The position numbers were made by a program, and so were the translations under genes. Of a DNA stretch of 64,000 bases, positions 1 to 64,000 are shown in pieces. This DNA comes from Eledone cirrhosa (lineage: Eukaryota), in assembly GCA_964016885.1 (NCBI GenBank), contig OZ024742.1, positions 265,298,001-265,362,000 on the forward strand. The letters are read 5' to 3'. Every line of letters begins with the position of its first letter. Within the stretch, counting starts at the first letter, position 1. The notes under the pieces were generated by a model. That model saw only the letters and a list, made by a program, of their open reading frames with translations. It was not told the DNA's origin and did not search any database.

Positions 1-195
1 AAGTAGCAGAAGCTGCAAGTAACTGGCGAGTAACATGTAGAAATATCTGATGAAGGTAATTACTACATAGAGGTCCGACGAGCTCTTGATTCCAGAGTCA
101 GGATTGATCGATACAGAACAAACCTTGAGCTGATCAATAGCGAAACGTGCGTCAGCAACCAATAAATGTAATGAAGGCTTAACAAATCATCCTTG

Positions 196-245
<50 letters not shown>

Positions 246-469
246 AGTTAGGAACTCAAAATAGTTTCTTACGACAAAATAGCCATAAGAAAGAGATATT
301 TCTGAGCCGTATATTATAATAGAATATAAAAAAAAACGAACACAGATATATAGATATATTTGTTCAAATCGTAAGGGACCTGATTCGCTAAGGTGAAAAG
401 AATACTAACTATAGACAATTGGGTTCGCTTGTCTTAATTTAAGAAAAAATTAAGAAAATAAATACAAAC

Positions 470-1975
470 CGGAATTGTGGTAACTACCAATCACCCAGAG
501 AACTTGTTGTTGTTTCGCAAAGTTAATTGTGAATAGGAATACTAATCCAAGCTCATTTATATTCTATTATAATATACGGCTCAGAAATATCTCTGATTAC
601 GAATGTAAAGTGGTAACTAGTATCAATACCTATACCTACATTGGTTCTACTTCTAGCTCCTTTAAAGCAATATTTTATAATCATTCTTCTACATTTAAAA
701 GGACCAGCACCGCACTCACAGAACTTATTTGGTCCTTAAAAGACAAAAACATAAATTAAGAAATTTCTTGGCGTAAAATCTACAACGCATCTCCATACTC
801 CAATGCTTCCGTATCTAGTGTTTGTAATTTATGTCTAGTTGTAGAATTTACCATTATCTCGAATTTCAACACAATAACAAATCGAGGAACCGATTTATTT
901 GGACTTTGTAATCATAAATCCTACAGGACCTTTCACAAAGTATATAGCTGATTTCCTATAACATATTCCATCTTTACACATCTTTACACATCTTTCATTA
1001 TATTCTACGATGTATTAATTTTGTTTTCTCATCATATATTAAGCCTTTAATCTTTTTTTCTATAGCCCTAGATTTTTGCTCAAACCTTCGTAGATTTTGT
1101 AAACAAATTATGACGTCATATGTTTTTCTACGTTTATAAATCATTCTAGCAATTTCCTTTATTTACTTGTTGACATAAAATAAAAATTAAATAGTATACC
1201 CCCACATATATAGATTTTTACTAGAAATTATTAATTTTGACATAGATATATTATTTTTATTTTATTTTATAAAAATCTTTTTTTTTTATATTTATTTTAT
1301 TTTATTTTATTTTATTAATACATTTTTACACTTCTTAATACAATTTTTAGTATTTAAACCCAATATAAAATAATATACCCAGTTTCTATATTTAGACCTA
1401 TAATATTTGAATACCGTCTATAATATTCGCACATAAACCTCATCAATTTACTTTTCAACCGTTATTTACAGCTGTTTTCATTTTGACAGCCTTCCTGATC
1501 ATAAGTCTCTCTCTCTCTCTCTTTCTCTCTCTTCCTTTTTTTTCTTCTTTTTTTCCTTTCTTCTCTTTCCTTTTCCTTTTTCTCCTCTTCTTTCTTTTTC
1601 TTCTATTTTCCTATCTATTTCTTACTAAAGTATTAACACTTATATTTCTGTCATATCTAGACTTAGCACTTTCCTGTAAACAAGTGCTATTATGCCTCAT
1701 ATCACGTTACCTTATTTTATCTGATGAGAACACAATTTTTGTCCCAGGATGATTTTGTATTCGAAATGCGCATAATAAAATATATGTAACTCTTTTAACC
1801 ATCTTTTAATTTCTTCTTTATTATATATACTCCAGTTCTAGTAACTGTTGTAACAATTGCATTAAAAATACGATGTAAATTGAACTTTTAATAATAAATT
1901 CAATGTGGTTAGTAACAGACATTATCATACATATATCACTAGTAATACTTGAAATAAATTGTCAACCACACCACA
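470..1975 (+). mobile_element. Decayed Penelope-like element 3' part: GIY-YIG endonuclease relic plus AT-rich 3' region with hammerhead
   Basis: ORF 529-759 contains YECKV..YTYIGSTSSSFKAIFYNHSSTF..STALTELIWSLKDKNIN, and after a stop continues EISW..PYS..CNLCL. This is the PLE C-terminal GIY-YIG signature. HHR at 1713-1782; ends in a TA/CA microsatellite. Confidence 0.75.
1713..1782 (+). ncRNA. Type I hammerhead ribozyme
   Basis: tattttat-CTGATGA-gaacacaa...ttgtattc-GAAA-tgcgca-TA-ataaaata: 8-bp stem I, stem II, palindromic stem III (ATGCGCAT), AUA cleavage triplet. Confidence 0.85.
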
Positions 1976-2396
1976 TATACATACATATATATACATACAT
2001 ACACATACGTATATATGTGTGTATTTTCTAACAACTAAGATTTAATTTAATTTCTCTATGCTTGATTCCATCGAACGTCTAGTAATATTTTCCAGTATTT
2101 TCGGGGGGTTTTTTATTTTACATTTTGATAGAAAGATTTTCCATAATTTTGTGGCGATTCTTGATAAAGCGTAATTTCCAAATATTCGATAAATAATTTT
2201 GTTCGAGCTCGGGATAATTTGGTTCCCCTCGTAGTTTCGGATATTTTTCGACATAAAATAATTATTTTATTGTAACATTACGGTTACCATCGTGGTTATT
2301 TACAGAACAATAACAACGTTATTTATAGAAAATAATGAATACTTTCTTTCCCTAACTCTCTCTATCTTTCTTTCTTTCCCCCTCTCTCTTTCTTTC

Positions 2397-2493
<97 letters not shown>

Positions 2494-2640
2494 GTAACTG
2501 CGCGTGTTTAAGATGAATTAAATATAGATATAATTGCAGCTTTTTTTATAAATTAGAAGCCTTGTTAAAAAAAAGAAGGAAAATTAAACACGCCTCACAG
2601 TTTAGCATTCCATCTGCCCACAGACAAACAGTAGAGATTT

Positions 2641-2683
2641 TCTTTAAGCGTTTCGGAACTTATTGCCTTTTCATCAGGAGATG
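2641..2683 (-). ncRNA. Degenerate hammerhead ribozyme motif
   Basis: Reverse complement tctc-CTGATGA-aaaggcaataagttcc-GAAA-cgct-TA-aaga; core intact, stems weak. Confidence 0.45.
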
Positions 2684-2944
2684 ATTACCCATATTATTCT
2701 ACTTAGAGCGGGACATTAATAGTACCGCTATTTATGTAAAAAAAGGTACAGAATATTACTGAAATGATCAGTCTAATATGCATGGTGGCCATTGGTTTAG
2801 CAACATAATTGATTAGACAATACATATGTATCTCTAATAGAATACATATTACAATATCTAAAATAAAACATTGTAGATATAACTAGTTTTATTATTAGAA
2901 ACATAGCAGTGAAAACAAGAAAGTATATATATATTTACCACATG

Positions 2945-3852
2945 TTTCTCGTCAGGAACAGGTTGTCAAACAGACGATTCTTTGAGGACCTCAGCGGGAA
3001 ACGCAGCCAAAGGTGATCACAGAAGAATGGCCTACCCCAAGGTAGCGTGCTTGCTCCTCTCCTCTTCAATATTTACACAAATGATCTGTCCACCCATCCA
3101 TCCAAATACTAGGAGCTTTCTCAATACAGATGATCTCTGCATTGCATCCCAAAAGCAATCTTTCGAGGAAGTTGATACTTCAATCACCAGTACTCTGAGC
3201 GCCCTTATCGTATATTATGCAGTCAACCACCTTCGAGCTAAACTTGACAAGACCCGAATGAGTGCCTTCTACAGGGAGACTAACTGCCAGCTCAAGATCA
3301 ACTGGTTTGGAAAACGGTTAGAGTACTCTTCCAAGCCTATCTACCTTGGGGTCACTCTGGATCCGTCCCTTACATACAAGGACATATTGCAAAAACTAAA
3401 GCCAAGGTCGGATCAATGAACAACATCCTCAAGGACCTGGCTAACGCTAAATGTGGTGCCCATGCCGGTACAATCCACACCACAGCCATAGCCTTTGCTA
3501 ATCCACAGCAGAATATACCATACCAATGTGGAGCAGATCATCACATGTAAAGAAAACCGACCCTGCCCTAAAAGCCTTTTGCAGATCAATCACCGGTTGT
3601 CTTAAGCCAACTAAAGTGGATGACTTCTACTTATTTAGTGCTATTGCTCCCCTCACATCAGATGGATAGTCCACTCCTAACTTGAGAAGTTGAGGCAGGA
3701 AACTGACCCTCGTCATCCACTCCATGGCTGTGAACCAATGACAAAGAGGGTCAAGTCAAGACATAACTTTCTACACTCAGTCGAACCACTGAACAACAGA
3801 GGTTCTAGTCAGCACATGTCCCTGTAGTGCAGCCACCTTAACAACTGGAACA

Positions 3853-3935
<83 letters not shown>

Positions 3936-4215
3936 CTGTCCACAATCCCTCCCTGCTGGCTCCAGTGATGCCTGGTCCTTCTGGTCTTGCCTGATTCGCG
4001 TCCAAACTGTTGGTCGCTGTAAAGCCAACATCATAAATGGAGATATACCACTGATGATGGTTCCAACTGCCAATGCAGGCAATTACAAACTATGGACCAC
4101 CTTCTAGTTTGACCCAATCTTGAAGATTCATACACACTTAACGACCTTTAAACATTAACGCCCCAGGCAGGGCTTTGTGCGCAGAATTGGATGGTTGTGG
4201 TGTAGCGAAGAATAC
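2945..4215 (+). mobile_element. 5'-truncated LINE of the I group (Vingi/Ingi-like), frameshifted RT and C-terminus
   Basis: Across frames: LPQGSVL, SFL.TDDLCIASQ, PIYLGVTLD.SLTYK, K.GA..T.....A..AEY...P.WSRSSH, CRSITGCLKPT. Interrupted by a (CT)/(TA) tract at 3856-3932. Confidence 0.7.
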
Positions 4216-4689
4216 CATTATTCTCTCTGTACACAAAAGAAACAAAAAGGATTACCATTAGGTGTTTCAAAGATTAATGTCTTCTCACCAGAATATAACT
4301 ACACCTATGTTCGGAAACCAATAATCTATTATACTATATTATGTATTTTTTTTTCTGTGTACAGAGAGACACATAATTAAATAAAACGTAATTATATCTG
4401 TATTAAATTTACTTTGACATTTTAATATACTTTGTTTTACATAAATATTGTATATACCCAAATATATATATGTGTATATTATCCACTCTACTACCCTAAG
4501 TATTGAGTACTTTGGTACGTTATGATCCATCTGGTTCCTTACCACAATTCCTTCGTTATATGTGTATATATATAAACTATTATATTCCATCCATATACTG
4601 TACCATTTGTGTTGTCATTTCTGACATATATATATATATATATATATATATAGTAATAATAAATGTAAAGACTCGAAGAACCGCTTCCA

Positions 4690-4865
4690 TCACAAATAGA
4701 AAGTTTCCTCCGACTCACAAGTCTAGGCAAGGTTGTTTGTGGAAGACCAGCAGTCGCCCATGCATACCAGCCTCCCTTCTCCACGCCACTGATAATGTCC
4801 GAAGGAAAGGCTATGGCTGATACAGCTTGGTAACTCATTTCTACGTGAAAGAAAGTATCTTGCTG
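4690..4865 (-). mobile_element. SINE fragment (cephalopod-type), inserted within another repeat
   Basis: gaccagcagtcgcccatgcataccagcctccc...gaaaggc..gatacagcttgg; a diverged inverted copy lies at about 29370-29530. The flanks 4575-4680 and 4865-4940 match 56765-56950 in reverse. Confidence 0.55.
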
Positions 4866-5022
4866 AAACTCAGAAGATCCCGTTAAGGGTGAAAGCAGCG
4901 ATTCTTTGCTTAAAATTTAATCTGCTATTTTAATAAATATTTGCTCTTGGGTTCTTTGATATATTTGATATATGTTTATCCCTATCGAGCCCTCTTTACA
5001 TTTTTCTCTTCACATTTATTAT

Positions 5023-5085
<63 letters not shown>

Positions 5086-5224
5086 AATACACATAGAGAC
5101 ACACACACGTATATATATAATTATACACACACATCTCTCTCTATATATATACATATATATATATACATATATACATATATATACCTATATATATACACAC
5201 ATATATATATACGCATATATATAT

Positions 5225-5277
<53 letters not shown>

Positions 5278-5360
5278 CATAAATATATACTGTATATACA
5301 CTCATATGTATACGTATATATATAAAATCCATATATTTTGTATATATATATATACATATA

Positions 5361-5386
5361 TCTATAATATTATAAAGATGAGCGTC

Positions 5387-5423
<37 letters not shown>

Positions 5424-5558
5424 TCTCTCTCTCTCCCTCTTTTACTCTCTCCGTCGCTCTTCCCTCTCTCTCTATAATAGATCATTCCCCTTCTCTATAA
5501 TTTAACTGCTTTACTCTCTCTGTCGCTCTTCACTCTCAAATATTAAAAAAGCTGAGCG

Positions 5559-5636
<78 letters not shown>

Positions 5637-5713
5637 CACCCTCTCTAGGAGGGTGTGAGGTATCTTTACAGTGGAGTGGTGGAGGCAGGTATACCTAGCC
5701 GGTGCCAGCCGGA
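5361..5713 (+). mobile_element. Non-autonomous Helitron-like element (Lep1/HINE style), 3' end missing
   Basis: Starts TCTATAATATTATAAAGATGAGCGTCG followed by a microsatellite. 5645-5713 is the reverse complement homolog of 32155-32215; 5361-5540 matches 32990-33167 in reverse. Confidence 0.55.
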
Positions 5714-5769
5714 GTATATATATAAAATCCGTATATTTTCTATATATACATATATACATATATATATTA

Positions 5770-6632
5770 AGAACAGATATATATGCGTGTGTAAATAATT
5801 ACATGCATACACTTATTTTTTAAAATTAATTGAGTTCTTAACACGTGGAATTGATAATAGTTTTAAATAACTAATTAACCCGCATGTATTAAATATTTTA
5901 CTCTTAATTTGGCCAGAGATTTACATTCCCAATTGCCTTTAAAGCGTAACCTTCCGTATTTGCTGCGGTGATGGAATGCGGTTTCTTATTTTGGTATCAC
6001 TTCTGTTTTTAGCCTAAGAAAATATCTATATGCGTGTGTAATTAATACACGCATACACTTATTTTTTTAATTTCAATTGAGTTCTTAACACGTTGGATTG
6101 ATAAAGTTTTTGAAGAAACTAATTAACCCGAGTGTATATTATTTTTTTCTATTATCGTGTATTGAGGTTGTCTCCCCTTCCCGCTTCGTGACTCTATGAA
6201 ACTTCCTCAGTCAAAAGACTGCTGGAATTTCAAATTTGGCGGTCATTCGATGCGTGAGGGAGCAACTTAGCAGACACGATTTTTAACTGCGGTAAGAATT
6301 TTTTCTTATATCAAAGTTTAATGGGCTTCCACTGAAGATTTATAAGTGCCACACCTAAATATATTCTTACATGAATATATGTTAGGCTTCTACATAAACT
6401 GGAAACATTCTCCCAATTTGTAGAAAACTTATAATGAAACACTTGTTTGGAAAGAGAGATATATTTTAACTTTAATTATATCTCATAAAATAATACAACT
6501 GGCTTTCCACAAAATACACATAGTTAGCACCCCAAACACTTAAATTGGGTTACACTAACATATAACCTAATGTTTGTTGAGTGAGATGGTTACCAGTCTG
6601 AGTTTACCGTTAAGCTATCTCTGTTATTGTAT

Positions 6633-6639
<7 letters not shown>
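5770..6639 (+). mobile_element. Non-coding hammerhead-bearing unit (about 743 nt), retrozyme-like or PLE pLTR-like
   Basis: Junction motif gtattaaatat at 5886 and 6629; internal ~120-bp duplication (5779-5890 vs 6028-6140); HHR at 6327-6452. Homologous, inverted, to 6672-7229 plus 9214-9471. Flanked by (TA)n. Confidence 0.65.
6327..6452 (+). ncRNA. Type I hammerhead ribozyme with long stem II loop
   Basis: ttcca-CTGAAGA-tttataag...cttataat-GAAA-cacttg-TT-tggaa. Confidence 0.75.
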
Positions 6640-6676
<37 letters not shown>

Positions 6677-6851
6677 ACATTAACAGAGAAAGCTTTAAGC
6701 GATACTCTGACCAACTCCATCTCACTCAACAAATATTAGGATATACCTAAGTATAATCCCAATTTAGTGTTTGGGCTAACTATACAGTATTGCGTGGATA
6801 GCTGGTTGTATTATTTTATATGAGACATAATTAAATAAATCTCTATTTCCT

Positions 6852-6974
6852 TCCATACGATCGTTTCGTTATAAGATTTCTATAAGTTGGGATAAATAAT
6901 GTCCAAGTTATGTAGAAACTTGAATATAATCCATAGATATACACACAAGCGGGCCCTTATAACTCATCAGTGGA
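6852..6974 (-). ncRNA. Type I hammerhead ribozyme, canonical core, long stem II loop
   Basis: Reverse complement tcca-CTGATGA-gttataag...(~80 nt)...cttataac-GAAA-cgatcg-TA-tgga: perfect stems, palindromic stem III, GUA site. Confidence 0.9.
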
Positions 6975-7229
6975 TGCCCATGCAATATCGATATGAAAAA
7001 ACTACATCGATATTAATACTTAGTGATGGTCTCCGTCAGTGCTAGAAGGACAGCTAAATTTGAAAAGCCAGTAGTCCTCCAAAAAGAAAATTCACACTGT
7101 CCCCAAAAGGGAAAGGGGATGTCATCGTAAAATATTAAATAATATACACGCTGGTCATTGAAGCCTGTTAGGTATTTTAACCACGTGTTTAAGAACTCAA
7201 TTGGATATTAAAAAAATAAATATATGTAT

Positions 7230-9213
7230 AAGGTAAATTTCTTTAAGTCGTTTGGAAGCCTCGACAATGCAGATGGGTAAATCTCCGGGTAACAAGATCC
7301 GGTGGTGGGGAGAGAGATGTAAGTGGGTGTACGTTGAGATGCGTGGCGTGTATAAGACTGTAACATGTAGAGGAATGAAGGAAAGAACGTAAAGGATAAA
7401 ATTAAAATAACAACACGAGAAAGAGTTACCTTGGGAGAGATTTTAATTGTCCCTATATATTTCGGAGTCTCATTCATCAACTGGGGTTTTTTCCGGGGGG
7501 TGGGGATGGAAAGGTTGTCTGTCGGAAAGGTGCGAAACGTGTCCTCCGCTGTTCGTTGTTTTAAATATCTGAGGTATTCAGCAGAGCGCGCGTGCGCGTG
7601 AAATGGGGTCGGTCAGGCAGAGGTCAGCGGCCGAAGCAGTTCTTTCAATTGTGGGAGTGGGGAGGCGCTAGCTGTCAGTCTATTCTCTGCCTGTTTGGTG
7701 AATGTTACTGTGTGTGCGTGCGTGTGTTGTTGCCTTGTTCCTCTGTATTGGCAGTGTAGTATGTTCGTATGGTGGAATGCTACTGCGTGTGTGTGTGTGT
7801 GCATGTTTTGCTATCTCGCTTGTGTGTGTGTGTGCGTGTGTTGCTGCATCGTTTGTTAACTTAAACCAATCATCGTTTGTTAACTTAAACCAACCACGAC
7901 AACTTCTACCGAAAGGCAGACTGCAGGGACTTGTTCGTCCACTACAAGTCCGCCAGAGTAGGAGACACCAGACACAAGAGACAGAGAGGCACCCAAGGCA
8001 AGTGCTTCCTTAAAATGCCACACCTTGGCGAGAATACCACCAACGCTATCCGCAAAGCTATACGGAGGGAGGGCCTCGACATCCACCTGGCCCACTCGGG
8101 CCCCTCCCTGCGAAGATGCCTCTCCAGGAAACCCGGGAAATCAACTGATGCGTACTCCCTCAGAGAATGACCGATGCGCCATGCGAACTGTTGCCTACGC
8201 ACATACGTCGTGTATAAGATAGAATGTAACAAGTGCAGCCAATACTATATAGGTAGCACAATCCGGCCGTTGCACATCCGGATCAAGGAACACACTAAAA
8301 CCAGGGCCTCGTCTTTCCGGAAACACATAGCCAAATGCGGAAACAAAGACGGAAGGCCCATTGTCACAATTCTAGCGACAGAAAGAAACGTCGGTACGTT
8401 ACGTATCAAGGAAGCACTTTGGATCAAACGCCTAGGGCCACAATTAAACAACCGATCCGAGAGAAGCGAAATGAGGTGGTTGGTTGAAGTTAACAAACGA
8501 TGCAGCAACACACAAGCGAGACAGCAACACACGCACACACACACACACAGTAGCATTCCACCATACGAACATACTACGCTGCCAATACAGAGGAACAAGG
8601 CAACAACACACGCACACACACACACACTCAAGCGAGACAACGCACGCACACACACACACACTCAAGCGAGACAACGCACGCACACACACACACACAGTAA
8701 CATTCACCAAACAGGCAGAGAATGGACTGACAGCTAGCGCCACCCCACTCCCACAATTGAAAGAACTACTTCGGCCGCTGACCTATGCTTGACCGACCCC
8801 ATTTCACGCGCACGCGCGCTGTGCTGAATACCTCAGATATTCAAAACATCGAACAGCGGAGAACACGTTTCGCACCTTTCCGACAGACAATCTTGCCCCC
8901 CCCGGAAAAAACCCCAGTTGATGGATGTGAATCCAAAATATATAGGGACAATTAAAATCTCTCCCAAGGTAACTCTTTCTCGTGTTGTTATTTTTATTTT
9001 TATTTTTATCCTTCACGCTCTTTCCTTCATTCCTCTACACGCTACAGTCTTATACACGCCACGCATCTCAACGTACACACACTTACATCTCTCTCTCCAC
9101 CACCGGATCTTGTTACCCGGAGATTTACCCATCTGCATTGTCGCGGCTTCCAAACGATTAAAGAAATTTACCTTATTATTCCACAATGCTTCAAGCAAAC
9201 TACAATACTCTCT
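7230..9213 (+). mobile_element. 5'-truncated Penelope-like element with inverted 5' pLTR, 3' tail and 13-bp TSD
   Basis: 7229-7897 is an inverted copy of about 8476-9175; tail 9176-9213; TSD taaatatatgtat at 7217-7229 and 9214-9226; GIY-YIG coding relic inside. Confidence 0.9.
7898..8500 (+). pseudogene. PLE ORF remnant: RT thumb fragment, linker, Zn-knuckle and GIY-YIG endonuclease
   Basis: FYRK..RDLFVHYKSA...FLKMPHLGE...VVYKIECNKCSQYYIGSTIRPLHIRIKEH...EALWIKRLGPQLN; in-frame TGA at 8168-8170. Confidence 0.85.
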
Positions 9214-9464
9214 TAAATATATGTATGTACCATCAATACACACATAGAGATATTAAAAAAAATATAATAAATATATGTACGCACCATCTATACACACATA
9301 TAGGTTTTTTCTCAGGCAACACTATCAGACATGAGATACAGGAAAATGCAATCAATATTTCATATAAAGAATAAATAAAGTCATACCTAAATATCTGGAA
9401 TTTTCATATATGGCCATCCAAGAGTATTATATTTAATACATTAACAGAGAAAGCTTTAAGCGAT

Positions 9465-9528
<64 letters not shown>

Positions 9529-9605
9529 GGTTATATATATAAAAAGATCTCGTAAAAGGGTGAAGGCAGCGATTCTTTACTTAAACTTTAATCTTCACAC
9601 ACACA

Positions 9606-9711
<106 letters not shown>

Positions 9712-9746
9712 CATGTGTGTGTATGTATAGGTATGCTATATATATA

Positions 9747-9849
<103 letters not shown>

Positions 9850-10208
9850 GGAGTGAGGTAGAGAGAGAGTGATAGATAGATACATATACATACCTACATA
9901 GATACATACATAAATATGTGTTGGTAAGTATATGTAGATATAAAATCATACAAGCAGTACAAGTCAGGGTGAAGAGACGAATTGAGTAGATATGTAATCC
10001 AATACTAGGTCACTAAGTACGAAATACTACGAAAATTCATTAGTCAAATAGACAAGCTTAGAAAATGCGTATTTATATGTTCTTAACGTTGGTATGTATG
10101 GAAGAATCTGGATTTGAATCTATATGTACTGTATGTGGTTTTCCACATGAATACATATATGCATATATGCATATACACATGCATACATACGTACTTACAA
10201 ACGTATTA

Positions 10209-10259
<51 letters not shown>

Positions 10260-10269
10260 GAGAGATAGA

Positions 10270-11392
10270 TAACTTTCTTTTTATTTGCCACCAGGGCGTC
10301 AAAGAGTGGGACAAGTACAATGGGGAAGTTTACATAAAAATGCGTCCTCAATAAGGAGGAGGCAATAACAAAATATAAAAATATAAAATATAAAATATAA
10401 CAAAAATAAATTGAATAACAAAATCCTCAATAGGGAGGAGGCGCCTTGGAGGGGGGGGGGGGTCGCACACACCCCCGAGAAAGTGTGCAACTCTTCTCCT
10501 CAGGAACACAGAGAGAGGGTGCTCCCTTGATCTTTCATCTTTCTCACCTACAGTCTGATGTAGAGTGAAGACCCATTCACACGGGCCATTCTCGCCACTT
10601 TCACCCATCTTTCATAGAAACGGCTGGGGTGCAGCACCTCTCTCTCCATCCTGATCCTTCTTCCGAAATGATATCGGAAGAAACGGACCAGTTGTTGGCC
10701 AGAGAGAAAGGTGTCTGACCTCAGTCCTTTCAGACGCGTCCACGATAAAACCTCTTTCACCATGGCTATTACGCACAGAAACACCGCCTCTCCTTCGTTT
10801 TTGAAGAGGGAAGGCGGCTTGATCGTTACAATAGACTCGGTGGTCAACTGGATCGGTCCCACCCGTGACAGCAATCGTTCGACATAGCCCCACGGATCGG
10901 CAATGCCCGAGCAGTGTACCAATGCGTGTGCAACGGTTTCCTTGTAGCACACGCATCTGGGACAGATCTTTTTCGAGGGGTCCCTACCCGGGCGCCCGTG
11001 TCTGTAGAGCTTTTCTGGAACGGGCAGAGCCCCTCGGTAGCACTGCCAGGCCAGGGACCTCTGGAAGTTATCCATAGGTCCCGAGTTGAATGTCCTACCG
11101 AACAGGTTGGCCAGTTCGGTTTCCTCCATGCCCAGGGCTTCTCCGAGGGCGTTGTCGCACCTGCTAACCACCAGCCCTCTATAGAATGATGAGGTGGATT
11201 CTCCACTGACAGCCGGGTCCGCCTGTCAGAGAGCTGTGAGCGCCTGGGCACACACGGTGTGCCAGGCGCCCAGTTTTCTCGGTTCTTGCTTGACCCAGGA
11301 CTGCAGCTCGGTGAGCGAGACGAGTCTGAGAAAGGCTCGCCTCACAAACGGGGCCCACACCGGTTGACCGGTGAGGAATACCTGGAGGTGTA
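10270..11392 (-). mobile_element. Tx1/L1-clade LINE, 3' fragment (zf-RVT region and 3' UTR)
   Basis: ORF 10548-11171 (SLAWQCYRGALPV..CPRC...ETVAHALVHC) is homologous to 37000-37790; AATAAA-type tail at about 10275. Confidence 0.85.
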
Positions 11393-11414
11393 GATAGCTA
11401 GATAGCTAGATACA

Positions 11415-11450
<36 letters not shown>

Positions 11451-11457
<7 letters not shown>

Positions 11458-12122
11458 ATATTTGGGGAGGGTCATATTTGCGTAATATTGCCAGAATTAA
11501 TAACAGAACACACTCACTGTTTGGTTGGTTTTCGCTTCTCGCTGTCTTTTATATATATATATCTGCGATCTAACTTACTCGGTCCTCAATGTTGCCATTG
11601 ACTGACCGGTGGTCAAAAATAAAATAATACAGATACAATATAGACAAACACATATATATATAGTTTACATAAATCTTTCGTTGCACATCTGCAACATCGT
11701 CAGTGGTGTTATATTCATTGTTCCTCCTGTTGTGTTGTATGTCTACGCCATTTTTTTTTTTTTTTAATGGCGTAGACATACAACACAACAGGAGGAACAA
11801 TGAATATAACACCACTGACGATGTTGCAGATGTGCAACGAAAGATTTATGTAAACTATATATATATGTGTTTGTCTATATTGTATCTGTATTATTTTATT
11901 TTTGACCACCGGTCAGTCAATGGCAACATTGAGGACCGAGTAAGTTAGATCGCAGATATATATATATAAAAGACAGCGAGAAGCGAAAACCAACCAAACA
12001 GTGAGTGTGTTCTGTTATTAATTCTGGCAATATTACGCAAATATGACCCTCCCCAAATATAACAATATCTGTTTCGACACACGATTTCATATAAAAAACC
12101 TCGCAAAACTAATTCATCGCCG

Positions 12123-12123
<1 letters not shown>
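11451..12123 (+). mobile_element. Foldback solo PLE pLTR: ~300-bp near-perfect inverted repeat plus 55-bp tail, HHR-like motif on each arm
   Basis: 11451-11752 is the reverse complement of 11766-12067 around a T-run. CTGACGA-t-gttgca-gatg-tgcaac-GAAA at 11815-11842. Same family as the pLTR at 20490-20800. Flanked by (TA)n. Confidence 0.85.
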
Positions 12124-12178
<55 letters not shown>

Positions 12179-12222
12179 ATGCATATACATGTATATACAT
12201 AAATACATGCATATACATATAT

Positions 12223-12271
<49 letters not shown>

Positions 12272-12276
<5 letters not shown>

Positions 12277-12654
12277 GATATTAACAAATGGAAACTGTAT
12301 TTATAAAATCATATTTATTTCATTATACATATTTCAAGGATACGAAGTTAAATTATGGTATGCCTTCATCAGAGAAAATACAATATATACCAGTTTTATA
12401 AATAAACATTGACGTACCCTTTCAAAATGCGACCGTTCCTTTTGGAAAACTGGTATATATTGTATTTTGTCTGATGAAGGCATACCATAATTTAACTTGG
12501 TATCCTTGAAATATGTATAATGAAATAAATATGGTTTTATAAATATAGTTTCCATTTGTTAATATCGTATATCTACTCCAAATACTTGTCGAGTGCTTTA
12601 TATCACTTATAAAAATATTTACTTGTTGTATCCCAACAATTTAAATAGAACTTT

Positions 12655-12658
<4 letters not shown>
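12272..12658 (+). mobile_element. Foldback PLE-type remnant with hammerheads on both arms
   Basis: Inverted arms about 12272-12387 and 12446-12572. HHR tattttgt-CTGATGA-aggcatacca..tggtatcctt-GAAA-tatgta-TA-atgaaata at 12463-12527. Tail to 12658; (TA)n both sides. Confidence 0.8.
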
Positions 12659-12689
<31 letters not shown>

Positions 12690-12691
<2 letters not shown>

Positions 12692-12910
12692 CGAAGGAAG
12701 TGTGGTAAGGAACCAGGTGGACCATAACGCACCAGAGTACTCAATACTTTGGGTAGTAGAGTGGGTAATAGGAAAATATTCAAGACCCCGACGGCAGAGC
12801 TCAAGCCGTTTGAACGGCTATTTCTGGACTCAGAATAGCCGCCCAGAATAGCAGTCCAGATATAGCCGTCGAAACGGCTTGACCTCTGTCGTCGGAGTCT
12901 TGAACATTTT

Positions 12911-12914
<4 letters not shown>
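12690..12914 (-). mobile_element. Foldback short element in (TA)n (family also at 4470-4560, 31298-31355, 31777-31972, 41514-41695)
   Basis: Hairpin ataggaaaat.ttcaagac.ccgac..cagag..caagccgttt / mirrored copy, plus shared tail ctacccta/caagtattgagtact.tggtgcgttatggt.cac/tctggt.cttaccac. Confidence 0.75.
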
Positions 12915-12975
<61 letters not shown>

Positions 12976-13229
12976 CTGTATAAATACATGCATATATGTA
13001 AGAAAATGATGATTGACTTTAACTCAGTGATATAATTTATGGAAATAAAACTCTGCATTTCAATATTACTCAATGTAAAATGTAATGCATGAAAAATTGG
13101 AAAACATTATTTTTTGTAATATATCAAATCAAAATTACGTAATTAAATCTTATTCTTATTTTGTTTCTTGTAAATAATTTGTTTCAAAATATCAATTCAA
13201 ATCTTTTGTGAATAGGCATCATATCTTGT

Positions 13230-13462
13230 CATTTACCTATGGTTTAAATTTCATATAAATCGAAGAGAAAGATTTTTCAGCGGGCGGTTGCAGCGGCGGT
13301 TTTGTGGCCCCGGGGAACCCGTTGATTAAAATAAAATATACTTATCCAAGTACCCTGAGCAATGTAGTTTCAGAATATATAAGGTTATGGGGTCTATCTC
13401 CAAAACCATAGGAGTAGTTCATGAACAAAAGAAACAAACAAACAGACAGGAATACAACTTTA
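13230..13462. mobile_element. Possible HINE/Helitron-like non-autonomous element
   Basis: GC-rich patch followed by ..gtagtt..(aaac)n agacag..actttatatata, a layout typical of DINE-1/Lep1-like elements. Confidence 0.3.
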
Positions 13463-13481
13463 TATATATATATATATATAT

Positions 13482-13773
13482 GTAGGAGGTGAGTTTTATT
13501 GTAGTACAATAAAGCGATGCAGATATCGGATAAGTAGCACTCTACAGTTTGTAGGACTGGAGTTTAAATAATATATAAGATCAAAAGATGGTTAAAAGAG
13601 TTCCATGTATTTTATTATGCGCATTTCAAAAACAAATATCATCATGCGTTGACATTTGCGTTTTCGTCAGATATCTGACGAAAACGCAAATGTCATCGCA
13701 TGATATTTGTTTTTGAAATGCGCATAATAAAATACATGGAACTCTTTTAACCATCTTTTGATCTTATATATTA
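13482..13773 (-). mobile_element. Foldback PLE remnant; back-to-back hammerhead cores at the hairpin apex
   Basis: Palindrome centred on tcgtcag-atat-ctgacga (13664-13681); CTGACGA...GAAA-tgcgca-TA-ataaaata. Same family as the 1713-1835 HHR region. Confidence 0.8.
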
Positions 13774-13792
13774 TATATATATATATATATAT

Positions 13793-14139
13793 ACAATGAT
13801 ATTATATAAATGGAAACTATATTTATAAAACCATATTTATTTTATTATATATATTTCAAGGGTACCAAGACACATTGATACGCTTGAATTTCCAACCGAT
13901 AAGGTATGATTTTCATGTCTCTATTTATAAAACAAACTTGATATTTTATCTGATGAAAGCGAATCAATTTGTCTTGGTACCCTTGAAATATATATAATAA
14001 AATAAATATGGTTTTATAAATATAGTTTCCATTTATATAATATCATTGAATATTTACTCCAGTAAACTGTTGAGTGATTTAAATCAGTTATAAACATTTA
14101 TATATTGTTGGACTTCCAACAAATTAAATACCCCTTCTA

Positions 14140-14142
<3 letters not shown>
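13793..14142 (+). mobile_element. Foldback PLE remnant with hammerhead (13942-14004)
   Basis: tattttat-CTGATGA-aag...ctt-GAAA-tatata-TA-ataaaata; inverted arm about 13793-13885; related to 12272-12658. Confidence 0.8.
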
Positions 14143-14196
<54 letters not shown>

Positions 14197-14207
14197 TTAT
14201 ATACTAA

Positions 14208-14258
<51 letters not shown>

Positions 14259-14269
14259 TTATATACTAA

Positions 14270-14315
<46 letters not shown>

Positions 14316-14385
14316 CGGAACAAGTAAACATTAAACAATCTTTTAAATAAATTAAAATACGATTTAAATATTTACCTCTTCTAGT

Positions 14386-14465
14386 GCCATGACGGACGGT
14401 TTCGCTTATCAAAAGATTGGAAATTCAGAGAATTTCCAATGGAAATATATAGCTCTTCAGATAGC
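14386..14465 (-). ncRNA. Type I hammerhead in a ~415-bp island between (TA)n tracts (14313-14728)
   Basis: Reverse complement gctat-CTGAAGA-gc..attggaaattc-tct-gaatttccaat..gc-GAAA-ccgtccg-TC-atggc. Confidence 0.7.
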
Positions 14466-14723
14466 TTTTCCAAATCTACTAGACAGAAGTCCGTATAGAT
14501 GTAAATATATCACCCTCTGCCCAGTGAATGAATCAAGCCGTTAAAATGACTCACACACTTATTGGACCGTTAGAGAAAGCGGGAATTATAGACTCGCGGA
14601 TATTTCATGCTGCTAGAAATAGCAGCATAATACAGCATATTTTTTCTCTACATTAAGGAGAATTAGATAAATGATATAGATATCCCAGTAGGTACTAGGT
14701 ACCCACGGAAATATATATGGTGT

Positions 14724-14766
<43 letters not shown>

Positions 14767-15242
14767 GCAAGCCTGCCCAGCTAGCCAACTTGCCTAAAAC
14801 GGAAGAAATAGACGCTCCAAGCTAGATGCGATCTAGTGTAATGTTGTTCGCTGCTCGGATTCACGCCGACTATTGACATCACCAACTTTACATCGACTGT
14901 CTTTACCACGCCGCCAACCTCAGACCGACTGCTCGCCCTGCATTGGCAACTCCACCGGTTTAAATAGTCTATCTCCAGTAAAACCCGCAAAACAACCGTG
15001 CACCAAGTTTAAAATCAGACACGTGAACCATTGTTTAGTTTTCCTCGCTTATTTTTGTAGATCTGGGAGCAGTATTTCGAATTTGAGAGATACCATCTGC
15101 AGCTGATGATTGACTTTACAATCTCCTTCGTAACACTAACCACTCCTCAGACCTTTGTCGACCAGACAAAAGTACACATTTATAAATAATTATTGATTAT
15201 ATAAGAATTAATCATTGAACTTTCGAGGACGTTGATTTTCCA

Positions 15243-15800
15243 AACTTTCTTACGCACCAAAACAACTGCTGATGCCCAGGGACTGCTCGATGTTTCTCTT
15301 ACTCCACGGCGTTGATAATCTTCCATCGCCTTTTTCATATCCTGTCGCTGAGCTGGTGTCATCCTCCGAACCGGTTGCTTGATTGAGTGATGATCCCCAG
15401 TGTCAATATTGTGCTCGAGCAGGTCGGTGCAACCAAGATCTAGGTGCTCTACAGAGAACACACCAGCATACCTCACTAGCAGCTGCCTCAACCGCAACAC
15501 ATGAGCGTCAACTAAGCACTGACAACTCCTTGCAAATAGATCTTGTAAATGCACTGGCAAACCCCACTTCCTTCGACTACACTCCTTCTGCAAGTACGCA
15601 GCCGACACTGCAGCTGGTCCTCTGCCTAGCCCAGTCACATAATCTGTCCTTTGCGAATCTTCTGTGCCTTCCTTGAGCAGTTTGCCGCCATAACTAGCAC
15701 TTCATCAGCACCTGTCTGAACCAGGGTTTGTCCCACCATCACTCTAGCCTTCATTTTGCACTGTCTGTCGGGCTCCACCACCCCTAGACAGCCATCAAAT
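15243..15800 (-). mobile_element. Gypsy/Ty3 LTR retrotransposon pol relic (region leading into RT)
   Basis: LRQLLVRYAGVFS...DLGCTDLLEHNIDTGDHHSIKQPVRR...SSSPWASAVVLVRKK. Confidence 0.85.
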
Positions 15801-16329
15801 GAGCTTCTAACACTACACTGGAGCTATATATATACATATGTCTGTGTATGTGTGTGTATTAGGCAGGTCTAATCTTCATTTCTGTCGTATTTTTTTAAAG
15901 TTTAACATGAAAAATTGCAGCCATTTATATTATTTTGAAATACATATTTTCTGTGGTCGTTTTAGTTTGCATGAGACTGGACATTGTTCGACAGTGAAGA
16001 GGTTGGTCCATCTACCGGCTCTAAAGTCTCCACTCCCTTACCAGGGAAAGCCATGTAATATAACTGAAAGTAAGCAATTATAGTTTGTGAACTTAAACAT
16101 TTGGATATGCTAGATTTGACATTGCAAAGCTCACAAGTATGTCTAGATAAATCCTCTCTGCAGTTATCCGGTATACAGCGTATAAATAGTTCTAGTCTTA
16201 TAGGAAGTCTCGTAACGTTTTTCTTCATATTTCGCATGCATGAATGTATTTTTCATCATATATCTGGACATCTGGTTCATCCAGCCTCACAACAACGGGC
16301 CACTATGTTCTTCTATCTTTTCCTGTCCC

Positions 16330-16644
16330 TGGTGGTTCTTTAGGTCTTCATTTGCTTACCTTATGGCCTTTTCTCAATAGCTAGTAATTATGTCGTTACA
16401 GTTCTTGTTAGGATATTGTCCCCCATTTATAGAACATGACCTGGCCCTGATGAGAAACTCAGACATTTGACATTGGCTCATAGAAGCACATCCATATTTG
16501 TAATCTTTTCTTGCCATCTAACACCCAGGATTTTTCGGAGGTTTCTTTGTTGGAATGTATCAACCTGTTTTTCAGTTTTGGCGATACTCTTCCATGTGCA
16601 AACAGCATAGGTTGTTGTTAAGATAACAATTCCCCAGAATGACC

Positions 16645-16645
<1 letters not shown>
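16330..16645 (-). mobile_element. RTE LINE C-terminal relic
   Basis: Hand translation: TYAVCTWK...VDTFQQRNLRKILGVRWQEKITN.DVL...GHVL...KRP.GK. Confidence 0.6.
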
Positions 16646-16731
<86 letters not shown>

Positions 16732-16734
<3 letters not shown>

Positions 16735-17136
16735 ATTGGTGCTCTGAAATAGCGATGTATACATGAGTGTATGTATAGTATATTTGCAAAAACATTTAGT
16801 ATATTTGCTAAAAACATTTAGAAGACCATACGCTATCAGTTTTAAAGTAGTGACTATGTCACTTACCTTCTTTTCGGCGAAAGAAGGGAGAGCAGCTGAC
16901 AGTCTGTTTCACGCTGGTTGGGGTTCATCAGAACCACATACTCCCATGCTTTCGCCGAAAATTATAGAAGCTGGATTCTTATAGAATTCCAGTAATAATC
17001 AGGAGCTGTTTATACAGAGCGATTGCCGGTCCAGCAAGAATTAAGTATTAGGATTGGTGCTCTGAAATAGCGATGTATACATGAATGTATGTATAGTATA
17101 TTTGGCAATATACTGTATGTTTAATTAAAAACATTT
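16732..17136 (-). mobile_element. Retrozyme-like non-coding unit, 318-nt period, with central hammerhead
   Basis: Direct repeat aggattggtgctctgaaatagcgatgtatacatga.tgtatgtatagtatatttg at 16732 and 17050; HHR between the copies; abuts (TA)n. Confidence 0.75.
16871..16961 (-). ncRNA. Type I hammerhead ribozyme with long extended stem I
   Basis: Reverse complement ttttcggcgaaag-cat-gggag-tat-gtggtt-CTGATGA-ac..gt-GAAA-cagactg-TC-agctgc-t-ctccc-tt-ctttcgccgaaaa; GUC site; 13-bp perfect distal helix. Confidence 0.9.
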
Positions 17137-18350
17137 ACGGCATATAAATTCGTGTGTATGTGTGTATTCGTGTGATCTTCGGCAGGCAATAAATTTAGAA
17201 AATCCCATTGACACCTATGACACATATAACATTAAAGAAGAGGAGCTATAGACATATAACAAATAAGTTGGGAATTTCTGTGGAACAACTTGATAGAAGC
17301 CATAAACCAAGTCTGCGGCTAGAGCAAACTCAAAGCAAGACGGAGAGGGACTTGGTTGTAAAATAATAGGTTAGGTAGAACCATAAAAACAAGAAGACAA
17401 ACCCCGAGAGACTGGCGGAAAGTGGGAAACATCTGCAATAACAGAAGATCAGAGGCGTGAAGTGTTTGAGATTGCGAGGCAGTATACTAGAGAAACTCAT
17501 AATGTGGTTGAGGAAAAATGTGTACAAAATGATACTGGAGTACCTGACCTGTCTGTTGCCGAAATGATAGAGGCATGGAAAACTTACTACAAGAGAATAA
17601 ACTGGTCGGTGAGGGCCTACCCCACGTAAACCCAACTAAGGGACTAGTCATAAAAGTTAATAGATACATAAAACAATTAAGGACATGAGAGTATGTGTTG
17701 AGCGGTGCGGAGGGGGGGGGGGGGTTCTGCTTTCATTAATATTCAATCGTAACAGAGTTAATATTTTCCCCAGAAATATTTTCTGGCAATAATTAGGAAG
17801 CTAGTTACAGGCATAATCAAGAGGGTTTCATTTTTCTTCTTTGGTTTGAAAATATTCTATATAACAACAATTTACAATAACGAGGCCGTAACAAGGTGTG
17901 GATTTAATGAGAATCTTCCATTAACACCGAATCAGAGAGGTACCAGGACGAGAAAGGTTTCCGGGTTTAAGATGGTCAACACATTTCCACTTTCAATAGT
18001 TGCAGAGTGATATAATTTATAATTGTTTCTACTTTTGTCACAATTTATAATGTAAGTAAGATTCCACTATAGTATTCTTCCCTTAGTTTATACGTTGAAG
18101 AATCTGTTGGCCTGTAGAGGTCAATAACAAATCTTTTGTTAACTCTATGCATGAACACTGTGTTTTTTTGTTTGTGCCCTTGCCGCCCAGTAGGCGATAT
18201 GGAGCTAAATGCTATCAGTCATCACTAATATCTTTTAGCAGAAGTATGCAAATCATATAATCTCTAATTTTCTGGAAATGTAGGATTTTGAGTTTGACAC
18301 AGAATTTGTTTAATAATTTTTTAATATCTTTTAAAAATTCCTTTTCACAG

Positions 18351-18934
18351 ATAATGCTGATCGTTCAAATGTGTGTTGTTATCTGGGACGAGTTGCTGGT
18401 GAACGTGGTTTCCACTGTCATTCCGAAGTTTACAAAGCCAGATACGAGAAGCGCAATGAGGACAGAATTCGATGGTTTAGAAGACATTTTTCGGACAAAA
18501 GCAATAGCCGCAGCTCTCAACAAGAATACACTCGCAAAGATTTTGTTGCTAGTGGCAACCGACATTTATCCGGATCAACAAAACTATTTCCCCGTTATAG
18601 AATCTACAAAGACCCCCACCACCAGCATCATCCAAACAACAACAACAACAACAAAGAAAACAACAAGAACACTGATAATGAATACAATAACAGAGGGTCT
18701 ATCCACTATAACAGAAACGATTTAGAAAGGAAGAAAATATGGGAAAAAAAGAATGCAATAAAATCTCTAATGTTTCACTTTCACAGTTGCGTCTCTCGAA
18801 GAGCTCACGATTTCCATCGATGTTGCTATACTGCCAGCTACCGGAGACAACAAATGTACCGTTATCATAGGCACAAACACTTCAGTAACGGTTTCACTTC
18901 CGTAAACGATCACGTTCTAAATTACTTTTACTAA
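18351..18934 (+). CDS. Probable terminal coding exon of a host gene; anaphylatoxin-like Cys pattern (CCxxG-x8-C...C-x8-CC) with a long N/H/R-rich insert
   Basis: Polypyrimidine acceptor ttccttttcacAG ends at 18350 (phase 1). Non-repetitive open frame NADRSNVCCYLGRVAGERGFHC...CVSRRAHDFHRCC...NYFY* runs to TAA 18934. Upstream exons not identified. Confidence 0.65.
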
Positions 18935-18961
18935 TGAAATAATATTATACAGGTTAATATG

Positions 18962-18995
<34 letters not shown>

Positions 18996-19152
18996 TGTAT
19001 GTATGTATGTATGTATGTATGTATGCATTATGAATGTATGTATGTATCTTTGTTTGTGTGTGTCTGTGTGTTTCTTTTTCACAAATATATACCCACGTAT
19101 GCACATACGCCAGTATATATGTTTACAAACACACACACGTACACATATATAC

Positions 19153-19236
<84 letters not shown>

Positions 19237-19735
19237 AAATGAGAGAAAGAGTGAGATGGAAAGAAAGAGAGAGAGATTTGTTCAGTTACTAAATAGGAAG
19301 GTAAAATGTATTCAATGCAAGTTGACAGAATACTGTCTGCGTTATATGCCATACTTGTATCTATGTATATATGTATATATCAAAATATGTTGTTATGATA
19401 TAGTCTTTAGTGTTCTTCCAAGGCCAGTAATTCTTTAAGCTGTAGTATACTTCCTGAATAAAAACTGAGCAACCACAGCTATACACGAAAGACAACGGAC
19501 AAACACAAAAACGGCAATCATACAAGGTATTCCACCAATCTGCGATATAATATTAGGTCACTGATAATGGTTGATGTCACTCATTGTCAAACTTTCTTCT
19601 CCTTCTGTCAAAAAATAATAAACATTTGTTTTTCGCATCACAGGATTTATGGTCATGTAAAATATGGCTTGGAAAACATTCAACTTTCAGTGACAATTTG
19701 GTTATGAGTGTGTACTACAAGAAATATTATAATAT

Positions 19736-19829
<94 letters not shown>

Positions 19830-19850
19830 GCGTGTGTATGTGTGTGTATG

Positions 19851-20797
19851 TATTGTTACACTTGGGGAGTGTAATATTGCCAGAAATAATAACAGAACAC
19901 ACTCACTGGTTTGTTTTCGCTTTTGTATTTTTTCTATCTCCATAGTTAATTTATTTGGCAATCAATGTTTATCATTGATTGACCAACGACAAACATAGGC
20001 GAGACAGGTCGAAGCATAAAAGAAAGAATAGACCAACACTGGGCGGAACTAAAAGGACAAAAAAAAAACGGTTCAGTACTATATGAACACGCCAGACGGT
20101 AATATAGACAATGACGGTAATATATACAAAATAGAAATTAAAATAATATCTAAGCATAGAAATGACTCTACAGGTAGGCAAACCAGAGAAGCAACTGAGA
20201 TAGAACTAAGAAGACCAAAGTTAAACAGAAAAAATGAATGGAATAATAACAACCATACCCAAACAAACAAAGCTGACTTAAGGGAAATATAAATAAAGAA
20301 ATAATTATATACACAAGTACAATAACAACAAACACATCTAATCACACACTAGTGAACAAAGATAGAATACAAAAACAATAAACATATGCACTCAAACGCG
20401 AACACACACACCAAACATTATACACACACGCAAACGCATACGCAGAGACAAGAGTAAATAAATATATAAATTAATTAATTAAATAAAAATGGCGTAGACA
20501 TTACAATACAATAGGAGGGAACATAATAGTACCACTGATGATGCTGCAGATGTGCAACGAAAGAACTTTGATGGACTATATATATATATTTATATCTGTA
20601 TTTTTAACCATTGGTCAATCAATGATAAACATTGATTGCCAAATAAATTAACTATGGAGATATATAAGATACAGAAACGAAAACCAACCAAACAGTGTGT
20701 TCTGTTATTATTTCTGGCAATATTATAACAATATGACCCTCCCCAAGTATAACAATATTTGTTTCGGCACACGATTTCATATAAAAAACTTGCAAAG

Positions 20798-20800
<3 letters not shown>
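19851..20800 (+). mobile_element. 5'-truncated PLE: inverted partial pLTR, GIY-YIG relic, 3' pLTR with HHR-like motif
   Basis: 19851-19986 is inverted relative to 20611-20757. NIGETGRSIKERIDQHW...RQTREATEIELRRPKLNRKNEW. CTGATGA...GAAA-gaac-TT at 20535-20568. Confidence 0.85.
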
Positions 20801-20855
<55 letters not shown>

Positions 20856-20858
<3 letters not shown>

Positions 20859-22530
20859 CGTTCTGAATTTGTTTAGCAAGATTCTTTATCTGAAAACGTA
20901 TGTTGAAACCGATATTGTTATGCTTTGGGAGGGTCATATTGCCAATAAGAAACACACGCACCAGTTCCTTTCACTCCAATTTATTATAAATTAAATTTAT
21001 AAATTTCCGGTTGGTTGGTTGGTTCCATAACCGGACGGTTGTTCATATATAGTCAAAGTTCTTTCGTCACACATTCTGTGACCTCTTCAGTGACTGGGGA
21101 TTCTTTTCTTTGTTTTTGTACCTCTCCTTTGTTCTGTCCTACGACATCTTGTTTTTGTGTGTGTTGTGTGCTTAGTTTGCGCATGTGTTACATCCGGGTG
21201 TCTGTGTATGTTTATATGTGTTTATTTATTTGTTTATTTACATGTTACTGGTTGGTTGTTTGTTCTATGTGTGTGTGTTTTCATTTTGTCCTTAATTGTA
21301 AGTTGTGATGTTGCTATTCCATTCATGTTTTCTATTTAATTTTGGTTGGAGTTCATTTATGTTTATTGCCTCTGTGATTTGTCTAAACATTGCGTCTTTT
21401 CTGTATATAGATTCTATTTTTATTTCTATGTTCTCTAATTTTCCCTTATGTTCTATTTTAGCATGTTGGTGGAGTATTGATGATTCTTTTTTATCTTGAA
21501 GTTCTCGCCAGTGTTCATTTAACTGTTCTCCTATACTACGAGCTGTCTCACCTATGTACACTATATTCTTATCTTTACACTGCCCTTCAGTATATCTTAT
21601 ACTATATACTACATTTCTAGTTTTACAGTTAATATGGGGGGTTAGTTTACAGATTATGCATTTCTTATCTATACGGGAGGTCTTTGAAAATGGTATGTGT
21701 TGATAATACATGTTTTTATGGAGGTACCTGGTCTTTCTACTATCTTAATATTAAGTTTAAGTTTATCTAGGGCTCTTCTAAATTTGTAAGCTAATTCACC
21801 TCTAGAAGTTGTATTGATGAATATTACACTCTGGTATTTATTGCTATCATACCATGAGTTTATTCTATTAACCTTATTTCTAGTTCTTTCTATTCTATTC
21901 CAAAATTTGCTCCTATACACGGGGCAGGTCCCATTTGTATCATTATTTACCATTTTTTCCCATTTGGTTCTGGAGGTGTACATAGGTGAGATAGCTCGTA
22001 GTATAGGAGAACGGTTAAAATAACACTGGCGAGAACTTCAAGATAAAAAAGAATCATCAATACTCCACCAACATGCTAAAATAGAACATAAGAGCAAATT
22101 AGAGAACATAGAAATAAAAATAGAATCTACACACAGAAAAGACTCAATGTTTAGACAAATCACAGAGGCAATAAACATAAATGAACTCCAACCAAAATTA
22201 AATAGAAAACATGAATGAAATAGCAACATCACAACTTACAATTAAGGACAAAATGAAAATACACACACACATAGAACAAACAACCTACCCGTAACATGTA
22301 AATAAACAAATATAAACACACACAGACACCCGGATGTAACACATGCGCAAACTAAGCACAGAACACACACAAAAACAATATGGCGTAGGACAGAACAAAG
22401 GAGAGGCACAAAAACAAAGAAAAGAATCCCCAGTCACTGAAGAGGTCACAGAATGTGTGACGAAAGAACTTTGACAATATATGAACAACCGTCCGGTAAT
22501 GGAACCAACCAACCAACTGGAAATTTATAA
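20856..22530 (-). mobile_element. 5'-truncated PLE with long inverted duplication
   Basis: ORFs 21669-21983 and 21292-21711 (CIIC...C..RNVVYSI....C....YIGETARSIGE...EH...RQITEAINI..LQPKLNRKHEW). 21977-22530 is an inverted copy of about 21000-21560. Confidence 0.9.
21051..21095 (-). ncRNA. Minimal type I hammerhead in PLE pLTR (copies at 22433-22475 + and 22759-22802 -)
   Basis: agtca-CTGAAGA-g-gtcaca-gaatg-tgtgac-GAAA-gaac-TT-tgact. Confidence 0.8.
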
Positions 22531-22544
22531 ATTCTTAAATTTAT

Positions 22545-25015
<2,471 letters not shown>

Positions 25016-25020
25016 ATCTC

Positions 25021-25134
<114 letters not shown>

Positions 25135-25229
25135 ATATTATAATATATTATATATACATATATAATATATATGTAGAAAATATCCGTAGGTATGAAAAAG
25201 TAAAAAGGAACACAGTCCTCAATCAGGGA

Positions 25230-26340
25230 TGAGATGATATATATGGCTTCCTATGAAAGTACTAGTGTTTGTAATCTTATTGGCTTATACATTCTTCATA
25301 TGCTAAAGTCTAAATTCCCCAACCAGTTCTTTGGTCTATACCGAGACGATTGTCGTTCTAACAGACGCGCTCTAGATAGACTGCGTAAAATTTTTATTGA
25401 CACTTTTTGTGCACTAGGACTTAAATTTACTGTTGATACGAACCTTACTAATGGTAATTTCCTCGATTTAAACTTAGATGCAACCTCAGCTTCGTATAAA
25501 CCATACCATAAACCTAACGAAAAATTGAAATATTTTAATAAAGCCTCATGTGACCACCACTCCTGCAGATTTAAAAAACCCAGTTTCTAATATTAGTAGT
25601 AGGATCTCAAAACTATCAGCAATCAGGAAATGTTCGTTAGGGCTGCGCCATACTACAACAAAACCCTCCTAGATAGTGGTTTTAAGGAGAACATTAAGTA
25701 CACATCCAATCAATCCCAAACCAACCATACTAAAAATACTAACAGAAAAAGAAGAATCATCTGGTTCGCCCCCTTTTCTCTTAAAGTAAAGACTAATGTA
25801 GGAAGTTTTTATAGATTTAATAGATAGAAATTTCCCACCACAACATAGATGCCGTAAAATATTCAACAACAGATTCCGTCAAGATATATTATTCATGTAG
25901 CCTGTCTATGAAATCAAATATTACTGCAAAGAATATGCCCGGCGTAAATCCAAGTTGTCCTTGTATGATTAAAGAGAACTTCCCTCTCCAATAGAAATGT
26001 AATACCAGAGAAAATTCTGAAGTTAGCGAAAGATATATCGGTATGGTGCAAACTCGTTTTAAACAACGTTTTTATCCGCATCTCCATTTCTTCATGAATA
26101 CTGGTATGAGAACCAGAATGGCCCTGACAAAAAGATCGTTTGGCAATCAAAGGAGAAAGGAGTCCTACATAGTTTTACTTGGAAGGTATTTGTGTTTCCA
26201 GACCTTACACCAGTGGTACCATGAGATGTGGTCTGTGCCTTAGTGAGTAATTTAGAATATTACAAAGTTTGTCGTCTGCAAACAATAATTATTTGATCTC
26301 AAAGAACGTAATTTTTAGGGTATGGCTCCATCTCAAGACT
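25230..26340 (+). mobile_element. Decayed Penelope-like element, RT core through GIY-YIG
   Basis: MASYEST.VCNLIGLYIL..GLYRDD...NFLDLNL...YKPYHKPN...RKRRIIWF...YIGM..TRFKQRFY.H...RCGLCLSE. Confidence 0.85.
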
Positions 26341-27622
26341 AACATCATTTCACCTATCTAGTTAAATTGTGCAAAACTGCGGCCGGTCTGACAGCCGACG
26401 AGGTGAAATCATGTTTGTGTGATATTTTCTCGTTCATTTCCTTCCTTTTCCCTTTTATTCCTATCACCTCTGCGGGCCAATACACTTCTAGCCGCTGATT
26501 TCTGTCATTGTATATATATATATAGTGCCCACACTGTTACAAGTGTTCTGATCTTGTTGCAGTTTTAAGCCTATTTTCCTTCATTCTTATCACTAATTAC
26601 GGATGTCCCCAAATGGTCACAATTAGAACCATTTCCTCGCTTAAAAAGAATGAAAATAATAAACACAACATCGGTCAAAATAGGGCTATCTCCACTAAAA
26701 TGATTGTCATCTTAATCATCATGTTTGGAGTTATGATAACGATGAGGAGGAAGATTTTAATCATCATCCTCATTGTCGTTGTTATCACCATCATCACTGC
26801 CACCACCACTACTGCCGCCATCACCACCATCATCATCATCATTACCTTCATTGTTATCTCATCAATAAAGAAAACTATAGCGACAAAGAGCAACATCATT
26901 AATAGAAATATATAATTTTCCGACTAATATTTAATAAATGTTGTCAAGAAGAATAGTTACACTAAATTTAATCGCCACCTTCAATAGTCGCGGTTTTCCC
27001 CGGTTCATATGAGAAAAAGGCTAAAAGAAAAGATTCTCACTTTAAAAAACTTAAAACTATAATGTAACTCAGTATCACTAACTAAAGCAACAACGACATT
27101 GGCAGCAAACAACCAGTTGTTTTTTATAATATGTGTATATAGAGTCTAATTGCATATAGAATATAATTTCCTTCCATAAGTCTTGAAGGCCTTGAAAAAT
27201 ATCATGGGCGCCCTCCTTTCCTCTCAGTATGAAAAACCATAGACATCTTTACGTATGAGATTGTGCAAGTGCGTGTGTGTGAGAGAGACGGAGAGAGAGA
27301 GCAAAAGAATAGAGACAGAAAGAGGAGAGAAGAGGAGAGAGAGAGTGTGTGTGTGTGTGTGTGTAAATATTCAATTCTGATATATAAATATATCTTTATA
27401 ATAAAACACATTTTCAGTTAACAACGACGTTGTTATAGATATGTTACGGAAAAGGTAATTTGATATCTCTGTCTTTATCCGCCCTCCCCGTATCTCTCTC
27501 TCGCTCACACACACACAGACACATACAAGCACACACAAAATGATCAGACCAGCTGCGATCTCTAGCTATGTATATATCTTCAGTAAATTTAAAAAAATGC
27601 CTATCTATCTATCCCACCCTAT

Positions 27623-27667
<45 letters not shown>

Positions 27668-27896
27668 AATTTATCAATCTGTCTATTTACGCATCCTTCT
27701 ATCTACAAAGCGGTGGATCTATCTACGTACAGACTGTCAGACAGCTATATGTATATATATATATAAATGAAAAGTATAGAAATTGTTGTAGCGAGAAGCT
27801 AACAGTATTCCATTATATATATATAGAGAGAGAGCGAGAGAGAGAGAGAGAGGGGGGGCGAGAGAGCACGTTGGAATTTAGTGATTATATATTTAA

Positions 27897-28087
27897 TAAT
27901 TGTTTCTATTTTTGGCACAAGGTCAGCAATTACCCAGTACATTACTGGAACTTTATTTTACCGACCCCGTAAGGATGAAAGTCAAAGTTAACCTCGGCTG
28001 GATTTGAACTCAGATCATAAAGGGACTTAACTCTATGCTTCAAAGCATGGTGTCCGACTCTCTACGGATACTGCCAATACACCGCCA
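27897..28087 (-). mobile_element. tRNA-derived SINE with Nin/Deu-like core
   Basis: Box A (tggcagtatc), box B (gagttcaaatcc) and core ctttcatccttacggggtcg.taaaataaagt.ccag on the minus strand. Confidence 0.85.
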
Positions 28088-28309
28088 TTTATATTATATA
28101 TTTAATAATGGTTAAAGGAAATATGGAAGGCAATTATATTGAAACTGATTTAAATTAATGTAAAACGAGATACGGTGATAGCAGGGGGGGGGGTATAAGA
28201 GAGAAATCAAGCAAAACCATGTATTCGTGCATATTTATGTAGACTATTGTAATCAAGAAATTAAATATGTTTTTCTATAAACCTCGTCATTTTTACGGGT
28301 ACTCTGTTA

Positions 28310-28393
<84 letters not shown>

Positions 28394-28399
28394 TTTGTA

Positions 28400-28612
28400 T
28401 TTTCCTACATCCGGTAAGCATCTGTGAGCACCAGGTTCTCCTCTGGGCGAGACTCAGGGTTAACCCCCAACTACAGCTGGTAATTCGTTTCAGGTGAGAA
28501 AACTGAACAACGTGAAACTTGCTCAAGGACACAATGATTCGCTCAATTTGAGAATCAAACCCACAGCCTGATGATCTTGGGCTCAACACCCTAATAACTA
28601 GATCACGTGTCT
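28400..28612 (-). mobile_element. tRNA-derived SINE (second family)
   Basis: Reverse complement begins acgtgatctagttattagggtgttg...gggtttgattct...tgtgtccttgagcaag, a typical SINE head and body. Confidence 0.6.
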
Positions 28613-31600
28613 AATGTATATATATATATATATTTATAAATCAATATATATATATATGTGCGCGTGTGTGTGTGTGTGTTTAGCTATCTACATGATATGA
28701 GAGACTCATATCAGTCAAATTTATGGTACGTTTAGTTGACTTATTGGAGCAGTCTGGCTGAATAAGCCTCAGAAGGCGAATCTCGGTGTTTGAGTCAACT
28801 GAGGATGCACAATACACACACCTATCTTTGTGTGTTTATGTATAGCTATGTGTGTTCAAATGTATATGTGTGTGTGTTTTATTGTGTAGTGCGTAATATC
28901 CTTAAGAGTGAAATTAGGGAAACGCGACTCCTTTATTTGCCAGCTGTTACTGTTTCTCTTCATGCACTTCTCCTGCAAACCAAAGAGAAATAAGGTCATC
29001 CTTACATTTTCTTATCTTTACTCACTGAATTTCATTTGGTGAATATTTCTGAGCATATCGGTTGGAATAATTAACTGATAAATTTGATAAATAATATTTA
29101 TTTTAATGTCATGTAACTGGGTTCAAATTATTGACAACTTTCATTATCACAGACTATTTCCTATTATGGCGGGTTTGGTGTGGATTTCTACTTCATCCAA
29201 CATTCTTATCTCATTAATGAATAATTTGGCACTTTTTTGCCTGTGCTTTCTTTACATCAAATATAAGAAATTTAAGCAGAATATAAAGTACCAGTCTAGC
29301 GTGGTGGATTGATACTTTTCGATATCTCTTTTAGTCTTTTGCTTTTTGAGTTTCTCTGTGATGTCATTGGTACCCAGTTATCACAAGACTTTGCCCTTTC
29401 CCTTTAGACAACACTAGTAGTTTCAATAGAGGTGACTTACATGCATGGACTACTGCTGGTTTTAAAAACAAACATTGTTTAAGCCTGGGCCTTAGAGAGG
29501 AACTGTCCATGTGCATATCAACAGTCTCACTAGACATAGGGAAGTCCTAGATAGCTGAATATTAACAGTTTTGAGCATCTGCAAAATCTATGGCCTTTTC
29601 GCCATCTTCTTAAACCAAATAAAATTCTACTTGCTTAGATCTTTCATATTTACGTGCAATTGTTTTTTTTTTACCTTTATGAGATTGTGTTATGCGTGTG
29701 CGAGCGTTTGTGTACAAACGCATGTTTATGTGCATATAGTTTTGTATTTTCCTCGTGAAGTAAGAGAGGTGCCGCATGTGAGCGCACGCGTTATTATTTT
29801 AATGGTTTTATAATTCGGTGTATCTTCTCCACACAGTGAAAATTCTATTAAACAAATATTTTGTTTTTCTTATCTTTCTCAAATAAAAAAAAAAAACGTT
29901 AACTTATGTGTGTATAATCTGATGTATATACAAATGTACATAATTCACACAGTGGCAACAATGTAGACAGCTATTTAGAAAAAATGACGCAGGATTAAAA
30001 AAATGTAGATATGACTATAATAATTGAGTTCAGTTGAATAATATATAACTGATGTAACTCTATTACTTCAATAAAAACGAACAATAACGAACGTACGGAA
30101 ACAACATTACATACGCAAACATAGTGTGAAGCCTGTATTATTTTGATTGTTATTAAAATGTTATTCTTTAAAATAATAAAACTTGTTCTTTTAAAATGTT
30201 ATTCTTGGAAAGAAAAACGCTATTTTCTTAAACATTATTTTTCTAAAAGGTTACTCTTAACAAAACTTGAGATTGTCATTGCTGTTTCAAGACATGAACA
30301 TAACTAGAGATAATTCGAATTATATGGATTTATTCCAACATACAACAAAACGGAGCCTACTAATTCCACTAACAAAGCTTGGATCGACCTAAGGCGACCG
30401 TAATGATATTGCCTTAAGTGCCAAACAGTGGGATCGAGCCCGTAAATAAATGATTGTCTCCAAAAAATCCTATAAGATCTCTGCAAGAAAATAACTTCGG
30501 GAACTACTGTGCTCGGGACTATGTTCTGTGATTGAGGTTAACAGCTGTCACATCGCGACATCTTATAAAAGAAAATGACATAGGATAGTGGAATCCTGGC
30601 TTTCCAAAAGATGGAATATACATGAATCTGCTCGATCAGATTTGACACAAGAACAACAACAATCACAGCATAAACATCTACAACAACAACAACAACAACA
30701 ACAATAACAGCAGCAACAACAAGAACAACAACAACCACAGCGGCGGCAGCGTGTCAAACACATGAACGGGTATACACGTCTCCCTCATTCCTATCCACGC
30801 GTCAACTCATCCATGCGTTGAGATATAGATGCTCACTGAAACTCTTACGCACACACGCGTACAAATACTGTCCCCCTATACACACATATCCTTTAAATTT
30901 TGAACATGTAGCTTATAGTATAGAGAATATGGAATAGGGGATACGTATATCGTCATTCTACGTTTGAAATAAAAATACTCGATTCAATCCCAGTGAAAGG
31001 ATAAGTAAATAGGTCATTATAAAACCAGTCAAGAACATCATTGAAAATCCCAGTCAAAATATATATCCTTGACGTAAAGCTTATTAAGTCGTCAGGACAC
31101 CGTTAGAGGCTTCCTCTTTGAAAGAAAAATCACTTAAATCGCTAGAGTTGATATATAAACACATGCTCACATAAATACACATCTATCCACATGAAAAAAT
31201 TCCAAGTAGCAAGACACACGCACTCGTATTTGGATAGACACACACGTATAGATATACACGCACACACACACGCACGCACCCCGCCCCCATATATATATAG
31301 GAAAGCAGTCAGGACCCTGACGGTGAGCTCCGGACGTTTCGACAGCTAGATCCACAACTCCCAGCCTCGCTCACAACGTCACTGCATCTCACTTAGCGAA
31401 ATTGCCTAGCCATAGTAATATAATCAATCCAGATCTTAGCTAAAGTTAGATCCTGTAACGGAACTAAAACACCGTGTGATCTTTGCACTGCCGAAGCCCT
31501 GGAAATCTTTTACGAAAAATCTGACGCAGTTTCAAGTCGTAAAGTTAAACTGTGTAAAACTATTTTGTATTACAGCATTACAACATTATATCTTAATGAA

Positions 31601-31719
31601 TAGTACGGACGCTATGCGGACGATATACGTCATGATGTGTTAGCTAAGAACAATTTAACTTTTTTACCCAAATTCTATTCATATTTGCACATGTATATAT
31701 GTACATGTATGTGAATGTG

Positions 31720-31776
<57 letters not shown>

Positions 31777-31779
<3 letters not shown>

Positions 31780-31970
31780 AAAAGAGTCAGGACCCCGACG
31801 GCTGAGCTCCGGCCGTTTCGACAGCTAGATCCGAACGGATCTAGCTGTCGAAACGGCCGGAACTCAACCGACGGGGTGCTGTCTCTTTTCCTATTACCTA
31901 CTTTACTACCCTAAGTATTGAGTACTCTGGTGCGTTATGGTCCACCTGGTATCTTACCACACCCTCTTTG

Positions 31971-31972
<2 letters not shown>
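31777..31972 (+). mobile_element. Foldback short element in (TA)n
   Basis: Hairpin centred on ctagatccg-aa-cggatctag; tail shared with 4470-4560, 12690-12780 and 41514-41595. Confidence 0.75.
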
Positions 31973-32053
<81 letters not shown>

Positions 32054-32135
32054 TATATATATTATATATATACATTATGTTAAGTAACATGTATATAACA
32101 ATTTCACAATTAAAGGAATAGCATTTATTACATAA

Positions 32136-32305
32136 CTAGCTGGCCCGTCCGACTGGAGCCCGGTTAGGTATACCTGCCCCCACCACTCCCCTGCAAAGAT
32201 AACACACACCCTCCCGTGTCACATTGTCCTTCCGACTTCTTAGCAAAGGGGAGGAGCTACCGTAGAAATGAGTTTAAAAAGAAAGAGTTAAGCTGTGTTG
32301 TTAAT

Positions 32306-32336
<31 letters not shown>

Positions 32337-32361
32337 CGACCGTCAGCTTTATAAGTATAGA
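32136..32361 (-). mobile_element. Non-autonomous Helitron-like element
   Basis: Minus strand reads A|TCTATACTTATAAAGCTGACG..(TATG)n...GC-rich subterminal region..CTAG|T: TC/CTAG ends inserted between A and T. Confidence 0.7.
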
Positions 32362-32452
32362 TATGTGTATGTGTGTTTGTGTATGTGTGTATGCTTGTGT
32401 CTGTGGGTTTTGTTTTGATGTTATCCGGCAACTGGCGAAATCAGGTGTGAAA

Positions 32453-32503
<51 letters not shown>

Positions 32504-32823
32504 TGTGTGTGTGTGTGTTACTTATGCGAGCGATGACAGATGAAAGATATACCACGGAAATGAACGTTATTTTTCAATCACCGCTACATTTGATCATACA
32601 CATTGTTTATTTCAAAATTATTTTAATGCCGATACTTGATTTAACGTCATTGGAAATTCGGTCACTTGCAGTTCCCTCGTCCCTCTCTCTCTCTCTCTCT
32701 CTCTCTGAAAAACTAACACTTTAATTGTATCTCTCTCTGTCTAACGGCCTATCTCTTTCTTTTCCCTTCCCTCTGTTTTTCTGTCTCTCTCTGTAGATGT
32801 GTGTGTAGTTTTCCTAATCCTTC

Positions 32824-32915
<92 letters not shown>

Positions 32916-32989
32916 TCTCTCCCTCTCTCTCTCTCTCTATGTGTATATATTGGAGGGAGATACGGAAACTAAAACAATGTTGTCATATA

Positions 32990-33167
32990 GAGAGTGAAGA
33001 GCGACAGAGAGAGTAAAGCAGTTAAATTATAATCATAGAGAGGGGGAATGATCTATTAAAGAGAGAGGGAAGAGCAACGGAGAGAGTAAAGCTAAGAAAC
33101 TATAGGGAGGTGTGTAGGATACGTACATAATACATACAAACGACGCTCAGCTTTATAATATTATAGA
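32990..33167 (-). mobile_element. Helitron-like 5' fragment
   Basis: Reverse complement starts TCTATAATATTATAAAGCTGAGCGTCG and matches 5361-5540. Confidence 0.55.
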
Positions 33168-33294
33168 TTGACACGTGTTTCGCCAATCAAAAGGTGAATA
33201 AAATCTAGAAGTCCTAGTGCGATGGGATCTATCGGAAAACTCAATTTCCAATATTTTTACGACGACACATTTTTAAATTCTGAAAAGAAGGTAT

Positions 33295-33887
33295 ACCACG
33301 GTAAAGGCGTCCAATGTTAAGACATGGGAGGTTTAACTTGGGGTTTAACTGGAGTCCGACTCCAGATCAGTGTTCTGGATGATCAACCGGTGACTTCCTA
33401 ATAAGATGCCCTCCTCCACACCTGCTATCAAGAACGCGTCTGGGGATCTCTTCTCCTCAGAGAGGGGCATCCTCGCAAAGTGGTGAGAATACTTTGCTGA
33501 TCTCCTAAACCCGATCACAACAGCATCTTCAGATGTACAAGAGGTGCATCTGGGAGCGGAGAATGTCTCAGGAAAGAATCGCAGGCAAAACCAACAAGCA
33601 GGAAAACCAGGGGTAAACCCCGAGCAGGATGGCTGGATACCATCTATGAGCTTGGCTGGTTTCGCTTGGGGATTCAGCCGGATCAGTTGGAGACAGTTGC
33701 CTCTGACAGACCCGCTGGAAGTAATGTTTGAGGACTCTTCCCTCCACGACCCTCTCAGGAATAAGTGGAAGAAGAAGAAGAAGAAGAAGAAGAAGAAGAA
33801 GAAGAAGAAGAAGAAGAAGAAGAAGAAGAAGAAGAAGAAGAAGAAGAAGAAGAAGAAGAAGAAGAAGAAGAAGAAGAAGAAGAAGAA
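33295..33887 (+). mobile_element. RTE LINE fragment with internal deletion and (GAA)n tail
   Basis: 33300-33560 matches 60650-60910; then jumps to the RTE 3' end (GR/KP..RW); followed by (GAA)n at 33768-33887. Confidence 0.75.
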
Positions 33888-34384
33888 ACTGTTGTTTACT
33901 ACTGCTATGACACATACTCTCTGTCTCTCTCTCCTCTCTAATAGTGCCGTACCCAACAATTCCGTTTGAACCTTTGTTTCCTTATTTAGCGATCTCTACC
34001 ACCAACTAATTCAGTCGATCTCGCCACATCTCCTGCTTGTTATTACTTGTTCCAGGACCCATGCCCCACTAACTTTTATTAATTTCTTCTATTTCTACCC
34101 GTACTTATGTGTGCTGCTTCCGAATGTAATTATTTTCCTGTCCCATATCGTTATGTTGATATTTCTTTTTTGTTTTTCGTTTTTCTTCGTCCAACGTCCG
34201 TTGTGTTTTCTTCCCGAATAACTAACCGTGGGTAGTTATTGATGCGCTGTGGTGAATAGTCCTGTCTTTAAGGCACCTGAAAGTATAATCATCCACTGAA
34301 GACAGTCGATGAGCGGGAGTTGTCCTTGTGTTTGTGTCCACCGAGCTTGCTCTCTCCATATTTCTCCAACGTGTATTTTGAATA

Positions 34385-34461
<77 letters not shown>

Positions 34462-34905
34462 GAGCTTGTATGGTGGACGAGGTTAAAAGGGCTGAGGTCA
34501 GACACATTTCTCTCCGGCCAACAACTGATTATTTTTTTCAAATACCACTTTGGAAGAAGAAACAGGATGGAGAGAGAGGTGCTGTACCCCAGCAAGTTTT
34601 ATGAAAGGTGGGTGAAAGTGGCGAGAATGGCCCGAGTGAATGGGCCTTCTCTCTATATCAGCCTGTAGGTTGAGGAAAAGGAGGAAGAGAGGAAAGGGTT
34701 ACAAACTCTTTGTACTCCTGGAGATGAGGGTTGCACATTTTTTCGGGGGTATGTGTTACCCATATGAAATGTCACCCCCTATTGGGGAAAATTGATTAAT
34801 TTCTAAATTACATTTGTGATAGCATTTTACACGTTTTTATTGTATGTAAACTTCCCCCTTTGTATTTGTCCCCTTCTTTTGTGCCCCTGTGGCTAATAAA
34901 GAAAC
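34462..34905 (+). mobile_element. Tx1 LINE 3' end, directly after (TATC)n
   Basis: WWTRLKGLRSDTFLSGQQL...ERWVKVARMARVNGPSL plus 3' UTR with aataaa. Confidence 0.85.
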
Positions 34906-35150
34906 ATATCTATATGTATGTATATATGTGGTGTCTGTGTGTGTGTGTTTGTGTCCTCCGAGTTTTCTCTCTCCCTCTCTACCTCTCTGTATATATATAT
35001 TTTGTTTGAAATTTACCGACCAAATTGTTTGATTAGTTCTATAGACTAGGCCTGGCAGCTTTCCTCTTATAGAAGTCACGTTATACAGTGGCTGTCTTGG
35101 ACTGCTACCTCGTCACGTTCAGACCTATTCGATGGGATATTTATAACTAA

Positions 35151-35297
35151 ACTCCGTTGAAAATTTGCTCCTCTAGTCCTGGTTGTGTTTATCTTTTCTG
35201 GATGATTTTGGGAATAACGCGCGGCTTCCATGCACGGAGTGTTACATATGCACACTCCAGGCGTGGGGTGTAGTAACGAAACGATGTAGTCCGGAGT
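35151..35297 (+). ncRNA. Putative hammerhead with U3-A8 core and very long stem II
   Basis: actccg-TTGAAAA-tttgct...(~100 nt, including ggagtgt/acactcc hairpin)...agtaac-GAAA-cgatgtag-TC-cggagt; position 10.1-11.1 mismatched. Confidence 0.6.
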
Positions 35298-35569
35298 GAA
35301 AATGATTGCGTCCCCACACATAGTGTGCGATATGATATACAGAATTTTATTTAATAAATACAGGTTCTATAAAATCATGGCGCGAGTGGAAATTCGGTGT
35401 GCTAAGACAAATCGAATTTGTTTGGTTCGATAAATTTATATACATATATATATATATGACAATTAATGGGAAGCAACTGCGTTCTGTTAAGCATCAGCAT
35501 TTTCCTTTTCTCTTCCGATGCCTAATTTATCTTAACATATCTCAAACAACTGAATAGAACATTACTCGC

Positions 35570-38030
35570 CTTCCTATATAACCACTTTGCGCAACTGTTC
35601 GAGCAGAGTGGCGGTGCGTCGAACGGGGCAATGGACTTCGGGTCATACCTCGACGGCCTGCCGCGTCTCTCGAGCATGGACGCCGAGTTCTGCGAAAGAC
35701 CGATCACAACCACTGAGATACGGGATGCTCTGGGCCGGTGCGGGAAACGCAAATCACCCGGTCTAGATGGTCTACCCTATGAGTTTTACATAGGCATGCC
35801 GGACTTGTTATCTGGCGTCCTCGAAGCCGTCTACTGCAACTGGCAGCAGAACGGGAGAATTCCCAGTTCTGCAGGCAGGGGCGTAGTAAGGCTGATCAGG
35901 AAAGATGAGAACAAGGGGGAAGAACTAAGCAACTTTAGGCCCATAACTCTGCTCAACACAGAGTTAAAGATTTTGGCGAAGGTGTTGGCAACGAGCTTGG
36001 CGCTAGTCGTCGAGAACCTGGTGGGAAAAGCGCAAACGTGTGCAATCCCGACCAGGTCCATATACGACAAACTCAACCTCATGCGATACATCATGGAGAG
36101 GGTGGGGTGTAAACGTGGCTTCGGTGGGGATCTGATCAATTTAGATCAGTCTAAGGCGTTCGATAGGTTCGACCATCGATACTTGGAAGCGGTTCTCAAG
36201 GCAGCCGGTTTCGGACCCGTCTTCAGGGGCTGGATCGCCGCAATGCACACCAACATCTGCTTGATGGTCAAGGTGAACGGCTACCTATCTGAACCGTTCG
36301 CAATCACGGGTTCCCCCCGACAGGGATGCTTTCTCTCCTCCATTCTGTACGTACTGACTCTAGAGCCACTACTGCGAAAGTTGGAGCTGCTGCAGGGCAT
36401 CCCGTTTGAACCGGAACTGCGAAAAGCGGCGTCACATTATGCCGACGACGTGACAGTAATGGTGTCGGAAACCTCGGAAATCAGGGCGGTCGGCAACTTA
36501 CTGCAAGAATACGAAAGGATCACAGGAGCAGAACTGAACCCGGACAAGTCTGTCGGTTTGCAACTCGGAACGTGGAAAGGCAAACCGATGCCGTCCGACA
36601 GCGTCCTCGGGCGCTGGACGGACGGACCAGTGAAATTGATCGGGGCCTGGTTCGGTCCGGACCTCCAGGTGGAGAAAAACTGGAACGAGGTCACGGCCAA
36701 GGTATTTGCGCTCACCCAAAAGTGGGCAGAGTGCAAACTATCCTTGAAAGGTCGAGCGGAGGTGGCGAACACTTTCATAGCGTCCGTCGTGCCTTGTCCC
36801 CGTGAACACCTCACCAAGATAGAACGCATGCTCTTCCAGTTCCTTTGGAAGAAGAAGGCTCCACTGGTGAGGAGATCCGTCTGCTGTCAGCACCCTTCCA
36901 ACGTAGGGCTGGGAATGCCGTGGTTGATGATGCGCAAACATGCGCTGTGGCTATGGCATCTACAGGTATTCCTCACCGACCAACCGGTGTAGGCACCGTT
37001 TGTGAGACAGGCCTTCTCGCAACTTGTCTCACTGACGGAACTGCAGTCCTGGGTCAAGCGGAGACCGAAGAAGATGGGCGCCTGGCACATTCAATGCGCT
37101 CAGGCGCTCACAGTCCTCTGTCAAGCGGGCACAGGAATCAGTGGCGACTCCACTTCGACATTCTATAGAGGGTTAGTACGTCATAAGGGCGACGACGTGC
37201 TCGGAAAGACTCTGGTCGTCGAAGACGACGAACTCACCCGTCTGTTTGATAGGACTTTCCGCTCGGGACCTATGGACAACTACCAGAGGTCCCTGGCCTG
37301 CCAGTGCTACTGAGGAGCTCTAACAGTTCGAGATAAGATCTACTAGTACGGGCGCCCCGACAGGGATCCTTCCAAGAGGACGTGTCCAAGATGCGGGCAG
37401 GACATTGAAACTGTCTTGCACGCAATTGTACACTGCCGGGCGTAACCGACCTGTGGAACTACGCAGAACAACTTTCCGCGTATGGGACAAATCCAGTTGA
37501 CTGCCGAGTCCATAGTAAGGATCAAACCGCCAACCTCTTTGAAAAACGAAAGAGAGGCGGTTTTCCTCTGTATAGTGGCTATGGTGAAAGAGGTTATATG
37601 GTGGACGAGATTGAGAAGACTGAGAACAGACGCCTTTATCTCCGGACAACAACTCATTCCCTTCTTTAGGTACCACTTTAGAAGGAGAATCAGAGTGGAG
37701 AGGCACTGCACCCCAGTACATTTACTGAAAGGTGGGTGAACGTGGCAAAAATGGCCCGAGTGATTGGGCCTTCTCTGTATATAAACCTGTAGGTTGAAGA
37801 AGAGAGCAAAAGGAAGAAGGGAGCACTTGCACAACACGCTCCTGAAGTAGAGGGTTGTTCTATCGACGGGGTATTATACAACCCATTTGTGGCACCTCCC
37901 CACTATTGGGGATTTCGATTGTTTAATTTGTTTGTTTCAATATTTTTACACGATTGTATGTAAAATCCCCGGCATGTGTCTTTGTTTTGTCCCCTTTTGT
38001 TGTGCGCCCTTGTGGCAAATAAAGAAATAT
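35570..38030 (+). mobile_element. Tx1/L1-clade LINE, 5'-truncated ORF2 (RT plus zf-RVT), pseudogenised
   Basis: ORF 35631-36992: KSPGLDGLPYEFY, NFRPITLLNTELKILAK, LDQSKAFDR, RQGC.LS..LY, YADDVTV. Stops downstream; 3' UTR ends aataaagaaa. Confidence 0.95.
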
Positions 38031-39439
38031 ATCTATATAAGTACCACTCACCAACCCCCGTTACTGTTAACATAAAGCATTATCTCCTAATAGTAAATCA
38101 TATCCAATGAAATATATGAAACTGAAAGAAAATAATAATGTGAAATAAAACAAAACCTTGAATTATTGATTTATTTTTTCTTAATGGATTATATGTTTAA
38201 TAAATGGCTAAACGTGGTAGACAGAACATTTCTGTGACAATCCTGGTGGGTATCAACAATGATGATCTGGCTTAATGAATAATTTGGATTTTGCCAAAGC
38301 ATTTTTAAAGAAAAACCCAGTACCTAAAACCAATGAACTCTCCTGTGTTTCTGACATGTACACTCGGTAAAGTGGTTAGCCATAGAAAGGGAGGGCATCC
38401 AGCCGTAGAATACATGTCGAACAAAGGATAGAGATGTCTCAAGGACATGATATCCTCCCTAGTACTGGTAATATGATAAAATACGTGCTCTGTGGAGTGT
38501 AATAACGTATATTAATGAGATGAGATCCCGACCCATCTGAGAGATCAAAGTCTCCGATTAACTAAGTACTGATTTTGTTTGTGTCCAATCTTTGCTAGAG
38601 GGTTAACGGGACTTTAAATGATAATTTTATATACCTATGAAAGATTTCTTAATACATATGATGCTATATCTAAATGTATATTTCCTGTATTTAATGCGAA
38701 AATGAAGTTTAAAATACCATTAAGTAGCAAGGATATATATTTATATACCTAGTTCGGAATCTAGTCCATTGCGTTCATGTTTCTCGGGAAAGCCTGCTGT
38801 GGGATACCCATGACCTCAGCTAATGTCAGATAAAGGGTTCTAATCTTATGTATAAAAAACAACTGTATATCAAGTGAAACCAAAGATCTACATATTGAAA
38901 GTATCTCACCAAGTTGCAGGCTATTGAATATTGCACAATATCTTTCGGTTGATAGGACATTAGATGTTCACTGTAGAGATGAATACATATCAACACACGC
39001 CAAATGATACGAACACCATAAATTTTCCGCTTATTTATCCAGTACGCTATCGATTCGCTCATGCATGCTGCTTATCCTGTATACATAAAATATTATTTAA
39101 AACATTCATTGACCAACTTAGGAATATTTCTTCAGTAAATTGACATTGAACCTTTAACATACATCATGGAATGAGAGGGATATATAGGCAAAGAAGCGTG
39201 TGCGCATACACACACACGCACATACAAACACATATATATTTACACACGAACATATATACAAATGCACACATAGATAAAAAGACGTGTTATTGTCTCCTGC
39301 TGTGCGTTTGAACGAGATCAGGTTTTCTTTTTATACTTTTTGCGATCTTTTTGTCGAAATAAATATACATTCCTTTTCTAAATTGTTTCTTTCCTTTCTT
39401 TTTAAATCGCTATTTTCTTATACTATATCCAGAGTGTGT

Positions 39440-39540
39440 GAAGAGAGTTCATTTCTCTGTCAATTCTTCTCTGGTAATAGCTTGGTTGTCACAACCAAGC
39501 TATTACCAGAGAAGGGTGGACAGAGAAATGAACTCTCTTC
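39440..39540. repeat. 101-bp near-perfect hairpin
   Basis: gaagagagttcatttctctgtc....cttctctggtaatagcttggttgt-c-acaaccaagctattaccagagaag....gacagagaaatgaactctcttc. Confidence 0.9.
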
Positions 39541-39606
39541 TCTGAATGAACATGTATGTGAAAATTAATTTTTCTTCCCCTTTTTATTTTATTATTATTA
39601 TTATCA

Positions 39607-39790
39607 GTAGATTGGCAGTATCGGTAGAGGGTCGGGCGCCATGCTTTGTAGCACAGTTACGTCCCTTTACGGACTGAGTTCAAATCCCGCCGAGGTTAAC
39701 TTTGCCTTTCATCCTTACGGGGTCGATAAAATAAAGTACCAGTAATGTACTTGGTAATTGGTGGTCTTGTGCCAAAAGTAGAAACAATTA
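39607..39790 (+). mobile_element. tRNA-derived Nin/Deu-like SINE
   Basis: Same family as 27897-28087; boxes A and B plus core; (tta)n tail. Confidence 0.9.
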
Positions 39791-39964
39791 TTATTATTAT
39801 CACTATTTGTACAAATATGCAACTTAACAATATTCTGTATATCTGCAATTGACAATGCATATAATGCTGAAACCGGTATTTTTTGACTGAAAAAATCTTT
39901 TTCCTTTCTACTATGTGTTTATATATATACACAGACACACACACACATATATATATATATATAG

Positions 39965-40008
<44 letters not shown>

Positions 40009-40041
40009 ATACATATATATATATATATAGAGAGAGAGCGA

Positions 40042-40081
<40 letters not shown>

Positions 40082-40251
40082 CAGTCTTCGCAATTAGAAA
40101 GATGAACAGACTGTTGCACACTTAATTTTAAATTTGATAAAATGTTATTCTTTTATTCTTTTTAATTCTTTTTATTGTAATAATGTCACTTTGACGAATC
40201 AAAGAAGAAAGAAAAACAGATCCTTAAATAGATTTTCCGTGCTATTTCCAA

Positions 40252-40326
<75 letters not shown>

Positions 40327-40824
40327 TTCTCTCTCTGTGTATATATATATATATTTATATACATGTGGGTGTGTGCTTGTGCGTGTGTACTTATGCATAG
40401 ATAGGTACAGAAGTAGTTGGTAGGTAGTTAGATAAATATGTAGTTAGGTAGGTTGGTTGGTTGATTGGGAGGGAAGTTGATGGGTGTGCTGAGTGTCGAT
40501 TTGAAGACTTGCAAATTCCTTTACACTGTATAGCGTATCCAAATAGATTTGACATCATATCTGCCATCAGTAATGTCAGTGATATGAATCGGAACAGCGG
40601 AAGACAGTACAGTCTAATTATTACACCCCCACATAGCGTATGCTCACACACACACACACACACACACAGTCGTGCATACACACATACAGCCACACACTGA
40701 AATACGCTCATAAACATATATAGAGACTTGACAAGACGTTGGAGCAGACACAAAAATAAACATTGCATACAGGTTGATTGCCACACGTGACTTAGTTGTA
40801 TTAAATATATCTTTTTATACGTAT

Positions 40825-41744
<920 letters not shown>

Positions 41745-42442
41745 GCACACACATACACACACGTGTCCAACCTTAGGACGGCGAAACAATTACGTTCTTG
41801 GTGGGCTACGATTACTGGCCTCAACATACTTAGCCCACCGATCTTTTCACAGTTCAAAAGTACTTCTTCCCGAATGGCTCCAAACTCAATTTCAGTCCGC
41901 ATGATATCCTGCCGGCTTTCCTAGCGGGAGACATTTACGATATATAATGAAACGAAGCTATCGAATAGGACCGACAGAGTCTCTAAAATTTAGTTACGTC
42001 TGTATTATTAAGACACAAACACAAGAGAATTAGATTGCACACTTAAACGTGAATTAGAGAGAAACACGATTTCGTGCGGGTAGGAAATTTGATTTTCCGG
42101 CAATTTCTGTGATTCAGATACATAAGTGACTAGAGTCACGTCGTCAGCGGGGGTTAGCCTCGCTGGAACGGAGGAATCTGATTAGCTATCCACTAGACCA
42201 CATCAAGAGAATATGCAAGTGTAGCAGTAACCCCGACTTTCAGTGATACGTGACTTCACATGAAAACGGTGATAAGCTAGTCCTGACCGTTCACAGGTAA
42301 TACGTTGGTATTTATTCAAATAAAAAAAATGAACAGGCCATGAAGCACTCAATCAGGTGCTTCCACAGACAGCTATAATAAGCAAAATAAAAAATGGTCA
42401 ACTTACAGTTTGATTGCGGATTAGTCTAAGAGTTTCAAATAA

Positions 42443-42616
42443 TAATTGTTTCTACTTTAGGCACAAGGCCAGCAATTACTGGTACTTTATTTTATCGACC
42501 CCGTAAGGATGAAAGGCAAAGTTAACCTCGGCGGGATTTGAACTCAGATCGTAAAGGGACGTAACTATGCTGGAAAGCATGGCGTCCGACCCTCTACCGA
42601 TACTGCCAATCCACCA
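42443..42616 (-). mobile_element. tRNA-derived Nin/Deu-like SINE
   Basis: Family copy with a small internal deletion. Confidence 0.9.
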
Positions 42617-43114
42617 ATGAAACCAAACTGCCTAATAGGACCAACACAGACATCATCATTTTCTCACTCACTCAATAATTAAATTAAGTCAGTATTAAGA
42701 CACAAACCCAAGAAAATTAGAGAGCACACATACATGATAATTAATGAGAAAAACGATATATATACACATAGTATACGAAAGTAACCTAATTCATTTCAGT
42801 GATTCCGGCCATGACCTACTCACTCAATGAGATAATAAACTCGCAGTTGTGAAGCTGCATCATGAAATACAGAGTGCACACATCATAGTTAGTTAGTGAG
42901 TATTATGGCAGTGTTTGGATAAAGATACCTCCGTATCTATCTCCGGAACTGATTCCATTTCTATGCAATACACTGTCTATAATAATTATTAAGTGTTATA
43001 AGCAGAGAATTGCGTAATACCAGCATATACTAGGCAATCCGGTATATACATACATATATATATATGTCCAGCTACTGGAGGTTCACCAGAGTGAGTACTC
43101 CGAGAGTTACTCGT

Positions 43115-43830
43115 GGAAAAATCCCACAAAAGCACCCTCTCCCGGTTGTCCTCCTGCAATACTAGGGACTCACACTCAGAGCAGGTCCATTCACACGGGC
43201 CATTCTTGCCTCTCTCACCACCTTTCAACAAACTGTCTGGAAGGCAGCACTTCTCTCTCCACCCTGATTTTCTTTTTCTGGTGAGACTTGAAAAAGTTAA
43301 TGAGAGAGTTGTGGAAGAGATAAGTGCCCATCTTCAAACCTTTTACATGCCTCCACCATACGAACTCCCTCATCATTGCCACCAGGCAGATAAGAACTGC
43401 CTGTCATTCCTGGTTAAAGAAGGGCGGTGGAGCAATTTCACGATGGGTTCAGCTGATAGCTGTAACCGTCCTATACGCGAAAGCAGGTGTTCGACATAAA
43501 CCCACAGGTCAGCAATGCTCTAACACTGATCGAGTGTGTGCGGGACGGTCTTGTCGCCCGTGCGCATCTTGGACAGGTCCTATTGACGGCACTTCCATGC
43601 CTGTAAAGTTTATCTAGAACTGACAAAGCTCCCCGGTAGCACTGCCAGGCCTGGGAGTTATGCATTTTATCCAATGCTCCTGAACCAAATGTTCTCCCAA
43701 GGGGCAGTTTCCACCGATTGCAGTGCCCGATTGGCAAAGGGCAGTGAGCGCTTGAAGACATTCCAGTTTCAAGTGCTCCCTCTCGGTCTCCGCTTGACCC
43801 ACAATGCAGCTCCATCAAGAAAACGCGCTG
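43115..43830 (-). mobile_element. Tx1 LINE 3' fragment (subfamily closer to 49305-50530)
   Basis: LECLQALTAL, AWQCYRGAL.V.DKLYRHG.AV.RTCPRC. Confidence 0.8.
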
Positions 43831-43834
43831 GAGA

Positions 43835-44640
43835 AAAATGTGTCAAGCAAATAACGACCACATCTGTTCACCGTCGTGGAATATCTGGAGATGTCATAAT
43901 ATTCCTTTGTGTTGAGGTGGACGGATTTGTATTGAGGCAGTTACTAACATATCCCTGTGCCCCAATATTCATAGATATAAATCTGGAGGTATAGTCAGGG
44001 TCGATGATCTGCAGATTCCTCATTATTTCTGCATGGGTATTCTCCTTTTCACTAATCTTTAATATTATATTGGCATCTGCTGGGCTTCCACTACTGTGCA
44101 TGCCTTCTTTTCTCTGTTCCATATCATTATATCTGGTCTGTTATGCTTCCATTTTATTGGGGGTTTTACTGGAACATTCCACCAGTATTCTTTCATATTA
44201 TGTATATGTATGTCTTCCACATTGATTTACCTTTTGTTTGTTGTCGCGGCTATCTTTTCTACGGATTGCATTGTATATTGTTTTGGTCACTACATTATGC
44301 CTCATCGGGAGATAGTCCCGTGATGACATCTTTGGACAGCTGCTTTTGACATGGGTGACACCTTCGATGCTAATTCTGTAGGGTCTGCATTTGTTGTTGC
44401 ATTAAGGTGTTTTGCCTGCATCCCTATCTTTTTTTTGAATCAGGTATTTTGTGTTGATTTCCTGTTCTTGGATTTCAAAAGTGTATCCTTCAAAGTTGGA
44501 GCCAACATAGCGGTTCCTGGTCCTAGATAGGCTACTTTGCTTATCTATATTACTCCCATCCTGGAGATTCCTGGCAACAAATCCATGCATGATCTTTTGC
44601 TAATAAGCATGCAGCTTTTCATCCATGGATTCACTGTTTT
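43835..44640 (-). mobile_element. R4/Dong-like (RLE) LINE C-terminal relic
   Basis: HGF...IDK.SSL......FEGY.F.IQEQEINTKY, KCR, MRHNVV, HNRPDI motifs; second copy at 51685-51960. Confidence 0.7.
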
Positions 44641-44711
44641 TCATCCATGTACATATGTGTGTATGTGTGTGTGTACGCATGTATGTATGTATGTATGTGT
44701 GTATGTATGTA

Positions 44712-47130
44712 TGAGAAAACATCAAGACTGGTTTAATGAAAATGATGAACATATAGAAGACTTGTTGGCTGATAAGAGGCGTGTTCTGTCACGCTATTTG
44801 ACAGCAAAACCACAGGAGAAGAATATGTTGCATAAAGAACTCAAGGATGTGAAATCACATGTTAGGCGGAGTCTTTCTCAGATGAAGGATCAGTGGTGGA
44901 GTGGATAAGGCTGATGAGATACAAGCTGCGTCAGATTCCAATAACACAAAGCTGTTGTACAGTCTCTTGCGTGAAGTTTATGGACCGTCTTGTTCTCTGG
45001 TGACACCGCTTCGCAGCAGGGATAGCAAAGAACTTCTTCGTGACTCACAAGAAATTCTACGAAGGTGGCGGGAGCACTTTCATGAGCTGTTGAATCAGCC
45101 GTCTGTCGTCGATGAAGATTTCCTCAACCTCATTCCAGAAAATCCTGTGAAAGTAGCTCTCGCAGAACCTCCGACGCTTGTGGTGGTTGCAGTAGCTATC
45201 TCGATATCTCGAAGCTGAACAATGGAAGGTCTCCAGGTTTGGATGGCATACATGTAGAGCTCCTACAATATGGTGGTGAGAGACTTCTGCAACATCTTCA
45301 CTCTTTATTTGGCAGGATATGTGCTAATGAATCCGAACCTGAGGACTGGAGAGATGCAGTAATGGTGGTCTTGTACAAAGGAAAGGGTAACAGGAATGAC
45401 TGTGGGAACTACAGAGGTATATCATTGCTTTCTGTCGTTGGGAAAGTTTTATGTAGGGTGCTTCTGGACCGTCTGCTGACACACATTGCAGATTGTGTTC
45501 TTCCTGAAAGTCAATCTCGTTTTCGTGCTGGACGCGGCACTACTGATATGATCTTCTCAGCTAGACAGCTCCAGGAGAAGTGCATGGAACAAGGTTTGGA
45601 TCTGTATCAGGTTTTTGTTGATCTGACGAAAGCTTTCGATGCTGTTAACAGAAATGCATTATGGAAGGTTCTCCAGAAACTTGGTTGCCCTGATAAGTTC
45701 CTTGCTTTGGTTAGGTCTTTCCATGACGACATGAAGGCTTGAGTTAATGTCGGAGGTAACATGTCGGAGCCTATCTCAGTAAAAAATGGAGTGAAACAGG
45801 GGGATATTCCAACACCGACCCTGTTTGCCAATGGTTTTCTATATTGCATTCAGGAATTGCGAGCATGGTGTTTACATCCAATATCGAACATCAGGCAGCA
45901 TATTTAACATCAGGCGCTTTGCTGCAAAAACAAAAGTATTTACATTAATCATAAGAGGAATCTTGTATGCAGATGATTGCGATCTTGTAGCGCACATAGA
46001 TAGTGATATGCAGAACATTTAGAATGCATTTTCTGATGCTTGCACTGCCCTAGGATTGACTGTCATTCTCACGAAACCGTCGTCATGTACCAACCTGCCC
46101 CTGGTAAGCAGTACAGTGAACCAAATATTTATGTGTATGGTAAACGACTTGGAGTGGTTGATCAGTTTGTCTACCTGGGAAGCATTGTCAATCGATACAA
46201 CAACCTTGATAATGAAATCCCACTCAGGACTAGGAAAGCAAGTGATGCTTTCGGACAACTAGAAAGGCGACTCTGGGGTCGGCGAGACCTATGCAAGAAG
46301 ACAAAGGTAAAGGTGTACAAGGCATGTGTGCACTCTTCTCTTCTTTATGCCTGCAAGACCTGAGTCACATATCGACACCACCTTAAGCAATTGGAGCGTT
46401 TCCATCAGATGTGTCTCAGACGGATCCATGTCGTTCACTGGAGGGACCACATCAGCGATGTCGAGATTTTGGAAAGCTCTCTGTGTGACAGTATAGAAGC
46501 TCTTGTGCTTAAGCAAAGACTCCGTTGGAGTGGTCACCTTGTCAGGATGAAGGATTCTATAATACCAAAACAACTCTTTTATGGAGAGTTAGTTAAAGGA
46601 AAACGACCACATAAACCAAAAAAGAGGTATAAGGATTCCTTGAAAGCCTCTTTGAAAGACGCTAACATCTCTGCTGATACATGGGAAAATGCTGCTGCTG
46701 ATCGTAATAAATGGAGAAAGACTATATGAGGGGAAAGTTGCCTTTGGGGCATCTCGAATCGCATACGAGAAAGTAAAGTGGGATGTGAGGAAGGGTATTA
46801 CTGTTGCATTTCCAGACGGCAAAGATCCTCATATGGCGCTGACATGCAGCGTCTGGGCGAGACTCTGCCTAAGCAAAGTCATCTTTGCAGTCATGAAGTG
46901 TGAAACAGTGGTTGACTACCAGGCTGCTGTTGGAGATGCTGCTCATCATGCTTGCCAAGCATGTGGTAGAGAATGTAAATCAGCAGGAGGGCTCAAACGA
47001 CATGCAAAAGTACATGAACTCCAACCACATGCTGCGATTCAGTGTGAATGTTTTGGTTGCAACTCTGTGCAAGACATTTTAGATCATTGGCTGAGATAAA
47101 AAGCCACATTCGATCGCAGCACTGTTAATT
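44712..47130 (+). mobile_element. RTE (BovB-like) LINE, 5'-truncated, with C-terminal C2H2 zinc fingers
   Basis: HQDWFNEND, NYRGISLLSVVGK, LPESQ.RFRAGRGTTDMIF, FVDLTKAFD, GVKQG, LYADDC, ERFHQMCLRRI, RLRWSGH, CQACGRECKSAGGLKRHAKVH; several stops and frameshifts. Confidence 0.95.
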
Positions 47131-47289
47131 GCTATCGTGTGTGTGTATGTAGATATGTTTCTGTGTCTGTGTGTGTGTGTATATTATTATTGTTGTTGTT
47201 GTTGTCGTTATTATTATTGTTGTTATTATTATTATTTATATTAAATAATAAATAAAGAAATCATTATTATTATTATTATTGTTTTTATT

Positions 47290-48860
47290 TTCTTCCATTA
47301 TTGTTTCTGAGATATATGCCGAGTGTCTTCCCGACACCTAGGGCAAATAAATTCACAGTGTGCATTGGTAAGCCAGTTAATACAGCACATTGATTATAAT
47401 TAAAAAAAACAAAAAAAAACAGTATACATATATACTCATGTGCATATGTAAATACAAGGGGGGATATCAATCTTACAGAGATAGTGCTCTTCTCAACACG
47501 TGTGCAGTACCAGTCAAAACAATTTTGTGCACCTCGTGCAGAGAGGGCAAACCAGGAATCATTCGCAAATATTGTTCTGTTCCTTTCTTGATCATATCCA
47601 GTCCTCCCACAATCACTGGTGTTGTAACGGCCTTGAGGTGCCACATTTTCTCAATTTCAATAAGCAGATCTTTTTATTTTCCTAACTTGTCAAACTCTTT
47701 TGTCGCGATATTGTGATCACATGGGATGCTCATATCTATCAACAAACAGACCTTGTTATGTTGATCTTTTACAATGATTTCAGGTCTATTTGCTTTTATG
47801 GACCTGTCAGTATGTACAGGAAAGTCCCAGATAATTGTTACTTTTTCTCCTTCAGTCACAGCCTCAGGGTGATGGTTGTACCACTTGTCTTCAGCTTTGA
47901 TTTTGTAATGCCGACATATTACCCAGTGTAGATATTGGCCAACTGTGTTATGTCTATATTTGTATTCTACTGGTGCTAAAACTTTACATCCAGAGACTAA
48001 GTGATCTACTGTTTCAAGCCCAGCTTTGCAGAATCGGCACTTTGGGTTTATTCGATTTCTCATCACATTGGCCTGGTAATTACGAGTCAATAAGCTTTGA
48101 TCTTGGGCAGCTAAGATGAAGCCTTCACTCTCCGCCTTTAGCCCTGAACTACAAAGCCACTATATCCAGGCTATCAACCAAACCTTGTTCTAGCCCGTCA
48201 GCATTCATTTCCTCAATGGCCGTATCTTTGTTCCAGATGTTATTTATTTCAGCATTCAGATCATTGTCTGCTTCGGATGCTTCCTCTGTTTTCTCAACCT
48301 CTTCACCTTCATTTCCAACTGGCTCGTTTTCCTGACATTCTCCACTCTCCATTTCCAACCTAATCTCTCTGCTCAGTTCCTCCAGTTCCAACTCGATTAT
48401 CCATCCATTAGTTCTTATTACCCGAGCCTGCCCGGCCAATTTTTGTTCATCTAATTTAAATAAACCAATCTTGTTCCAGATGTTATGCATCCGTTTCCTA
48501 TAGCCTTTTTCCTTGGGGTTACTCTTCAGGTAACATTCCATGACAGTTCTATTCAATTCTTTCGTCCAGTTGGTTCTGGTCCCTTTCCTTCTTCTTCTTC
48601 CTGCAACACCAGCAGTATTTGGATGACAGCCAGGTCCCTGCTGCTGGGCCAGGGAGCACTTGCTGGGTGAGAGTCTGTCACATGACGTTCCAGTCTCTTC
48701 TTCACCGTTATTCGAACTGTTTAGGTTCGACATTTAAACACTCATATCGAGGATCGGTGAATGTATGGTTACATAACCACCGGTGATTTCATCACCCCCC
48801 AGTGATTTCATCACCCCCGGTGATTTTAGCGTGGCACCATCACGCTGTAGACGAACATAA
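47290..48860 (-). mobile_element. Internally deleted R4/Dong LINE (N-terminus joined to CCHC/RLE C-terminus, RT absent)
   Basis: ORF 48149-48733 (W..E.N..VMECY..S.P...GYRKRM..IW....EQ.LA.Q.R.I) abuts LKAESEGFILAAQDQSL.TRNY..CRFC...ETVDHL.SGC..RHN...RP.I...ID...D...K. 3' end in a (TAA)n-rich tract. Confidence 0.9.
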
Positions 48861-49149
48861 ATAAATAAACAAATAAATAGATAAACACTTTAAAAAATAA
48901 ACATAAGTTTCATTGTAATGTTTGAATGTCTGACTTAGATTTTTTGTTTGTTTGTTTTTTTCCTTTTTGTTTTTCAAGGCCAGTAACATCGGTTACTAGT
49001 GTTGTTGTTGCTGCTGCTGCTGTTTTTGATTTTAGCTACGAGGGAAGTAGGGATTGTTGCGTTCAAATTTTGAAATTTGTTTTTCTTTTGTTGTTGCATT
49101 TGTTTTTGTCTGTGTTCTGTTCTGTAATTTTTCGACTTGTTGTTTAGCA

Positions 49150-49303
49150 TTGGATTGGCAGTATCGGTAGAGGGTCGGACGCCATGCTTTCCAGCATAGT
49201 TACGTCCCTTTACGATCTGAGTTCAAATCCCGCCGAGGTTGACTTTGCCTTTCATCCTGACGGGATCGACAAAAATAAAGTACCAGTAATGTACTGGGTA
49301 ATT
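49150..49303 (+). mobile_element. tRNA-derived Nin/Deu-like SINE, 3'-truncated next to Tx1 copy
   Basis: Family head and core; sequence switches to Tx1 at about 49305. Confidence 0.85.
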
Positions 49304-49304
49304 G

Positions 49305-50530
49305 CTGACTGCGCTGGAGCGTTTGCTCTTTCGCTTTTTGTAGAAGGGACGCGCTCCGATGGTCAGGCGGTCCATTTGCTCTTAACACCCGCTACGTGGA
49401 GGGCTGGGCATACCGTGGCTGATGATGCGCAGACACGCGCTCAGGCTACGACATATCCACCTCTTCCTCGGCGGTGATCAGGTGTGGTCGCCGTTTGCTA
49501 GACGCGTCTTTCCCCAGCTCGTCTCCTTGACGGGGCTGCAGTCCTGGGTCAAGCGAAGACCGAGAGGGAGCTCTTGGAGACTGGAATGTCTTCAGGCGCT
49601 CACAGCCCTCGACCAATCGGGCAATGTGATCGGTAGAAAATCCACCTTGGCGTTCTATAGAGGATTAGTGGAGGGGAAGGGCGACGATGTACTTGGGGAA
49701 ATTATAGGCGTCGACGAAACTCAACTAGCCAATCTCTTTGGAAGAACTTTCGGGCCGGGGCCTATGGACAACTTCCAGAAATCCCTAGCCTGACAGTGCT
49801 ACCCAGGAGCTTTGCCAGTTCGGGATAAACTCTACAGGCATGGAGGTGCCGTCAGACGGGCATGTCCGAGATGCGCGCATGGCGACGAAACTGTCCAGCA
49901 TGCACTCGTCCAGTGTCCGAGCATTGCTGACTTGTGGGTTTATGTCAAACACCTGCTGTCGCATGTAGGACGGATCCGGCTATCAGCTGAGTCCATCGTG
50001 AGGATTGCCCCGCCCTCTTCCTTTAGCCGGGAAGGGCAGGCAGATTTTATCTGTCTGGTGGCCATGGCGAAAGAGATAGTATGGTGGACACGTTTGAAAG
50101 GGCTGAAGACGAACACTTACCTCTTCGGTGATGCCCTGATTAACTTTTTCAAATTTCATTTGAAAAGGAAAATAAGAGTAGAGAGGGAAGTGCTCTCTTC
50201 CCAGCATTTTGTTGAAAGATGGGTGAGAGAAGCAAGTATGGCCCGAATGAATGGGCCTACTCTGAGTATGTGTCTGTAAATTAAAGGTGGAAATCTGGGA
50301 GAGGGCACTTGCCTTGGTGGGCAGGGTCACTGTGGCCCTTTAATGGGCTTTCTCCACAAATGTCCTCGGAAGTCTCCCCCCTATTGGGGAATTTTTTATT
50401 GTTATTTTTTTGTAACATCCTCTGTTTTTCTTTTTTAGACGCAGAAATGCCCATTTATTCCGTCGTGTATTGTCCTGTACTGTCCTTAATGTCTACTTTA
50501 TGTAAACCCTTGAGGTTAATAAAGAAAGCA
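49305..50530 (+). mobile_element. Tx1 LINE 3' fragment
   Basis: ORFs 49422-49793 and 49812-50279 are homologous to 36900-37790; tail aataaagaaagc then (att)n. Confidence 0.9.
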
Positions 50531-51462
50531 TTATTATTATTATTATTATTATGTTGTTGTTGTTTTTTTTTTGGGGGGGGGGTTCTCGTGCAATGGCCAT
50601 ACTCAATAACGAGGGGCAGCCATCATGTGTGTATATCAGGTGGCTCTCGAGTGTTACTAGTAATATGAAACCCAGTACAACTTGTCTGATGGTCCGCTCG
50701 TCGGTGAATAAACCGGCAACACCACCAAGTTGGCTCGATGAGGGGGTGGGGTTGATATTTGGACACCCTGCGGGATGGATTACCCGGCAAAAGGTGGAGT
50801 CACTCAACAGAGTTAACGGCCATCCAAATAGTAGTTTGTTTTTTTTTTGTTTTTTTTTTCACCTGGGGGTGAAAGGACTCCAGTTGTTGTCACAACACTT
50901 TTCTATGAGAGGGAAACTCTGAAAAAAAAGCCTGCGGCTTCGGAAGCATCCGATGATGTTGACCAGTTCTCCTTTTCGGGTAGTGTTTTCGATTCTCAGA
51001 GAGTGGGATTGGTCGAGTGCAAGGCTTTTCTCCACTTAAAAAAACCAACAGGCATTGCTTGTTCATGTTTTGTTACATGTTTGTGTGGCTGGCCGTAGTC
51101 TAAAGGTGCACAGAACTCTATAATCTGACAAGCGATTGCAAAGTTTGCAGCCATCATGTATGTATGTTTATATGTATGTATGTATGTTTATATGTATGTA
51201 TGTTTATATGTATGTATATATATGTATGTATGAATGTATACATTGGTGAATCGAGAGACAGTACAAAGGATATTATGATAACACTGTAAATGCAGGGCAT
51301 GCATGATTAGTGCCTAAATATTCTGGAATGTGAAGTGAGTTATTATATAAAATTGAGGCTCCACCCTTTCCAAAATGAATTCCTTGTGAGTGGCGCAGTG
51401 AACCGTCTATTATGCAACTCACAAACACTCGCACACACGCACACACATATTTATTTATATAT

Positions 51463-51547
<85 letters not shown>

Positions 51548-51684
51548 CATATTTATAGATGCATGAATATATATGTATGTATTATGTATGTTCTGGCTTT
51601 ATATTTTCACAAATGTTTACCTATAGAGAGAGAGTCGGTTTCTAACATAAAGATAGGACTCTCTCATTGGAATTTAAACAACAT

Positions 51685-51960
51685 CAACTAGGTAGATCTG
51701 TGTGCATATCTGCACTTCCACTACTGTGCATGCCTTCTTTTCCCTGTCTCATTATATCTGGTCTGTTATGCCTGCATTTTATTGGGGTTTTGACTGGAAC
51801 ATCCCACCAGTACTCTTTCCTATTATGTATAGGTATGTCTTCCACATTGCTGTAGCTTTTAATGTGTTTATTATCGGGGCTATCATTTCTACGGATTGCA
51901 TCGTACTGTGTTTTGGCCACTACTACATGCCTCATAGGTAGATGACATCTTTGGACAACT
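51685..51960 (-). mobile_element. R4/Dong-like RLE fragment
   Basis: MRH.VVAK..YDAIR...WWDVPVKT.IKCRHNRPDI; matches 44080-44345. Confidence 0.7.
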
Positions 51961-52014
51961 ATGTATGTATAAAAGAGTCGAAGTCAGCATTGCAGCATAT
52001 TATTGCAATTTATT

Positions 52015-52105
52015 TACATATTACAATTGTTTCGATATCGATCAGCTCTGGGTAGACACAAGGTGGCGGAGCCCGATGCTTTTTCTACATCTCGTTAGAT
52101 GTGCA
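52015..52105 (-). ncRNA. Hammerhead relic, G5-to-A core change (likely inactive)
   Basis: Reverse complement tgcacat-CTAACGA-gat...atc-GAAA-caattg-TA-atatgta. Confidence 0.55.
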
Positions 52106-52239
52106 AGTTTATACGTGCAAAGACACATCTAAACTGTACACTACAGCCGTAACTCTGGAATACAACCAAAACGAAACGGACCACCTAACAACATTGAGTG
52201 TTTCGAACGGCGCGGTGCCTGTAACTATTGTTACACCAC

Positions 52240-52317
<78 letters not shown>

Positions 52318-52376
52318 ACACCCACACCCACACACACACACACCCACGCACACCCACACCCACACCCACACACACC

Positions 52377-52409
<33 letters not shown>

Positions 52410-52503
52410 TCGCAGAATTGCATATTGTACACAGTCAATATTTCTTTCCCTACACACCCATAGGAAGACACCTCACATATATACATACCTCCTCCCACAG
52501 ATA

Positions 52504-52545
<42 letters not shown>

Positions 52546-52549
52546 TATA

Positions 52550-52742
52550 TTTAATATAGAAATTGCTTCTACGGGACTAGAACAGTTTTATTCAAAGGAA
52601 ATCATCAGGAAATCCCTGATGATTTCTTTTGAATGAAACATTTCTAGTCCTGTAGAGCCATTTCTATATTAAACATAATGTTTACACTCTACTAATGAAT
52701 TGAGTACCTTACTAACTGTGGTTACCCCTGATTAAACCCGGG

Positions 52743-52745
<3 letters not shown>
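52550..52745 (+). mobile_element. Foldback remnant with back-to-back degenerate hammerhead cores
   Basis: Hairpin 52550-52673 centred on tcatcagg-aaatc-cctgatga; CTGATGA-tttc..gaat-GAAA-catt-TC. Confidence 0.6.
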
Positions 52746-52780
<35 letters not shown>

Positions 52781-53177
52781 GTCCATACATATATATCGTA
52801 TATACATGTGTATGTGTGTGTGTGTATGTGCGTGTGTGAATTCATGTGTGTATGTATGTGTTTAACGGCATCTATAATTTCGGCGTCAGTCGCTATGAAT
52901 TCAGCATTATTAAGCAAGAGCTGAGAAATGTAAAGTAGAAAGAGAAACAAGAGGCTGAGATGTCTGTGTTGTTCTCAGTTGAGTTATTAAATATTACCTT
53001 TGGCGCCAAACTCACTCAATGCCACTTGTTTTGTTTGCTAGCGTTTCGTTTTTAAGGCTGGAGGTTTGAGGTGAACAGAGAAATAAAGGATTGATCTAAC
53101 TAACCGTGCACCTATTTATATGTCTATTTATTTATCTATCGAAAATGCACTTATCTATCCGTCTATCTATCTATCCG

Positions 53178-53246
<69 letters not shown>

Positions 53247-53352
53247 ATATCTGTGTGTGTATGTGTGTGCATACACAGAGATATATATATATATAAATGC
53301 ATACACAAATACACAAACACCCATACATCCGCATACCTACAAACCCACACAC

Positions 53353-53395
<43 letters not shown>

Positions 53396-53410
53396 CTACT
53401 GTATATATAT

Positions 53411-53964
53411 ATACATACTGTTGTGCGTCTGTATACATATATGTATGTACGTATACATACATACTTACATTTAAGTATCAGCCGTACTAAGAGTGAGAAA
53501 TGAAATTTCGTTTCATTCTTTTCCATTTATCGTTTTCGGTGCGCCCGGCCGACTAACTCACTCGATATGCAAATTAGGCTGGTCAGCCGTTAATATGCAT
53601 AAGGAAAGTATATACTTTCAGACATTCAATCATCTGGCAGAAAGGTATACGATGCTGACCATAGCTAATAAGCTTGAAACTAGTACATCGTTCCTGTGTC
53701 AGTGTTGAACAAAAGAGCAACGATGGTTGCCTGAACACTGTACGGCGTAATTCGGGCTGTTTCTTTGTTTACAAACAAACAAACCGAACATTATAATAAA
53801 TGTTCGGTAAACCGATGCGTACATATATATATGTGTGCATGTATGTATATATATACATACTACTGTACGTCTATATACATATATGTATGTACGTATACAT
53901 ACTTATAATTAAGTAACAACCGTATTAAGGGCGAGAAATGAAATTTCGTTTCATTCTTTTCCAT
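53411..53964 (+). mobile_element. Retrozyme-like non-coding unit, 438-nt period, with degenerate hammerhead at 53649-53691
   Basis: ~110-bp direct repeat (32 bp identical at 53495 and 53933); acgatg-CTGACCA-tagct-aata-agctt-GAAA-ctag-TA-catcgt. Confidence 0.65.
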
Positions 53965-54831
53965 ATATATATATACATATACACATATGTGTATATATAC
54001 ATATATATGTGGAGGCATGTGTTTGCGTGTGTATGCTCGTGTGTGTTTACATGTGTATATATATATATATGTTTTTGTGTTTATGAGTGCGTGTGCATGT
54101 GTGTGTGTCTGTGTGTGTTGTTTCTGTGTGCGTTATTTCTGTTGGTGTTGTGTCTGTATAAAGTAAAGGACCCCTAACTACTGATGGAATTGTTAGTAAG
54201 TGTCAAGGTTTTTGTGGGGGTGGCGTCCTGGATTCTTTTTTTTTTTTTGTTTTCGTTCTGTTGCTTGTAAGTAAATTATGTACAGTATATGTACATGCAT
54301 ATTTCTGTAACCGATACATAAATCATTTAAATTTAGCAATGATTAGTAAAATACTCAAGGATTAGTTTGAAAAGGTGCCCACATTTTGCATCCGGTCTGG
54401 GTCTATTACCAGTTGGGGAGGGGTGCATGTTGCACTTATTATATATTATTTCCTTCACTTTTTAATATAGTAAAATGTTGTTTGAAAAGTGATTTAGCTG
54501 CAATTAAAAGATCGAATGGTCATGTGCCGGCTCCCTCTTTGTAGCATGTGGCGTTTCCATATTCTTATGGGAAACGGGTTAGGGGTTTAAAGAAGACTGA
54601 AGCAGGTGGAAGAAGTCCAAAGCAGGAACCAAATTAGTGGTTTAAGGAAGTCTGAAGCTAGCGGAAGTAGGAGTATGTAAAATTGAAACTGGTGTAACTA
54701 GGGAAACTCGTACATTGTTAGTTTATATTAGTTGTATGAATTTGTGTCTTTATTCATAATACTCAATATTTCTCCATCTTTCTTTTTCCTTTTTCTTTCT
54801 CTCTCAATATCTTTCTTTTTCACATTCATAC

Positions 54832-54957
54832 ACAAACGAAGACACATAAACACACACACAAACGCAGACACATAAACACACACACACAAACGCAGACACA
54901 TACACACTCGCCCTCAAACGCAGACACATAAACACTCACTCACAAACGCAGACACAT

Positions 54958-54965
<8 letters not shown>
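54832..54965. repeat. Minisatellite (acaaacgcagacacataaacacac..), 26-28 bp unit
   Basis: About five tandem units merging into (CA)n. Confidence 0.8.
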
Positions 54966-55015
<50 letters not shown>

Positions 55016-55631
55016 TTCCCTTAAAATATTGTAGTTGGTGCCAGATCTCCTAGGAGATTGACCTCACATAGACAGCCAGCCCATCCATGCAGGCTTTCAT
55101 TTCTCCTTTACTTCAAATACTACTGAGTTTAAAAGCTTTATTAGCCTTATAGCTCATAGAGACATTTTTGTCATATATAAAAAAACTGTATGTGTCTATG
55201 TGTGTGTATGTGTGTGTGTGTATGTATGTCTGTCTCTAGGTATATAGGTGTGTCTGTTTCAATATGTATGCGTGTGCATGTGTATGTGAGCAATATATTT
55301 CTTCTGGGTAATTTGTTTCATGTCCTATTCAACACAAATACCAGTTTGTTTTGACTAGACATAAAGACGCTGTATTTTACAGGCATAGGAAATAAAATCT
55401 TGTTTCGTTTATAGTTTACCTAAAAGGCATTTGTTATGTAAATAAGGTGAATATGGTTTCAACAGAGAATCGAAATTGCGGCCAGAAATCTGCAGGCCTT
55501 GATATTCACCGTTATTTTAAAACACTCGCTAAATTTATTAAAAAATAATAGTTTCAGGTCCAGTTTTCTATCATTCTCACTCTGGCGATTTCTCGGTCTA
55601 TATGGAAAGTTGAAGCCCCTTTCATAATCTC

Positions 55632-55693
<62 letters not shown>

Positions 55694-55944
55694 ACATGTA
55701 CATATTTGCCATATCACTGCCATCTCCTCTTGTCTCTTATTTTTCGGTTAGTCACTGGTCTGTTTTTAACTGCTCACTGCGGCAGAATTCTGGATTCTAT
55801 GTTGCGTATTGCCAAAACTCAAACCAAAATAGTTGGCAGAAGACCGAAACTAGGAGTTTGCTTCCTCGGATTTGTTAAATTGTTCCCTTTACACAAACAC
55901 ACGCAAACACACACACACGCAAACACACACACAACCGCACACTC

Positions 55945-55978
<34 letters not shown>

Positions 55979-55989
55979 TTATATATATA

Positions 55990-56756
55990 TTATAAAATTT
56001 GGGAGAAATATCCAAGGGTATGAACACTCAGTCCATAGAACGATTTACAACAGTAACATATACAGGTACTTAAGTTTCGTTGGGTTCTACACCCCAACTC
56101 AGTCAGCCTTTTTAAGAATAATAAAGATGGCCGCCGGAGGTTGCATTTGGTTTCCTTTCTGAAGATTGCTCAAGAGTTAAAAAAAGGCAGATTATTTAGT
56201 AAATAGTTATAAGTAGCTATGAGCAGAAACAATAGGTAAGATCAAGGTAGGTAACTCTTGCAAAATTAAACTCAAGAATGAGGAAAATATTTTTCTAAGA
56301 TACCACAAAAAATCCAAATTCCTTGACATAAACATTAGGCAATAACTCAAAGAAAATATATTCTTTGGCATCAGGATTGGTTAGTTAAGTCTAAACCTTT
56401 CAGAATGTACCTCATTTCGTGTGGACAGCGGCTAAAGCAGTCAAGCCGTGTATTTAGGCAGTGTTTATCTGAAGGTAGTTGAGAGAGTATATTCCATTTT
56501 TTCGAGTTACAAAGACGTCAAGGTTTCATTCCATTAACATCGTCCTCACTCTTGACTTTAATTTTGCAAGAGTTACCTCACTCGAACTTGCCTATTATGT
56601 CTGCCCATAGCTATTTATAACTACTTTCTAGTAATCTTTAGAAAGGAAACCAAATTGAACCTCCAGCAGCCATCTTTGATATTCTTATGACAGGCTGAAT
56701 GTCTTGGGGTCCAGGACCCAATGAAACTTAAGTACCTGTATATGTTACTGCTGTAA
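55990..56756 (-). mobile_element. Foldback element with ~230-bp arms, each carrying a hammerhead variant
   Basis: Arms 56046-56284 and 56543-56756. Minus 56062-56110: agg-CTGACTGA-gttggg-gtgtagaa-cccaac-GAAA-cttaag-TA-cct. Plus 56690-56739 is more decayed. Confidence 0.75.
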
Positions 56757-56986
56757 CTATATATATATATTAAAATAACAGATTAAAGTTTAAGCAAAGA
56801 TTCGCTGCTTTCACCCTTAACGGATTCTGAAACTCGGAAATCTTTGGATTTTAGTCTTCACGTTTATTATTACTATATATATATAATATATATATGTATG
56901 TTAAAGGTAAACAGAAATAACAACACAATCGGTACAGTATATGGAAGGGATATATTAGGCTAACGCTTGATATAGCAGGAAGATGG

Positions 56987-57022
56987 TCTTAACGTTTCGG
57001 ATACTAGTCCTTCATCAGAAGA
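56987..57022 (-). ncRNA. Minimal PLE-type hammerhead
   Basis: Reverse complement tctt-CTGATGA-a-gga-ctagta-tcc-GAAA-cg-TT-aaga. Its downstream region (56765-56950) recurs at 4575-4940 and 9545-9595. Confidence 0.8.
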
Positions 57023-57499
57023 AAGAATGAGAAATAAGACAGATTGGGGGGTGGGACGGCCGGGCTGGAATTGGAAAAAATGTCTTTAGATAAAAATAAC
57101 AGGTCCATTCATTAGAGAGAGAGAGAGAGAGAGATGTATGTGTATGTGTGAATATGATGCCTCAGCGTAGCTGCAGTATACTGACTGGAACATGTAGCAT
57201 AAAAATAAAAGTATAAAATAATATCATATCAGCAATACGATAGACATCGAAATAATTCCTTATATACGTATATACGCATTTATGTATGTACGTTCTCTTT
57301 CTCTTAAGTCGAATACGTTTTTGACTGGTCACCATCTTGGTTGTAAAAGAAAGGAAATTTTCAACTCTTGAATCGCAAGAATATTTTGCAAATTTTGAAG
57401 GTGCCAGATATCGAGGCCATTTGTAGTCTATAAATTAGGAAGCTGCGTTTTTTGTCCACAAATCCAATTTCATTTATGTACGTATGTATGTATGTATGT

Positions 57500-57950
57500 A
57501 CAAAGGAGCTCTTAAGAGTCAATGGCCATCCAAAATCACCGGGAGAGATGACCCCTTAGCCTTTGTCAAGGCAGAATTCTAGGAGAAGGAAAACTCTGAT
57601 ATAACACCTGCAACCTCGATGGTATCCAATGATGTTGACTTGTTCTTCTTTTTGGTAAATATCATATTGGTTAAGAGAGTGGGATTGGCTTTGTGCAGTG
57701 CCTTTGCTCACTATAAAAGCTTCACGGCACAGGTATTGCTTTTTATCTGGAGATCTCTCTGCACTTGTCGTCACATAGTACCAAGGGCCCAGCACTACGT
57801 GTCAATAATTGTCACAAGTGTAGTGTTTGTACCAGAGTTTTCAAGTCGCTGGCTGGACTAAAAAGTCACACTCGTTCAGCGCATCGGTAGGGGTTCTCCT
57901 ACATGGATATAAAGTAGTGGCCGTACTCAAAAACGAGTTGGCAGCCACCA
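57500..57950 (-). mobile_element. Highly decayed RLE-type LINE fragment
   Basis: Partial motifs resembling the R4 C-terminus (H..V...I.., LWD..I, .PD/YDI). Confidence 0.35.
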
Positions 57951-58656
57951 TGTATGTATGTATGACTTACAAACACACACATATACGTGTGCGTGTTTTG
58001 TAATTATGCCTGTGTGTATTTGTATGTCCGTATATTTTAACTGCTTACTACTCTTTTATTCCACCTTTGAATTAATTATAGAGTTTTTTTTTTCTTTCAC
58101 AGTACAAAATTGTTAAAATCCTTAGAGCCTTACATAAAATCCCTTCTTGTATATCTTCCGGCGCTATGTGTCCTGTGTTCAAATTCCGTCGAGACCATCT
58201 TTGACTTTCATCCTTCTGGACTCGATAAACCAAAGTATGTCAAGAACTGGGGTCGACTTAATCCACTTTAAATTGCTGAACTTGACCTAAATTAGAAACA
58301 TTTATGATTATTGGAAAGTAGTAGAATGGTAGAATTGCTAGAGCGGAAATTGTTCCTATTTTCCCCCGTTTGGTTTTAAAATCCTATTAAGTGCAAATAT
58401 TCCTTTCGTCTTTCTGTAGTTCATAATATTAATAACGCTTAGTTACCAGGTCGATATTACCAACTATTACAACCAAATTTCTAGTCTTGTGCTAATGTTT
58501 AAAATAGTTATATTTTTTACGATAAACAATATCCTTCATCTTTTCGGATTCTACAATTTCTTTCTTATCCCATCTTACAAAATTTTACTTCATGAGTTTA
58601 AATCCGTACAGGATATTACTTTGTGTTTCTGGTCAGAACTATTTATTCTACATTAT

Positions 58657-58842
58657 GGATTGGCAGTATCGGTAGAGAGTCGGACACCATGCTTTGAAGC
58701 ATAGAGTTACGTCCCTTTATGATCTGAGTTCAAATCCCGCCGAGGATAACTTTGCCTTTCATCCTTATGGGGTCGATAAAATAAAGTACCAGTAATGTAC
58801 TGGGTAATTGCTGGCCTTGTGCCAAAAGTAGAAACAATTATT
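58657..58842 (+). mobile_element. tRNA-derived Nin/Deu-like SINE (older diverged copies at about 58165-58500)
   Basis: Family head, core and tail. Confidence 0.9.
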
Positions 58843-59419
58843 ACAGCCAAACTAGTTACGAGAAGAAAGTCGTTGCCATAGATTCTGGGAATGATGCCAG
58901 GAGCATACAAGCATCCTTTGAAAATGGGTTGACTCGTATAGGATTGGTGATGCTCCTTAGCCTCTATGTGAGCGATTCATATAAGAACTGTTGGGGAAAC
59001 ATGATCAATGAGGTTGGATTACACCCACTCGTTTATCACTACAATGCATATCGATTCTCTAAAAAAAACCTCCTTGAATGACATTATCAGCTGCGTCACA
59101 ATTACAGCTTAGAAGCCTCGACCGGGGTAACGGTAGGCGTTCAATTGAGATAATTTTCTCCAGGTCCAACATCATCGCCTCCACTACAATTTCGGGCTCC
59201 ACAGCTCGTAACGATGAGAAGCGGAAGATGAAGGACATATCGGGTTTTAGCAGATCGTTTCCTTCTTGTGCAGGTTTGGCAAAGTATCATAATGATGACT
59301 GGCGCGAATAAGACCACCAAAACTGCAACTGCAATATGGTGAGAGGAACAGACAAGAGAACCATACCGCATCGTTCTTTACGTGGGTTAACAAGGGACGC
59401 GTTAAGGCCTTAGGTAGAG

Positions 59420-62400
59420 GGACCTGTTCGAAAATATATTGCGTCTCCATTTCATGTCGCAAAAACTGGCGATGGGACGGTGGCGTGTCCTGAGAGGTGT
59501 GTGATGGACGTACAAATATTGTGTATCCCGATACCCCAAAGAGAGTCCGGAAGGGAGAAAATCTTGATAATTGGAACCTGGAACATCACAACCCCAACGG
59601 ATAAAGAACAGGAACTAATGGAGGAGGCTTAATGCTACCTGCTAGATATAGTCGGAGTTTCCTCAACAAGGTTCCATAGCTCTGATACTGTAGATTTGAT
59701 TAGAGGATGGAAACGACACTATTCAAGTGTGGTGCCAGAAATGACTGCACAGGTGGGAGTGGGGATATTTACGAGCCCCCGCTTTCAGAATATGTTATGA
59801 ACTACATCCCCTTAAGATGGAGGATATGCTTCCTGAAGCTAAGGCTAAAGATAGGTCTCTGAAGATGATGCAAGTTTATGAACCAAACAAGGAGTTCAAA
59901 TATAGGTCCTTCCTTGATGAAGTCACTACAGCGTTATATGTGGTTAAGACTGAGTCATATATGCTGATGGAAGACTTCAATGTTGGCACTGACGGCCTGA
60001 CATAGAAAGGAGTGATTGGAAGGGATGGTGACCCGATTTAAATACGAAAGGAGAGTCCTTACTAGACTTCTGTTCTAGCAATGGGTTCTCTATTATGAAC
60101 ACAGAGATTCCAGCAGAGGGATATTCAAAAATATATTGTATACGTGGAATCGGGGACTGAGTTCATTAATTGATTTTGTTATTGTCACTAATCTCCTCGA
60201 TTCTGTGCTGGATGTTCGTGTTAAGAGAGGGGGTTGAGCTGTCAACTTTTCGCCATCTAGTTATCTACACCTTGTGATTACCTAAAGCCAAAGAATCCCA
60301 CAAAACTGGCAGGTCCAGGGAGACCTACAGGATAAAGTAGATAGCATTGGTAGATAAGGAAGTCAGGACCAGGTATGCAGATACACGTATTATTGCATCC
60401 AAATTCAGAGAACACCCTAAGCAAACTGAGTGGAGATTGTTCAGCTCAACAGTTTCTGCTCCAGCTGTTAAATGCTGCGGGCGAAAGAAACTTGGTGTGG
60501 TTCTGGATGGCAGGAGGAAGACTCTATTCAATCAAGAGATCAAAGATGCCATCCGAGCAAAGAAGGAGGCCTACAAAACTTGGCTTAAAAATAAATCCTC
60601 CTTATTGCACTTGCAGTAGAAGCAGGCACGAATAATCACAGTAGAGACAATAAAGGCGTCCGAAGTTAAGACATGGGAGGACTTTGGTGTTAAGCTGGAA
60701 TCCGACTTCAGATCAGCAAATAAAGCGTTCTGGCAGACTATCCGCCGACTTCAAAATAAGAAGTCACTCTTCACACCTGCTATCAAGAACGCGTCTGAGG
60801 TTCTCCTCTCTCCAGAGAGGTGCATCCTCGCGTGGTGGAGTTTTATAATTTGCTAATCTCCTAAAGTCTGTCACTAGCATCTTCTGTGCATCTAGGAGCG
60901 TTGACTAACGTCTCGGAGGCTGAGGTTACAACAGCAGCTAAAGAGCTCAAATGTGGCAATGCCGCCGGGGAAGATGAAATCCGATCCAAGATGTTAAAAG
61001 CCTTAAATAGGTAAGTTATTCTCTGGTTGACTCGTATGTGCCGGGTTTCCTGGATCTCTGGCAAGGCACGTAAGCAATGGCAATCGGGAGTGATAATCCC
61101 AATTTTCAAAAAGGGAGACAAATGAGATTGTTCCCATTACAGAGGGATCTCCTTGTTAAGCTGCCCCTGTAAAGTCTATGCTAAGTATCTGGCAAAGAGC
61201 TGCATGGAGATTGTCGAGTCGAAGGTAGCTGATGAACAGTGTGGTTTTTGCCCCGGACGCAGCAGAGCTGACCAACTGTTCACACTGTTGCCAAGAGGTA
61301 TATTCTTGTTTTGTCGACCTCAAAAAGGCGGAACCTGCTCTAGAAGGTTGTGCAGGAGTATGAGATCGATGGTCAGCTTCTCGCTACCCTGATGTCTCTA
61401 TACTAATGCCCGAGTATTTGTGTTCGGATAAATGGTACTAAATTGAAACCATTCAATGCGGGAGTCGGACTCCGCCTAGGGTGCGTATTGTCTCATCTCC
61501 TGTTCATTATTTTCATGGTATCGGTAAAAGGTCGGACGCCATGCTTTCCAGCATAGTTACGTCCCTTTACGATCTGAGTTCAAATCCCGCCGAGGTTGAC
61601 TTTGCCTTTCATCCTTACGGGGTCGATAAAATAAAGTACCAGTAATGCAGTGTGTAATTGCTGGCCTTGTGCCTAAAGTAGAAACAATTATTTTCATGAA
61701 CAGGATTGACATACATAGCTGGGTTGGAAGTGATATTACCACTGCTGGGTGTAAAATCATTCGGCTGGATTTTTCAGACGATATGATGTTACTTAACTCA
61801 CCAGAATGTGATATACGACTTGAACTTGATAGGTTTGATTCCGAGTGTTGCATAGAACGACAACCAATGCTGCTCTTAAGGAAACCTGCGCAGTGCACTC
61901 TACATGTGAATAGAGTTCCACTGAAGCAGGTGGGGAAGTCCAAGTATCTCGGGATCGTGTTCACGAGTGATGGAAGACAGGCGTCTGAATTAAGTGTAAG
62001 AATTGCTGGAGTTGGAGCAGTAGTGCGCCGGCTTCAGCATTCAATAATCAGAAGGGAAGTAGGCGTAAAAGCCAAACTCACTATCTTCAATTCGGTATTC
62101 GTGCCAACCCCTTCCTATGGTCATGTATCTTGGGTAATGACTGAAAGAATACGATCACAAATACAACGGACATGAATGGGGATTCTCCGTAGGGCCTTTG
62201 GAGTAATGTTACTCGATAGAGTGCGTAACTCGGAAATCAGAGAATTTCTCCAGGTGTAGCTGCTACTTCTCCGAATTCAAAGATCACAGCTCCGATACTA
62301 TAGGAATGTCGTTAGAATGTCTCAAGAAAGAATCACTGGACAGATTTTACAAGCAAAACCAACTGGCAGGAGACCCAGGGTCAGACCCCGAGCAAGATTG

Positions 62401-62420
62401 TTGGAAAGCATCCTTGCTGG
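59420..62420 (+). mobile_element. Near full-length decayed RTE LINE (APE endonuclease plus RT)
   Basis: LIIGTWNI, DIVGVSST, GVGI, .DFN, IDFV; AAGEDEI, YRGISLLS, EQCGFCPGRS..DQLF, G.R.GCVLS.LLF, FSDD, KYLG, YG..SW, GRRPRVRPR.RL. Confidence 0.9.
61518..61686 (+). mobile_element. SINE inserted in the RTE RT, with 12-bp TSD
   Basis: attattttcatg at 61506-61517 and 61687-61698. Confidence 0.92.
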
Positions 62421-62899
62421 TCTTTTATTGTTGCGAACCCATTCTTGTCAGTGAGGGTGCCTTTTGAAAATAATGCATCATAGTTCGTTCTTACTTTATA
62501 CAGAGCATCGGACGATGAGATATCTCCAGCACAGTCGCAAATCTTGTCCTGAGCCTGCTCTCAGGCTAGGCCAGGCTTATGTCATCCAAGCCCGCCTCCA
62601 CAATCCCTACCTCATAAAAATTCCGTTGAATTAATGAAACTTCTACTTCACAAGACAGGCTGACAATGAACGTAGGGAAATGGCATATCCACTGTATTAT
62701 TTCATTATTTCAAACATTTTTGTGTGATGATTGGCGGTGTAAAATACTGGAATGTAGAAGATTGCTTAATCTTTTGTAAGAATGTGGCTGGGGCAGGATA
62801 CGGTTGATGTAGTAGCCTATTTGTTTTCTTTTTAATTTATATCTTCATTGGTTTTGTTGTCTCTTTTTAGCGTGCAAGCTATTCGTAATAGAAAGATTT

Positions 62900-63053
62900 G
62901 AAGAAGAAGAAGAAGAAGAAGAAGAAGAAGAAGAAGAAGAAGAAGAAGAAGAAGAAGAAGAAGAAGAAGAAGAAGAAGAAGAAGAAGAAGAAGAAGAAGA
63001 AGAAGAAGAAGAAGAAGAAGAAGAAGAAGAAGAAGAAGAAGAAGAAGAAGAAG
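62900..63053. repeat. (GAA)n microsatellite
   Basis: Pure GAA run. Confidence 0.95.
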
Positions 63054-63370
63054 GCTTTTAACATATAAAAGAAAACTAATAAGAATAATAAAAATAGGTG
63101 GGGTGGTGATGTATGAGTTTGAAGAATAATGCAGCTACAATAGTGGGTGGTTAATAGATTGAGACACACAAAGGATTTATTTAACAGTTATGGAAGGGCA
63201 GCTGTCAGTTTAATTGTGTCCATAAAGCGGGTCCAACGAGCTGCAAAGACACCTGTTTGTTTCAAATGAAAGTTCTTACGCAATTGAGCGTATCTTTACC
63301 GAGCCTTCTCTGTTACAATAACTCTGTTCATTTCTCCGAACTATCAATATACATGCATACATACATTCGT

Positions 63371-63496
<126 letters not shown>

Positions 63497-64000
63497 TGGA
63501 TCTTTCGTCTGTTTCGAAGATGACCACATGTAATTGTTAGTTCAACTGAATGTCCAGCTCATGATTTAATGCGTGGCTGTGTATTCAACAAACACGTGTG
63601 GGCCCTTAACCTAATACACGAGTGTATACGCATTGTTGCATATGCATGAATTAGTAAGTATATGCAAACCCAACCCGAATGTGCATGTGTGTGCATGAAT
63701 TCACTAATAGGTCCTGACTTCCCCATATGCATATGTGAGTGTGTGTAGGCAAATCTGTTTGATAGGCTCATATAGAAGTCCATGTGTGCGAGTACATCTG
63801 TCATATTAACAAAGAAATATTATTCAACGATATATTCACCACGGCAAATAAATTAAAATTAAAATTCATTATGACTAATCACACGTTAAGAAAATTTAAA
63901 TTCATTAAATTAAAAATTAAATTTCATTTAATAACCTTTAGTAAAATAATTTACCATACATACACAGACAGTTATATATTGCACTTAGTAATATATTGAC

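Follow-up and report, generated by a model that had tools for sequence, protein, structure and literature searches.

Animal non-LTR retrozymes are non-coding repeats of low GC content that carry one type I hammerhead per unit, occur as monomers, dimers and multimers, display a short palindromic helix III and are found together with Penelope-like elements (PLEs) (PMC7229834; 10.64898/2026.07.22.740005). They have been described as PLE derivatives with lengths of 51-972 bp (10.64898/2026.07.22.740005), the size range given elsewhere being 150 to >1000 nt (PMC7229834), and the use of a circle as template is a proposal (PMC7229834; PMC4209133). EN+ PLEs combine a pLTR with a minimal hammerhead made of a helix II of 7-8 bp, a helix I of 4-5 bp and a small palindromic helix III, and show a fixed 3' end downstream of the hammerhead, microsatellite targets and occasional 5' inversion (PMC4209133; PMC8557442; PMC11167929). 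Bias towards (TA)n, partial tandems and pLTR-only non-autonomous elements are documented for PLEs (PMC8557442), and a PLE protein is capable of internal initiation and of AT-rich cleavage (PMC11167929). The in vivo role of PLE-type hammerheads has been called unclear (PMC8557442).

The window analysed here, a 64,000-nt stretch of Eledone cirrhosa DNA (GCA_964016885.1, contig OZ024742.1, positions 265,298,001 to 265,362,000), contains two related copies, P on the plus and M on the minus strand, which are very probably animal non-LTR retrozymes, that is to say ORF-less and likely non-autonomous copies of a Penelope-type retroelement. Like the described animal retrozymes, their family is non-coding and of low GC content, has a type I hammerhead motif in each unit and a short palindromic helix III, comprises monomers, dimers and multimers and co-exists with PLEs, and the M unit falls within the 51-972 bp interval. 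It departs from them in that the copies are mostly dispersed and partial with a strong (TA)n targeting, that the family is known from DNA, that P units (985-1,030 nt) are slightly longer than 972 bp and that its hammerhead belongs to the minimal type of PLEs and has a branched loop II of ~80 nt in place of the canonical small loop. The helix lengths, the position of the 3' end, the partial tandems, the microsatellite targets and the occasional 5' inversion are those of EN+ PLEs; unlike these, the unit is devoid of an ORF and has a branched loop II, and its sequence matched none of the three PLE families compared with it. Non-autonomous Chlamys elements such as MRC1 (PMC8557442) are similarly pLTR-only, inserted head-to-tail and biased towards microsatellites, whereas most of them are devoid of hammerheads and their 3' end resembles that of an autonomous partner, no partner being found for our unit among the three PLE families tested. 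Plant LTR retrozymes (PMC4918200; PMC5680766) are reported to be comparable in RNA size (600-1000 nt) and in being non-coding and hammerhead-bearing, and to differ in having hammerheads of type III, genuine LTRs and duplications of 4 bp, as opposed to the type I motif order, ragged 5' end and absence of a fixed repeat at both ends observed here.

The animal retrozyme class is already known and the element is therefore of moderate discovery value. A preliminary description had considered the unit longer than the described metazoan retrozyme monomers, given there as roughly 170-400 nt; since lengths of 51-972 bp are reported, the length is not new. It had also considered the unit non-coding, which was borne out on both strands of 10 natural monomers, where the longest ATG frame spans 22-92 aa and is not conserved in length. 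A literature search returned no precedent for an ~80-nt branched loop II in a PLE-type hammerhead or for an accumulation of 5' ends immediately downstream of the predicted cut.

Layout of the two copies and of the inserted PLE

Coordinates are collected in Table 1. The two copies are indeed diverged, with ~75% identity over 372 alignable nt. Copy P maps to positions 312-989 plus 1-192 of a 989-nt natural monomer (L048) and therefore represents 0.88 unit, so that the terminal redundancy previously attributed to it had to be abandoned. The same holds for its proposed period of 743 nt: the 11-mer on which it was based is present at 5886 and 6629, but tandem copies 95-97% identical to copy P have periods of 985-996 and the match at 5886 lies in an internal ~247-nt duplication. 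A 743-nt unit does exist in a sister subfamily (L102) that is free of this duplication.

Table 1. Features of the two copies and of the element inserted in copy M (window coordinates).
Feature	Positions	Strand	Remarks
Copy P, 5'-truncated member of the long subfamily, ~873 of ~990 nt; 3' end runs into (TA)n	5768..6640	+	95-97% identity to 29 other fetched loci
Subfamily P, internal duplication of ~247 nt: 5768-5906 and 6015-6154 (83%)	5768..6154	+	accounts for the first of the two gtattaaatat (5886)
Copy P, hammerhead (type I, predicted): CUGAAGA at 6332, U.U at stem II base, branched loop II, GAAAC at 6436, GUU^ after 6447; loop-3 palindrome broken by one change	6326..6454	+	
Conserved 3' structured domain, copy P; closes at the fixed 3' end (presumed reverse transcription start)	6463..6637	+	
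(TA)n tract common to the 3' ends of copies P and M (target site)	6634..6672	.	sequence
Conserved 3' structured domain, copy M	6670..6842	-	
Copy M, 3' piece, 556 nt including one copy of the target-site duplication	6674..7229	-	93-96% identity to 39 other scored loci
37-bp repeat, 3' copy = unit end	6674..6710	-	
Copy M, hammerhead (type I, predicted): CUGAUGA at 6970, G-C at stem II base, branched loop II, GAAAC at 6867, palindromic ACGAUCGU, GUA^ after 6856	6852..6974	-	
13-bp target-site duplication, left	7217..7229	.	
Later, unrelated insertion: 5'-truncated Penelope-like element, inverted pLTR and GIY-YIG endonuclease remnant 8171-8482	7230..9213	+	PF01541, E 2e-6
Copy M, 5' piece, 258 nt; starts 37 nt beyond one full unit	9214..9471	-	
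13-bp target-site duplication, right	9214..9226	.	
5' copy of the 37-bp repeat, bordered by (TA)n from position 9472 on	9435..9471	-	

For copy M the earlier measurements stood. The repeat at its two extremities is identical over exactly 37 bp and the unit measures 764 nt (258+556-13-37), in line with the periods of 763-771 of multimers sharing the sequence of copy M (L013, L021, L023, L030, L063 and L067). The 13-bp sequence that flanks the inserted PLE is present once in two uninterrupted relatives (L002 and L011) and is therefore a true target-site duplication. The 37 bp is not a fixed feature: it is located at a ragged 5' end, and in 88 copies of relatives the distance between 5' and 3' ends varied from 92 to 1,644 nt. 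The tail-to-tail pair appears to have arisen by two independent insertions into a single palindromic (TA)n tract, and comparable pairs were observed at two other loci (L016 and L211). A single composite element was rejected because P and M come from two distinct subfamilies, each with its own dispersal.

The inserted PLE, for which 17,671 first-look candidates were counted, is unsupported as the partner of the unit, its pLTR having no sequence in common with it and the AT-rich target alone being shared. Comparison of the unit with loci of three PLE families, out of the larger number that the genome holds, gave no match by blastn or nhmmer, and the pLTRs of these families are unlike the unit. 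A covariance model of the 3' domain run on 44 of 90 PLE loci, 20 other loci and the window gave no match to a PLE, and no partner PLE was found among the matches listed for the flanks of 20 loci, mostly rarer variants.

Predicted hammerhead and 3' structured domain

Each unit carries a type I hammerhead motif, identified by motif pattern and covariation, and both copies in the window retain, as initially described, a hammerhead-like core with stems I and II. The ribozyme is thus predicted from motif and covariation: 95% of the cells are paired and 7 of 35 pairs show double changes, including an A-U/G-C exchange in the loop-3 palindrome, values that exceed those of shuffled and slid controls. 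Helix II (7-8 bp), helix I (4-5 bp) and a helix III that is palindromic or missing correspond to the minimal hammerhead defined for PLEs (PMC4209133), and the branched loop II of ~80 nt displays compensatory changes. Most subfamilies combine U.U at the base of stem II with a GUU site; U.U at this position is reportedly tolerated but weaker (PMC3088659; PMC7229834). The helix III region of copy M could form a self-duplex of -12.0 kcal/mol. Folded alone, the ribozyme region of copy M does no better than its shuffles (z 0.63), and that of copy P reaches z -1.87. No hammerhead was matched in an Rfam search at E<=1, which returned microsatellite-driven hits alone, all under the gathering score; that Rfam models miss the branched hammerhead suggests that such elements are undercounted. 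The possibility that loop II is an intron was dropped by eye, since its base pairs covary and since a GT donor is missing at this place in subfamily M.

The 3' domain is likewise conserved as structure, with 96% paired and double changes in 9 of 41 pairs, again above shuffled and slid controls. Complete monomers folded better than shuffles in 10 cases out of 10 (z -2.9 to -7.9, 12 shuffles each; 58-67% paired). In the single monomer for which both forms were compared, the circular molecule (-184.7) was not more stable than the linear one (-190.4), and the predicted fold was branched, not rod-like.

A dispersed family with partial multimers

Copies P and M belong to an ORF-less superfamily with units of 696-1,030 nt. 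One 20-mer from the 3' region had 6,937 exact matches in the genome and the branched-hammerhead pattern had 2,472, the reversed control giving 0 in both cases; a loosened pattern search yielded apparently one known subfamily among the 100 matches listed. The 3' end is fixed, (TA)n being reached 55-85 nt after the start of the motif in 80 of 88 unbiased copies, and all 30 M loci end in (TA)n. In one subfamily 21 of 68 copies exceed one unit, 11 of them by >310 nt, the longest measuring 2,905 nt. Head-to-tail multimers are partial and extend to about 3-4 units; repeats with two or more hammerheads exist at the level of the family, and the copies in the window carry one hammerhead each. A fixed 3' end, a ragged 5' end, partial tandems and a microsatellite target together constitute the PLE-type insertion signature. 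PLE-type insertions may in addition show inverted 5' copies and an optional tail of 30-40 bp; in this family 5' inversion is rare (1/88), and the 37-bp repeat of copy M lies at the ragged 5' end.

These observations bear on the origin from circular or multimeric RNA put forward in the preliminary description, which had proposed searching the genome for tandem arrays and circularly permuted ends. Partial multimers were found, and the ends proved to be one fixed 3' end and not random circular permutations. The retrozyme-like character holds at the family level, on account of thousands of dispersed copies, partial head-to-tail multimers and the absence of an attached ORF in 88 of 88 unbiased copies, whereas the argument from terminal redundancy is valid for the minus copy only, where it reflects one of many truncation points.

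Proposed life cycle and alternative explanations

As an explanation of the whole, we lean towards an ORF-less, high-copy tandem repeat, with copies P and M as dead ends; its RNA, which the hammerhead is predicted to cut and which would then circularise, was likely reverse-transcribed into (TA)n by an enzyme borrowed from a PLE. Loci with two hammerheads would be transcribed, and the palindromic helix III would allow two hammerheads to cut as a dimer, releasing monomers of 0.7-1.0 kb, some of which would be ligated. The PLE protein would nick (TA)n and reverse transcription would begin inside the RNA, where the 3' structured domain ends, ~190 nt past the cut. Cut RNA would cause run-off at the cut and leave copies of ~180-195 nt; on uncut or circular RNA the enzyme would read on, at times beyond a full unit, which would account for 1.05-mers (copy M being one), dimers and trimers. 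Joining of the 5' end to the target would finally take place at the closest short match in AT sequence. Against this model stand the U.U at the base of stem II in most subfamilies, the missing energy gain of the circular monomer, the rarity of 5' inversions and the negative search for a partner among three PLE families. Judged from genomic sequence, the hammerhead probably cleaves in vivo, and the RNA circle may, by a modest preference, be the template for reverse transcription. More tentatively, the family could be a long-lived lineage of 0.7-1.0 kb RNA circles that hijacks a Penelope enzyme and carries a hammerhead of a new kind, with a conserved three-way junction following on stem II, the genomic copies recording its life cycle, with stops at the cut from cleaved RNA and longer copies from rolling-circle reverse transcription. 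If so, the genome would hold written evidence of germ-line cutting by PLE-type hammerheads, and the recognition domain of the reverse transcriptase would be mapped.

The family offers a cheap and general test, namely to count the starts of genomic copies relative to the cut, and provides a covariation-mapped 3' domain at the insertion end. We observed 5' ends 0-20 nt after the predicted cut in 14 of the 79 copies at risk, vs 0-8.5% in other 20-nt bins (odds ratio 4.9 allowing for AT-tract length, p 5e-6), and in a second sample in 10 of 85 vs 2.7% (p 1e-4), which amounts to an enrichment of about 4- to 5-fold. Junctions with (TA)n at the ATATAT after the cut numbered 12 among the 100 matches listed, vs 9 of 861 at the ATATAT inside loop II (p 1e-7). 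One locus (L379) consists of (TA)n, the exact 3' cleavage fragment and (TA)n, and another (L299) likewise begins at the cut. In the second sample the after-cut window ranked third of 50, and windows at the conserved GCCTAAGAAAATAT motif were equal or higher (4/29, 6/42 and 5/47); these are devoid of a ribozyme, and 5' ends can therefore pile up without one. The excess after the cut is likely a fossil of in vivo cleavage, another hot spot without ribozyme being equally strong.

Such hot spots fit a different scenario, in which the same non-autonomous PLE derivative is copied solely from linear read-through transcripts of tandem loci, its pLTR-inherited hammerhead doing little and its 5' ends gathering after the hammerhead through AT microhomology or the structure of the RNA. 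For the Anolis PLE, the one tested in vitro, insertion did not need hammerhead cleavage and no RNA ends were seen at the cleavage site (PMC11167929), where our unit shows its pile-up of genomic 5' ends, and 8 of 9 Xenopus retrozyme dimers remained uncleaved in vitro (10.64898/2026.07.22.740005). Variants shared by the units of one locus and absent from its relatives speak for the model preferred above: 41 were counted in 22 multimers vs a null of 0.17-0.68 per pair, and in a second set 3 in 8 dimers vs 0.018. On the other side, 5 of these 8 dimers have no such variant, and units showed no greater similarity to their neighbours in the locus than to their nearest relative elsewhere (14 vs 13 of 27 pairs), a comparison that would suit linear copying but is in itself uninformative. 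We consider this scenario rather unlikely, since the excess after the cut survives the AT-tract and same-motif controls, some copies start exactly at the cut, and the core and palindrome are kept across subfamilies only 70-80% alike, CUGAUGA being retained in 61 of 63 units of one subfamily; linear copying alone would moreover be unable to lengthen arrays.

It is improbable that the unit serves as an ordinary pLTR in an autonomous PLE yet to be found and that its copies are truncated remains, even though the features of the hammerhead, the 3' end and the target recall those of PLEs and the copies examined are part of the total. None of the 88 unbiased copies, nor any further locus examined, continues into a PLE ORF, so that the attachment to PLE ORFs which the preliminary description named as the finding that would contradict it was absent at the DNA level. 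In every examined copy extending beyond one full unit, the sequence upstream is another unit and never an ORF, no upstream flank continuing the unit was common across the 120 loci compared, and where a PLE ORF lies near a unit, a distance of 473-620 nt separates its end from the unit and it is accompanied by a pLTR of its own.

Multiplication as DNA, of a satellite by unequal crossing-over or of a DNA-type element by rolling-circle transposition, is disfavoured and very improbable: local duplication would also explain the shared variants and could have produced an ABAB array of 711/995-nt units (L321), whereas short copies scattered through the genome, all sharing the fixed 3' end but differing in their 5' ends, and conservation at the level of RNA base pairs speak against it.

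Copies of the unit in the window and in the genome

The retrozyme-like feature noted in the window is real: searches of the 3.0-Gb genome that contains it returned 3,517 and 3,142 first-look candidates for the minus-strand copy M and the plus-strand copy P (40 scored for each), at least 6,937 exact matches to a 3' 20-mer and at least 2,472 to the branched-hammerhead pattern. An unbiased sample was drawn from the first 100 listed matches to the 20-mer; 90 were taken, ten being left out (5 upstream units of dimers, 3 already in the set and 2 others), and removal of two more upstream units gave 88 copies, 92 to 1,644 nt long. On the sense strand of the hammerhead their 3' end is fixed and their 5' end ragged, (TA)n beginning 55-85 nt past the motif start in 80 of the 88, and in copies longer than one unit the upstream neighbour is a further unit, joined at a conserved junction. 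None of the 88 runs on into any open reading frame, which bears on the question, raised in the preliminary description, of whether copies adjoin the frame of a Penelope-like element (PLE). Ten natural monomers, measured between predicted cleavage sites (the cut), span 696-1,009 nt, one further period is 1,030, and likeness between subfamilies is about 70-94%.

In copy M, the reported 37-bp repeat is an exact match, the 13-bp duplication was found at both edges of the inserted PLE and its sequence is present once in two uninterrupted relatives, and the unit put at about 764 nt measures 764 nt once restored. Because 5' ends are ragged and the 3' end is fixed across the family, these 37 bp represent one truncation point among many. 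The insert, with long inverted arms and a GIY-YIG remnant, is a member of a distinct and very abundant PLE family, with (TA)n usually adjoining the 3' end. By eye, a hammerhead-like variant (UUGAUG...GAAA-UAUA), which the CUGANGA scan did not pick up, is visible in its terminal repeat (pLTR). The 743-nt period proposed for copy P fails, the periods of its tandem relatives being 985-996 nt: copy P begins at what is position 312 in a monomer of 989 nt, and the match at 5886 is part of an internal duplication of ~247 nt. A sister subfamily without this duplication has a unit of 743 nt.

Features located in the window and at compared loci
Feature	Location	Strand	Remark
Copy P	window 5768..6640	+	
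Copy M	window 6674..7229 + 9214..9471	-	
PLE inserted in copy M	window 7230..9213		
13-bp duplication	window 7217-7229 and 9214-9226		
Hammerhead-like variant, pLTR of inserted PLE	window 8930-8960	+	by eye
Inverted copy of that variant	window near 7450-7490		by eye
Reading frame, 225 aa	window 10548-11225	-	translation; presumably non-LTR retrotransposon remains
Near-perfect long inverted repeat	window 11570-11948		same translation on both strands
Reading frame, 488 aa	window from 35526	+	translation; presumably non-LTR retrotransposon remains
Alternating units	L321:2300-5100 (G000:C1:343057500-343064500)		711 and 995 nt
PLE 3' end joined to unit	L299:1700-1935		
PLE endonuclease region x4	L166-L169 (G000:C4:316.58-316.59 Mb)		~4 kb spacing

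Predicted hammerhead and 3' domain

The predicted hammerhead reads CUGANGA, a stem II of 7-8 bp, a loop of ~80 nt that folds into two hairpins, then GAAAC, a short palindrome and GUH, all enclosed by a stem I of 4-5 bp. In 25 aligned copies 95% of cells are paired and double changes affect 7 of 35 pairs versus 2.8 in shuffles, with controls that overstate significance, since the structure was derived from these same, mutually related rows. A loop-3 pair switches from A-U to G-C in 11 copies. At position 10.1-11.1, 4 rows have G-C and the other 21 lack a pair, mostly showing U.U. A 3' domain of ~145 nt follows downstream, in which 9 of 41 pairs covary and which closes just short of the fixed 3' end, by a few bases. 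Six subfamily monomers are best conserved in the hammerhead and in the first ~330 alignment columns past the cut, beyond the insertion end. Conservation on either side of that end would fit internal initiation with flanking recognition elements, as PMC11167929 reports for the Anolis PLE. With a broken palindrome in copy P, an interruption in copy M and one hammerhead apiece, neither would have been able to release a monomer. In one subfamily (L212, L222 and L223), with loop 3 extended (GAGACGTCC) and GUC at the predicted cleavage site, helix III could fold without a partner.

5' ends and the nature of the template

In the 88-copy sample, 14 of 79 copies at risk begin 0-20 nt past the cut, versus 0-8.5% in other bins, two events being flawed (L302 with a rearranged reference, L237 cut by the locus edge); a logistic model including AT-tract length gave an odds ratio of 4.9 (p = 5e-6). 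A second sample, from one ~1,000-nt subfamily chosen by a different motif, comprised 68 copies once five rows had been dropped (one for a gap, two as duplicates and two as unresolved) and four corrected by hand; it gave 10 of 85 at risk in the post-cut window versus 2.7% elsewhere (p = 1e-4). At the ATATAT after the cut, (TA)n junctions occur in 12 of the 100 first-listed of 942 matches (hand count), and at a control ATATAT inside loop II, which sits in a helix, in 9 of 861 (Fisher p = 1e-7), junctions with G as eighth flanking letter being missed at both sites. These tests are not independent of each other, as the ATATAT matches overlap the second sample; L341 belongs to the first sample too. 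Two loci, L379 and L299, start precisely at the cut.

The post-cut window ranks only third of 50. A conserved TTTAGCCTAAGAAAATAT-like motif, located ~110-130 nt beyond the unit junction, forms an equally strong hot spot; in L119-type monomers it is seen at positions 301-320 and 541-580, once in each copy of the duplicated module. The start of copy P falls there, and by eye the hot spot is also visible in subfamily M. Candidate causes are microhomology, initiation of transcription there, or a bound protein whose footprint edge is reached once a circle has been copied round. The excess after the cut itself probably reflects RNA cleavage, judging from genomic copies. The site is read through in over 80% of copies, which would mean that most templates were uncut or religated.

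Units within one locus share variants absent from relatives more often than other pairs do, with 41 such variants in 22 multimers (four sparse ones excluded) and 3 in 8 in the other set; across nine P loci, pairs of upstream units show no greater likeness than pairs of one upstream and one downstream unit. The sharing fits repeated copying of one monomer; local duplication or tandem donors of recent origin would also fit, and these cases are not told apart by raw distances between units. At L321 units alternate (ABAB), as do their point variants, forming a 1,706-nt higher-order repeat made through either a dimeric circle or DNA duplication.

Relation to known elements and to PLEs

By DNA-level criteria, the element behaves like an animal non-LTR retrozyme, a class already published with its size range and PLE link, for example in 10.64898/2026.07.22.740005, whose supplements may list similar families. 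Our incomplete literature survey turned up neither a PLE or retrozyme hammerhead described with a branched loop II nor an account of genomic copies piling up at a hammerhead cut; the predicted branched ribozyme and putative cleavage footprint lift the element above the routine. The insertion pattern suggests that a PLE may mobilise the unit. Among 30 loci sampled from each of three abundant PLE families, no sequence or 3' fold common to the unit was found; one family has a different CCA-CUGANGA hammerhead and a CX2-5CxxC motif, which PMC8557442 links to (TA)n targeting.

A very abundant young PLE family (L086, L182-L210; 20,683 first-look candidates), with listed open frames reaching 1,119 aa, has likely been active recently; it carries a CX2-5CxxC motif, and its hammerhead seems to contain a long insert in helix III. 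At L299 almost nothing separates the 3' end of a PLE of this family from a unit starting at the cut; a nested insertion, or a switch of template from unit RNA to PLE RNA, could account for the junction. The inverted repeat at 11570-11948 contains the hammerhead-like core of an L086-type pLTR and is probably a head-to-head PLE remnant, and the endonuclease regions at L166-L169 form a tandem array.
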